64,000 nt of DNA from the NCBI RefSeq assembly GCF_006345805.1, contig NC_043014.1:37882001-37946000 (forward strand). The letters are read 5' to 3'. This DNA comes from Octopus sinensis. Taxonomy: Eukaryota. The number at the start of each line of letters is the position of its first letter. Position 1 is the stretch's first letter. Positions 1 to 64,000 of the stretch are shown here, piece after piece. The notes under the pieces are model-generated. The model saw nothing but the letters and a program-made list of their open reading frames with translations, ran no database searches and had not been told where the DNA came from. The translations under genes were made by a program, and so were the position numbers.

Positions 1-158
1 CGAGCAGAGCATGCCATCAAAGTGACACTGGGGTAAAATATACGAAGCCCAGTATACCCATCATGACTACCCGTCTGATAAGGGTACACCAGGCACATGC
101 ATCACAACTATATGTGCGCGACATGGTGATCTCATATCAAGATAAACAGCACATGACC

Positions 159-205
<47 letters not shown>

Positions 206-757
206 GAGTGTGAGAGCAGTGCATGCCATCAAAGTGACACTGGGTAAAATATACGAAGCCCAGTATACCCATCATCACTAGCCGTCTGATAAGGGTACAC
301 CAGGTACATGCATCACAACCATATGTGCGCGACATGGTGATCTCATATCAAGATAAACAGCGCATGACCTTGCAGGTGGGGACCAGTTAGAATTTTCTTC
401 TGGTCGAGTAACCCATCCCGCTCAAAAGGTCCCTGAATAATGGTTGTTTAAGGATGTTGAACGAAACACCCATTGTTCCAGAGGTGAGTTATCCAAACCT
501 CTAAAAATTCCTTTCAACACATGGCTATGATGCTCCCCCACTACTTCTGCTCGTGATCAGAGATGCACATATCGTCAGCCACTAAGGGACATGCTCAACT
601 GGTTAAGGTCAAACAATTGACAAGCAAATCTGTAGTATTGAGCAGAATATTTGCTGTAGCCCATCTTTTATACCAAGACAAAACATGTACATGGTGACAC
701 TTCCAATCAGTTAAGATCAGAAGCCATGAGAGCCACTGTCTGGTACTGCATCAGGGC

Positions 758-760
<3 letters not shown>
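206..760 (-). mobile_element. ~555-bp non-coding retroposon-like repeat between (TTA)n tracts; truncated tandem copy at 1-160
   Basis: Near-identical to 1-160 and to the revcomp of 54681-55014 and 55081-55666. Confidence 0.8.
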
Positions 761-833
<73 letters not shown>

Positions 834-837
834 CGCA

Positions 838-1270
838 TTGGGTCGATATAATCGACTTAATCCGTTTGTCTGTCTTTGTTTGTCATCTTTGTTTTTAGCC
901 CCTTGTGGGTAGTAAAGAAATAGGTATTTCGTCTGCCGTGACGTTCTGAGTTCAAATTCCGCCGAGGTCGACTTTGCCTTTCATTCTTTCGGGGTCGATT
1001 AAATAAGTACCAGTTACGCACGGGTTTCGATATAATCGACTTAATCCGTTTGTCTGTCCTTGTTTGTCCCCTCTGTGTGTAGCTCCTTATGGGCAGTAAA
1101 GAAATAGAAATAGGTATTTCGTCTGTCGTTATGTTCTGAGTTCAAATTCTGCCGAGGTCGACTTTGCCTTTCATCCCTTCAGAATCAATAAAGTAAGTAC
1201 CAGTTGAGTACTGGGGTCGATGTGATCGACTTCACCCTCTCCACAAAATTCAGGCCTTGTGCCTATAGAA
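838..1270 (+). mobile_element. SINE family A, head-to-tail multimer
   Basis: Box B GAGTTCAAATTCC; junction AAAGAAATA|GGTATTTCGTC twice. Confidence 0.85.
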
Positions 1271-1498
1271 TTAGTTGCGAGATGGCAGAATCGTTACAGC
1301 GCCGGAAAGAGTGCTTAACGGAATTTCTTCCGGCTTTAAGTTTTGGGTTCAAATACTGCCGAGACTGGCTTTCTCTTTCACCCTTTCAGGGTCAATGGAA
1401 CTAAGTACTGGTAGAACACTACGGTCAATGTAATCGACTAGTGCCCTTCCCCAAAATTTCGGGCCTTGTGCCTATAATATAAAGGATTATTGTTATTA

Positions 1499-1546
<48 letters not shown>

Positions 1547-1776
1547 GGCGGCGAGCTGGCAGAATCGTTAGCACGCCGGGCGAAATACGTAGCCGTATTT
1601 CGTCTGCCGTTGCGTTCTGAGTTCAAATTCCGCCGAGGTCGACTTTGCCTTTCATCCTTTCGAGGTCGATAAATTAAGTATCAGTTACGCACTGGGGTCG
1701 ATGTAATCGACTTAATCCGTCTGTCTGTCCTTGTTTGTCCCCTCTATGTTTAGCCCCTTGTGGGTAGTAAAGAAAC
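1547..1776 (+). mobile_element. SINE family A (tRNA-derived), full length; further copies ~2349-2762, 3500-3728, 8330-8790, 19431-19880, 29681-29911, 44681-44909 (+)
   Basis: GGCGGCGAGCTGGCAGAA head, box B, shared body and AAAGAAA(T/C)A end. Confidence 0.9.
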
Positions 1777-3998
1777 ATATTATTATTATTATTATTTACT
1801 TTTTACATAGTCGGACATGCTTTTGTCTCGTCCCTTGAAGTAAGGGATTGTCACTCAATGAAACAGTGTTCTATTGGACTTACTCGTACATAAATAGCGA
1901 CTGAAAGTTTGCTGTCAACCTATTCAGAGTCGAGACTAAGAAAAATAAGTTTGTTAGTAATTATTAAAAAAAAATTATCCCTTATTTTCTTATTCAGTTT
2001 ATTTGCAGACAGAAAAATGGCCGTGAGAGATCTTAACCATGCCCTAAAACGAAAATTGACAATGAAGAAAATAGTGCAGTTCATAAACAGAAATGTAAAA
2101 GAATAGCAATTTAATTATACAGCAAGATTTTAATGCTAAACATGGACATAAAAGGCAATAATATTTTAACTAAAAATGCTATCGTGAATACCTTGAGGGG
2201 AAATGGTGTCACCAAGAACAACAACAATAATAATTATGACAATAACAATAACAACAACCGTCACATACAATCTTTGCCAAACGGAAACATTTGAATTCGA
2301 ATCATTTGTTGAATGCGATCTGCACGTTACTAGAAACTGTTTCTCTAAGGCGGCGAGCTGGCAGAAACGTTAGCACGCCGGGCGAAATGCTTAGCGGTAT
2401 TTCGTCTGCCGTTACGTTCTGTGTTCAAATTCCACCGAGGTCGACTTTGCCTTTCATCCTTTCGGGGTCGATAAATTAAGTACCAGTTAAGCACTGGGAT
2501 CAATATAATCGACTTAATCCGTTTGTCTGTCTTTGTTTGTCCCTTCTGTGTGTAGCCCCTTGTGGGCAGTAAAGAAATAAGTATTTCGTCAGCCGTTACG
2601 TTCTGAGTTCAAATTCCACCGTGGTCGACTTTGCCTTTCATCCTTTCGGGGTCGATAAATTAAGTACCAGTTACGCACTGGGGTCGTTGTAATCGACTTA
2701 ATCCGTTTGTCTTTCCTTGTTTGTCCCCTCTATGTTTAACCCCTTGTGAGCAATAAAGAAATAAGAAACTGTTTCCCTTTGACAAATACACACACAGGTG
2801 GGAGAAGAGAAACAATTTTTCTTTCTGTTCACTCGCCCTCTCTCAAAATGGAATCGTTTTCAAATGCTTTCACAAAAAGAGCTGCAAGAAACCTGTTAGA
2901 TATGTGAAGAAAGATCATCTCCCAGCGGGGTATAGATACGGGGTTGCCTGCATAGTTTTGTTTTAGCTCAGTTACATAGACTCCTCTCCCTGCCGGACGG
3001 GCAGAGATATCAAAGCACCGGCCCGCTCTTACATTCGTGTCCCGGTATTTTTGGCACAGAAATAAACACAAGAGTGTCGTTCAAATGCGTTGACACCGGG
3101 ATTCTTTAAGCTTTGTATCGCATAATTTATATCGTACAATGAGCAGTCAGTGCAAGAATGATATGAAGCTAAGAGGAGTTAGAATACATTTACAAGTGCT
3201 GATAATCTCTGATAACCACAGAACCATACTTGAGTTGTGCACCGTTGCTGACGCAGAAACGAAAGGTATGATATTCGTGTCATTGGACAAAACGACTAGC
3301 TGTCACACTTGTGAGGTAATGATAACTTGAGGGCATTTCCCTTGAGGAACTGATGAAGACAAAAAAGAAAGGAGGGAGTAACAGACTAACAAACAACAAC
3401 AACGGCAACAGAGTCCAGCCTCCTCTACACTACTGGTCACTACCGGAGTCGGTAGAGAATATCATACTGCCATCAGTGGCAGGAGCCGACCAGGCGGTTG
3501 AGGCGAGTTGGCTGAAACGTTAGCACGCCGGGTGAAATGCGTAGTCGTATTTCGTCTGCCGTTACGTTCTGAGTTCAAATTCCGCCGAGGTCGACTTTGC
3601 CTTTCATCCATTCGGGGTCGATAAATTAAGAACCAGTTACGCACTGGGGTCGATGTAATCGACTTAATCCGTTTGTCTGTCCTTGTTCGTCCCCTCCGTG
3701 TTTAGCCCCTTGTGGGTAGTAAAGAAACAGATACCTTTCACTATGGCCAATGGTGACAGAAAAAAGAAGATGGAGGAAGAGAATGGTCAACAGTAGGCAC
3801 AACAGCAAACAGCACCAAGTCAAGTTCCGAAAGGGATCCAAAAATCCGAATGGGGGAGATGGAGGAAGAGACCCTTTTACTACAGTTCGCTTGCATTTAA
3901 CGTCTCGTTCTGTCGCTCACCCCGACTCCGTTTGTTGTTTTAGTCTTCTTCAACCAGCGTGACCAATGAGACACACATTGCGTTTTATTATATGTAAA

Positions 3999-4063
<65 letters not shown>

Positions 4064-4984
4064 CACCACCACCACCACCACCACCACTACTACTACTATT
4101 ACTACTACTACAGCTGATGCTGAGTAATAGTAGTAGTAGTAGTCGTAGGAGGAGGGATAGCAGGAGGTGGAAAATTTACCATTATCCCTCAAGCTGTCAC
4201 TTGATATATCGGCCACTCGCCCCACTGATTTACCAAACCACCTGCTGGTTACGTAACTATTTAACGTATGGCATATTTTAACTAGCTTGTGTTATGATAC
4301 TTTCTGTTAGCACTTAACTTAGCAGCTTTTCTTCATTTATCCCATTCATTGAGTGCTTTGCTTACAATAACTGAACATTTGTCGTTGAACACTGACATAT
4401 GGACTTCTAATGATGTCTCTTATATGCACTTCCTATATGTATGTATGTATTTGCATATACGTACATACATACATACATACATACATACATAAATACATAC
4501 ATGCATACATACATACATACATACATACATACATACATACATACATACATGCATATATATATACATAATTATATATATATATATATGTATAATATACATA
4601 CATAATTATATATAAATCATATATATATATATATTATATATATATAAATGAATGTTTTTATAATATATGAACGTGAAATACAGGAAGGGCGACACGGAAC
4701 ACAGACAAATCATTCGAAGCCTTCAATCTTCAGTCAGACACCGATCATCATAGCAAATTTCGGCTGTTCAATTCTATATATATATATATACATACACATA
4801 TATCTCTGTGTGTGTGCGTTGTGTATGGGTGTATGCATATATACATACATGTATGTATAAGCTCATATGTATATATATATGCACACATACACACATCAAA
4901 ACATATAGACATATATATATATAATATGTACATATGTACACACACAACACAACACACACCACACACACACATAATATTATATAT

Positions 4985-5130
4985 ATAACGGGAAGCTTAT
5001 GAAAATAGACAAAAGACGAAGGCAGGTGGAATACAAACAACAATTGTATTAATATGGGCGCTCAGGAATATAAATAAACAAGTCTTTTACGTTTCGAGCC
5101 TACGCTCTTCAACAGAAAGATACACAGAAA
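4985..5130 (-). mobile_element. Penelope-like 3' terminal fragment with minimal hammerhead (5083-5120)
   Basis: Revcomp UCUUU-CUGUUGA-A-GAGC-GUAG-GCUC-GAAAC-GUA^AAAGA; homologous to 35246-35445; flanked by TA/CA repeats. Confidence 0.65.
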
Positions 5131-5156
5131 GAAACACACACACACACCACACACAG

Positions 5157-5215
<59 letters not shown>

Positions 5216-5369
5216 TATATATACATGTGTAATATAGTATTCACACCACAATATATGTATGTATGTATGTGCATGCGTTTATGCACATACGCTTGAATCT
5301 AAGTATATGTGTATAAGTGCAAAATTAGTGACTTTTATTTTTGTCCGATGAATTGGTACATTCTTATTC

Positions 5370-5405
<36 letters not shown>

Positions 5406-5466
5406 ACACACACACACACACATACACATACACTCATACACACACACACTCACACACACACACACA

Positions 5467-5503
<37 letters not shown>

Positions 5504-6283
5504 ACGTTTTACTGATTAATATCTTTTATGTGTGGGATGGTTTCTGCCAAAGTGAAGTTTGGCAAGTTAGAGCTTGCTTCTACATTTGGATATAATCATT
5601 ACTGTTAATAGTAAAATATTAGCGTGAGAATGCAATTCAGAGATATGTGCTTCGCCTCTTCTTTCCCCCTCTCTATCTATAACATATATACACTTATATT
5701 TACACAAGTATACACTCCCCACCAAACATATATATATATAATTTTTTCTCTTACAAACTGAAACTAAGACTCTGCCTTTGTCTCGAGTTTCACGCCCTTA
5801 CGATCTTCAGGTGAGAGGTGACAATCGGATGAAACTGGAGTCGCGAGACAAACTTTCGGTTTCAGTTTCAGTAAAAAAAAAATAGCATATCTGGTGCAAC
5901 ATGTATTGAGTATTACTCTCTCATTAGTCCGACATAAACCAATGTATATCATAAATACACACACACACACATATGTGTTTGTGTGTGTCCCCCGAGTATG
6001 ACTTTAATCTGCATCCGGCGGTGAGCTTCCAGTTCGGTAGTTCTGGCTCAGAACGGTAGCACCTGTGAGGGCTCCATCTATGGATCAAATAATTTGAGTA
6101 GGGGTATATTGAGCTCCTCAGTTGCGGTGACAGCAATCAATTTAGGAGAAAGAAAACTCTAGAATTGATATCCTCTTCCAACATGCCCTAAGCCATTACG
6201 GAAAACTATAACTGATAAAAAATAACACGAAGCAACTCATGTTGGCTCGCATTCTGCCGCAAGCGAAGGTAATAGGAAACCGC

Positions 6284-6360
<77 letters not shown>

Positions 6361-6373
6361 TTAAGTATATATG

Positions 6374-7484
6374 CATTTATACTGGTTGTTTCGACTAAAC
6401 GTGACAGCTTGCATAAAAGGAAAAGAAAACAGAATAGCACAGCCAGGAATAAAAGTATTTTACTAATATCAAAAAATATCAACTAGATCAGTGGTTCCCA
6501 AACTTTTTAAAGTCGCAACCCACTATTTATCACACCAGTTTATGACGACCCACTTAAGTCTTGAACTATTTCGATAGACAGCAGTTAATCAAAGCTAATG
6601 CGTAATTTTATAACTTTTTGCGACCCACTAATGCGTAATTTTATAACTTTTTTGCGCCCCCCATCTGTGGGTCGCGACTCATAGTTTGGGAACCACTGAA
6701 CTAGATTATGACTGGGAGATAACAGTTTACACAAGGTAACTACCCTCAGAGTCCACTCCAGATTGAGACGGCTCCGGAACTTGGCGCATACGCTCCTCAC
6801 AGTCTCTGGGAAGATTTTCGAACACCTCCTGATCTTGGCCACCAGCTTGGCTTTGGTGTTGCAGGTAGAGCGGTTGGTGTCTTTCTCAACTGCATCCCAC
6901 ACAAAGTAATCAATGAGATTACATTCCACAGAATCGAGAGGCCAGAAATTGGGGCTGGGGAAGTCGTAGAAAGTATTTGACAACCACTTCTGAATTTCAC
7001 CGAAGGTCTGGTAAGGAACCGAATCCTGCTGCCATACATACGACCTTCGAGCAGCAATCCTCTCCAGCCAAGGTTTGACCACAATCTTCAATAGCTTCCC
7101 ATATCCATCTGAAGTGAGCCTAAGGCCCAGTTCATCAGTGGTGGACGAACTCCAACATGCGGACACAGTCAGAATGCCCGCCGTATCCTTTTCTACTGAC
7201 CACAGCTTCGTAGTCTCCGTTGCAGCGTTTACAGTGTTCACAAAGCGTTGAACAGTAACCATAATGTCGATATTTTAATACCTGGTTTGAATCATCATGA
7301 TTCAGAATACTCTTTGCTGGTAGTCATATGGCTTCCAGTCCTCTATATCAGCTAAATTTTTCTCAACAACGACTTTAATCTTTATGCTCTCCAAAGAAGC
7401 CATTGATTGTTCACCAATACATCAATCTATTCCAAGAAAAGGGAAACATAAAAATCGTCAAATTTTACCCGAACACCCTCTCTA
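6374..7484 (-). mobile_element. Decayed Tc1/mariner (maT-like) transposon with nested hAT MITE
   Basis: YVWQQDSVPYQT...FWPLDSVECNLIDYFVWDAVEK; degenerate TIRs near 6374 and 7484. Confidence 0.8.
6489..6698. mobile_element. hAT-type MITE
   Basis: TIR CAGTGGTTCCCAAACT / AGTTTGGGAACCACTG; 8-bp TSD AACTAGAT. Confidence 0.9.
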
Positions 7485-9563
7485 TATATGATATGTGTGT
7501 GTGCGCGCGCACGTGTGTATAGAAGCCAGTAATTTCGGGGGAAGGGATAAATCGATTATTGCATCGACCTTAGTGTTCAGCTAGTGCTTATTTTATCGAC
7601 TTCGAAAGAATGAAAGCAAAGTCGTCTTCGGCGAAATTTGAACTCAAGTCGTAAATACGGCAGACGAAATACCTATTTCTTTACTACCCACAAGGGGCCA
7701 AACACAGAGGGTACGAACAAGGACAGACAAACGGACGGATTAAGTCGATTATATCAACTCCAGTGCGTAACTGGTACTTATTTAATCGACCCCGAAAGGA
7801 TGAAAGACAAAGTTGACCTCGGCGGAATTTGAACACAGTACGTAGCGGCAGACGAAATACCGCTAAGCATTTCGTCCGACGTTTCTGCCAGCTCGCCGCC
7901 TTAATATTCTTAAATATTATCAGTGTGAGCTGGAATAATCGTTAGCACGCATGACAAAATACTTAGCGGGTTTCCTGCTGACTTTCTTCGAAGATCGGTA
8001 TTGTTTTTCATTATTTCGGGCCGATAAAATAACTTCTAGTTGAGTACTGGGTTCGCTGTTATCGAGTTCCTCCACACCCTAAAATTGCTGGCCTTGAGTT
8101 AAAATTTAAAAAAAACAAAGTCGGTGAGCTGACAAAATTTAAAACCAAAGCGGCGAGCTGACAAATAGCTTAGAGGCGCATCTTCCTGTTCCTTACGTTC
8201 TGAGTTCATATTCTGCTGAAGTCAGCTTTATCTTTCGGAGTCGAGCATGGTGTTGATGAAATCGCCTAACTTCTCCTCCTAACATGGCGAGCTTTCTGCC
8301 AAACTTTGAAGCCATTATCTATGTAAAAGTTAAGGCGGTGAGCTGGCAGAATCGTCAGAATCGTTAGCACGCCGGGCAAAATGCCTAGCGGTATTTCCGT
8401 CGTCGAAGGCGGCGAGCTGGTAAAGAAACGTTAATACGCCGGGCGAAATGCGTAGTCCGTATTTCGTCTGCCGTTACTTTCTGATTCAAATTCCGCCGAG
8501 GTCGACTTTGCCTTCACAATCCTTTTCGGGGTCGATTAATAAGTACCAGTTACGCACTGGGGTCGATAAAATCGACTTATCCGTTTGTCTGTCCTTGTGT
8601 TTGTCTCCTCTGTTTTTAGCCTCTTGTAGGTAGTAAAGAATAGTATTTCGTCCGTCGTTACGTTCTGAGTTCAAATCCCGCCGAGTCGACTTTGCTTTTC
8701 ATCGATAAATTAAGTACTAGTGAAGTCGATATAATCGACAAGTCTCCCGCCCCCGCCCAATTCCAGGCCTTGTGCCTTTTGTAGAAAGGATTATCAGTGT
8801 AAAGTTGCCTTTGTTACTACATAGAGAAGAAGGTCATATTTCATGTTTCATCATAAGCAACACACAATCATACACACGCACATACGCGCATACATACAAG
8901 TATACATACACACGCATGCACACACAGCACCCTATAACACATATATACACACACATTGAGAAGATAATGCACTGAATGAACTTATGCTGTTCAAGAGATT
9001 GATACATTTTGCAAGACGTTTGTCATTTATCTTACGAGGTCTGCCACTAAGATGTTGAGATTGCTAATTTAGTTTTCCTTCAAAACAACGACGCAATGCA
9101 GATGTAAGCCCAAAGTGCAAACAAACTTCAAAGGCGTAGGCAACTTACGTCACGCTAGAAAAGCGTAACATACTTCGACTAACAGAGTCAACATTTTTGT
9201 ACGAAATTTGCAGTAACATTAGCCTCAAAAGAAAAAAAATAAATGGTGCAGTTATATTGGCGAATATGATATGCATTTAGAAAAATATTAGAATTGTTCG
9301 GGGCTTGGAAGGAAGGTACGAAATGAAGCCGATGCAAACTTCAAACTATGAACAATGCTTATGACCCGCAACAGTCACACTCTTTTTTCCGAAAATGCGA
9401 ATGACGTAATTTCGATGAAAAACACTCGTATGTATGTATGTATGTATGTATGTATGTATGTATGTATGTATGTATGTATATACATGTGTGTGTGTATGTG
9501 TGTGTGCGTACGTATGTACTATACATACACCACACAACACACATATATAATATCTATCTAGCC

Positions 9564-9679
<116 letters not shown>

Positions 9680-10336
9680 CGTTAATATCGTCACGCCTCC
9701 TTCCTTCAAACGGGAAGGAAGAGCTATTTTTATCATACTTGTGGCTATGGCGAAAGAATGTATCTGGTGGACGCGCCTGAAAGGATTAGAGGCAAACACT
9801 TTCCTCTCTGGTCAATCTCTCATCAACTTCTTCAAGTATCACTTGAAGAGGAAAGTGAGAGTAGAGAGGCAAGTTTTGTCTAATGAATGTTTTAAAAAAG
9901 TGGGTTGAATGTAGCAAGGATGGCACGTATGAATGACGAAGCCACCTGGACTATGATTCTATGAACCGTAAAAAATTATTACAGAGAGTTGCTTATTTGC
10001 CAAAAAAAAAAAAAAAGAAATATAACATGTGACTTCATTTACCGAGGTTACCGTGGTCTTTTCCGTAGGCTTTTCTTTCCACGGGTAAACCTCACCTGTT
10101 CTCCCCCTTTACACTTCATATTGACATTTCTGTGATAACGATCCCTATTGATCAATTTTTTGCTCTCCCCCCACCTTTTTTTTTTTTTTATTAACCCCTC
10201 CCTTCTTTTGTCCTCTTTCTTTCCTTTTACGATCCCTTTTGATCGAAAACCACCACTCCCTTTTTTACCCAAAAGAAAAGCTCTACCTTGTAATTTGTTC
10301 TATCTGTGTGCAGCCCTGTGTGGCTAATAAAGAAAC
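9680..10336 (+). mobile_element. 5'-truncated Tx1/L1-like LINE 3' end in (TCTA)n
   Basis: MAKECIWWTRLKG...SGQSLINFFKYHLKRKVRVERQVLSNECFKK(W) resembles the Tx1 ORF2 C-terminus; AATAAA near end; (TCTA)n both sides. Confidence 0.65.
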
Positions 10337-10358
10337 ATATCTAGCCATCTATCTAGCC

Positions 10359-10416
<58 letters not shown>

Positions 10417-10448
10417 ATGTGTGTGTATCGATAGTTAGATAAATATAC

Positions 10449-10499
<51 letters not shown>

Positions 10500-10704
10500 A
10501 GATAGATAGATAGATGGATGGATAGACAGACTGATACATAGACAGAGATAGATATAGTTATGTTATATTCTGTTAAGAACGTAGTAAAGTACAGTATAAA
10601 ACTCGTCCACCTGTAACGAATAAATGTCCAACTGTATCCCTTCTTTTAACTCCGACTTATTCACTTTATATATAATATGTATGTATATATATATATATAT
10701 ATAT

Positions 10705-10747
<43 letters not shown>

Positions 10748-12390
10748 ATATATAATCTGTGTGTGTGTACATATATATATATATAGAAATTACTACGATG
10801 ATCCGGTTCTTGACTGAGACTGAGGGGTTCGAATGTCCTGTCCATGTTTATTGTATCGTCTTCTATGAGTTATACGTTCTTGGCATGTTGTATTTTTCTA
10901 CATACCTTAATTATATAATATATATGTACACACACACACACACATATATAAATAAGGAAAGGAATCTGAAAATGCAAGAGTCTTCAAAAAGTATTTATTA
11001 ACCTAACCGGTTTCACTTATTTGAAAAGATTTTCAAAAGTAAAGTGTGAGGTTTTGTGTATCCTCTGTAGTGTCAAAAACTAGTTTACACGAATATATTT
11101 CAATCGAATAAAACAGAGTCTTTGACAAGAAGATAAAATATGTAACAGACCATTGAAAGTTTGGAGTTTTGCAATTACAAACAGAGTTGCAATTCTTCTG
11201 TATAAAATCTTCCTTTTATGTAAAAATGATAAATATTAATGATATATCTTCTAAATGCTCTGACTAACGCAACGCATACGCATTCACACGCACACACACA
11301 TACGCGTACACATACGCCCTAACAAGCGCAACACACGCACATACACACGCACATACACGCATACAAGCACATACAAGCACACATACACACATACACGCAC
11401 ATACAAGCACACATACACACGCATACACACACACAGCACCCTATAACACACATAGACATACGCATACACCTGTATACATGCACACATACACACACCACTC
11501 TGAAAAATGATCACAGACACATGCACAGCCATACACGCACACGCATACACACATACTCACACACACCGCCATGACAACCACAAAACACACACGCACACAC
11601 ACAAATAGAACGCCTAAATACACGCACATTCGTTCACACACACCACCACACACACAGAAACCCCCGCTACCCACATTTCCCAGAAAAATACATACACATA
11701 CCCTTACACGCAAATATACACTATTCTTTACTTATAAGTCACACATATAAACGCACACAATACCTTTTTATTAATCGTCAACTACATTGTGACCTGTGAT
11801 CATTAGCCACCGATACTGCTTTTACACCTGAAAACGAATACTAGATGACATTGGCATTTAAGGGATATATCATTAACATTTATCATGTTTTGGATAAAAG
11901 GAAGATTTTATACAAAATAATTGTAACTCTATTTATAACTGCCAAACTCTAGCCAGATGCAAGACCCTTAGAAGTCAGATCCGAGAACTTTAAATGGTCT
12001 GTTAGATATCTTATTTTCTTGCCAAAGACTCTATTACTTGATCGGCATATATTCATGTAAACTAATTTTCATCTCCTATCACTATAAAAAGTTTTATTAT
12101 TTGATCTGGATGTTTTTATGTAAACTATTTTTGACTCATCACAGGGGCTACACAAAGCCTCAAAACTTTTCTTATCATTGTCAAAGACTCTATCACTTGA
12201 TTTGAATACATTTTTGTAAGTTAATTTTTGATACCATAGAGGATTCATAAAGCCTCACACTTTAGTTTTGAAAATCTTTTTAAATAACTGAAACCGGTTA
12301 AGTTAATAAATATTTTTAAAAGACTCCTGCATTTTCAGATTGTTTTCCATATATTTTTACTCCTGCGGTAACACCCAACTTTACTTTGTG

Positions 12391-12470
<80 letters not shown>

Positions 12471-12717
12471 TGTGTAAATGAGTAATAAAGATGTATAAGC
12501 CTCAATTCATTACGGCCGTTTCGAGCGACTCCTAACTTGGATCGTGTCACCTGCATACACTGCATAAATTTTGGGTGGAAAAAATTTTATGTAGAGTTAT
12601 TAAAATTCAATGTTTTCTTGAAACAAATTCCTATATAGGTTAAGATTTAAATTCCAATATATGAAAAGTTTTCGTTCTACAATATTTTTAAAGGAACGAA
12701 AAAATATCCAGCAAATC

Positions 12718-13240
12718 GACACCAGTGTGTAACTGGTACTTATTTAATCGACCCGAAAGGATGAAAGGCAAAGTCGACCTCGGCGGAATTTGAATTCAGA
12801 ACGTAGCGACAGACGAAATACCTATTTCTTTACTGCCCACAAGGGGCTACACACAGAGGGGACAAACCAGGACAGACAAACGGATTAAGTCGATTACATC
12901 GACCCCAGTGCATAACTGGTACTTAATTTATATCGACCCCGAAAGGATGAAAGGCAAAGTCGACCTCGACGGAATTTGACTCAGAACGTAGCGGCAGACG
13001 AAATACCTGTTTCTTTATTACCCACAAGGGGCTAAGCATAGAGGGGACAAACAGGGACAGACAAACGGATTAAGTCGATTACATCGACCCCAGTGCATAA
13101 CTGGTACTTAATTTATCGACCCCGAAAGGATGAAAGGCAAAGTCGACCTCGGCGGAATTTGAACCCAGAACGTAGCGGCACACGAAATACCGCTAAGCAT
13201 CTCGCCTTGCGTGCTGACGTTTCTGCCAGCTCGCCGCCTT
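12718..13240 (-). mobile_element. SINE family A tandem multimer; other - strand copies ~7530-7900, 47140-47715, 55818-56049
   Basis: Revcomp of family A with the same junctions. Confidence 0.9.
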
Positions 13241-13978
13241 TCTGCAGTATATTCTGTTGTTACACTGGTTTCAAGAATGTCGATAGAATTTTCTATACGG
13301 AGCAAATCTAACATGATTACCCGAGACCCCATATAATCATATGAAGTTTTTTCGAATCTGCTAGAAATTGCAACTATGTCTTTCTCAAATTGTACCCTGT
13401 CCAGAAAGAACTCGAACGACATATTAAGTAATATAGTTGTAGATTTACAATATTCGAATAAAAGATTGGATTGTCACGGGTGTAATGTCTTCGCGACCAG
13501 TGCTGACCTCAACGTTAAGTAACAACAACAATATCGTCTTTTACATTAATATTTTTTGTATACACGGTGAAGTCGCTCATTGTGATCACTTTTTACGACG
13601 GTGGTTTTAGAAAACTATAATTTACTGATAACATTATGCGGAGGATGTATCAATATTCTGAATATATTCGGAACCCGCTAATTTTGATAAAATTAACTAA
13701 CCGTTTGATAATATTATCTGCGACTTTTATAAGCAGCTAATTCACATTTTCAGTTCAAATGCTGCTGCAAGCGACTTTGCTTTTTACCCCTTCTTGGTCG
13801 ATAAAATAAGTATCACTTGAGCAATGGGATCGATGGAATTGTGGGATCAATGTAATTCTGGGATCGATAAAATTCTGGGATCGATGTAATCGACTTTCTT
13901 CTCCCTTCAAAAGTTACTGGCTCTGTACCAAATTTAGAAAGAATTATAAATAGGTTCCACTATCGTAAAAGGAAAGAA

Positions 13979-14440
13979 TCAGAGAGTGAGGGAAGAAAAA
14001 GTGGTAGTGAGAGAGAGAGAGAGGGGGGAGAGATAAAGAGAGAAAGGAAGAGAGAAAGAGAAAGAGAAAGAAAGAGGAAGCGATAGTGAGAGAGAGAGAA
14101 AAAGAAGAGAGAAAGTGAGCGAGAGAAAGAGTGGGAGAGAGAAAGGAAGAGAGAAAGAGAGAGAAAAAAGGAAGAGAGAAAGGGGGAGAAAGAGAAAGAG
14201 ATAGTGAGAGAAAGAGGAATAGAGAGAAAGAAAGAAGGAAAGAGAAAGAGATAATGGGAGAGAGAGAGAAAGGAAGAGAGAAAGAGAGAGAAAGAGAAAG
14301 AGATAGTGGGAAAGAGAAAAAGAAGAAAGAAAGAGAAAGAATGAGTGGGAGAGAGAAAGGAAGAGAGAATAGAGAGAGAAAAAAGAAGAGAGAAAGGGAG
14401 AGAAAGAGAAAGAGATAGTGAGAGAGAGAAAGAGAGAGGA
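13979..14440 (+). repeat. ~460-bp GA-rich polypurine low-complexity tract
   Basis: Almost only A/G on the + strand. Confidence 0.9.
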
Positions 14441-14842
14441 AATATATTTACATATCGTTGGTAAATTTACCATTCCAATACCTCAACAATATTCTTTTAT
14501 TCTTGAACTGATTTCAGTCCTTGGACTGTGGCCATGTTCGAGCACTGCCTTCAAGCGATTTTCATCGATTATATTCGCCCTAGCATTCTGTGTGAAGCTT
14601 ATTTTATCGATATCTATATCTATATCATTATGATCATCATCATCCTCATCACCACCATCATCACCATCATCATCATTATTATCACCATCTCCATTATCGT
14701 CATCAAGATGTATCTATTTATCGAACGGCTAATTTCACATCGTAAAATGTCGCAACTCGGTCGAATTAATAGCACAAGATATTCTTATTGGACACACACA
14801 AGCACGCGCGTGCACACCCACACACATGCACACACACACACA

Positions 14843-14873
<31 letters not shown>

Positions 14874-15924
14874 TACACACACACACCTATCTATGTATGT
14901 GTGTGTGTTTGTGTATTATCAGTTAGCTGCCCATAAGTCAGAAAAAAAAACCGCTCTTGATTATAAATAATGGAGTGGGTATATTTTTATATCATCAGGC
15001 AATATATTACCAATTATGGCATAAAACTGGTCAGAATATTACCGCCATTTTTGCTCCGAATATTGTCAAAAGACAATATTGACTAGGTTGCATCTTAATC
15101 GAAGTAGAAAATGCACTTTACTTGGTAGAGAGGTAGTAAAAAAAGTAAAGTTCCTTTCCGAGTTCCTTCCCGATTCATAAAGTTCCTTCCCGACTCTAAG
15201 GGCCCGTTTCCCTGTTTCTATGGCGTATATATTCTCGAACTGGATGGGACGCTGGTCTGTCGCACGATTACTCAACTTTGACAGTTGAATGGACTGACGC
15301 AATGATGTGGAATGATGTGTTTTGCTCAAGAACACAATAGGAATCGAAACCACAATTTTACGAGTCCAACATCCTAATCACTAAGCCATGCACCTGATGG
15401 AGAGGAGAATCATTCTAAAATATCTCCATGATCCGAGCACTTTCTCGAACTCAGAATGCTGTCACGAGCACAAAATCCTTTTGGTAACGTGATCATATCA
15501 GTTTTTGAGCTAGAGAACGACCTATATACATACAAAATCGCTTGCACGTTAATTTAACGAGCACGCTGTTCCGTTGATCGTATCAGCTGGGACCCTCGTC
15601 GTCGTAACCGACGGAGTGCTCCTCCTAGGTTAACCTGGCACTGATAACATTTTACTCATGGCTAACGCCAATTTATTGAGAATACTTTCTTTTCTCCAGA
15701 AAAAATATCATTTCCACTATATTTTGTTCCACCATTTTGTCAAACGGGCGATCGAAATAAACTCTAAAATTCTAACCCAGAAAAAGAAACCATACAAATA
15801 TAAAAACGATCACTTCAATATTTAGATGCATAAAATTACTGCTTAGATATAGAGTGCAGGTACATAACATGCGAACATTACTACACAAGTAACTGAATGT
15901 TATCAGTGCCGGGTTAACCTAGGA

Positions 15925-16190
15925 GGAGCACTCCGTCGGTTACGACGACGAGGGTCCCAGCTGATACGATCAACAGAACAGCTTGCTCGTTAAATTAACG
16001 TGCAAGTGACTGAGCAATCCACCGATACGCGTACCCCTAACATAGTTCTCAGGGAGATTCAGCTTTGAAATACAGGTACAACGCATTTTTGCCAGCTGAG
16101 TGAACTGGAGCAATGTGAAATAGTGTCTTGCTCAAGGACACAACGCGTCGCCGTGAGCCGAATGCTCTAACCACTAAGCCACGCGCCTTC
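15925..16190 (-). mobile_element. SINE family C (tRNA head GCGTGGCTTAGTGGTTAG)
   Basis: TSD CC(G/A)GGTTAACCTAG; related copies 32079-32398 (flank duplication TGGTCTGAATATATATATGGTCTGAA), 27553-27795, 52090-52315. Confidence 0.85.
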
Positions 16191-16540
16191 ACCAGGTTAA
16201 CCTAGTAACAAGAGAAGGATATATCATGGGCTCCAAACTTCCGGTTGTCCCGCGCAAGATCCTTTTGCTACGGATCTTTATTTTTAAAAACTTTTATGAA
16301 TGACTGGGTGTCTAAGATTAATCCAATACACTTGAAATTAATAAAATTATAAGAAGCAAAATTGAATGGTAACGGTGATGGGCTGACTCACTTCATTTTT
16401 GCTGGTTGTTAACTGTCATTCAGTGTGCACAGTAGCTATATACGCTTATATGCAATTATAGACTAAACCATTCTTTATTTAGTTGAATAAAATTTGTTGA
16501 AAAAAGCCGCAATAATTAGCATGCACCAACCCAATATATA

Positions 16541-16571
<31 letters not shown>

Positions 16572-16843
16572 ATAATTATATATATTATAATATATATATA
16601 TCTATACGGTTTTAAGTAATTGAGATTCAAGTGAGTTCTAATGATTCACATGAATATGGTCCTTAACTAGGATGCACACCGGAAATCTATATGGTGTGAA
16701 CCATACGACAAGTGGGGTGATTACAAATAGGAAAAAAGCAACAGAATGGATCAATATATCGATACAATTGTTTCGTATATATATACATACTCTTTTTTAT
16801 CTTTTATTTGTTTCAGTCATTTAACTGTGGCCATGCTGGAGCA

Positions 16844-17105
16844 CCGATTTCCACTCACTTATTCGTTTTTATTAAAGTTTTCGTTGCGACTTGCAACCTT
16901 TCTAATAGTTGTTGACTCTTGAAAAGTCTGCAAGTCGCAATGAAAATTTTAGTAAAAATAAATAAGTATAATGGCGGTGCCCCAGCATGGCCACAGCTCA
17001 TGAGCTGAAACTGGAAAAATAAAAAAAAATGAGTGGAAATCGGTGAGTTGAGTGTGTTAAATTAATAAGGCACTAAAAGAGAATGACTCTCCCCAGACAC
17101 AATAA
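16844..17105. mobile_element. Fold-back (inverted) Penelope-like 3' UTR with a small SINE-tail insertion
   Basis: TTTTCGTTGCGACTTGCA / TGCAAGTCGCAATGAAAA arms, 18-nt spacer 16903-16920. Confidence 0.7.
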
Positions 17106-17149
17106 TATATGCTTCAACACACAAATTCACAAACCAGATACAAAACGAA

Positions 17150-17190
<41 letters not shown>

Positions 17191-17399
17191 ATATGCATAT
17201 ATAATAAGAGTGGCTTATTAGCAATTTTACAACCGAAAGGCAGAGATATACACTACGTTACTAAAGTGACTATGGGCACGAGTCAGTATCGGTATTGCTA
17301 GAAATATGAATCAAAACAACTCATAGCCACAAGAAGCACCTAACTATGTATGTATTGGGTTTCTTGATTAGTTCTGAGTGTATTTTTACACCACCGACA

Positions 17400-18050
17400 A
17401 TATTATAACGACTGAGCAACCTGGGAGAAAGAATGCAGTAAGGGGCTTATAGAGCAAACACTAAACCAGAAAATAATACAAGAAAAAAAAAAAAAGACTG
17501 TAGGAACTTAGTTGCGGTTTGACTATCAGAAAGCTTTTAATAGAGTACCGTTTGGTTACATTACCAAGGCATTACGATTAATCAAAGTTCAACAACCTAT
17601 GGTAACTGCTATTTAACATCTAAGACATGACACACCACTATACTTTTCAAGGAAGATAAACGAATCAATTCTGATACCATACATAACCAAAAAGGTATCT
17701 TGCACTATTGTTCTATATCCTCTCAGTAAGCCTTTTATCATAACTGCTCATAACGTATTGCGGTTATAGATAGGCTGTTCTGAAACCAGAAATATCTCTC
17801 ACCTTTCCCAATTATTAGTCACGAGAAAAGACAGCTGTATCTCATTACCCAATGTGCTACTGACATTGCAATAATCTTTGGATTCAAATGTCCACTTTTC
17901 AGTGATAAAACGAAGAAAGATTGTGTCCTGACCTACCCTACAAAACTAAACATTACGGTTGTACAATACAGCTTTTGCTTTTTGTATTCAGGTGAGAATA
18001 GCAATTATCTTGGGCTAGATGAGAATGTTACGTATGGTGGAGCCATTAAT
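17400..18050 (+). pseudogene. Decayed non-LTR reverse transcriptase fragment
   Basis: FDYQKAFNRVPFGYITKALRLIKV (D..KAFD.VP motif) near 17518; many stops and frameshifts. Confidence 0.6.
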
Positions 18051-19109
18051 TAAGAAAGAATAAAGGAAATATAGTTGTCAAAACTTTCCGCCTACAAAGG
18101 GCTATTACATACAACATCTTTGAAGTGCAAATGTTGACCTATAATCGCGATATCAGCAGCACAAACTCTGCAGTAGGTTGACATTTAAGACGAGAAGGAT
18201 TTTGCAAATGATAACGAAAAGAACAAGGATCCCGACCCCACTTTTTTTTTTACATATAAAGCCGACGATATATATACAATAATATATAATATATATATAT
18301 ATAATATATATAATGGATATATATGTATGTATATATCTATATACATATCTATATGTATATATATATGGATTATATGTGTGTGTATATGTGTATATATATA
18401 TTATATATAATATATATATATATATATATAATTATATATATATATGTATGTATGTATGTACACACCGCACATACACCGTACATACGTTCATACGTGCATA
18501 CGTGCATACATACATACAAACAAACAAACAAACTCACGAGTGGGGAGAGCTCAGTGACAGGTTTCATTTGCAGAACCGCTAAGGTACGGGGACGTAAATT
18601 CACCAGCATCGGTTGTCAAGCGATGGTGGTGGGGGTCAAACATTCACACACACACACACACCACACACAACACACAAACACATGCATACGTATATAGATA
18701 TACGACAGGCTTCTTTCAGTTTCCGTCTTTACCAAATCCGCACACAAGGCTTTGGTCGGCCCGAGGCTATACTAGAAGACACTTGCACAAGGTGCCACGC
18801 AGTGGGACTGAACCCAGAACCATGTGGTTGGTAAGCAAGCTACTTACCACACAACTACTCCTGCGCCTCTATAAGCAGAACCCCTTCGGTCATGAATGAC
18901 CATGGGATTGCACCTAGAAAGCTACCCTCCGAGGCACAAGTCCAGGCAAGGTTGTTTATGGAAGCCAGCATTCGCCCATGCGCACCAGCCTCCCCTCTCC
19001 ACACCACTGATGTTATCCAAGGGAAAAGCAAAAGCCGATACAGCTTGGCACCAGTGATGTCGCAACTCATTTCTACATATATATATATACTCATTTCTAT
19101 ATGTAAATA

Positions 19110-19406
19110 CTGTTGTGTCTGGGGAGAGTCATTTTCTTTTTGTGCCTTATAATTTAACACACTCACCGGTTAAATTTCCACTTATTTTTATTTTCCTAAA
19201 ATTTTCGTTGTGTCTTGCAGCCTTTTCAATAGTTTTGACTCTGGGTGCTTTGATAATATGCGGATGTCAAGTTGACCAAAGTTGCCTCTATGGTGGTCTT
19301 TGGCATGTTGGTAGAGTATGGAGGACTGTTTTTTGTCGTCATATTGTCTCAGATGTTCATTTTGTCTTTCCGCAATACTCCTAGATGTCTCTCCTATGTA
19401 CGTCAA
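19110..19406 (-). pseudogene. Penelope-like element 3' end: GIY-YIG endonuclease fragment plus 3' UTR
   Basis: TYIGETSRSIAERQNEH...SILYQH matches the PLE GIY-YIG motif YIGET.R....R..EH; UTR shared with 16844-17105 and 45372-45512. Confidence 0.8.
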
Positions 19407-19879
19407 CGAAATATATATATATGTATGTAAGGCGGCGAGCTGGCAGAATCGTTAGCACGCCGGGCGAAATGCGTAGCCGTATTTCGTCTGCCGTTACGTT
19501 CTGGGTTTAAATTCCGCCGAGGTCGACTTTGCCTTTCATCCTTTCGGAGTCGATAAATTAAGTACCAGTCAGTCACGCACTGGGGTCGATGTAATTGACT
19601 TAATCCGTTTGTGTATCCTTGTTTGTCCCCTCTATGTTTAGCCCCTTGTGGGCAATAAAGAAATAAGAAACGTTAGCACGCCGGGCGAAATGCGTAACCG
19701 TATTTCGTCTGCCGTTACGTTCTGGGTTCAAATTCCGCCAAGGTCGACTTTGCCTTTCATCCTTTCGGGGTCGATAAATTAAGTACCAGTTACGCACTGG
19801 GGTCGATATAATCGACTTAATCCGTTTGTCTGTCTTTGTTTGTCCCCTCTGTGTTTAGCCCCTTGTGGGCAGTAAAGAA

Positions 19880-19910
<31 letters not shown>

Positions 19911-20132
19911 TGTATGTACATGAAAGTAGTAATTGAATCGAGTGAAATTAATAGTCGTATTGAAGAAAATTTGTTTTTTTTTATTATTTATACTGCAAAA
20001 TATAATTACATTTATTGGATTGGAAAGATGCAATTATAAAATGATATGTATTAAAGCATGAGATCAAAGAGAATGTAAACTGACCCGTGAACAACTGTTT
20101 TAAGAATTTGAACTTATTTGAATATATCCTAG

Positions 20133-20503
20133 ACTAGCAGTATCGCCCGGCGTTGCTCGGGTTTGTAAGGGAAATAACTATAAAGCATTTTTAGAGAGTT
20201 ATAGCCAAAAAATGGAAAAAAAATGATGGTAAATTTTTTTAGTTAAAAAGGTCGAGTTGCGTCCCCATGACAGTCTGTGGTTTGTGTTTCTGATTCTCGA
20301 CCCCATGTCGAATTTATCGATCTTTTTCAGAACTGGGGGAACTTTTCAAAATTTTCGCTGCGTTAGTTTTGAATTATGACATTGGGCTATGTGTGTGTCA
20401 AGTTTCATCAGAATCGGTTGAAAGGCGTGGTCAGGGTGAGGGTACAACCTGACAGACACACAGAAACACACACAGACAAACTGCCGTTTATATATAGAGA
20501 GAT
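20133..20503 (+). mobile_element. Non-autonomous Helitron/Helentron-like element
   Basis: 5' ACTAGCAGTATCGCCCGGCGTTGCTCGGG hairpin; 3' TTTATATATAGAGAGAT; second copy 45946-46344. Confidence 0.65.
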
Positions 20504-21398
20504 TACATAATCAACATAAAAAATAAATCTAGGTTTGTTAAATGTTAAATTCAGACTTTAAAAAGTATCTTGCATGCATTCGGTGCCTTAAATGTTGCGT
20601 AAATCCTCCTCGCTACCATTGGCTCGTAGTTGTGGATGTTGTCGTTGTTGTTACAGTTGTGTTGTTGTTGCTGTTGTTGTTGCTTAACTCAAAGTATGGA
20701 CTGATTGAGCAGTTCTGAGCTCAGAGTCATTCCGCCATGTGACCATCCCGTCTTTTTTTTCATTTTCTCGACATCCTGTTTGGCGACATCCTCCTCGGAA
20801 CAAATTATGCAATGCGTCCTTTTTCCCCTGTAGAATGCAGAGGCGTGATTCGAAGGCGGGGGGGGGGGGGAATTTAGCTGCTGTTTCTTGCAGATCGATC
20901 AGCCACATAGAAAGTCTCTTCTTGTGTCTTCTGGTGAGGAACATGAATATATAACTATGGTGACTACGACGTCGACGACACCGCCGCCGCCGCCGACGAC
21001 GATGACGATGATGATGGCGACGGCGATGACGATGATGACGATGATGACGATGATGACGGCGACGACGACAATGATGGTGATGGCGATGATGAGGAAGATG
21101 CTGAAGATGCTGATGATGGTTGTAATGAGGATAATATGATTAGCAGCCCAGATGTTAAGCAGTACTAATTACTGTTGCTAATGGAGGTGGCGGTGTGGGT
21201 ACTGGGTGGCAGCTATAATAGTGGTGGTGGTGGTGGTGGTGATTGTGATGGTTTGATAGTGGTAGTGGTTAAGCAGTTGTGCTAGTGATAATGTTTGTTG
21301 TTGTTGTTGTTGGTGATGATTGTAATGCTGTTTTTGTTGAGCTCCAGGTCAGCTTAGATCTAGCAACTAATCTTTTCTTCTGATATCTTACCCTAGAT

Positions 21399-21598
21399 CA
21401 GTGGTTTTCAACCAGGGTTCCGCCAGTACAGTTCGGGGGTTCCGCAAGAAGTTACAAAAATGCTAAAATCGACAGTAATTTTTAATTCTCCTGTGCAGAT
21501 ATGTGTGCATAAGACAATTAAATTATTGCACAGGGGTCATCGAGCCAGTGAAATGTTTTCTTGGGGTTCCGGTCCAGCAAAAAGTTTGAAAAGCACTG
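21399..21598. mobile_element. hAT-type MITE
   Basis: TIR CAGTGGTTTTCAA / TTGAAAAGCACTG; 8-bp TSD CCCTAGAT. Confidence 0.9.
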
Positions 21599-21692
21599 CC
21601 CTAGATCATCCAATCTGATGTTTAAAGGTATTTGGATGTATTACAAGGGATATTTAGCTACTATTACTAGCAGATCGAGCAGCAGAATAGAA

Positions 21693-21825
21693 CAGGGACT
21701 GGCCACCGTTTTCAAGTAGTGGGCTGCATGAGACATGGCTCGTCACCAGGTGGGCTGCACTACGTAAGTTTTTGTTTAGGTGTGCCACAGAGATAGTCCT
21801 GCGGGCTGCAGTTTGCCCATGACTG
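21693..21825. mobile_element. Small hAT-type MITE
   Basis: CAGGG...GACTG ends; TSD GAATAGA(A/G). Confidence 0.65.
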
Positions 21826-22059
21826 GAATAGAGTCTTTTTATTTTAGCTCGGGGCTTTAAATTGTTTAGCCCAGTGCCAGCCCTGATCGAGCAAACCTGT
21901 GATCAATTTCTTTGCAACCGTGACCATCTCGTCTGTTTAGGATAATATGTAGGACAACTCTATCGCGCGTGTCATTTCCTTAATTGGAGATGGTAGAGGT
22001 AATTCGAAGGAGATTTGACTGCTATTTCTAGGAGATCGAATGACCAAGAGAGGATTTTC

Positions 22060-22124
22060 CAATGATGGTGCATCCGTGTAGCAGCAGCAGCAACAGCAGC
22101 AACAGCAGCAGCAGTACTAGTAGT

Positions 22125-22156
<32 letters not shown>

Positions 22157-22277
22157 GAATACCAGCAGCAGAATTAGCTTCTTCTTCTTCTTCTTCTTCT
22201 TCTTCTTCTTCTTCTTCTTCTTCTTCTTTCTTCTTCTTCTTCTTTCTTCTCTTCTTCTTCTCTTTCTTCATCATCAA

Positions 22278-22333
<56 letters not shown>

Positions 22334-22640
22334 CATCATCATCATCATAATCATCGCATTCACCACCACCACCACCACCACCACCATCACCACCACCATC
22401 ATTATCATCACCATTATCAGTAGTAGCAGCAGTGGCAATAGTAGTAGTAGTAGTAATTTTAAAGTTTGTTGCTATTTAGGTGTGAAACTGAATGCATCTA
22501 TGATGATGATAATGATGATGAAGATGATGATGATGATGACGACGATGACGACGATGACGATGATGTAGACCATAAAAATAGCGATGACAACGAAAATAGA
22601 GATGGCGATGATGGTGATATCATCAGCATCATGATAATAG
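22060..22640 (+). repeat. Compound trinucleotide microsatellite (CAG, TAG, TTC, CAT, CAC, GAT); similar mosaics 3996-4145, 20950-21330
   Basis: Direct reading. Confidence 0.95.
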
Positions 22641-22882
22641 GATTAAAAACTCAGTAGCTAAAACTGTCTGTTGGGTCATTGAGTAACATTCCTAGCGGCA
22701 AAAACCGAGTAGCTTTTGAATTCACCGAACGATTTATTTGAATTTCTCGGTTGACATGCGCAGTCTCCTGTGTATATATTTCTGTATACATGCGCGCACA
22801 AATATGTCTACGTGTGTACGTGTATGTGTGTGTGTGAGTGTGTGTGAGAGATAGATTGTTTGTGTGGGGAGGTGACTGTTGC

Positions 22883-23421
22883 ATTGGGTTGTCCGGAAAG
22901 TTCGTGCCGATTTATAGTAGCTTACATTTCGACTTTCTTTTAGAACATGTTTGAGTCCATAAAATAGGATTTGACTACACCTCCATTTAGAGCACAGTTT
23001 AAACTATCTTTTCGTGGAAGAAGGTTTGTGTTCCTATAACCTGTGTTAATTCTGTAACCCTTTAAAATGGAAGATAAGAAAGTTCATTTTCGGCACTTGA
23101 TGCTTTAGGAACCAGACAAAAATTGCTACAACTCGGCTCGGATGTGTTACCCGACCCTCCATATTCACCAGATATTGCTCCTTCGGATTTCAACTTATTC
23201 GGGTTACTGCAGAATAGTCTTAATAGTAAAAATTTAATTCCTTGGATGATGTAAATAGATACCTTGATGAAATCTTTGCCATGAAACCACCTCAGTTCTG
23301 GGAAGACGGTATTTTCAAGTCAAAGAAAAATTTCTTTGGTTGATTAAAAATGTAATGGCAAGTATTTATTGACCTTTTCCTTTCCTTTAAAAATCGGCAT
23401 GAACTTTCCGGACAACCCAAT
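22883..23421 (+). mobile_element. Internally deleted mariner element
   Basis: TIR ATTGGGTTGTCCGGAAAGTTCGTGCCGATTT and its revcomp; PPYSPDIAPSDFNLF remnant. Confidence 0.9.
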
Positions 23422-23579
23422 ATGTTCTTGTTTCAAAGAAACAAGAGCATGGATGGATGGATGGATGGATGGATGGATGGATGGATGGATGGATAACATA
23501 GGTTCGGGAACAGCGAATACGCCCCATAAAAAAATTTTACTGCGCGTGTTCACAAACGTTACTTGTGGGTGGATGTCAA

Positions 23580-23611
<32 letters not shown>

Positions 23612-23744
23612 CTTCTTCTTCTTCTTCTTCTTCTTCTTCTTCTTCTTCTTCTTCTTCTTCTTCTTCTTCTTCTTCTTCTTCTTCTTCTTCTTCTTCTTCT
23701 TCTTCTTCCAATAAGGACTCACGCCATTAGCCACAAAGAATAAT

Positions 23745-24177
23745 CTCTAATTCGAGCCTACTCTAAGCTACTAAGAATGTATGTCGCAACTAGAAGATCC
23801 ACCCACCACGCGCGATAGACTGGCGGTTGCATGGGCGCAGGAGGCTTAGTTGTTATCCTCATTCCATAAACGGTGGCTTTTAACGGGTGGAGAATTGAAC
23901 CATCCTGGGGTACATAGGATTCGCAATCTAGACTAGGGTCTGGAAGTTTACCACACCATAGTAGGTTACACCATGGTTCCTCTGCTTTATGGCAAAAGAA
24001 GGAAGAAAGAGCGAGAGAAAGTTGTGGTGAAAGAGTACAGCGTTGTTCACCCACACCCCCACCGGAGCCTCATGGAGCTTAGGTGTTTTTGTTCAATAAA
24101 CACTCACAATGCCCGGTCTGGGAATCGAAACCGGATTCTTTCGACTGTGAGTCCGCTGCCCTAACCACTGGGCCATT
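23745..24177 (-). mobile_element. tRNA-headed repeat family D
   Basis: AATGGCCCAGTGGTTAGGGCAGCGGACTC...CGATTCCCAGACCGGG head; also 36480-36597. Confidence 0.6.
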
Positions 24178-24189
24178 GATGCTGTTGGT

Positions 24190-24550
24190 CTGTCGTACGG
24201 GTCCGTGCAGGCAACCCTAACGTCTAAATTCTTCACGACGACAATGCACTCTGTCACCGAGTTCCCCTTACTCGTGAGTTTCTCGCCAAAAACAACATGG
24301 TATCGCTTCTGCACCCATCCTATTCGCCAGATTTAGCACATGCGGACTTCCGTCTCTTCCCCAAGATGAAAATTCTGCTCGAAGTTCGCCTTTTTAACAC
24401 CGTTATCGAGATCAAGAGTGAATTGCAAAAGGTCCCCGATTCGCTTACGGCAAAATGACTTCCAGGCCGGATTCTAAAAGTGGCAGGAACGCTGGGACCG
24501 GTGTATGGCTGTGCAAGGTGACTATTTCGAAGGAGATGATGTTAAAATTA
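24190..24550 (+). pseudogene. Mariner transposase C-terminal fragment
   Basis: FLAKNNMVSLLHPSYSPDLAHADFRLFPKMK...KWQERWDRC...GDYFEGD. Confidence 0.85.
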
Positions 24551-24554
24551 GGTA

Positions 24555-24972
24555 TTCTTTACTCTTTTACTTGTTTCAGTCATTTGGCTGCGGCCATGCT
24601 GGAGCACCGCCTTTAGTCGAGCAAATCGACCCCAGGACTTATTCTTTGTAAGCCTAGTACTTATTCTATCGGTCTCTTTTGCCAAATCGCTAAGTTACGG
24701 GGACGTAAACACACCAGCATCGGTTGTCAAGCAATGCTGGGGGGACAAACACAGATATACAAACACAGACACACAAACATATACACACATACATACATAT
24801 ACATATATACGACGGGCTTCATTCAGTTTCCGTCTACCAAATCCACTCACAAGGTTTTGGTCGGCTCGAGGCTATAGTAGAAGACACTTGCCCAAGGTGC
24901 TACGCAGTGGGAATGAACCCTGAACCATGGGGTTGGTAAGCAAGCTACTTACCAGACAGCCACTCCTGCGCC
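24555..24972 (-). mobile_element. SINE family B; other - copies ~18575-18867, 28706-29150, 32725-33170, 34660-35010, 37860-38240, 50740-51210, 60220-60925
   Basis: Revcomp of the family B consensus. Confidence 0.9.
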
Positions 24973-25336
24973 TGGTAAATAAGTCTTTTTTTTTTTTTTA
25001 TTAAACACAACTTATCAGGCAACTCTTTGGTACCACCTCGTACATAGAAAAAAAAATCATACAAACCTGCACATGCACTGACTTCAAATACGGAACACAT
25101 ACACACATACATGCAAAAAAAAAAACCCTGTTGATGTTGAAATTCCAATGAACGAGCCTAAGATCTAGGTTGGAAACCAGCTCTTTCTCTCTTGGCAAGA
25201 AATCTTGAAATGAAACTGAATATTGACATACATACGCGTTTTCTGCGATAAATTGGGAAGTGGTGACAAGTGACAATTCTATAAATAATAATAATAATAA
25301 CAACAATATTTATAAGCTTAAAGCTTATAAGCTTAT

Positions 25337-25710
25337 AGGCGCAGGAGTGGCTGTGTGGTAAGTAGCTTGCTAACCAACCACACGGTTGCGGGTTCAGTCC
25401 CACTGCGTGGCATCTTGGGCAAGTGTCTTCTGCTATAGCCCCGGGCCGACCAATGCCTTGTGAGTGGATTTGGTAGACGGAAACTGAAAGAAGCCTGTCG
25501 TATATTTGTATATATATATATGTTTGTATGTGTGTGTTTGTGTGTCTGTGTTTGTCCCCCTACCATTGCTTGACAACCGATGCTGGTGTGTTTACGTCCC
25601 CGTCACTTAGCGGTTCGGCAAAAAGAGACCGATAGAATAAGTACTAAAAGGTGGTGCTCCAGCATGGCCGCAGTCAAATGACTGAAACAAGTAAAAGAGT
25701 AAAAGAGTAA
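25337..25710 (+). mobile_element. SINE family B (tRNA head, internal TA/TG microsatellite, TAAAAGAG tail); other + copies ~27313, 52826-53290, 61103-61262, 62290-63040
   Basis: AGGCGCAGGAGTGGCTGTGTGGTAAG head, GGGTTCAGTCCC box B, GCGGTTCGGCAAAAGAGACCGATAG body. Confidence 0.9.
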
Positions 25711-26164
25711 GCAGTCACCGTGTATTGCCTAAAGAAAATAGTGTAACATTGGGGCATATAAGCCCTCGATGGAAAAAAAAGTGGGGTTTTCGTCGAGGGC
25801 TTATATGCCCCAGTACTAGACTATTTTCTTTAGTCAATTCACGGAGACTGCGTATAAGCTTTACGTTTATAAATATCATTATTACGTATAGAATACATAC
25901 ATAAGGTTAGACCATGAACGAAGTGGTTGGATAATATTTATAGTCTGTGTTGGTCACGTTTGGAAACACAGTGGGAAAGTGTAATGATGGTTGCTTCTTA
26001 TAGGACCCTATGGAGAAGATGTTTGGGGACTATACCACTACGAACCTTCCAGGTATAATGTACAGCAAAAATGGATGAATGGCTGGTTGAGTGAATGAAT
26101 ACATTCATAAATCTGAACTAAAATGCTTTTATTTTCTCGGCCAACAAATGCTTTCATAGCCCTC

Positions 26165-26196
<32 letters not shown>

Positions 26197-26710
26197 TGTA
26201 TGTCGTATGTAGTATGTATGTATGTATGTATTATGTATGTATGTAATGTATGTATGTATGTGTATGTATGTATGTATGTATGTATGGATGTATGTATGTA
26301 TGATGTATGTATGTATGTGTATGTATGTATGTATGCATGCATGCATGTATGTATGTATGTAATGTATGTATGTATGTATGTATGTATGTATGCATGCATG
26401 CATGTATGCATGTATGTATGTATGTATGTATGTATGATGTATGTATGTATGTATGTATGATGTATGTATGTATGTGTATGTACGTACGTACGTACGTACG
26501 TATGTATGTATGTATGTATGTATGTATGTATTATGTATGTATGTAGGTATGTATGTATGCATGCATGCATGTATGTATGAATGTATGTATGTATGTATGT
26601 ATGTATGTATGTATGTATGTATGTACGTACGTACGTACGTACGTACGTATGTATGTATGTATGTATGTATGTATGTATGTATGTATGTATGTATGTATGC
26701 ATACATACAT
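26165..26710 (+). repeat. Long imperfect (TATG)n microsatellite
   Basis: Direct reading. Confidence 0.95.
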
Positions 26711-27480
26711 GAGTGCATAAATATATGTATATATACATGCATGTGTATATGTCTGTGTATTCTTACGATGTCGGTTTACTAACACTCCTTTTTTCTTATG
26801 GTCACAGTTATACGTATCGCAAGCATTATTCTTAACACAGCTCACAGACCTGGCATGACATCCTGTAAATTAAGACAGTTAATTAATCTAACAGATTTTC
26901 TTTAACGATTTACATTTCTAGGAAATACTTTTTCACAATATTTAGTCCAGTTAAGAGATCATATCCGCTAATATAACTATTTACTTGGTACCATATCTGA
27001 TTCTCGACATTTTAGCAAACTAATCTTAGTTTATTTTTACATAGTAAGTCAGTTTTGTTATTTAAAGAACAAAAAAAAACAACAACAAAAAACTTCATAT
27101 TTATAGTTACAGACATAGGCGAGTGGTTAAGAAGCTCAGTTTGTAGTCTTGTGTTTTCGGGCTCAATCTCACCGTGCGACACTCTTGGCAAGTGTCTTCT
27201 ACTATATTCCCGGGCCGGGTAAAGCCTTGTGAGTGAATTTCGTAGACGGAAGCTGAGTAGGAAATCTCTCTCACGCGCGCGTGTATAGATGTATGTATAT
27301 ATACAGAAAAAAGGCGCAGGCGTGGCTGTGTGGTAAGATGTTTGCTTCCCAACCACATGGTTCCGGGTTCAGTCCCACTGCGTGGCACTTTGGGCAAGTG
27401 TCTTCTACTATAGACGTCGAGCCAACCAAAGCCTTATGAGTGGATTTGGTAGACGGAAACTGAAAGAAGCCTGTCGTATG

Positions 27481-27526
<46 letters not shown>

Positions 27527-27806
27527 TATATATATATATATATTATAATGAATGCGCCCTTTTAAAGCCTAGCCAGGCTCATGGGCCCGGTTTCCCGGTT
27601 TCTATGGCGTATGTGTTCCCCAGCTGGACGGGACGTCAGTCCATTGCAGCATTACTCATTTTTGTCAGCTGAGTGGACTGGAGCAACGTGAAATGAAGTG
27701 TTTTGCTCAAGAACACAACGCGTCGCCCGGTCCAGGAATTGAAACCACAATCTTACGATCATGGTGCTGACACCCTAACCACTAAGCCACGCCCCCTCCC
27801 ACACAC

Positions 27807-27837
<31 letters not shown>

Positions 27838-30197
27838 TGTTTGTGTGTCTGTGTTTGTCACCCCAAGATCGCTTGGCAACCGATGTTGGTGAGTTTATGT
27901 CTCCGTATAGTTGCGGGGCTCGGCAAAAGAGACCGATAAAATAAGTACTAGGCTTAAGAAATAAGTTCTGGGGTCGAGCTGTTCGGTTAAAACTCTTAGA
28001 GACGGTGCTCCAGCATGACTGAAGTTCAGCGACCAAAGCAAGTACGAGATACAAGATATTTTATTGAGACTAACGAAGCTCAATTTTCTTTAAAAAAAAT
28101 TTCCATTCTGAATTACTATAATCGGAATCTCGTCAATGCATCCTTACATAAACTGGTCTTTTTAGGCAGTGTTCATTTATATCTACTTTCACGATAATCA
28201 ATAGGATAATTAGAGACCGTGTTCATTAATGAAACTGTCGTAGACAGTTCCACAGAAACGGTTTTATATTGTTTTGCTGACAACGTTTATTCTGCCTAAG
28301 TTTTCGTAATTTTCAACGAGCAATAATCACGCCTCGGATAAGTCTCCCTGGCAATGATATCACCTCTGCGTAAAGCTTCATACCAGACCATATCCCCACT
28401 AAAAAAAAAAAAAACAAACAAAAAGACTGATCTTCTATATGAGTCAATATACAGGACATATATCATCACTAAAAAAAAAAATACAATAAAAAAAAAACTG
28501 ATCTTCTATATGAGGAGTCAATATACAAGACACTAGAAGAGTCTCGGCTTCCTGTTGCGTTGCAGGATCGGAAGTAGATACTTCAGAAAATTCACGAAGA
28601 TTTTCCTCGGATTCAAAATAATTTCATATGACATAATGGGATGGAGGGATGGATGGAGGGGATTATAAGTGGAATACCTCTAATCATACAACACGTATAT
28701 TATACTTTTTTACTCTTTTACTTGTTTCAGTCATTTGACTGCGGCCATGCTGGAGCACCGCCTTTTAGTCAAGCAAATTGACCCCCAGGACTTATTCTTT
28801 GTAAGCCCAGTACTTATTCTATCGGTCTCTTTTGCCGAACCGCTAAGTTACGGGGATGTAAACACACCAGCATCGGTTGTTAAGCGATGTTGGGTGGGGT
28901 GACAAACACAGACAAACAAAATACACACACACACGCATATATATACATATACATATATACGACGAGCTTCTTTCAGTTTCCGTCTACCAAATCCACTCAC
29001 AAGGCTTTGGTCGGCCCGGGGCTATAGTAGAAGACACTTTGCCCAAGGTGCCACGCAGTGGGACTGAACCCGGAACCATGTGGTTGGTAAGCAAGGTACT
29101 TGCCATACTGCCACGCCTGTGCCTATGCCACACATCCACTCCTGCGCCTATGCCACACAGCCAAACAGAAACAAGTCTGACTTTATGATACTCGTGTGTT
29201 GATAACCATAAGTAAAAGATGGCCGCTGGATCACTACCACGTAACAAATCATTATCAGACAGTGGTTCTATATCTTTCAGAGTGCAGAGCCGTTTCATAG
29301 GATTACATTTTATAAACACAACCTCTACATTTTTGAGAGGTGGGAGGGGAAGACAGATTATTTTAATCAAATAAAAGCTTTTGTCAGCAGCTTATCCTTC
29401 ACGTACCTATTTTTAGATATTTGCATGGATTAATGCCCTCTAATATTATTTTGTTTTTGAAATTACTAAAAAATGATGAGGACATGTACTTATTTCAAAT
29501 TATGGCACAAAGCTAGCAGTTGGTGGATGTAGGGGTGAGTCGATTACATCGACCCGAGTACTTGAGTGGTACTTTATTCTATCAACCTAGAAATAATCCT
29601 TTATTTCTACAGGCTTAAAACCTGAAATTTTGCTGAAGAGACCTAGTCGATACATCGACCCCAACGCTTGAATGGTATTTAGGCGGCGAGCTGGCAGAAA
29701 CGTTAGCGCGCCGGGCGAAATGCGTAGCCGTATTTCGTCTGTCGTTACGTTCTGAGTTCAAATTCCGCCGAGGTCGACTTTGCCTTTCATCCTTTCGGGG
29801 TCGATTAAATAAGTACCAGTTACGCACTGGGGTCGCTGTAATCGACTTAATACCTATGTCTGTCCTTGTTTGTCCCCTCTGTGTTTAGCCCCTTGTGGGT
29901 AATAAAGAAATAGGTATTCATTTCATCAAAATAAGTAAAGGCAAGTGGACATCGGTGAAATTTGAACTCAGAACGTACTGAATCGGAAGAACCGCGGCTA
30001 AGAATTTTGTCATACACGCTAACGATTCTGCTTGCTTGCTACCTTTGAGTTCTTATATAATGGAGACAAAGATGGTTTGAAAATGTGTTTAAAATATAAG
30101 TACCGTACTTAGTCAAAAAATATTTTAGTTCTATTAAAAAATCATGATCCTCTGAGCATTCATTTCCCAGCCCCATAGAACCCCGTCACACATAAAC

Positions 30198-30244
<47 letters not shown>

Positions 30245-30269
30245 GCAGCAATGGGAGGGAAGTATCCAA

Positions 30270-31230
30270 AATATTGCTGCTGGAGAGGACCGACCAGGTA
30301 AAGGACCTGGGTATCTTAGTGGATTCTTCCTTTTCGCCTTCGGCCCAGTGCGTCATGCTGCCAACAAAGCACGCAGAGTTCTGCTTTTGATTCGACGGTC
30401 ATTCGGAATGCTCACAGCAGCCATATTCCTACCTATTTCTTTACTACCCACAAGGGGCTAAACACAGAGGGGACAAACAAGGACAAACAAACGGATTTAG
30501 TCGATTACATCGACCCCAGTGCATAACTGGTACTTAATTTATATCGACCCCGAAAGGATGAAAGGCAAAGTCGACCTCGGCGGAATTTGAACTCAGAACG
30601 TAATGGTAGACGAAATACGGCTACACATTTCGCCCGGTGTGCTAACATTTCTGCCAGTTCGCCGCCATATTCCTACCGCTCTATGTTACGCTGGTGAGAC
30701 CCATATTGGAGTACGGGATTCAAGCCTCTTCTCCTTATCTCCTCAAAGACATACATCATCTCGAAAGAGTCCAGAAGATGGCTACCCGCATGGTTCTTGG
30801 TCTCAAGCATTTGTCTTATGAAGAAAGGCTGAAGACGCTCGACATTTATTCTCTAGAAAAACGATGCCGCCGTGGTGATCTCATTCTTGCTCACAACATC
30901 ATAAGCGGAAAGTGTAACCTCTCGAAAGAGCTGTTCTTCACTCCTGCTCTAGGGCGTCGGCTGCGGGGTCACTCCGAAAAGCTATCTGCGACGATTTCAT
31001 CTCAATCGAAGGAGAGGGGCTTTCTTCGTCCGGGTTGCGGATCCGTGGAATAAGCTGCCAGACGAGATAGTGAAGATGCCGACGACCGCTCGGTTCAAGG
31101 TCTCTCTTGACCAGAAATTGCCTGAACTCTTTGCATGAACACCAACCTGTACATAACTCCATGTCCCCCTACATGGCCTTGCTAATTGCTTTTTGAGCCA
31201 AAAAATTAACTTAACTTAACTTAACTTAAC
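30270..31230 (+). mobile_element. CR1-clade LINE 3' end (RT C-terminus) interrupted by a SINE; (TTAAC)n tail
   Basis: VKDLGILVDS, RPILEYGIQASSPY..DIHHLERVQKMATRMV..LKHLSYEERL, RGDLI, LRGH, WNKLP motifs. Confidence 0.9.
30434..30663 (-). mobile_element. SINE family A inserted in the CR1 LINE
   Basis: TSD GCCATATTCCTACC at 30420-30433 and 30664-30677. Confidence 0.92.
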
Positions 31231-31979
31231 ATTATCTTTTGAGCAACGAGATATGCGCTCGGCACTAAAGCATAGTTGAGTTTGGGTTCTCGGAGAAAGA
31301 AAGTAACCCATATTTCAGAGGATCTGAAAGATCTTTAATGGCAGAAATATTACCGTTTGTGCAAAGAACGTTGGAATAAAACAAACTTACATTCTTATAC
31401 CGCGTTTTTTCTTTCTGTACAACCTTGACCCCGGAAAAGCGGTCGTTCAAAACAAACACTGAAAATTTAATCAGGAAGTGAACATACCTACCCATTTACT
31501 AACATCGTTGCGTACATCTATGACCACATAAATACCTGTTGACCTACTTAGCTAAATACACACATCCTTATATACACACTATATGCTTACATAATCAGAT
31601 GAAAAGCTTTCAGTTTATCAGCAAAATGTCTTACATGTCTATGTCGTCAGAAAGATTCAGCGACAGAAACAGTTCAATTGAAGTAGCCCATCTTAGATCT
31701 ACAAACGTCTATTATATTAGCTCTAATTTTGAGGGTATGTTTCTGTAAATCAAGAAAAAAGAAATAACAACAACGTACCCCATGTACAAAAAGGGATAGA
31801 AATTCGAATACAACACTTAGACTACTAAGAATACTAAGTGGACTTAATACCAAATGTTCAATTATATCATAAACGGCTATACAAAAATGTCATCACAATA
31901 CTATCTGCCTATCATGTAAGTTATAGTAACCTCAAAATTATACAATACAATCCCCGAAATGATGATAATCCTGAATACA

Positions 31980-32043
<64 letters not shown>

Positions 32044-32916
32044 TGGTCTGAATATATATATGGTCTGAATATTAAAAAGACTCCGCCGGTTACGACGACG
32101 AGGGTCCCAGCTGATACGATCAACGGAACAGCTTGCTTGTGAAATTAACGTGCAAATGGCTGAGCATTCCACAGACACGTGTACCCTTAACGTAGTTCTC
32201 GGGGATAATCAGCGTGACACAGAGAGTGACAAGGCTGACCCTTTGAAATACAAGTACAACTCATTTTTGCCAGCTGAGTGGACTGGAGCAACGTGAAATA
32301 AAGTGTCTTGCTCAAGGACACAACGCGTCGCCGGGAATCGAACTCACAACCTTACGATCATGAGCCGAATGCCCTAACCACTAAGTCACGCGCCCTCCCT
32401 ATGGTCTGAATATATATATGGTCTGAAAGCCTCATCAGTTCTTTTCTTTACTCTTTTGCTAGGTAGCTACCTACCGCCACTATGTCTGGAAGCTACGGTA
32501 TGGTACACAAGCGACATCAGTTCAATGGGCAATGGCATGCTTTTAGTTGTCAGAAGTGAAAGTAGAAAAATCTGACGTCATCGTCAACTTCGTGTATTTA
32601 CGTCGTCAGGTTTACTTTCGTTAATTTACGCCGTTTATTTACGTACCACCACGCTGTTAGGTTTATAAAACAATTGAAGTTCAGTTTAAAGTTTATAAAT
32701 AAATACATTTCATTCCATGTTCTTTACTTTTACTTTTACTTTTACTTGTTTCAGTCATTTGACTGCGGCCATGCTAGAGCACCGCCTTTAGTCGAGCAAA
32801 TCGACCCCGGGACTTATTCTTTTTGCCGAACCGCTAAGTGACAGGGACGTAAACACACCAGCATCGGTTGTCAAGCAATGCTAGGGGGACAAACACAGAC
32901 ACACAAACACACACAC

Positions 32917-33001
<85 letters not shown>

Positions 33002-33439
33002 CATACGATAGGCTTCTTTCAGTTTCCGTCTACCAAATCCACTCACAAGGCTTTGGTCGGCCCGAGGCTATAGTAGAAGACATTTTGCCCAAGATGCCAC
33101 GCGGTGGGACTGAACCCGGAACCATGTAGTTCATAAGCAAGCTACTTACCACACAGCCACTCCTGCGCCTGTTTAAACTTTATAAATAAATATGTTCTTG
33201 CATTATTCAATATTGTTTTTAAAAAAGAAATCACACTAAATCTGCACAAATGACCACCACCACCGCGATCACATACACCAATCAGCATGACCACTGACCA
33301 CCACTACCACCACCGAAACCGCGCGTAATTCAAAGTTTGAAAGTTCTTCACTTTGATATCAACACGTGCGAAAAAATTTCCCGAAAAAATATGGCTTCTG
33401 CTTATCCAAGTCTAAAAGGAATTAATCACCGCGATGTTG

Positions 33440-33733
33440 CCATCGCCACGGCTACAACAGCAGATAGCATTAATTGGAGGAATTTTTGCCGTGATATATG
33501 TGCAGAATATTATTATGTTGCACAAAACATTAAGCTCGGAGGGCCAAACCGAATTGTAGAGATAGACGAAAGCGCGTTTGTTAGAAGAAAATATAATGTT
33601 GGCCATCGGGTTAAAACGCAGTGGGTTTTTGGCGCTTTAGAAAGAGATACCAGAAGATGTTTTTTAGTGGCAGTGGAAGATCGACAGCGGACACCCTTTT
33701 ACAAATTATACAAGAGCGTATATTGCCTGGTAC
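33440..33733 (+). pseudogene. Merlin (IS1016/ISXO2-like) DDE transposase fragment
   Basis: WRNFCRDIC...LGGPNRIVEIDESAFVRRKYNVGHRVKTQWVFGALER...FLVAVEDR / DTLLQIIQERILPGT (frameshift). Confidence 0.9.
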
Positions 33734-34205
33734 AACCAGATTACAAGTTCAGGTTTATACCTGTAATTATTGGGGCCCTGGGATATGTAGCACACTACCT
33801 AAATACGAATCTTGCGAAATTTGGCTTCTGAAAACCAGAAAGGGGAAAGCTAATTTGAAGACTACAGATCCAATCAATCACTGGAAGCGTAAAAATCTGT
33901 AAAACATTCCAGAAGTTTATCATTTAAATATATATAAATATATATGTCTAGATATGCAGCAATATACATGAGAAGACATACATAAAGCAAACCATACAAA
34001 TTTGCACACATACATACATACATACATACATACATACACACTAACAAAAATATCCAGTTCTTGATATTAAAATTCCAATGAAGGATCCTTGAATGTATGT
34101 TACAAACCGGCTGTCTCTCTATTAGCAAGAAATTTTGAAATAAAACTGAACAATGACATACATACATACATACATACATACATACATACATACATACATA
34201 CATAC
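33734..34205 (+). mobile_element. R4/Dong-like RLE non-LTR retrotransposon 3' end with (CATA)n
   Basis: PDYKFRFIPVIIGALGYV...RLQIQSITGSVKICKTF; 3' UTR shared with 63540-64000 and 25125-25240. Confidence 0.7.
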
Positions 34206-35117
34206 TTACGTACGAACATACCTAGGTACGTACCTGCGACGAACTTAAATGAATCTCTAGGAAATTCACATTTCTTGGGGGGAAAAAGCATACACAAACT
34301 TACAACTTATCTATCCAGGTTACAGATATTAACATTTGTATCTCTAACTATTGGCGCCGAGCTGGTTTATGTTATTAAGTACGTAAGTACTCCATCTGCA
34401 AAAGATGGAGCGTGTTAGAATAGAAAAAAGGTTAACACCGGACGCGCATTCCGAGACAATGCAGTTGTGTAGCTTGAGTGTATACCATCTACAGCAGACC
34501 CTGAGATTTCTACCGTTCCTTCACCGGGCCCACCACCAAAGAAAAAAAAGTACAGCTTATACAGGCTTATACAGTAAGCCTCAAAGTGCGACTCCGGTAA
34601 AAGCGTTAACCGGGATGGATCGGATACTCATCTCACTAGCGGCTTTTTATTTTTTATTTGTCTTATTACATGCTTTGTCATTTGACTGCGGCCAAGCTGC
34701 AGCACCACCTTGAAGCGTTTTAGTCGAACAAATCGACTCCAAGAATGATTTTTTTTCTTAAGGCTAGTACTTATTCTATCGTTTTTTTGCCGAACCGCTA
34801 CACATCCACATACATATACACATACAAATAAATATATACATACATAATACACACACACATGTCTATATATAAGAAGGGCTTCTTTCAGTTTCCGTCTACC
34901 AAATTCACTCATAAGGCTTTGGTCGGCCCAAGGTGCCACGCCGTGGGACTGAACCCGGAACTATGTGGTTGGGAGGCAAGCATCTTATCCCACAGCCTCG
35001 CCAGCGCCTATGCTATTGAGGAAAAAATGATAAAGTTCCATCTCGGTTATATGGACTCTAAGGCCAGTTTCTCGGAGTCTCTGGCGTATGTATGTAATAT
35101 ATATGTATATATATGTG

Positions 35118-35177
<60 letters not shown>

Positions 35178-35245
35178 TATATATTATATATATATATATG
35201 TATGTGTGTGCGTGTGTGTGTGTGTATGTATGTATGTGACCGCAT

Positions 35246-35445
35246 GTGGGTACCGTTGGCGACTTTTTTCCTCCGTTTTTCCTCCGTCTTCCCTTCTTTG
35301 GATCTTTTCTTTTTCCTATGTATCTGACGACGAGCTCTGCTCGAAACGTTAAATCCTCCTTCTTTCTTTCCTTTCCTGAGCGTCCAATAACACTATACTT
35401 GTTCCACGTCCTCGCGTTGTTGTGTTTTCATGTTTGGATTAACTA
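35246..35445 (+). mobile_element. Penelope-like 3' terminal fragment with minimal hammerhead (35320-35354)
   Basis: GUAU-CUGACGA-C-GAGC-UCU-GCUC-GAAAC-GUU-AAAU; stem I partly decayed; microsatellite on both sides. Confidence 0.65.
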
Positions 35446-35539
35446 TGTATATATATATATATATGTGTATGTATGTATGTATGTATGTATGTATGTATGT
35501 ATGTATGTATGGTGGTTGTGTCTGAAGTCCTCACTCACC

Positions 35540-36280
35540 TCGTAAACATTCCGTAATCAGGATGGGAATATTCAGAAGATCTGATTTGGTTTTTCTCGAA
35601 CGAGAAAAACTTCGACCAAGATAAAAAAGTTAACAGAAGAAATGACAGATGGTTATGTGCAGACCCTTCTGAAGTTCTAAGTGTTATGCATTGAAAATTT
35701 CCTGCAATTGTCATGGATTTAGGGGTTGTTGCAATGAAGAACATGTGATGCCTCCTTACTTCTTTCCACAAAGCCTTAGATTTAACTCTGCGCCTACATT
35801 GAGGTCTTGGAAATAATTGTTAAGCTCTGGATAGACAGTGTATGCAATGGAAGTCTATATGTGTTTCAGTAAGACTCTGCAGTATCACACATAGCTCTAG
35901 TAACACAAGAATAGATGGCTGAAAATTTTCATGATTACATAACCCCTGACATTTGACCTCCTAATTCCCTAGATCTCAATCCAAATCTCAAAACATGTTG
36001 AGAGAGAGGTCAATGAACATAACCATAACACCAAAGATTCTTTGAAAGCTGCCACAGTCAGAGAATTGTCCATAATGAACGAGGACCACGTGATTCGAGC
36101 ATGCAGATGATTTAGATCTCATATACCAGTTGTTGAAGCTGAAGGCTTTATTGAATAACATTATAGAAAAGAAGGTTTATTTCTATCCTCATAGCATTTT
36201 TTGATGAGAAACGTTATTATCTGTTATTATATGTTTTTTTATATAACATAAATCTGTCCTCAAATATCTTACACACCCTG
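35540..36280 (+). mobile_element. Decayed maT/Tc1-like transposon
   Basis: KNFDQDKKVNRRNDRWLC remnant; 3' TIR-like ACACACCCTGTTA. Confidence 0.7.
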
Positions 36281-36314
36281 TTATATATATATATATATAT
36301 ATAATATATATATA

Positions 36315-36362
<48 letters not shown>

Positions 36363-37168
36363 AATGTGTGTGTGTGTGGTGTGTATGTATACACACATAC
36401 AAACTGTATATGTATATATCGTGACACTCCGTCGAGGGTCCCAGTTGATCCGATCAACTGACCAGTCTGCTCGTAGAATTCGTGGAGCTTTAAGTGTTTT
36501 CGCTCAATAAACACTCACAACGCTCCGTCTGGGAATCGAAACCGCGATCCCACGACCGTGAGTCCGCTGCCCAAACAACTGGACCATTGCGCCTCCATAT
36601 ATATACATACACACGCACACACTATAAAATATGTACATCAATAATAACCGCAAAGCACTCCGTGTCAGTGATAAACAAACCTTCCACTATACTTTATCCA
36701 CCTCTTGGTGTATTTCGTCATCTGTCTATTTCTTTACTCTCATACATTTACACCCTTCCCTTCCTCCCCCCGCCACATAAATGCATTCTGTATATTTATG
36801 TATTAATATAGATACATGTTTATGTTTGCGAATATTTATGCCTGCGCATGTTAGTGCGTTAGTGTCTGCGTGCGCATGCGTGGAAACAAAGCCGCGCGAT
36901 TTGTCACGCTTTCCGTAACTACTTCAACCTTTGTCGTGAAGTAATATAATCATGGCACCTTTCAGCGAAGAAAGAGACGTAATTTTCAAGACTATTTCAT
37001 TAATAAATTTCGTAGACTTTTTTTTTTTTATATAATAACGTATAATTAACGTATGATACATTCATCCCGACTACCTCTGCCATGTAAATATTTTGTCAAA
37101 CTCCTCTATGTAAAACTGGTAAATTTACACCTGGTTTCATAGTATAACTATTCGAGAAAAACTACCAG

Positions 37169-37268
37169 NNNNNNNNNNNNNNNNNNNNNNNNNNNNNNNN
37201 NNNNNNNNNNNNNNNNNNNNNNNNNNNNNNNNNNNNNNNNNNNNNNNNNNNNNNNNNNNNNNNNNNNN
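37169..37268. other. Assembly gap (100 N)
   Basis: Run of N. Confidence 1.
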
Positions 37269-37634
37269 TATAGTTTCAGCTGAGCATATAGTATTGAGAA
37301 CAGGCTTTTGCGTATGTTTACATTGCGGTATAATTTCTCGAGATGTTTACGTACGTACATATAGACAGACAGACGTAAAAATAGATAGACAGACAGAAAC
37401 GGGCTCTTTCTATATATATATATAAAACAAAATGAAGTTGTAAGATCCCGCACGAGTGGAAATATATATGAAAGAAGGTTTGAAAATGCAGTTTTAAAGA
37501 TGTTTATTAAACATCTTTAAAATTGCATTTTCAAACCTTATTTCATATATATATATATATATAATATATATATATATTATATATATATATATTATATATA
37601 TATATATGTATGTATAAAAATATATATTATAAAA

Positions 37635-37830
37635 AATACAAAATGGACAAGAACGCAAAACATTAAATAGACGATACAAAAAACGGACGGGTCATTCGAA
37701 GCCTCTAATCTTCAGTCAAGAACCGGATCATCCTCGCAATTTCGGCTGATTAATCTTGAGATTGCTCCGATCTGGCCAGCCCCAAGGAAAAACTAAGCTA
37801 CGAGCATTAGATTTCTTGGAAAAAGGATCG
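37635..37830. mobile_element. Solo terminal fragment of the 41838-42830 family (opposite orientation) in (TA)n
   Basis: CAGTCAAGAACCGGATCATCCTCGCAATTTCGGCTGATTAATCTTGAGATTGCTCC is the revcomp of the direct repeat. Confidence 0.75.
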
Positions 37831-38325
37831 AATATATATATATATACATATATATATTCTTTTATTCTTTTATTTTTTCATTCGTTTCAGTCATTTCACT
37901 GCGGCCATGCTGGAGTACTGCCTTTAATCGAACGAGTCGACCCAAGGACTTATTCTTTGAAAGCCTAGTACTTATTTTATCGGTTGCTTTTGCCGAACCG
38001 CTAAGTTACAGGGACGTAAACACACCAACATCGGTTGTCAAGCGATCGAAGTGGCGACAAACGCAGACGCGCGTGCACACCTACCCACACACATATGCGA
38101 CGGGCTTCTATCAGTTTCCGTGTACCAAATCCACTCATAAGGCTTTGGTCGTCCCGAGGTTATAGTAGAAGACACTTGCCCAAGGTACCACGCAGTGGGA
38201 CTGAACTCGGAACCATGTGGTTTGGAAGCAAGCTTCTTATACAGTGCGCGCGCATATTATATATATATATATATATATATTTATTTTTTTTCCAGTTTCA
38301 GCTCTTGTGCTGTGGCCATGCGGGG

Positions 38326-38382
<57 letters not shown>

Positions 38383-38386
<4 letters not shown>

Positions 38387-38798
38387 CGTTATATAATTAG
38401 GGTTCAGTAAAATAATTTACTTTACCATACACCGAACTTTTAGAAATAGCAGCCAAAAAATCTTAGCTATTTCTTCTACTATAAGAAAAATCTCCCAGAC
38501 AATGCATACTCAAAAAATAACTCACACAGGTGTGTGATCTTTTGTTATTTTTCCCTCTATACCTGTGTATCATTTTTGAGTATGTATTGTCTGGGAGATT
38601 TTTCTTATAGTAGAAGAAATAGCTAAGATGTTTTGGCTGCTATTTCTAAAAGTTCGGTGTGTGGTAAGTAAATTATTTTACTGAACCCTAAGTATATAAC
38701 GTAATGTTTTAAATATACCGTAAATGGTCTTTTTACATACTGAACACTACTTGGTGGTAAATTAATTAATATTAATTAATTTTACTCCTTATTATTGA
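38383..38798. mobile_element. Fold-back element (arms 38383-38531 / 38561-38705, right arm extends to ~38798), homologous to the 3' tail of the 567-nt family
   Basis: GGGTTCAGTAAAATAATTTAC...GTAAATTATTTTACTGAACCC palindrome; GCTGCTATTTCTAA and TAAATGGTC..TTTACATACTGAA shared with 61530-61650; TA flanks. Confidence 0.75.
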
Positions 38799-39038
38799 TA
38801 TATATATATAATATATATATATATATATTATATTATATATATAATATATATATATATATACATATAATATACAATCGGAGAATTTAGAAACTTCGACAGA
38901 GCGTGAAACAATTCTTTTATGGGAACGGTGAAACTAGAAGCAGATAAAGCTATAAATAATAGCATGTGAATAATGGGTTGAAAAAACTCTATAGATCGAA
39001 ACTTCGACGTCACTGTCAATAATTTCCTTGTTTTATAA

Positions 39039-39362
39039 CATAGGTTCCCGAAGTGGGCGCTACCGCCCCCCACTTGGCATTGAGAGGGTCCAGGTGGGAG
39101 CTGGTGTGTAAGGGGGTGGTGCGGAGGGGCGGTAGAGAAAAGGAAGGCGTTGGGAGGAAGGCAGCGATTTGGGGGACGCTATAAATTTATATTATCATAG
39201 TATTGTATACAAATTATATAACATTAAATCTCAAATGATTTATAGTATATATAAATTAGTATAATATAAAATATTTATTTATACAAAAAAATCGGGGTGG
39301 CGTACTGAGGGTATTATGTGCCCATGAGCGGGTCGGTGGCTCCCAAACTTTGAGAACCTCTG
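39039..39362. mobile_element. hAT-type MITE
   Basis: CATAGGTTCCC / GAGAACCTCTG ends; TSD TTTTAT(A/G)A. Confidence 0.7.
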
Positions 39363-39688
39363 TTTTATGATAATAAGTTTGTACTCAACAAAAATATAGA
39401 TTAAACTCATCAGATAAATGCAAAACTGTTTTTATTACAACTGAACATAAGGCGGCTAGCTAACAGAATCGTACCAGCTGAACACCGGGGGTCAACGTAA
39501 CCGGCTTACCCTGCCTCAGAAATTGCTGGCCTTGTGCCAAAATTTGAAACCATTATAACTGAACATAGAAACAAACAAAAACAGACCGATAGAATAAGTA
39601 CTAGGCTTACAAAGGCGGTGCTCCTGTCCAATGACTGAAAAAATAAAAGAATAAAGAATAAGTATATTATATATAAATACATATATAT

Positions 39689-39746
<58 letters not shown>

Positions 39747-39953
39747 CTAATGATAAATATCAAAGTGAGTTTATACAGTAGCGGTAACACATCGTGACGT
39801 ATATTTTGCCACTCAATATGGCTACCCCCCCTAAGGGGATGCACTGTAGTTTTTAAGCCCCAGGAGGACACACTCCTCCTCCAGCTGGCCATAGACCACA
39901 CTTCTGTGTCCTGTCAGTATTTGCAAAGGGAAGTCATCCTTCCGTCTTCAACT

Positions 39954-40013
39954 TATGATACACACGGACTCGAGTTTCGAGGTATTGCTTCTCGTCAGCG
40001 TGTGACAATCATA
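39954..40013 (-). ncRNA. Type I hammerhead ribozyme, monomer 1
   Basis: Revcomp CACACG-CUGACGA-GAAG-CAAUA-CCUC-GAAAC-UCGA-GUC-CGUGUG; one A.C mismatch in stem II. Confidence 0.85.
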
Positions 40014-40306
40014 GTTTTGTCGGCGAGAATTAGATTTCCTTCACAATACTTATACTTTTTCCAGCGTCCACTGTCGCTGATATTGAAAAAGTGAAATCAA
40101 ACATGAAAATATCAAAGTGAGTTATATATAGCAGTAGCGGTAACACATCGTGACGTATATTTGCCATCTCAATATGGCTACCCCTAAGGGTGGATGCTAC
40201 TGTATTTTTTAAGCCCCAGGAGGACACACTCCTCCAGCTGGCCATAGACACACTTTCTGTGTCCTGTCAGTATTTGCAAAGGAAGTCATCCTTCCCGTCT
40301 TCAACT

Positions 40307-40367
40307 TATGATACACACGGACTCGAGTTTCGAGGTATTGACTTCTCGTCAGCGTGTGACAATCATA
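40307..40367 (-). ncRNA. Type I hammerhead ribozyme, monomer 2
   Basis: Revcomp CACACG-CUGACGA-GAAG-UCAAUA-CCUC-GAAAC-UCGA-GUC-CGUGUG. Confidence 0.88.
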
Positions 40368-40657
40368 TTGTCGCGAGAATTAAGATTTCCTTCACAAATA
40401 CTTATACTTTTTCCAGCGTCCACTGTCGCTGATATTGAAAAAGTGAAATCAAACAATGATAATATATCAAAGTGAGTTATATACAGTAGCGGTAACACAT
40501 CGTGACGTATATTTGTCATCTCAATATGGCTACCCCTAGGGTGGATGCTACTGTAGTTTTTAGCCCCAGGAGGACACACTCCTCCAGCTGGCCATAGACA
40601 CACTTTCTGTGTCCTGTCAGTATTTGCAAAGGGAAGTCATCCTTCCCGTCTTCAACT

Positions 40658-40718
40658 TATGATACACACGGACTCGATTTTCGAGGTATTGACCTCTCGT
40701 CAGCGTGTGGCAATCATA
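40658..40718 (-). ncRNA. Type I hammerhead ribozyme, monomer 3
   Basis: Core intact, stem II GAGG/CCUC; position 15.2 reads A instead of C (GAAAA-UCGA-GUC). Confidence 0.8.
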
Positions 40719-41010
40719 GTTGTCGCCGAGAATTAGATTTCCTTCACAAATACTTATACTTTTTCCAGCGTCCACTGTCGCTGATATTGAAAAAGTGAAA
40801 TCAAACAATGATAAATATCAAAGTGATTATATACAGTAGCGGTAACACATCGTGACGATATTTGCCATCTCAATAGGCTATACCCCTAAGGGTGGATGCT
40901 ACTGTAGTTTTTAGCCCCAGGAGGACACACTCCTCCAGCCATGGCCATAGACACACTTTCTGTGTCCTGTCAGTATTTGCAAAGGGAAGTCATCCTTCCC
41001 GTCTTCAACT

Positions 41011-41070
41011 TATGATACCACACGACTCGGTTTCGAGGTATTGACTTCTCGTCAGCGTGTGACAATCATA
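41011..41070 (-). ncRNA. Type I hammerhead ribozyme, monomer 4 (small indels)
   Basis: Core CUGACGA...GAAAC intact; 1-nt indels in loop III and stem I, possibly sequencing errors. Confidence 0.75.
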
Positions 41071-41357
41071 GTTGTCGGCGAGAATTAGATTTCCTTCACA
41101 ATACTTATACTTTTTCCAGCGTCCACTGTCGCTGATATTGAAAAGTGAAATCAAACAATGATAAATATCAAAGTGAGTTATATACAGTAGCGGTAACACA
41201 TCGTGACGTATATTTGTCATCTCAATATGGCTACCCCTAAGGGTGGATGCTACTGTAGTTTTTAGCCCCAGAGGACACACTCCTCCAGCTGGCCATAGAC
41301 ACACTTTCTGTGTCTGTCAGTATTTGCAAAGGGAAGTCATCCTTCCCGTCTTCAACT

Positions 41358-41415
41358 TATGATACACACGGACTCGAGTTTCGAGGTATTGACCTCTCGT
41401 CAGCGTGGGCACATA
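41358..41415 (-). ncRNA. Type I hammerhead ribozyme, monomer 5
   Basis: Revcomp CCCACG-CUGACGA-GAGG-UCAAUA-CCUC-GAAAC-UCGA-GUC-CGUGUG. Confidence 0.85.
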
Positions 41416-41545
41416 GTTTCGCCGAGAATTAGATTTCCTTCACAAATACTTATACTTTTTCCAGCGTCCACTTTTTCAATATCAGCGACAGTGGACGCTG
41501 GAAAAGTATAAGTATTTGTGAAGGAAATCTAATTCTCGGCGACAC

Positions 41546-41606
41546 TATGATTGCCACACGCTGACGAGAGGTCAATACCTCGAAACTCGAGTCCGTGTGT
41601 ATCATA
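41546..41606 (+). ncRNA. Type I hammerhead ribozyme, canonical (inverted monomer 6)
   Basis: Stem I UAUGAU/AUCAUA + CACACG/CGUGUG with internal loop; core CUGACGA; stem II GAGG/CCUC, loop UCAAUA; GAAA; stem III AC/GU with palindromic UCGA loop; GUC cleavage after 41593. Confidence 0.93.
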
Positions 41607-41837
41607 AGTTGAAGACGGGAAGGATGACTTCCCTTGCAAATTGACAACACAGATAGTGTGTCTATGGCCAGCTGGATGAGTGTGTCCTCCTGGGGCTAAA
41701 AACTACAGTAGCATCCACCCTTAGGGTTAGCCATATGAAATGGCAAAAATACGTCACGATGTGTTACTGCTACTGTATATAACTCACTTTGATATTTGTC
41801 ATTGGTTATATTATTATATATATATCTATATATATAT

Positions 41838-42820
41838 ATCTCAAGATTAATCAGCCGAAATTGCGAAGATGATCTGGTTCTTGACTGATGACTGAGAGCT
41901 TCGAAAGTCCCGTCTGTGTTGTTTTTTTGTCGTCTTCAAAATGTTTCACGTTCTTGTCCCAGTTTGTGTTTTTTTAACGTTTACATATATACACGGCGGC
42001 TACGTACCCTACCTTTTGACCCTATACTGTAAGTATATTACTCTCTAACCTTGGTACGACTCGACTACACTGTCTCTCTTTTTCCCCCCCCTCTCCTACT
42101 TTTCTCTGCCTTCACCTTTGCACTCCCCTTGTTCTATCTCTTTCCCTCTTTTTCTTTCTTCTTCTCCTCCTCTTGTTCTTCCTCTCTTCTTCCCTCTCTC
42201 TCTCTCCTCTTCCTCCGTCCCTCCTCTCCCACATTTCTCTGCCTCTCAGACCTTATACCCCACTTGACCTGTCCCTTTCCCTCTCTTGCTTTCTCTCTTC
42301 ATCTGTCCCTTTCTCCCTTTTGTGCTCACGTGACCAGCTAGCTACTACTGCTGCCTTTTCGCATCAAGTAGTTGGTGTGACCACACGTAATTGTTTGTGC
42401 TCCGTTTGCCTCCTTCAGGCACTTGTTCCACAAGCCAGCCTATACTCAACTCGTCCTGTCGAAAGACGCTTGTCCTGACGTCCTGGTTTTGTTTATTATT
42501 GTTTTTACGTTATTTTGTATTCTTATCCGTGCTATCGTTATTGTTTTTACGTAGTTTTGAATTTTTTTCGAGTGGCATCGTCCGTTTTTCCGTCACTGTG
42601 TGTGTATACTTTTTCGATTTTTCTTCCAGGAATCTAATGCGACTGGCTTAGATTTCCCTTGGCGGGCTGCCCCATTGGAGCAATCTCAAGATTAATCAGC
42701 CGAAATTGCGAAGATGATCTGGTTCTTGACTGATGACTGAGAGCTTCGAAAGTCCGTGTTGTTTTTTTGTGTCGTCTTCAAAATGTTTCACGTTCTTGTC
42801 CCAGTTTGTGTTTTTTTAAC

Positions 42821-42830
<10 letters not shown>
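41838..42830. mobile_element. Direct-repeat-bounded non-coding element (150-bp repeats, period 845 bp) in (TA)n; pLTR-like
   Basis: ATCTCAAGATTAATCAGCCGAAATTGCG...GTTTACATAT at 41838-41990 and 42683-42830; related solo ends at 4660-4775, 10790-10900, 37635-37830, 49714-49830. Confidence 0.75.
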
Positions 42831-42896
<66 letters not shown>

Positions 42897-43849
42897 GCAT
42901 ATGCAATATATATATTTATATATGTTGTGTGTGTATGTGTGTGTATGTGTACAATGACCTACAATAACGTTTTAGGCAGAGTTATAAAAGGCAATGTTAA
43001 TTAACTTCTAATAATTTCATGATAAAATATCAACATGAATGGAAAATTGTCTCATTCTTTTATGGGGCTTTCTGTACCTAATATCATGGCTTTGAACCAA
43101 TTTGGCTCGGATTTGATTGAATTATTGATGACCGATTAATCATTGTTCTTCCACTCTTCGGTCAATGTTTCATTTAGCTCCATAATTGATATAATTTTCA
43201 ACGACTGTGTTTGTAAACTTCTAGCGAACATATTCCCGCATGTCTGCTAATGGATTAAGACCATGTTTTTTGTGCAACCCATTTCAGTTGCACAAAAACG
43301 CCTAGCAGCCAGAAGTGGTGAACGTGCTCAGCAGGAACACTTCTGGGACTTGCCTTGAAACAAGGTTTGGATACTGCATTTAATGCCTACTTTCTAAGCC
43401 TTAATTCTTTAATTCTATGTGTGTGTGTGTGTTTCTTCCAGACCACCACTAGACAACCTGATCCACAAAAAAAAAAAGACCGATAGAATAAGTACCAGAC
43501 TTTAAAAAAGTTCTGGTCGAATTTGACTAAACCCTTTACGGCGTCAGTGTTTCAAGTTGAAACACTGACGACCATTAACTTGATAGTTTTCAACTCAGAG
43601 GAGGCGGTAGTGACAGCAGTAGCAATGGTATAGAGGTGGTGGTCGTGGTGGTGGAATTACAGTGCACCTACTCCCCATGAAGGATTAACAAGGTAATGTC
43701 TTAGTGAGTGTAATTGTAAAGTGATGCAGATAAATCTGGTAATTCGTGCTTGGCGTTGAAGTGTTCATCGAAGGCCAACCTCGCTATCAGCACGTCAGTT
43801 GCAAAGCCTTTCCTAAGCGACTCTTCTCGCTTTCTTACTAAATCGTCCT

Positions 43850-44185
43850 CTGATCTATTTCAGTCAGACAGCAAATGCAAAATCTGCAGGAAAAGAAACG
43901 AAAGCAGTAATTGTCTCTTCAGTGAATGTAGGACTCAAGCACAAAAAGAGTATAAATGCGAAGATGACTGTGTAAAAGTGCATTCGAGTGTTAACCGAAT
44001 GTGTGGTTTCGAAATAACAGGAAAGTGGCATGAATACGAGCGACAGGCTGTGACAGAGAATAAGAATTACAGGATCGTATGGGTCTTCTCCAAGAGGACT
44101 GACCGAAGAGACTATTGAAGTAAGAAGACCAGGTATGACTACAGACAACAAAATAGACAGTGTAAGAACATAGACTTTGCAATTC
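43850..44185 (+). pseudogene. RLE-type LINE CCHC/endonuclease fragment
   Basis: KCKICRKRNES..LFSEC..AQKEYK...CGFEITGKWHEY..VTENKNYRIVWVFS..TDR..RRP. Confidence 0.7.
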
Positions 44186-45187
44186 CCTATAACAACAGAG
44201 TCAACACCAATGAAATTGAAATAAATTGAAAAATATCCGGATCCAAACAGAGCTGAAGAAACTGAGGACGACGACAACAACAACAACAACAACAGCGATG
44301 ACAATAACAGCAACAATATTAGCAATAATAATCTTTACTACTGTGGGCACATAGGCTGAAATTTTGAGGACTCAACTATTACTTATTTTATCGATCCCGA
44401 AAGGATGAAAGGCAAAGTCGACCTCGGCGGAATTTGAATTCAGAACGTAAAGAAAGACAAAGTAGAAACATAGAAGATGGAGGTTTACACATAAAAAGGA
44501 GTAACAAGTAAAGACTAAGAAAACGAAAATAAAATCTGAAATAAAAAGTGAAAACAAAATATCACAGAAAAAGTAAGGCATTTCTTTTTAGACAGGGACG
44601 GCGAATGATATCGAACCTTTTGCTTTTGTCTATATGTAAGCATTTAGATATGTAAATAAACAGATCAATATACAGACGGATAGGCGAGCTGGCAGAAACG
44701 TTAGCACGCCGGGCGAAATGCTTAGCGGTATTTCGTCTGCGTTACGTTGTGAGTTCAAATTCCGCCGAGGTCGACTTTGCCTTTCATCCTTTCGGGGTCG
44801 ATAAATTAAGTACCAGTTACGCACTGGGGTCGATGTAATCAACTTAATACCTATGTCTGTCCTTGTTTGTCCCCTCTGTGTTTAGCCCCTTGTGGGTAAT
44901 AAAGAAATAGGTACATAGACTATATGAACAGACACATATGGAGACACGGATCCACACATGTAAAGATACACATCCATACATACAAACATGGTACATAGTT
45001 ACATAACACACACACACAGACAAACATGCACACATAAGGAGACAGAGGTGCATACATATACAAACACATGCTCACACAACACACACATAGAAAATACACA
45101 AACACGGACAGGCAAGCGCATAAATATTCAGGATACGTACATGCAGATGCACACACATACATACATACATATGCATACACACACAAA

Positions 45188-45241
<54 letters not shown>

Positions 45242-45371
45242 TATATACATACACATGCAAACACACAAAAATATACGTACATGCATGCATGTATAGGCAC
45301 ACACAATACTGACCCATTGATCCACACGCATGCGCACAAACAAACAAAAGGGAACACAGTGTAAATAACGG

Positions 45372-45512
45372 ACAGAGTCAAGACTATTGAAAAGGTTGCA
45401 AGACGCAACGAAAATTTTAGGAAAATAAAAATAAGAAATAAGTGGAAATTTTACCGGTGAGTGTGTTAAATAATAAGGCACTAAAAGAGAATGACTCTCC
45501 CCTGACACAACA
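45372..45512 (+). mobile_element. Penelope-like 3' UTR fragment, same family as 19110-19250
   Basis: AGAGTCAAGACTATTGAAAAGG...GAATGACTCTCCCCTGACACAAC shared between loci. Confidence 0.75.
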
Positions 45513-45767
45513 GAATATGTGATATTTATTTTTCATATTGGTAGAAATAGCTTTTCTATTACTAGGTTTACAAAAGGCCAATCACAGGCTCACAACATTT
45601 ATGAAGGCAACAGTGATAAGGGAGTTATCTAGATAATTAGGTCGGAACGAATAGCACAAGATATTTTAGTACATGCCAGGTTTCTTAGCAATTTTCTCGC
45701 TGGTGTATATATCTTTCTCACACAAACATGCATATATACAACTCTGCATACATAGATGCATGTAAAC

Positions 45768-45806
<39 letters not shown>

Positions 45807-45945
45807 ATATATACATATACATATACATACACATGCAAAATACATATAGGAATTGAATGAAATAATAAAAACATTTTTATTTAATTACATTTTTTATTAA
45901 CAATATGACGAATTCAAAACTGTTTTGGTCTTTATATATGTATTC

Positions 45946-46344
45946 ACTAGCAGTATCGCCCGGCGTTGCTCGGGTTTGTAAGGGAAATAACTATATAAGC
46001 ATTTTTAGAGAGTTATAGCCAAAAAGTAGCAAAAAAATGCATTAAAAATGGAAAACAAATGATGGTAAATTTTTTTTTAAATCGTTGACTCATCGTAGAT
46101 ATTTTTAGAGAGTTATTTCCCTTATATAATAGCGAAAAAATGCATTAAAATGGAAAAAAATGATGGTAATTTTTTTTTAAATAGTAGACTCATCGTAGAC
46201 GTGCGCTAATACCCAGAAGGGCTCGATATGAATCACAACTATAAGATACCCGGTTTTGGTTAAACTGCACCGCAAAATGTGGGAGTAGTTAGGAACCTAA
46301 ATCGTAGGAGACAGACACACAACCTTACTTTTATATATAAAGAT
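45946..46344 (+). mobile_element. Non-autonomous Helitron/Helentron-like element, second copy
   Basis: Same 5' end as 20133; 3' TTTTATATATAAAGAT; internal ~110-bp duplication. Confidence 0.65.
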
Positions 46345-46659
46345 ATGCTTATGTATGTATTCGTATGCATTATATATGCCTTGCACTTCACGATACAGCC
46401 TTCTGTTTTCTTTTCTTTTCTTTTTTTCCCCATATTCTTATCTAAATAAGTTAAAATGCGTGACCTGTCTGACTTATAAAGAGGACACATTGTTGGAGCG
46501 TAGATGGCTGGAGTTTCAGTTATTAAAACTGATGAATTTTTTAATGTTCTGAGAGATACGGTCACTAAAAACATGTTGGCATTCCAAAAGCAAGGTAAAA
46601 TCAGCTCTGCAAAGCATAAATTTGAACTGAAGGAAAGCTCACGCAACGGAGAATACAGA

Positions 46660-46990
46660 ATAGTGAAATGTGCTGCTGGAAGACACTATGTCTGGCAACA
46701 GGGCTCTGCACCATGCCACACAAGCAGAAGAACCCAGTCATGGCTGTCAAACAATTTCTGCTACCACATCACCCCTAACATCTGGCTACCTAACTCCCCA
46801 GACTGCAACCCACTTGATTATTATGTGTGGGGTGCAGTTGAACGAAAGAACAACAAAACTTGTAATACCAAAGAAGAATTGAAGGCAAGGATTGCGGCAT
46901 CATTCACCAACTTAAACAAGGAGGTCGTCCAGAAGAGTTGCAGGAGATTCCGAAGTCGTCTGGAGGCCATGGTTGAAGGACACTTTTGGT
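46660..46990 (+). pseudogene. maT/Tc1-like transposase C-terminal fragment
   Basis: YVWQQGSAPCHTSRRTQSWL...WLPNSPDCNPLDYYVWGAVER...CRRFRSRLEAMVE. Confidence 0.9.
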
Positions 46991-47759
46991 CATATAAATC
47001 TATGTGTCCCTAAAATGATTGGTCAGTTTTTGATCATAAATTCGCTTTCACCCATTTGCAACACTAACATCAACAATGTGCAATAAATATCTATCATTTT
47101 TTTCTACTATAATCACAATGTCTAAAATTTTGCAGGGCGATTACATCGGCCCCAGTGCTTAACTGGTACTTATTTTATCAACCCCAAAAGGATAAAAAGG
47201 CAAGTCGACATCGGCGGTATTTGAACTCAGAACGTGAAGCCGGTAAAATGCCGCTAAGTATTTTTTCTGGTGTACTGATGATTCTGCCAGCTAGCCGCCA
47301 TAATGTACTATAAAATATTGATTTCACACTTTGGTACGAGGCCAGCAATTTAGGGGGAGGTGGTAAGTTTATTACGTCTACCCCAGTGTTCAAGTATTCA
47401 ACTGGTCCTTAATTTATTGCCCTCGAAAGGATTAAAGACAAAGTCGATCCCACCGAAATTTGAACTCAGAACGTAGAAGCCATGGAAATGCCTATTTCTT
47501 TACGACCCACAACGGGCTAAACACAGAAAGGACAAACAAGGACAGACAAACGGATTAAGTCGATTACATCGACCCCAGTGCGTAACTGGTACTTAATTTA
47601 TCGACCCCGAAAGGATGAAAGAGCAAAGTCGACCTCGGCGGAATTTGAACTCAGAACGTTACGGCAAACGAAATACAGCTACGCATTTCGCCCGGCGTGC
47701 TAACGTTTCTTCTACCAGCTTGATTCCCAAATAAATTTGGTGGGTGGGGTACAAAGCCA

Positions 47760-47900
47760 GCAAAGCATTTTGTCTGGTGTGCTGACGATAATAAAGTGCT
47801 ATAAAGATTGCTATGATCTTCATAGTTTTGATATACTCCCGCGCCGCTACATCGTTCCTTAAAATCTCTTTCTGGAATACCTGCATAAAATACCATAAAA
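47760..47900 (-). pseudogene. Possible degenerate Penelope GIY-YIG fragment
   Basis: FYAGIPERDFKERC...STLLSS resembles Y.G.TE..FK.R...ST.LS. Confidence 0.35.
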
Positions 47901-48581
47901 TATTTCGTTTGCAGCTGTTAAAAGTCTTCCCGCTCGTACAGAAATAAATCTTAGCTTTCAGTTATATCTGCCTGCTATAAGAAAAACAGGTCAGTGCAAT
48001 TTACAGTTTAAGCATTTGTTTCCGCAACAATCAGGTTGGTGCGTAAGTAACTGTGGTTCTTAGCCATCGGCTTTAAAGCAAAATGTATCTCAACTCGGAT
48101 TACATTTTCCTAATTGAAAACAGATTTAGTAACATCAGAGCACCAACAGCAGAACCCTACGCAGCAGTCAGTGGCGTTGGCGTTGGCGGTGGAGTTGGCG
48201 GCAATAACAACTCAACCGAAAAATACATACAATATGCAGGAATATAAAATCCAACGCGCTTGGTAGCTGAGTGGATAGGTGGGTCTGACGTTTAAGCACT
48301 GGGGAACGTCTAGTCTGCAGTAATTTAGAAAGAACCAGTTGCTTGCTAATATAGTTATTGCATTATTTTATGTTTGTTGTAGCAATTTGTGTTGTTGGTT
48401 ATAGGTTTCCAATGGATCAATCAACAGTTCGATGTATTTCTGAAGTTGAGAATGACAGGGGAGTGCTTTTAAGCTCTGTGAACTTAGCTCGAAGAATATA
48501 GGTGTTTCGTGAATTTACATACATACATACATACATCATACCTACATACATACATACATACATACATACATGCATGCATGC

Positions 48582-48642
<61 letters not shown>

Positions 48643-49510
48643 TATATATGATGGAGTGGATCTTACAGGCATGAAGGTGATTCGATCCACCATAGCCAAA
48701 TTTCAGTAATAGTTCAACAGAACTTTTCTCACGGTGGAACAATAGTTTTTTTTCTGTAACAGCAGCTTTACATTTGCCAGATTCCTTTAGCTAGTCCGAA
48801 ATAATGTCTTCACCACTTGACCCTTATAGACCACCAAAAGCTAGAATTAAGATTGCAAGTACCACCAACTAAATCCATTGTTCTTAACGATATGTCTATC
48901 CTCTCGGATAGTTATAAAAACAAGAACCCCCAAGCAAAAATCAGTTAGTCACTTGGTGACAACTCAGTCAGTTGCCGACAACTCAGTTAGTGAGAACGGA
49001 TTCTGGCTGACAGGCTAAACAAAAGCCGTCGCAAAAAGAAAAGGGCAAAGAGAACAATTATGGTATCTCGCCATTCTAAACAGTTGTTTCGTTCCACAAT
49101 CTCTCACTTTCGCTGACTCACTTTCTCTTCTCTGCACATTACCATATCTCTCTCTATGGTTTATTACTACAATAAGAACACACAGGCTGAAATTAACTTG
49201 TTTTTACTTTGCATGCTTTTGGATTTTTATCACCTGCCCGTCGAGGCAAGGTGTGATATATAATGTAATGGTAAAATAAACATTTTCTTCACAACTTCAA
49301 TCACTGTTCTTTAATCTTTGCATAATGGCAATCAACGAAGATCCAATCCTTACAAGCAGATTACATCCATCCTGCTGTGTATCAACTATCGTTTTCTATA
49401 TTATCGTTTATCATATTATTGTTTACACAAGATTAATCTTATCGTTACAATTTAATTTCTGCCGTTACACATTTCAAGGCATCGCTTACAATTGGTGACT
49501 CCACTGTTAC

Positions 49511-49550
<40 letters not shown>

Positions 49551-49555
49551 ACACG

Positions 49556-49622
<67 letters not shown>

Positions 49623-49826
49623 TTATAAAATACAAAAACGGGAAAAGAGCACAAAACATCCAGACAGTTAGGTGAAACAAAAAAAGGAAAACAAAATATC
49701 CAGATAGAAAACAGCGAATGATCCGTCCTGTTTTCCTTGTATCGTCTGTCTGGATATCTTGCGTTTTTGTCCCATATTTGTATTTTTTATATGTAAAATA
49801 TAGCGGCGTACGTGTACGTACACTTT

Positions 49827-49919
<93 letters not shown>

Positions 49920-50710
49920 TTACGTGATTTCCACTAGTTACAATGCTAATCTGCGATACAGTTGATAGGCTGCTCTATATTTATTCATCGAATTGTATGA
50001 GCATATGAAAGTAAGTGCTATATGTGCATTAGTACAAAATGGTCTTCATTTAGGCCTTAGAAAGAAACCATACTACACATTCCAACAAGCAGTGATAAAT
50101 CGTATGGAATTCAGTGTGAATACGTTGCAACGTCTCTAAACGTTCTGTCTGTCTCTGTTTACTGTTTCTTATAGCTGTACAATGTTTAAAAACACAATAC
50201 ATATTAGAGAAAAATGAAAATCATCCCAACGGGAAGGCTCATTTCGGCCTCTTTGGACTTGATCAATGGCATTTACTCGCAGCCAGTAAAACATGCTTAG
50301 GCAAGATTTGTTGCTTTCGATGTGTAGGAAACAATGAGTAAAACATTCACTGGTACTGCGAATAGTCGCCCGGTTGAATAAGAATCCATTATATGTAGTA
50401 AGAGCAGTATTAAATTATGCATGGAATGCCAAAGCAAAGTGAAATGTGAAATATGTATCACAACTGGCATGTTAAATTTGACCTCGACGATTCCAGGACA
50501 AATGTACACATTCAATTGCAAAGAAAGAAAAATATGTAGTTTACAGCAGCAATAATGGCTGCGTGGTAAGAAGCTTGTTTTCCAACCACATGGTTCCAGG
50601 TTTAGTCCCAAAGGGTGGTACCTTTGGAAAATGTCTTCCGCTATAGTTCGGGTCGACTAAAGCCTTGCTTGTGGGTGAATTTGGTACATGGAAAACAGAA
50701 AGAAACCTGT

Positions 50711-50747
<37 letters not shown>

Positions 50748-50991
50748 CAGGCATTAGACTGTGGCCATGCTGGGGATACCGCATTGAACCTTTTTTTTAG
50801 TCGAATGAATCGATCACAGTACTTGTCTTTTGTTAAGCCTGGTACCTATTCTATCGGTCTTTTAGCCGAACCACTAAGTTACGGGGACGTAAACATACCA
50901 GCACTGGTTGTCAAGCGGTGGTGGGGAACAAAAACCGACACTGACACGCACAGACACACTCATACACACACACATACATCCACACGCACAC

Positions 50992-51031
<40 letters not shown>

Positions 51032-51238
51032 ACTCACACACTCACACATTTACACACGCGTATATACGACAGAATTTTTTCCATATCCGTCTACCGTATC
51101 CACTCACAAGGCTTTGGTTGGCCCGAAGCCATAGTAGAAGACACCTTTCCAAGGTGTCACAGGTTGGGACTGAACCCAGAACCATGTGGTTGTGAAGCAA
51201 GCTTTTTACCACTCATCCACTCGCATGTGTGTGCGTGC

Positions 51239-51297
<59 letters not shown>

Positions 51298-51570
51298 GTC
51301 TTTGTGTTCGTGTTTGTCCCCACCACCGTTTGACAACTGGTATTGTGCTTACATCCCCGTAACTTAGCGGTTTGGCGAGAGAGACTGACAGAATAAGTAC
51401 CAGGCTTACAAAAAAATCTGTACTGGGGTCGATTCGATCGACTAAAATCTCTTCGAAGGCGAATCCCCAGCATGGCCGCAGTCTAGTGACTGAAACAAGG
51501 GGTAGGAGATGAAAGATAGGCACTGCAAACAATGTGAAAACTTAGAGGAGAGTAAGCGTATGTTCCCATA

Positions 51571-51612
<42 letters not shown>

Positions 51613-53001
51613 TCTGTGTGTGTGTGTGTATGTGTGTGTGAGTGCGTGTGTGTAGAAGTGTTGGGAAAAAAACACGAACTGAGGTTAGATTTCAAAGATC
51701 AAGCAGTTATGTATGGTTATTTTAATTGGCTGAAACAGAAATAAAGATCCCGAATAAATGAATAAATAAGTAGTTAAATAAAATAAAGCGAGTAAGAATA
51801 AGAGATGTCTCGGTTACTTTCTGTGATGTTTCGTAACACGAGCAGTTTTAATGAGGTTTCAGTGGAGCGGGTTGAATTGTCCAACATCCCCTATCTCTCA
51901 CCGTTTCTCACGAAAAACTTGCGTTAACACCTAATTTTAACAATTAGTTTATGTGCAAGCAGGTCAAGAATTCAGTGATCTGCATTTTTTCTTTCAGTTT
52001 GGGAAGGCATCATGTCAACAGCCGGATTTCCTCAGGGCCGTCTAGTTTTGTTAGTTTCAAAAAAAAAAAAAAAAAAATAAATAAAATAAATGCGCCCTTT
52101 TAAAGCCTAGCCAAGCTCATGGGCCCGGTTTCCCTGTTTCAATGGCGTATGTGTTCCCCAGCTGGACGGGACGCTAGTCCATCGCAGCGTTACTCATTTT
52201 TGCCAACTGAGTGGACTGGAGCAACATGAAATGAAGTGTCGCCTGGTCCAGGAATCGAAACCACAATCTTATGATTATGACGCTGACAGCCTAACCACTA
52301 AGCCACGCGCCTCCACATTGTTATTTTCAATAGCTACCATTTTTTTTTTTCAGCCACAGGAATAATTCTGAATATTGTATTTTTGCACAGAGCATTTTAG
52401 TTTCAAATCCTGGTTGGATTCTGGCTAAAAGGTGTTTCGAAAATGCTCTGTTAATGCCTAGTGTATTTTCTGGGAATTTTAATTTTTCAGGCGCAGACAT
52501 GGTTTTGTAGTTAAGAAGCTCGTTTTGCAGCACTGTGGTTTCAGGTTCAGTCCCACTGCGTGGCACATTGGGACAATAGTCTTCTACTATAATCCCGGAC
52601 CAACAGATGCCTTGTGAGTGAATTTGGTAGATGGAAACTATGTGGAAACCCACTGTATATGTGTGTGTGTGTGCGTGCGCACGTGTTTGTGTGTATGTGT
52701 CTTTGTTTCTGTGTTTGTCTCCTCTCACCGCTTGACAACTGGTGTTGGTTTGTTTACATCCCCGCAACTTAGCGGTTCTCCAAAAGGGACCGCTAAATAA
52801 AGTTCCAGACTTAAAAATAAAAACTAAACACAAGTAGGCACAGGAGTGGCTGTGTGGTAAGTAGCTTACTTACCAACCACATAGTTCAGGGTTCAGTCCC
52901 ATTGCGTGGCATCTTGGTCAAGTGTCTTCTGCTATAGCCCCGGGCCGACCAAAGCCTTGTGAGTGGATTTGGTAGACGGAAACTGAAAGAAGCCTGTCGT
53001 A

Positions 53002-53042
<41 letters not shown>

Positions 53043-53528
53043 GTATGTATGTGTGTGTATATGTTTGTGTGTCTGTGTTTGTCCCCCAACATTGCTTGAC
53101 AACCGATGCTGGTGCGTTTACGTTCCCGTCACTTAGCCGTTCGGCAAAAGAGACCGATAGAATAAGTACTGGGCTTACAAAGAATAAGTCCCGGGGTCGA
53201 TTTGCTCGACTAAAGGCGGTGCTCCAGCATGGCCGCAGTCAAATGACTGAAACAAGTAAAAAGAGAAAGAGAAGTCCCGGGGTCGATTCGTTCGGCTAAA
53301 CCCAGTTAATTCCCATGGGAATTGTGGATGCTTTCGGAAGCTTTAGGAATATTTTTCAATTGAATGATGTCAGTAATGTAGTTAAAACTGGTTATTGATA
53401 AAAAAAAAAGGGTCCATTACATTTTTTAGGATATGTTTATTTATTTATTGAAAGAGAGCCTCTGCATGCAAGATTGTTGAGAGGTGGAGGCCTCCCTATA
53501 TTGAATGCTACATACCCTTCATATCAGG

Positions 53529-53955
53529 AGGGCCCGGATCTTTTCGATTTGAACGGCAGTTTTTTCTAGCGGTGTCATATGAAATTGTCACCCATAATTA
53601 TGACCCTAGAATCGATCTACTGCATTTCAATCTCTTTTAGGGTTAGGGTTAGGGTTAGGGTGAGGGGTGGGGGAAGGGTATATTTTTTTTCTTCACAAAT
53701 GTAAATAAACCCAATCTGTTTCATACGGCACAGAATGCTTTTTAACTCAATAGACGTCACTGATTGGTTGAAATTGCAGAAATTGAAGAAAAAAAACAAC
53801 AAATATCTTACAAACTATAGAATTTCCTGAATAAAGTCAAGAGAAAAAAGATGTTTTATAAACACATTCTACCAGTATGCGAAGTTTAAGATTTTTTAGT
53901 TACCTAGAAGTTATGTTAAAAACTGCCGTTCAAACCGAAAAGATCCGAGGGCCCT
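53529..53955. mobile_element. MITE with ~35-bp TIRs containing (TTAGGG)4
   Basis: GGATCTTTTCGATTTGAACGGCAGTTTT / AAAACTGCCGTTCAAACCGAAAAGATCC; TTAGGG x4 at 53637-53660. Confidence 0.8.
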
Positions 53956-54350
53956 ATATCTGTGAATGCCCGGGACAATTATCCTCTTCAACCTCCTATA
54001 AATCCGGCCCTGAGGTCAAATCAGGACGTAGTTCACATCTAGTTATAAATGTAATTTAGAACAGATGGTGAGAATCGAATGCAGCATTGTAATTTTTTTT
54101 AAAAAGCAAAATACAGTGGGTCTAAACGGCAACAAGTGCCACAAAGATGACAACAGTAAGTTTCGCTGTGTTATGTTATGAGTATAAAGTCCTGCCTCTA
54201 TCGATTTTGTTTTTCATTCATGTAGAATCGCTAAAGTAAGCGCCAATCATCGACTTTACTTATACTACTCATCTATTTTACTTTAGTATGTAGCGTTACA
54301 CCTCATCTATTTCAGCGATAGTATCATGACTTCGTCTATATATATATATG

Positions 54351-54393
<43 letters not shown>

Positions 54394-54680
54394 ACACATG
54401 CACACACAGAAGCGCGCGCACACACATACACATGACACAACAAAGCACACACACACATACAGAGTGAGCCAAAACTTACGCACAAAATAAGTTCAGGAAT
54501 TGTTAGACGTGCTTCATTTTTTTTTCTAAAATTAAATAAAATAAATAAAATAATGATGAATACACCCGTACTTTTACATGATAAACAAAATGAACAACAA
54601 CAACAACAACAACAACGACGACGACGACGACGACGACGACGACAACAACAACAACAACAACAACAATAATAATAATAATA

Positions 54681-55014
54681 GGGGGAGCATCATAGCCATG
54701 TGTTGAGAGGGATTCTTTGGAGTTTGAATAATTCACCTCTGGAAACATGGGTGGTTCTTTCAACATCCTTAAACAACCCTTATTTAGGGACCTTTTGAGC
54801 GGGATGGGCTACTCAACCTGAAGAAAATTCTAACTGGGCCCCACCTGCAAGGTCATGCGCTGTTTACCTTGATATGAGATCACCATGTCGCGCACATATG
54901 GTTGTGATGATGTGCCTGGTGTAACCCTTATCAGACGGGTAGTCATGATGGGTATGCTGGCTTCGTATATTTTACCCCAGTGTCACTTTGATGGCATGAA
55001 CTGTTCTCTCACTC

Positions 55015-55084
<70 letters not shown>

Positions 55085-55666
55085 GACCTGATAGAGTACC
55101 AGGCAATGCTCTGAGGTAGTACAAGACAGTGTCTCTCATGGCTTTTGATCTTAACTGCCTGGAAGTGTTGTCATGTACATTGTTTTGGTATAAAAGATGA
55201 GCTACAGCAAATATTCTGCCGAATACCACAGATTTGGTTGTCAGTTGTATGACCTTAACCAGTTGACCATGTTCCCTGAGTGGCTGATGCTATGTGCATC
55301 TCTGATCACGAACTGAAATAGTGGGGAATCATCTTAGCCATGTGATGAGAGGAATTTTTTTTTGGGGGGGGAGGCGGTTTGAATAATTCACCGCTGGAAA
55401 CATGGGTATTTTGTTCAATATCTTTAAACAACCCTTATACTGAGAACTTTTGAGTGGATGAGCCAATCAATCTGAAGAAAATTCTAACTGGGCCCCCACC
55501 TACAAGGTCATGTGTATCTTGCTTTGAGATCATCATGTCTCGCACATATGATTTTGATGCACGGGCCTGATGTACCCTTATCAGACGTGTAGTCATTTTG
55601 GGCATACTATGCTTCGTATATTTGTACCCCTGTATCACTTTGATGGCATGCACAGCTCTCTTACTC
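54681..55666 (+). mobile_element. Two copies of the same (TAA)n-associated repeat: 5'-truncated 54681-55014 and full 55081-55666
   Basis: Sequence identity to 206-760; (AAT)n before, between and after. Confidence 0.8.
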
Positions 55667-55730
55667 AATAGTAATAAACGCAACATAAATAAAGTGTCTA
55701 ATGTTTTGGTGCGTGACTTTTGGCCCACTC

Positions 55731-55781
<51 letters not shown>

Positions 55782-56129
55782 TCATATACGCAGACAGAAT
55801 TTAATATTTTATGAATACCTATTTCTTTATTACCCACAAGGAGCTAAACACAGAGGAGACAAACAAGGACAGACATAGGTATTAAGTCGATTACATCGAC
55901 CCCAGTGCGTAACTGGTACTTAATTTATCGACCCCGAAAGGATGAAAGGCAAAGTCGACCTCGGCGGAATTCGAACACACAACGTAACGCAGACGAAATA
56001 CCGCTAAGCATTTCGCCCGGCGTGCTAACGTTTCTGCCAGCTCGCCGCCTTTTCAAACTGGTGAACGCTTTGGTCTTTGCTGATAACTTGAAGCAATGAA
56101 ATAGCAAACGCCATGAGACAATTTGTTCG

Positions 56130-56760
56130 GTATTTGTGCGTATTCTCGTCCAATGACCGTCTTCAATTTGTCAACTGTTGCCGGTTTTCTAACGTAAATT
56201 TTACCATTTAAGTATCTTTATAAAATAGTCTAGTGGTCTGAGGTCCACTGAAACGCAGAGAGTAGTCTACCGAAGCTCTTCGTCTCATCCACCTGGTAAA
56301 CAAAATATTATCAAGATAAGCTTTTACGTCACTGTGGGATTTTAGCGTGTTCCATCTTGCTGGAAATAAAACGTCGCATCTCCAAAGTCCTCGTGGATGT
56401 TTGGCATGACAGAATGTCGCTACAAGTTTGTGTAAATGAGATCAATCGTAGTACCGACAAAAATGAATGATCCAATTATTCCTTTTGATGATAAGCTGCA
56501 CCAGTTTGTAATTCCTGGTAAATTAACGTGATGGTCCTCTATAATATCCAGAGGAACAGTTGTAGCAGTTAACCGAGCAATTGTGGCGGTTAATTTAATT
56601 TAAATGTAGCCTCATAATTCCAAACAATCTTTCATGGAAAATATGCATCTTCTGCACATCTTGCCAGGTATCACTCGCAAAACTGCACTCTTCGGTCGGG
56701 ATTATCTTCACTGAAAAATGCAGCATTCTTGGAACGAAACTTTTACAATCAAAGTGCTTT
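56130..56760 (-). pseudogene. Heavily decayed Tc1/mariner transposase
   Basis: VLFPARW..SH..VKAYLDN...RWMRRRASVDYSLRFSGP resembles F.QDG.P.H...VR.YLD...RWIGRR. Confidence 0.55.
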
Positions 56761-56950
56761 GAAATGTGATGGACGCTTGATTTTAGATTTCGATTCTGCC
56801 GGTCGTCAGCTTTACTTTTCGTCCCTCCAGGGTGATTTTCTCCGTCTATTATAATGTGTATGTGTAGTTAAAATATGTAGTTAGAAACAGGGCCGGATCA
56901 AGACCCATAGATGCCCTAAACATGTAAAAGAATTTTTGGTGTCGTTACAT

Positions 56951-57858
56951 ATTTGGTTATCCCATAAATAATGCGGTTTTCAGTTGCCAGAACTAAAAGT
57001 CGGAGTGGGGTGGGATAAACTGTCTGCATCAACTTACTATAAGAGCAGGTAGTAATTTTACTTTGTCCTTATTGTTAGTGCAAGTTTTGAACAGTGCAAT
57101 TCAAATTTAACAGTTATTTTTTAAAGCTATAATGGAAGCGATAAAGGAGCATATTCGGCATATTTCGCCTTATGAGTTCAATAAAGGCAACAATGCAACA
57201 GAAAGTGCAGGGAATATTTATGTAGTATATGGGCATCGGACAATAAGCGTAAGCCAGTGTCAAGAGTGGTTCCAGAAATTCCGAGCCGGAAACTACAGCC
57301 TTGAAGACGAGCCTCGTCCTGAAAGATCTGTAGAGCTCGACGAGGATGTCCTGCAAACCCTGGTGAAACAAAATCCCATTGTAACTGCTGAGAACTATCA
57401 GAGAAGCTTGAATTTGGTCATTCAATCAGTCATTCAAGTCAGCGCTAGAAGAAAAACGACCATCTTTGGTTTCAAGACGAAAGGTATTCATCCATCAGAA
57501 TAGTGATCGGCCACATACAGCGAGGATGACAGTCCAAAGGCTGGAGCAGTTTAAATGGGAAACAATGCCCCACCCACCATATTCACCGAACATTGTCCCA
57601 TTTGATAAGCATTTATTCTGCAGTCTTCAAAATTATTTGGACGGAAAATATATAAATTTTGTAGACAAGGTCAGAGTAGTACTGGAGGAGTGTTTTTCGT
57701 CACAGACAAGTAAATTTTGGAAGAGGGGTCTTGCAAGTCTACCGGATAGATGGAAGAGCATTGTAAAAAATGAAGGTGAGTATATTTTCGATTAAAAATT
57801 TATCTTAATTTTGAAAAATAAAAGTATAAAAAACCGTTTATTTATGGGATGACCCAAT
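56951..57858 (+). mobile_element. Internally deleted mariner (DD34D) element
   Basis: TIRs TTGGTTATCCCATAAATAATGCGG / CCGTTTATTTATGGGATGACCCAAT; HTH part (YEFNKG...WFQKFRAGNYSLEDEPR) and HPPYSPNIVPFD part. Confidence 0.9.
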
Positions 57859-58257
57859 TAAAGTAACTCAAAAATATATAAACCATAAAATAATTTTTTA
57901 TTTTTCACAATGAAACAAAATTCTAAGTAAAATGGAAAAATAATGTTTATTTTTGTATATTTCCATTTTATATTTGAAAAGTCTTTTTCTTACTTTTTTT
58001 TATTGCAAAGTCTTTGATCAGATTCTCACTATGACGACTTATCTGTTACATACGATTTTTTTTCATGTTAAGTAAATTCCCAGGTAAACGTTTCTTATTA
58101 GAGAGGCAGAAGACACCCGAAGCAAAAATAAGGAGTATACTCGCACAGTTAGATATATAGGTATAAAGTATAATTTGTTACACAATCTCTATAATAAACA
58201 TGATATTGAATGGAGTAATTTCCCGTTTGAACTTTTTTAATTACATGTGTGTGTGTT

Positions 58258-58288
<31 letters not shown>

Positions 58289-60950
58289 TTGTGTGTGTGC
58301 ATGTGTGTTAGAAATCTACGGATGCACAAACGCACAAAATGGAGAAAATGAAACAAATATGGACGATCTGTTCAGAAACACCCGCGAATGGGGAACAGTT
58401 CTCAAAAATAGCCCCCAGTTGTTCCCCCCCCCCCCCCCAAATTCCTATGTCCTCGGAATCTACATAGTCCGAGGTATATTTGTAGAGAATTTCATTAAAA
58501 AATATCCATTCTCTTGAAAGTTAAGAGAAATTGAAATGGACTCCGGTGAAATTTCCGAAATTCCCCACCCCAACCCCTCCTAAAACACTCCCCCACCAAA
58601 ATTTTGTATATTCGGAATCTACATGATATATCACATATTCGTGGACAAGTTCATTAAAAAAATATTCATTTTTCTGAAAGTTATGATCATCCAAATCAGA
58701 AATCTGTAGTTATGCCGATTCAAAAAAAACATAAAATGAGTAATGCAAACAAAAAAAAAACAGTTCGTCAATATTCAGAGGAATATTTAAAGTTTGGATT
58801 TATACCCGCTATCCACGATAAACTGTCACCAAGTTATGGGCGAAAAGCTCGGATATTGTGAATTTTCTGAAGTCCTCTCCCCATACCTCGAAAAAGATTT
58901 TCTCACAAACTTCTTTATAATCGTAATCTATGCCGGTTGAAAGGTATTTGTATAAAATTTCATTACAAAAAAAAAAAAAAATTCCTAAAAGTTATGAGGG
59001 GAAAACTCGGATCTTGTGAATTTTCCGAAGTCCTGCCCTCCCCCGTTGCTTTCTGCGCATTTTGTTTCATATTCGTTTCCTACACATTTTTTTTTACATC
59101 CGCTGCACTATTTTAAAAAATTTCGTTTCCGAGTAATATTGTAAACATCAAACAAATTTTGAATGACAAAAATTAAATATCACAAGAGGGCATCAAGATT
59201 TTATAAAAGATTCGATGGAGCATGGCCAAAAATCGGTTGGGAACTACTGGATTAGAGCGTCGAGCTAAGAGCAGGTTGTTTATACAGGCACAAGCGAGGC
59301 TGTGCGATTAAGAAGCTAGCTCGCCAATTATGTAGTCCTTGTTCAGTTCGGTGCTCTGGGCAAGTGACTTCAATGGCCCTGGCCAACCAAAGTCCTCTGA
59401 GTGAGCTTGGTTGATGAAAACTGAAAGCAGCCGGTCGTGTTTATATACACTCAGACACACACGTGTGTGTGTGTGTGTGTGTGTATCAAGCCTAAAAAAT
59501 AAGTACTAGGGTCGATTTGTTTGACTAAGCCCTTCAAGGCAGTGCTCCACCAAGGCCGCAGTCCAATGACTGAAACAAGTAAAAGTTTGAAGATTAAAGA
59601 TTGAATCGTTTCCCTTCTATTCGATTCGTACTATATTTCATCGATCTCTGCGGGAAGAAGACGTTGAAGGATACGAAATCTGTAAACAAAAGACCGCAAA
59701 TATAATAATAAAATGTAATTCTTGTTTTCAACGAATTATACGAAGCTGCAAAGATTTTGTTAATCTATAGTAGATAAGTACTAGACATATGCTAGGATCG
59801 ATTTAATTGCCTATAATCTTCAATATCCTCCCTCTCTCCTTCCCAACAACCGCTGCCACATTAAAAATGTGTGACCTGGTTCAAAATGTTTAACATTTAC
59901 AAACTGTCTGGCTTTAGACACGTCACAAATGACGTCTCAATCATTATTCTCGTAATAACAACTTTTAATCAATGAATCACCGATTTCTACTAAGTTTTTT
60001 TTTTTCTCCCCTCTGCTGCTGTATCAAACACTACAGAAACATACTCGTCGCTTATAACTGTGTACCACATGTCAAATTAACATTGATTTCACAGTGCGGA
60101 AACGCTAGTTGTTCAATCGATTCATTTCAGGCAGAGCTGTTTATCGCAATTTTATCTTTCCTATCAATGAATTGTTCATATGTGTGTGTGTATGTGTGTG
60201 TATATATATATATATATATACTCTTTTACTCTTTTAGGTGTTTCAGTCATTTGACTGCGGCCATGCTGGAGCACCGCCTTTTAATCGAGCAACTCGACCC
60301 CGGGGACTTATTCTTTTGTAAACCCAGTACTTATTCTATCGGTCTCTTTTGCCGAACCGCTAAGTAACGGGGACGTAAACACACCAGCATCGGTTGTCAA
60401 GCAATGCTAGGGGGACAAAACACAGACACACAAACGCACACACGCATATATATACATATACATATATACGACGGGCTTATTTCAGTTTCCGTCTACCAAA
60501 TCCACTCACAAGGCATTGGTCGGCCCGGGGCTATAGCAGAAGACAATTGCCCAAGATGCCACGCAGTGGGACTGAACCCGGAACCATGTGGTTGGTTAGC
60601 AAGCTACTTACCACACAGCCACTCATATATATATATATATATATACTCATTTACTCTTTTGCTTGTTTCAGTCATTTGACTGCGGCCATGTTGGAGCAGC
60701 GCCTTTAGTCGAGCAAATCGACCCCAGGACTTATTCTTTGGAAGCCTAGTACTTATTCTATCGGTCTCTTTTTGCCGAACCGCTAGGATACGGGGACGTA
60801 AACACACCAGCATCAGTTGCCAAGCGATGTTAGGGAGACGAACACAGACACACACACACACACACACACATACATACACACACATATACATGTAAACGAC
60901 GGGCTTCTTTCAGTTTCCGTCTACGCATATATGTATGTATACTGTGTGTA

Positions 60951-60995
<45 letters not shown>

Positions 60996-61267
60996 AGGTG
61001 TGTATATGTGCGCGCATGTATGCATAAATACATATACTCGTAAAGTATAGACACGCACACATACATATATGAACTGTATAAACATACAAAGCTACATATA
61101 AGGCGCAGGAGTTGTGTGGTAAGAAGCTTGCTTCCCAAGCACATGGTTCCGGGTTCAGCCCCACTGCGTGGTACCTTGGGAAAGTGCCTTCTACTATAGC
61201 CTCGGGCCGACCAAAGCCTTGTGAATGGATTTGGTAGACTGAAACTGAAAGAAGCCTGTCGGTATAT

Positions 61268-61319
<52 letters not shown>

Positions 61320-61343
61320 TAAATAGTGTTCCCAAATCCGAAT

Positions 61344-61416
61344 CAAGGAGTTCTGAGCTGACGAAAGAAATGTCGATTTGACTAATCTAGAAACGTACGT
61401 TCTCAAATAACCTTTG
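61344..61416 (+). ncRNA. Type I hammerhead ribozyme (567-nt family, copy 1)
   Basis: UGAG-CUGACGA-[A-AGA-AAU-GUC-GAUUU-GAC-UAA-UCU-A]-GAAAC-GUAC-GUU^CUCA; stem I extends as CAAGG-a-GUU / AAC-CUUUG; stem II closure is atypical (A.A). Confidence 0.75.
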
Positions 61417-61910
61417 CATTTGTGGTTTTTTTTAATATTTTCAACCCCAATACTTTCGTGAGTTGACTTGAGCAAACAATATGAGAGAGATTTTCTTTAA
61501 GTATTAGAAATAGTTAAAAAAAATTTTTTTAGCTGCTATTTCTAATGAGTTCAGTATGTGGCAAAGTAATTTATTTTACTAAGCCCTTTTATATAATGTA
61601 ATAATTTGATTCGAATTCCTTAAATGGTCCCTTTACATACTGAATACTTGGTGAGATTAATAATAATTATTTTCCCTTCAATTGTTGAAATTATAATTCA
61701 TTTCTCTCTATTTATATGCTCGGTTTTTACCGTTTTTTTAACCGATAAAACATAGTGTTTATCAATTTTAACCCACGCTGGTGGAAAGGGAGAGCAGAAA
61801 TTCTTCGCTTGCATATTTTGAATTTGCTAGCACTGATAGTTCGAGCAGATCTTCAGAAGTGATAAGAAGCCAAAAGGGTATGCCCACTTTCAGTGTTCCC
61901 AAATCCGAAT

Positions 61911-61983
61911 CAAGGAGTTCTGAGCTGACGAAAGAAATGTCGATTTGACTAATCTAGAAACGTACGTTCTCAAATAACCTTTG
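61911..61983 (+). ncRNA. Type I hammerhead ribozyme (567-nt family, copy 2)
   Basis: Identical to 61344-61416. Confidence 0.75.
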
Positions 61984-62257
61984 CATTTGTGGTTTTTTTA
62001 ATGTTTTCACCCCCATACTTTCGTGAGTTGACTTGAGCAAACACTATATGAGAGAGATTTTCTTTAAGTATTAGAAATAGTTAAAAAAAATTTTTTTAGC
62101 TGCTATTTCTAATGAGTTCAGTATGTGGCAAAGTAATTTATTTTACTAAGCCCTTTTATATAATGTAATTATTTGAATTCGCCTTAAATGGTCCCTTTAC
62201 ATACTGAATACTTGGTGAGATTAATAATTAATTAATTTTACCCTCAATTGTTGAAAT

Positions 62258-62291
<34 letters not shown>

Positions 62292-62585
62292 GTATATATA
62301 TCTGTGTGTGTGTGTGTGTGTGTGTGTTGTGTGTGTGTGTATGTGTGTGTGCGTGTGTGTGTATGTGTGTGTTTGTGTGTCTGTTTGTCCCCCTCACTAT
62401 CCCTTGACAACCAATGCTGGTGTGTGTAGGTCCCCGTAACTTTAGCGGTTCGGCAAAAGAGATCCTATAGAATAAGTACTAGGCTTACAAAAGGATAAGT
62501 CTTGGGGTCAATTTGTTCGACTAAAGGCGGTGCTCCAGCATGGCAGCAGTCAAATGACTGAAAGAAGTTAAAGAAAGAATATATT

Positions 62586-62625
<40 letters not shown>

Positions 62626-63539
62626 GCGCAGGAGTGGCTGTGTGGTAAGTAGCTTGTTTACCAACCACATGGTTCCGGGTTCAGTCCCACTGCATGGTAC
62701 CTTGGGCAAGTGTCAGCCTCGGCCGACCAAAGCCTTGTGAGTGGATTTGGTAGACGAAAACTGAAAGAAGCTCGTCGTATATATGTATATATATGTGTAT
62801 GTGTGTGTGTGTGTGCGTGTATGTTTGTGTGTCTGTGTTTGTTCCTCTAGCATTGCTTGACAACCGATGCTGGTGTGTTTATGTCCCCGTCACTTAGCGG
62901 TTCGGCAAAAGACACCGATGGAATAAGTACTGGGCTTACAAAGAATAAGTCCCGGGGTCGAGTTGCTCGATTAAAGGCGGTGCTCCAGCATGGCCGCAGT
63001 CAAATGACTGAAGCAAGTAAAGAGTAAAAGAGTAAAGCGTAAGACAGATAGATATACGCACATATGTGTAGGTGTATATACATGCATTCACACATCATAC
63101 ATATACATACATACATACATACATACATACATACATACATACATACATGCATACATACACAGACACGTACATACATACATGCATACATACACAGACACGT
63201 ACATACATACATACATGCATACAGACAGACAGACAGGCACATATTCAATCAGGACAACATAGTTCTTTATAGTTTATTGTAGTTATTTTCTTCTTAATGG
63301 TTATACCATTGATTTCATTGATTCGTAACATTGTCGGTCGAACGTTTTATTCTTAGCCGCCAATTGTTAGATTTCTTTCTTTTCTTCTGTTTTCCTCGTT
63401 TTCTCCTCTTTCCTCTCTCTCTCACGCACACAAACGAACACGCACACACACGCGCATATGCATGCATACATACATACATACATACATACATACATACATA
63501 CATACATACATACATACATACATACATACATACATACTT

Positions 63540-64000
63540 AAAGCTGTTAACGTAAAGTTGAAGATAGTGAAAAAGGGAACACCTATGCTGAACTATTGAG
63601 AAATCTGCAGTTACTCTATCCAGATTACAAGTTCAGGTTTATACCTGTAATTACTGGGTTCCTGGGATATGTAATACATTACCTAAATACCAGTCTTGAG
63701 AAATTAGGCTTCTCAAAACCGGAAAGGAGAAAGCTAATTCGAAGACTACAGATCCAATCCATCACTGGAACTGTAAAAATCTGTAAAACTTTCCAGAAGT
63801 TTGTCATTTAAATATATATGAGCATGTCTAGTTATGCAAATATATACATGAAAATACATACATAAAACATAAGTTTGCCATACATACATACATACATACA
63901 TACATACATACATACACATATATAAATACATACATACATACATACACGCAAAAATACCGTTGTTGATGTTGACATTCTAATGAAGGGGACTTGGATCTAG
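63540..64000 (+). mobile_element. R4/Dong-like RLE LINE 3' portion, second copy
   Basis: LRNLQLLYPDYKFRFIPVITGFLGYV...QSITGTVKICKTFQKFVI*; preceded by (CATA)n. Confidence 0.7.

What the first reader, a model, noticed from the sequence alone, without database searches (positions are those of the whole stretch)
39747..41805. Hammerhead-ribozyme retrozyme array: ~351-nt monomers predicted to self-cleave into (circular) RNAs
Seen: six ~351-bp units in a (TA)n tract, each with a type I hammerhead. The best copy (41546-41606) has core CUGACGA, stem II GAGG/CCUC, GAAA, stem III AC-UCGA-GU, a GUC site, and a bipartite stem I (CACACG/CGUGUG plus UAUGAU/AUCAUA around an internal loop). Cleavage-site spacing is 353, 351, 353 and 347 nt. 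The rest of the monomer has more hairpins (GGAGGA/UCCUCC, GGGAAG/CUUCCC, ACCC/GGGU) and no stable ORF. Established: non-LTR retrozymes in animals are tandem non-coding repeats of a few hundred nt with one type I HHR each, yield circular RNAs, and are thought to be mobilised by Penelope-like elements. Inference: this is such a family in a cephalopod-like genome. I do not know of a description of it, but could not search.
Basis: partly seen in the sequence, partly recalled or inferred. Interest (0 to 1): 0.92.

Follow-up and report, generated by a model that had tools for sequence, protein, structure and literature searches.

The report
Octopus hammerhead-ribozyme tandem repeat (retrozyme)
A 2-kb block of 352-bp non-coding repeats in an octopus genome carries one self-cleaving "hammerhead" RNA motif per repeat. 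It fits the known animal "retrozyme" class of small mobile elements, so it is a real but fairly ordinary new example, and its layout looks like an insertion made by a Penelope-like retrotransposon.

Summary
A 352-bp tandem repeat (39749-41472, 4.9 units) is followed by one inverted unit (41473-41806), inside a (TA)n tract. Each of the six units has a type I hammerhead with the full catalytic core. Five lie on the minus strand and one on the plus strand. Rfam Hammerhead_1 scores four of them at 29-32 bits, just under its 34-bit threshold.

The window is from an Octopus genome. The monomer is non-coding, 43% GC, and folds much better than shuffles (z = -6.1). Helix III is only 2 bp with a palindromic loop. 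Folding predicts an inactive monomer and a "double-hammerhead" dimer, as in newt and axolotl repeats.

In ribozyme polarity both outer ends stop at the same monomer position next to (TA)n. The two arms meet head-to-head at 5'-truncated ends with 4-nt microhomology. This is the published insertion architecture of Penelope-like elements.

Most differences between units are 1-nt indels, which probably reflect assembly noise.

I could not test cleavage, expression, circular RNA or other genomic copies. Verdict: a new member of a known kind (metazoan non-LTR retrozyme). I found no description of it for cephalopods in the searchable literature. Interest is modest.

The parts
39663..39746 (.). Left (TA)n tract, the putative target microsatellite
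   Evidence: TRF period 2, 43.5 copies; sequence
39749..41472 (-). Arm A: 4.9 tandem units with the ribozyme on the minus strand. In ribozyme polarity it runs from consensus position 247 (5'-truncated, at 41472) through four full units to consensus position ~217 (at 39749). Units are 41472-41371 (partial), 41370-41024, 41023-40671, 40670-40320, 40319-39967 and 39966-39749 (partial).
39961..40004 (-). Hammerhead copy 1. The core is intact. Stem II has an A.C mismatch (GAAG/CCUC) and loop 2 has a 1-nt deletion.
   Evidence: RF00163 29.3 bits
40314..40358 (-). Hammerhead copy 2. The core is intact and stem II has an A.C mismatch.
   Evidence: RF00163 29.8 bits
40665..40709 (-). Hammerhead copy 3. 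Core and stem II are intact. Helix III has C15.2->A, which breaks the palindrome. Rfam does not hit it.
41019..41061 (-). Hammerhead copy 4. The core is intact and stem II has an A.C mismatch. There are 1-nt deletions in helix III and at the first base after the cleavage site. Rfam does not hit it.
41365..41409 (-). Hammerhead copy 5. Core, stem II and helix III are intact. The distal part of helix I is disrupted (UAUGUGCCCACG).
   Evidence: RF00163 29.9 bits
41469..41472 (.). Head-to-head junction of the two 5'-truncated arms, with 4-nt microhomology (CACT). The surrounding palindrome (41436-41525) gives spurious mir-184 hits.
41473..41806 (+). Arm B: one inverted unit of 0.95 unit length, running from consensus position 226 through 352 to position ~220, with the ribozyme on the plus strand.
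41555..41599 (+). Hammerhead copy 6, the only copy with all helices and the core intact. Predicted cleavage is 3' of C41593. The extended helix I spans 41544-41609.
   Evidence: RF00163 32.2 bits, E=1.5e-5
41806..41841 (.). Right (TA)n-rich tract

Best explanation
This is a genomic array of a non-autonomous, non-coding retroelement of the metazoan 'non-LTR retrozyme' class, in an Octopus genome.

What the sequence shows:
- 352-bp units, each with one type I hammerhead.
- An RNA predicted to be long, mostly base-paired and branched, in which helix I of the ribozyme extends into the body of the molecule.
- A 2-bp helix III closed by a palindromic loop.
- An insertion made of two arms in opposite orientation. 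Their 3' ends (in ribozyme polarity) stop at the same monomer position against (TA)n, and their 5'-truncated ends are joined by microhomology.

Inferred mechanism:
1. A transcript across the minus-strand arm carries a ribozyme every ~352 nt.
2. Neighbouring ribozymes pair through the self-complementary ACUCGAGU segment into double-hammerheads. [quoted passage not shown]
3. A host RtcB-type ligase circularises these RNAs.
4. The reverse transcriptase/GIY-YIG endonuclease of a Penelope-like element copies such RNA at a nicked (TA)n site by target-primed reverse transcription. Priming on both DNA strands gives the long tandem arm plus the short inverted arm.

This particular copy looks partly decayed in the assembly. 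Many of the apparent defects are 1-nt indels that may be assembly errors.
For: Array and period.

Hammerhead: complete core in all six units and RF00163 hits at 29-32 bits with full-length model alignment. Loop 2 (UCAAUA) and the asymmetric internal loop in helix I resemble the Rfam type I consensus, whose loop 2 is CAAAUA.

Non-coding.

Composition and fold: GC 42.6% and 65% of bases paired in the circular fold. The ribozyme strand folds to -118.6 kcal/mol with z=-6.1. The antisense strand gives -102.9 with z=-4.6.

Dimer prediction: the canonical single hammerhead is -14.3 kcal/mol, against -20.2 for a non-catalytic minimum-energy fold, and helix III costs +1.5. Co-folding two copies gives exactly the double-hammerhead as the minimum-energy fold, at -45.1 against 2 x -20.2.

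Insertion architecture:
- The outer ends lie at consensus positions ~217 and ~220.
- The inner ends lie at consensus positions 247 and 226 with CACT microhomology.
- (TA)n lies on both sides, while perfect (TA)>=6 tracts cover only 2.2% of the window.

Literature:
- The class is defined, with mussel units of 350-390 bp, in PMC7229834.
- A weak helix III and dimeric action are described in PMC7761336.
- Penelope-like insertions form partial tandems plus an adjacent inverted 5'-truncated copy, and favour (TA)n, in PMC8557442.
- Octopus vulgaris has 31 recently active Penelope-like families in PMC13282606.
Against: - All hammerhead hits are below Rfam's gathering score (34), and two copies are not hit at all.
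- Single-molecule and alignment folds do not produce helices II and III.
- There is no covariation, because the copies are nearly identical.
- In the assembly only copy 6 is defect-free, and it sits alone on the opposite strand. A minus-strand transcript would carry only imperfect ribozymes.
- No second locus of the family was found in the 64-kb window or in ~49 kb of other Octopus DNA. Mobility is therefore inferred from architecture only.
- No Penelope-like ORF is in the window.
- Three linked substitutions define two unit types that alternate along the array. A single homogeneous monomeric circle copied by rolling-circle reverse transcription would not give this pattern.
- Expression and cleavage are untested.
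Confidence: 0.78

Rival explanations
1. A locally amplified minisatellite that grew out of a fragment of a Penelope-like element, such as its pseudo-LTR. It expanded by unequal crossing-over rather than through an RNA circle, and the hammerhead is an inherited passenger. The locus would not be an independently mobile retrozyme.
For: - Two unit haplotypes (GGCGAC/UGC/GAGG versus GCCGAC/UGU/GAAG) alternate 1,2,1,2,2 along arm A. This fits DNA-level higher-order repeat dynamics or a multimeric template.
- No other copies were seen in the DNA I could reach.
- The 2026 preprint proposes exactly this local-amplification route.
Against: - Both outer ends stop at the same monomer position (consensus ~217-220) in opposite orientations. 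For an inversion of part of a local array I estimate a chance of about 1-3%; this is my own rough figure, not a computed one.
- The arms are 5'-truncated at different positions and joined by microhomology, as expected from reverse transcription.
- The hammerhead has a long helix I and loops of the classical retrozyme/satellite type, not the minimal variant reported for Penelope-like elements.
Confidence: 0.14
2. A dead relic: the repeat once encoded a ribozyme, but this locus no longer yields self-cleaving or circular RNA.
For: - Five of the six motifs carry a stem II mismatch, a helix III change or a helix I disruption.
- The scores are below the Rfam threshold.
Against: - Substitution-only identity between units is 98.5-100%, and the differences are mostly 1-nt indels in homopolymers. 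This pattern points to long-read assembly error rather than old age.
- The catalytic core is intact in all six units.
- This explanation overlaps with the best one; it concerns the activity of this locus, not what the element is.
Confidence: 0.05
3. An assembly artefact: a fold-back or chimeric long read produced the inverted unit, or a collapsed or expanded repeat.
For: - Indel-rich differences between units.
- A 100-N scaffold gap 2.5 kb upstream, at 37169-37268.
Against: - The junction is not a mirror palindrome. Arm B starts 21 nt further 5' in the monomer than arm A.
- Arm B differs from the adjacent unit by 8 scored mismatches in 216 aligned positions, some of them next to indels.
- Arm B ends in unique flanking sequence rather than in more repeats.
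- The tandem repeat itself does not depend on the inverted unit.
Confidence: 0.03

Closest known systems
Metazoan non-LTR retrozymes (Cervera & de la Pena 2020, PMC7229834), especially the Mytilus galloprovincialis retrozyme
   Same: - Tandem non-coding units of a few hundred bp; the mussel units are 350-390 bp and this one is 352 bp.
- One type I hammerhead per unit.
- GC below 45%.
- A highly self-paired predicted RNA.
- A mollusc host whose genome also holds Penelope-like elements.
   Different: - The sequence is species-specific, and I could not fetch a mussel sequence to compare it with.
- Invertebrate retrozyme ribozymes are reported to cleave well as single motifs. This one is predicted to need dimers.
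- Expression and circular RNA are shown for the mussel and are untested here.
Ribozyme satellites of newts and axolotl (satellite 2, Ax353), Schistosoma Sm-alpha, cave-cricket pDo500
   Same: - The classical type I hammerhead with a very short helix III whose loop is self-complementary, so two ribozymes form a double-hammerhead. The Rfam consensus ACGCGCGU corresponds to ACUCGAGU here.
- A similar loop 2 (CAAAUA against UCAAUA).
- Unit size of about 330-350 bp (satellite sizes are from my own knowledge).
   Different: - A different phylum and no sequence similarity outside the ribozyme core.
- Those arrays reach thousands of copies. Here only a 6-unit locus was seen.
Penelope-like elements (PLEs) and their pseudo-LTR hammerheads
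   Same: - The insertion architecture: a tandem arm plus an adjacent inverted 5'-truncated copy, 5' truncation, and a (TA)n target (PMC8557442).
- Hammerheads that act as dimers (PMC7761336).
   Different: - No RT/GIY-YIG ORF lies in or near the array.
- There are five to six short units rather than two pseudo-LTRs around a 3-4 kb body.
- Ribozymes of Penelope-like elements are described as minimal variants without loop-loop contacts. This one has a long helix I with an internal loop and a 6-nt loop 2.
Plant LTR retrozymes
   Same: Non-autonomous, non-coding, ribozyme-flanked units that give circular RNA.
   Different: Plant retrozymes have type III hammerheads, LTRs, PBS/PPT motifs, ~700-nt units and high GC. 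None of these applies here.

Membership tests
Metazoan non-LTR retrozyme | Short tandem repeats (about 150-450 bp per unit, dimers to multimers) | tested here: met
   Period 352, 4.9 direct units plus 0.95 inverted unit
Metazoan non-LTR retrozyme | One type I hammerhead with a complete catalytic core in each unit | tested here: met
   CUGACGA / GAAA / GUC and helices I-III in type I topology are present in all six units. Some copies carry helix defects.
Metazoan non-LTR retrozyme | Non-coding; no LTR, PBS or PPT | tested here: met
   No frame is open through the 352-nt consensus, and no terminal long repeats flank the array. PBS and PPT motifs were not searched for specifically.
Metazoan non-LTR retrozyme | Low GC (<45-50%) and a highly self-paired RNA | tested here: met
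   GC 42.6%, 65% of bases paired, z=-6.1 against dinucleotide shuffles
Metazoan non-LTR retrozyme | Self-cleavage of the transcript | not testable with these tools
   Prediction only: the dimeric double-hammerhead is the minimum-energy fold of two copies, and the monomer prefers a non-catalytic fold
Metazoan non-LTR retrozyme | Accumulation of unit-length linear and circular RNA in tissues | not testable with these tools
   No transcriptome was searchable. The peptide-based search of public assemblies found nothing.
Metazoan non-LTR retrozyme | Dispersed multi-locus family (evidence of mobility) | tested here: inconclusive
   No other copy in the 64-kb window or in ~49 kb from O. sinensis, O. 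vulgaris and O. bimaculoides. This is far too little DNA to decide. The architecture of this locus suggests retro-insertion.
Metazoan non-LTR retrozyme | Co-occurrence with autonomous Penelope-like elements in the same genome | not tested
   None in the window. The literature reports 31 recently active Penelope-like families in O. vulgaris (PMC13282606).
Rfam RF00163 Hammerhead_1 | Score at or above the curated gathering threshold (34 bits) | tested here: not met
   The best hit is 32.2 bits and the others are 29.3-29.9. There is no hit in gathering mode.
Rfam RF00163 Hammerhead_1 | Conserved core nucleotides and a three-helix junction with helix I open | tested here: met
   Full-length alignment to model positions 1-45 with every invariant position matched
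Penelope-like element (autonomous) | ORF encoding RT plus a GIY-YIG endonuclease between pseudo-LTRs | tested here: not met
   No ORF of 100 aa or more lies wholly inside the array; the longest is 99 aa, and a 131-aa ORF only overlaps its left edge and the (TA)n tract. Ten chosen window ORFs of 120 aa or more gave only a Mos1 HTH domain in Pfam.
Penelope-like element (insertion signature) | Partial tandem plus an adjacent inverted 5'-truncated copy, with a microsatellite (TA)n target | tested here: met
   Arm A and arm B lie head-to-head. Their common 3' end is at consensus position ~217-220, and (TA)n lies on both sides. The feature is described in PMC8557442.

The most novel reading that the evidence does not exclude
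The locus may be a preserved integration footprint that shows how animal retrozymes are mobilised, which published work leaves open. Two cDNA arms are primed from both strands of a nicked (TA)n site. Both start at the same RNA position (consensus ~217-220, which is not the ribozyme cleavage site) and are joined by microhomology. That is Penelope-type target-primed reverse transcription.

The strict 1,2,1,2 alternation of two unit variants, of which only one has an uninterrupted stem II, would further mean that the copied template was a dimeric or multimeric RNA rather than a monomeric circle. This would match a ribozyme that can only cut as a dimer.
Probability: 0.3. Interest if true: 0.55.

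Novelty: new member of a known kind. Interest (0 to 1): 0.35.

Why it matters
The finding adds cephalopods to the animals whose genomes carry ribozyme-bearing tandem retroelements. It predicts an abundant ~352-nt circular RNA in octopus tissues, which is easy to test.

The more useful point is the locus architecture: a shared 3' end, a (TA)n target, and an inverted 5'-truncated arm. This is the kind of evidence that could tie invertebrate retrozymes to Penelope-like integration. The 2020 review says no motif points to the mobilising element (PMC7761336), and the 2026 preprint examined vertebrates only.

A genome-wide survey of such junctions in Octopus would test this directly, because Penelope-like elements are reported to have been recently active there.

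Tried and rejected
- Default Rfam scan of the window: only a U4 snRNA passes threshold, and no hammerhead does. The hammerheads appear only in E-value mode. In the whole-window E-value run the best copy was even lost to the filters.
- Exact-pattern scans for the family-specific ribozyme (CTGACGAGARGTCAATACCTCGAAAC) in metagenome, viral and prokaryote collections: zero hits, as expected because these hold no animal genomes.
- Search of the 5.8-billion protein collection with concatenated six-frame peptides of the consensus, hoping for spurious ORFs called on other copies or transcripts: nothing.
- Tc1/mariner ORF search for organism identity: ambiguous, with crustacean and one Octopus hit. Its best relative's contig (L001) shares no repeats with the window.
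- ISXO2-like ORF search: this settled the genus as Octopus.
- Three Octopus contigs (L002-L004, ~49 kb): no retrozyme copy.
- mir-184 and mir-51 hits at 41436-41525: these are the junction palindrome, so I rejected them.
- Hammerhead look-alikes CTGATGA...GAAA at 41885-41914 and 42730-42760: stem II cannot form and the Rfam models do not hit them. They belong to an unrelated interspersed repeat.
- RNAalifold on the six ribozyme copies: no covariation, and it prefers alternative hairpins.
- My own dinucleotide-shuffle script timed out. I used the shuffles of strand folding instead.
Full report
**1. What is in the sequence**

Tandem Repeats Finder reports a 352-bp period from 39749 to 41472, with 4.9 copies, 93% matches and 5% indels. 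Repeat and alignment analysis shows that the array does not simply continue. At 41472/41473 it flips, and 41473-41806 is one further unit in the opposite orientation. The block lies between a (TA)n tract at 39663-39746 and a TA-rich tract at 41806-41841. The monomer occurs nowhere else in the 64-kb window.

**2. The ribozyme**

- All six units contain CUGACGA...GAAA...GUC. Five are on the minus strand and one on the plus strand.
- In gathering mode Rfam reports no hammerhead in the window.
- In E-value mode RF00163 (Hammerhead_1, type I) aligns end to end with four copies: 41555-41599(+) at 32.2 bits, 41365-41409(-) at 29.9, 40314-40358(-) at 29.8 and 39961-40004(-) at 29.3. The gathering score is 34, and E-values are 1.5e-5 to 1.4e-4 for the 2.3-kb search.
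- The two unscored copies have a C->A change or a 1-nt deletion in helix III.
- The topology is type I. Helices II and III are closed by short loops. Helix I (CACACG/CGUGUG, a UGC/U internal loop, then AUGAU/AUCAU and beyond) is closed by the remaining ~290 nt.
- Loop 2 (UCAAUA) and the asymmetric helix I loop resemble the Rfam type I consensus.

At 32 bits a lone hit would not be convincing genome-wide. The case rests on the conjunction with the tandem unit, the helix I extension and the context.

**3. The ribozyme is of the dimer type**

Helix III is only A-U and C-G, closed by UCGA. The segment ACUCGAGU is self-complementary.

- For the best copy the canonical single-hammerhead structure is -14.3 kcal/mol. 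Helix III itself costs +1.5.
- The minimum-energy fold, at -20.2, is a different, non-catalytic structure.
- RNAalifold on the six copies also chooses alternative hairpins for helices II and III, and shows no covariation.
- Co-folding two copies gives the textbook double-hammerhead as the minimum-energy fold, at -45.1 against 2 x -20.2. It has an 8-bp intermolecular helix III, intermolecular helix I and both stem II hairpins.

This is the behaviour described for newt and axolotl repeats and for many type I motifs (PMC7761336; PMC7229834). It remains a prediction, not a demonstration.

**4. The unit as an RNA**

- The consensus is 352 nt and 42.6% GC, with stops in all six frames.
- As a circle it folds to -116 kcal/mol with 65% of bases paired. 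Positions 1-50 pair with positions ~270-318, so helix I continues into a long, branched, quasi-rod structure.
- One genomic unit folds to -118.6 in ribozyme polarity (z=-6.1, 0 of 100 shuffles as good). The antisense gives -102.9 (z=-4.6).
- The G.U asymmetry favours the ribozyme strand as the functional RNA.

**5. State of the copies**

Substitution-only identity between the four full units is 98.5-100%; two units have no substitution between them at all. Yet each pair differs at 10-19 gap positions, mostly single bases in homopolymer runs. That ratio is typical of unpolished long-read assemblies, not of biological divergence. Several apparent ribozyme defects, which are 1-nt deletions in loop 2, in helix III and at the base after the cleavage site, may therefore be artefacts.

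Real, linked substitutions define two unit types:

| Type | Variants | Stem II |
|---|---|---|
| 1 | GGCGAC / UGC loop / GAGG | uninterrupted |
| 2 | GCCGAC / UGU loop / GAAG | A.C mismatch |

The table's three sites lie in the 3' part of the unit; a fourth variable site, A or G at consensus position 156, changes in step with them. Read in a frame that starts at consensus position ~220, the types run 1,2,1,2,2 along the long arm. The inverted arm is type 1.

**6. Insertion architecture**

- In ribozyme polarity the long arm ends ...CTTTGATATTTATCATT|AGATATATTATATATA. The short arm ends ...CTTTGATATTTGTCATTGGT|TATATTATTATATATA.
- Both arms therefore stop at consensus position ~217-220, which is not the cleavage site, and both run into (TA)n.
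- Their inner ends are truncated at different positions (consensus 247 and 226). They are joined through a 4-nt microhomology, CACT, at 41469-41472.
- The structure is not a mirror palindrome. It has a 21-nt offset, arm B differs from the adjacent unit by 8 scored mismatches in 216 aligned positions (some of them next to indels), and it has unique outer flanks. This argues against a fold-back read artefact.
- A shared 3' end with variable 5' truncation is the signature of target-primed reverse transcription.
- A tandem arm with an adjacent inverted 5'-truncated copy, and a (TA)n preference, is the published hallmark of Penelope-like element insertions (PMC8557442).
- Perfect (TA)>=6 tracts occupy 2.2% of the window. 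Landing in one is therefore suggestive but not rare.
- The two arms differ at the three linked sites. They are not two copies of the same terminal unit of one linear template, so at least two template molecules, or a heterogeneous multimer, are implied. This last point is inference.

**7. Host and surroundings**

- An ISXO2-like transposase ORF (33337-33831) matches only Octopus bimaculoides and O. sinensis proteins, up to 94% identity.
- The window shares many interspersed repeats at 83-94% identity with O. sinensis VCDQ01004827 and O. vulgaris OX597814. The window is octopus DNA.
- The neighbourhood is repeat-rich. It holds mariner/Mos1 remnants, SINE-like repeats, abundant microsatellites and a 100-N gap at 37169-37268. 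It holds no reverse-transcriptase or GIY-YIG ORF.
- The 150 bp just right of the array (41842-41991) is a 5'-truncated copy of an unrelated ~320-bp interspersed repeat. That repeat is also found at 42598-42908, at 37539-37848 and in O. sinensis.

**8. Comparison with what is known**

- The class was defined by Cervera & de la Pena (PMC7229834). It covers tandem 150-450-bp non-coding units with type I hammerheads and low GC, expressed as 170-400-nt circular RNAs. It was shown in a coral, the mussel Mytilus (350-390-bp units) and the axolotl, and seen bioinformatically in many invertebrate phyla.
- Mobilisation by Penelope-like elements was proposed there. A 2026 preprint supports it for vertebrates through similarity to the pseudo-LTRs.
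- The giant-squid genome paper lists 235 Hammerhead_1 loci without further analysis (PMC6962438).
- A 2026 Octopus vulgaris repeat annotation reports 31 recently active Penelope-like families and does not mention hammerheads, ribozymes or satellites (PMC13282606).
- My literature searches found no description of an octopus or cephalopod retrozyme. The library is incomplete, however.

**9. Verdict**

This is a new member of a known kind. It differs from what is reported for most invertebrate retrozymes in having a dimer-type ribozyme. The locus also carries an unusually legible Penelope-type insertion footprint.

Self-cleavage, circular RNA, copy number and the identity of the mobilising element remain open, and none could be tested with the tools at hand. 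Interest is modest (0.35). It would rise if a genome-wide survey confirmed the shared 3' end, the (TA)n targeting and the dimeric unit structure.

Noticed in passing
window 28250-28377 (-): A U4 spliceosomal snRNA match passes the Rfam threshold (56.6 bits against 46). It is single-copy within the window. I did not examine whether it is a gene or a pseudogene.
   Followed up: partly
window 41842-41991, 42598-42908, 37539-37848 (-), 10786-10954; L002 15455-15786: An interspersed repeat of ~320 bp whose 3' end runs into (TA)n. A 5'-truncated 150-bp copy abuts the right edge of the retrozyme array. It contains a CTGATGA...GAAA look-alike (41885-41914, 42730-42760) that the Rfam hammerhead models do not hit.
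   Followed up: partly
window 39749-41806: Units differ mainly by 1-nt homopolymer indels, with 0-5 substitutions against 10-19 gap positions per pair. This suggests unpolished long-read assembly error, which may affect the whole window.
   Followed up: partly
window 39967-41472: Two unit haplotypes, linked at consensus positions 297, 313 and 329 (plus 156), alternate 1,2,1,2,2. Only type 1 has an uninterrupted stem II. This may reflect a dimeric higher-order unit.
   Followed up: partly
window 41436-41525: Sub-threshold mir-184 and mir-51 hits on both strands are caused by the palindrome at the head-to-head junction. They are not a miRNA gene.
   Followed up: yes
window 33337-33831 (+), 6585-7262 (-), 46504-47013 (+), 57132-57503 (+): Transposon remnants: an ISXO2-like transposase fragment (up to 94% identity to Octopus proteins) and Tc1/mariner fragments, one of which has a Mos1 HTH domain.
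   Followed up: partly
window 37169-37268: A run of 100 N (a scaffold gap) lies 2.5 kb upstream of the array.
   Followed up: no
whole window: In permissive mode, (TA)n and (CA)n microsatellites produce very many sub-threshold Rfam 'miRNA' hits (mir-297, mir-3149, mir-466, mir-1277 and others). All are far below their gathering scores.
   Followed up: no
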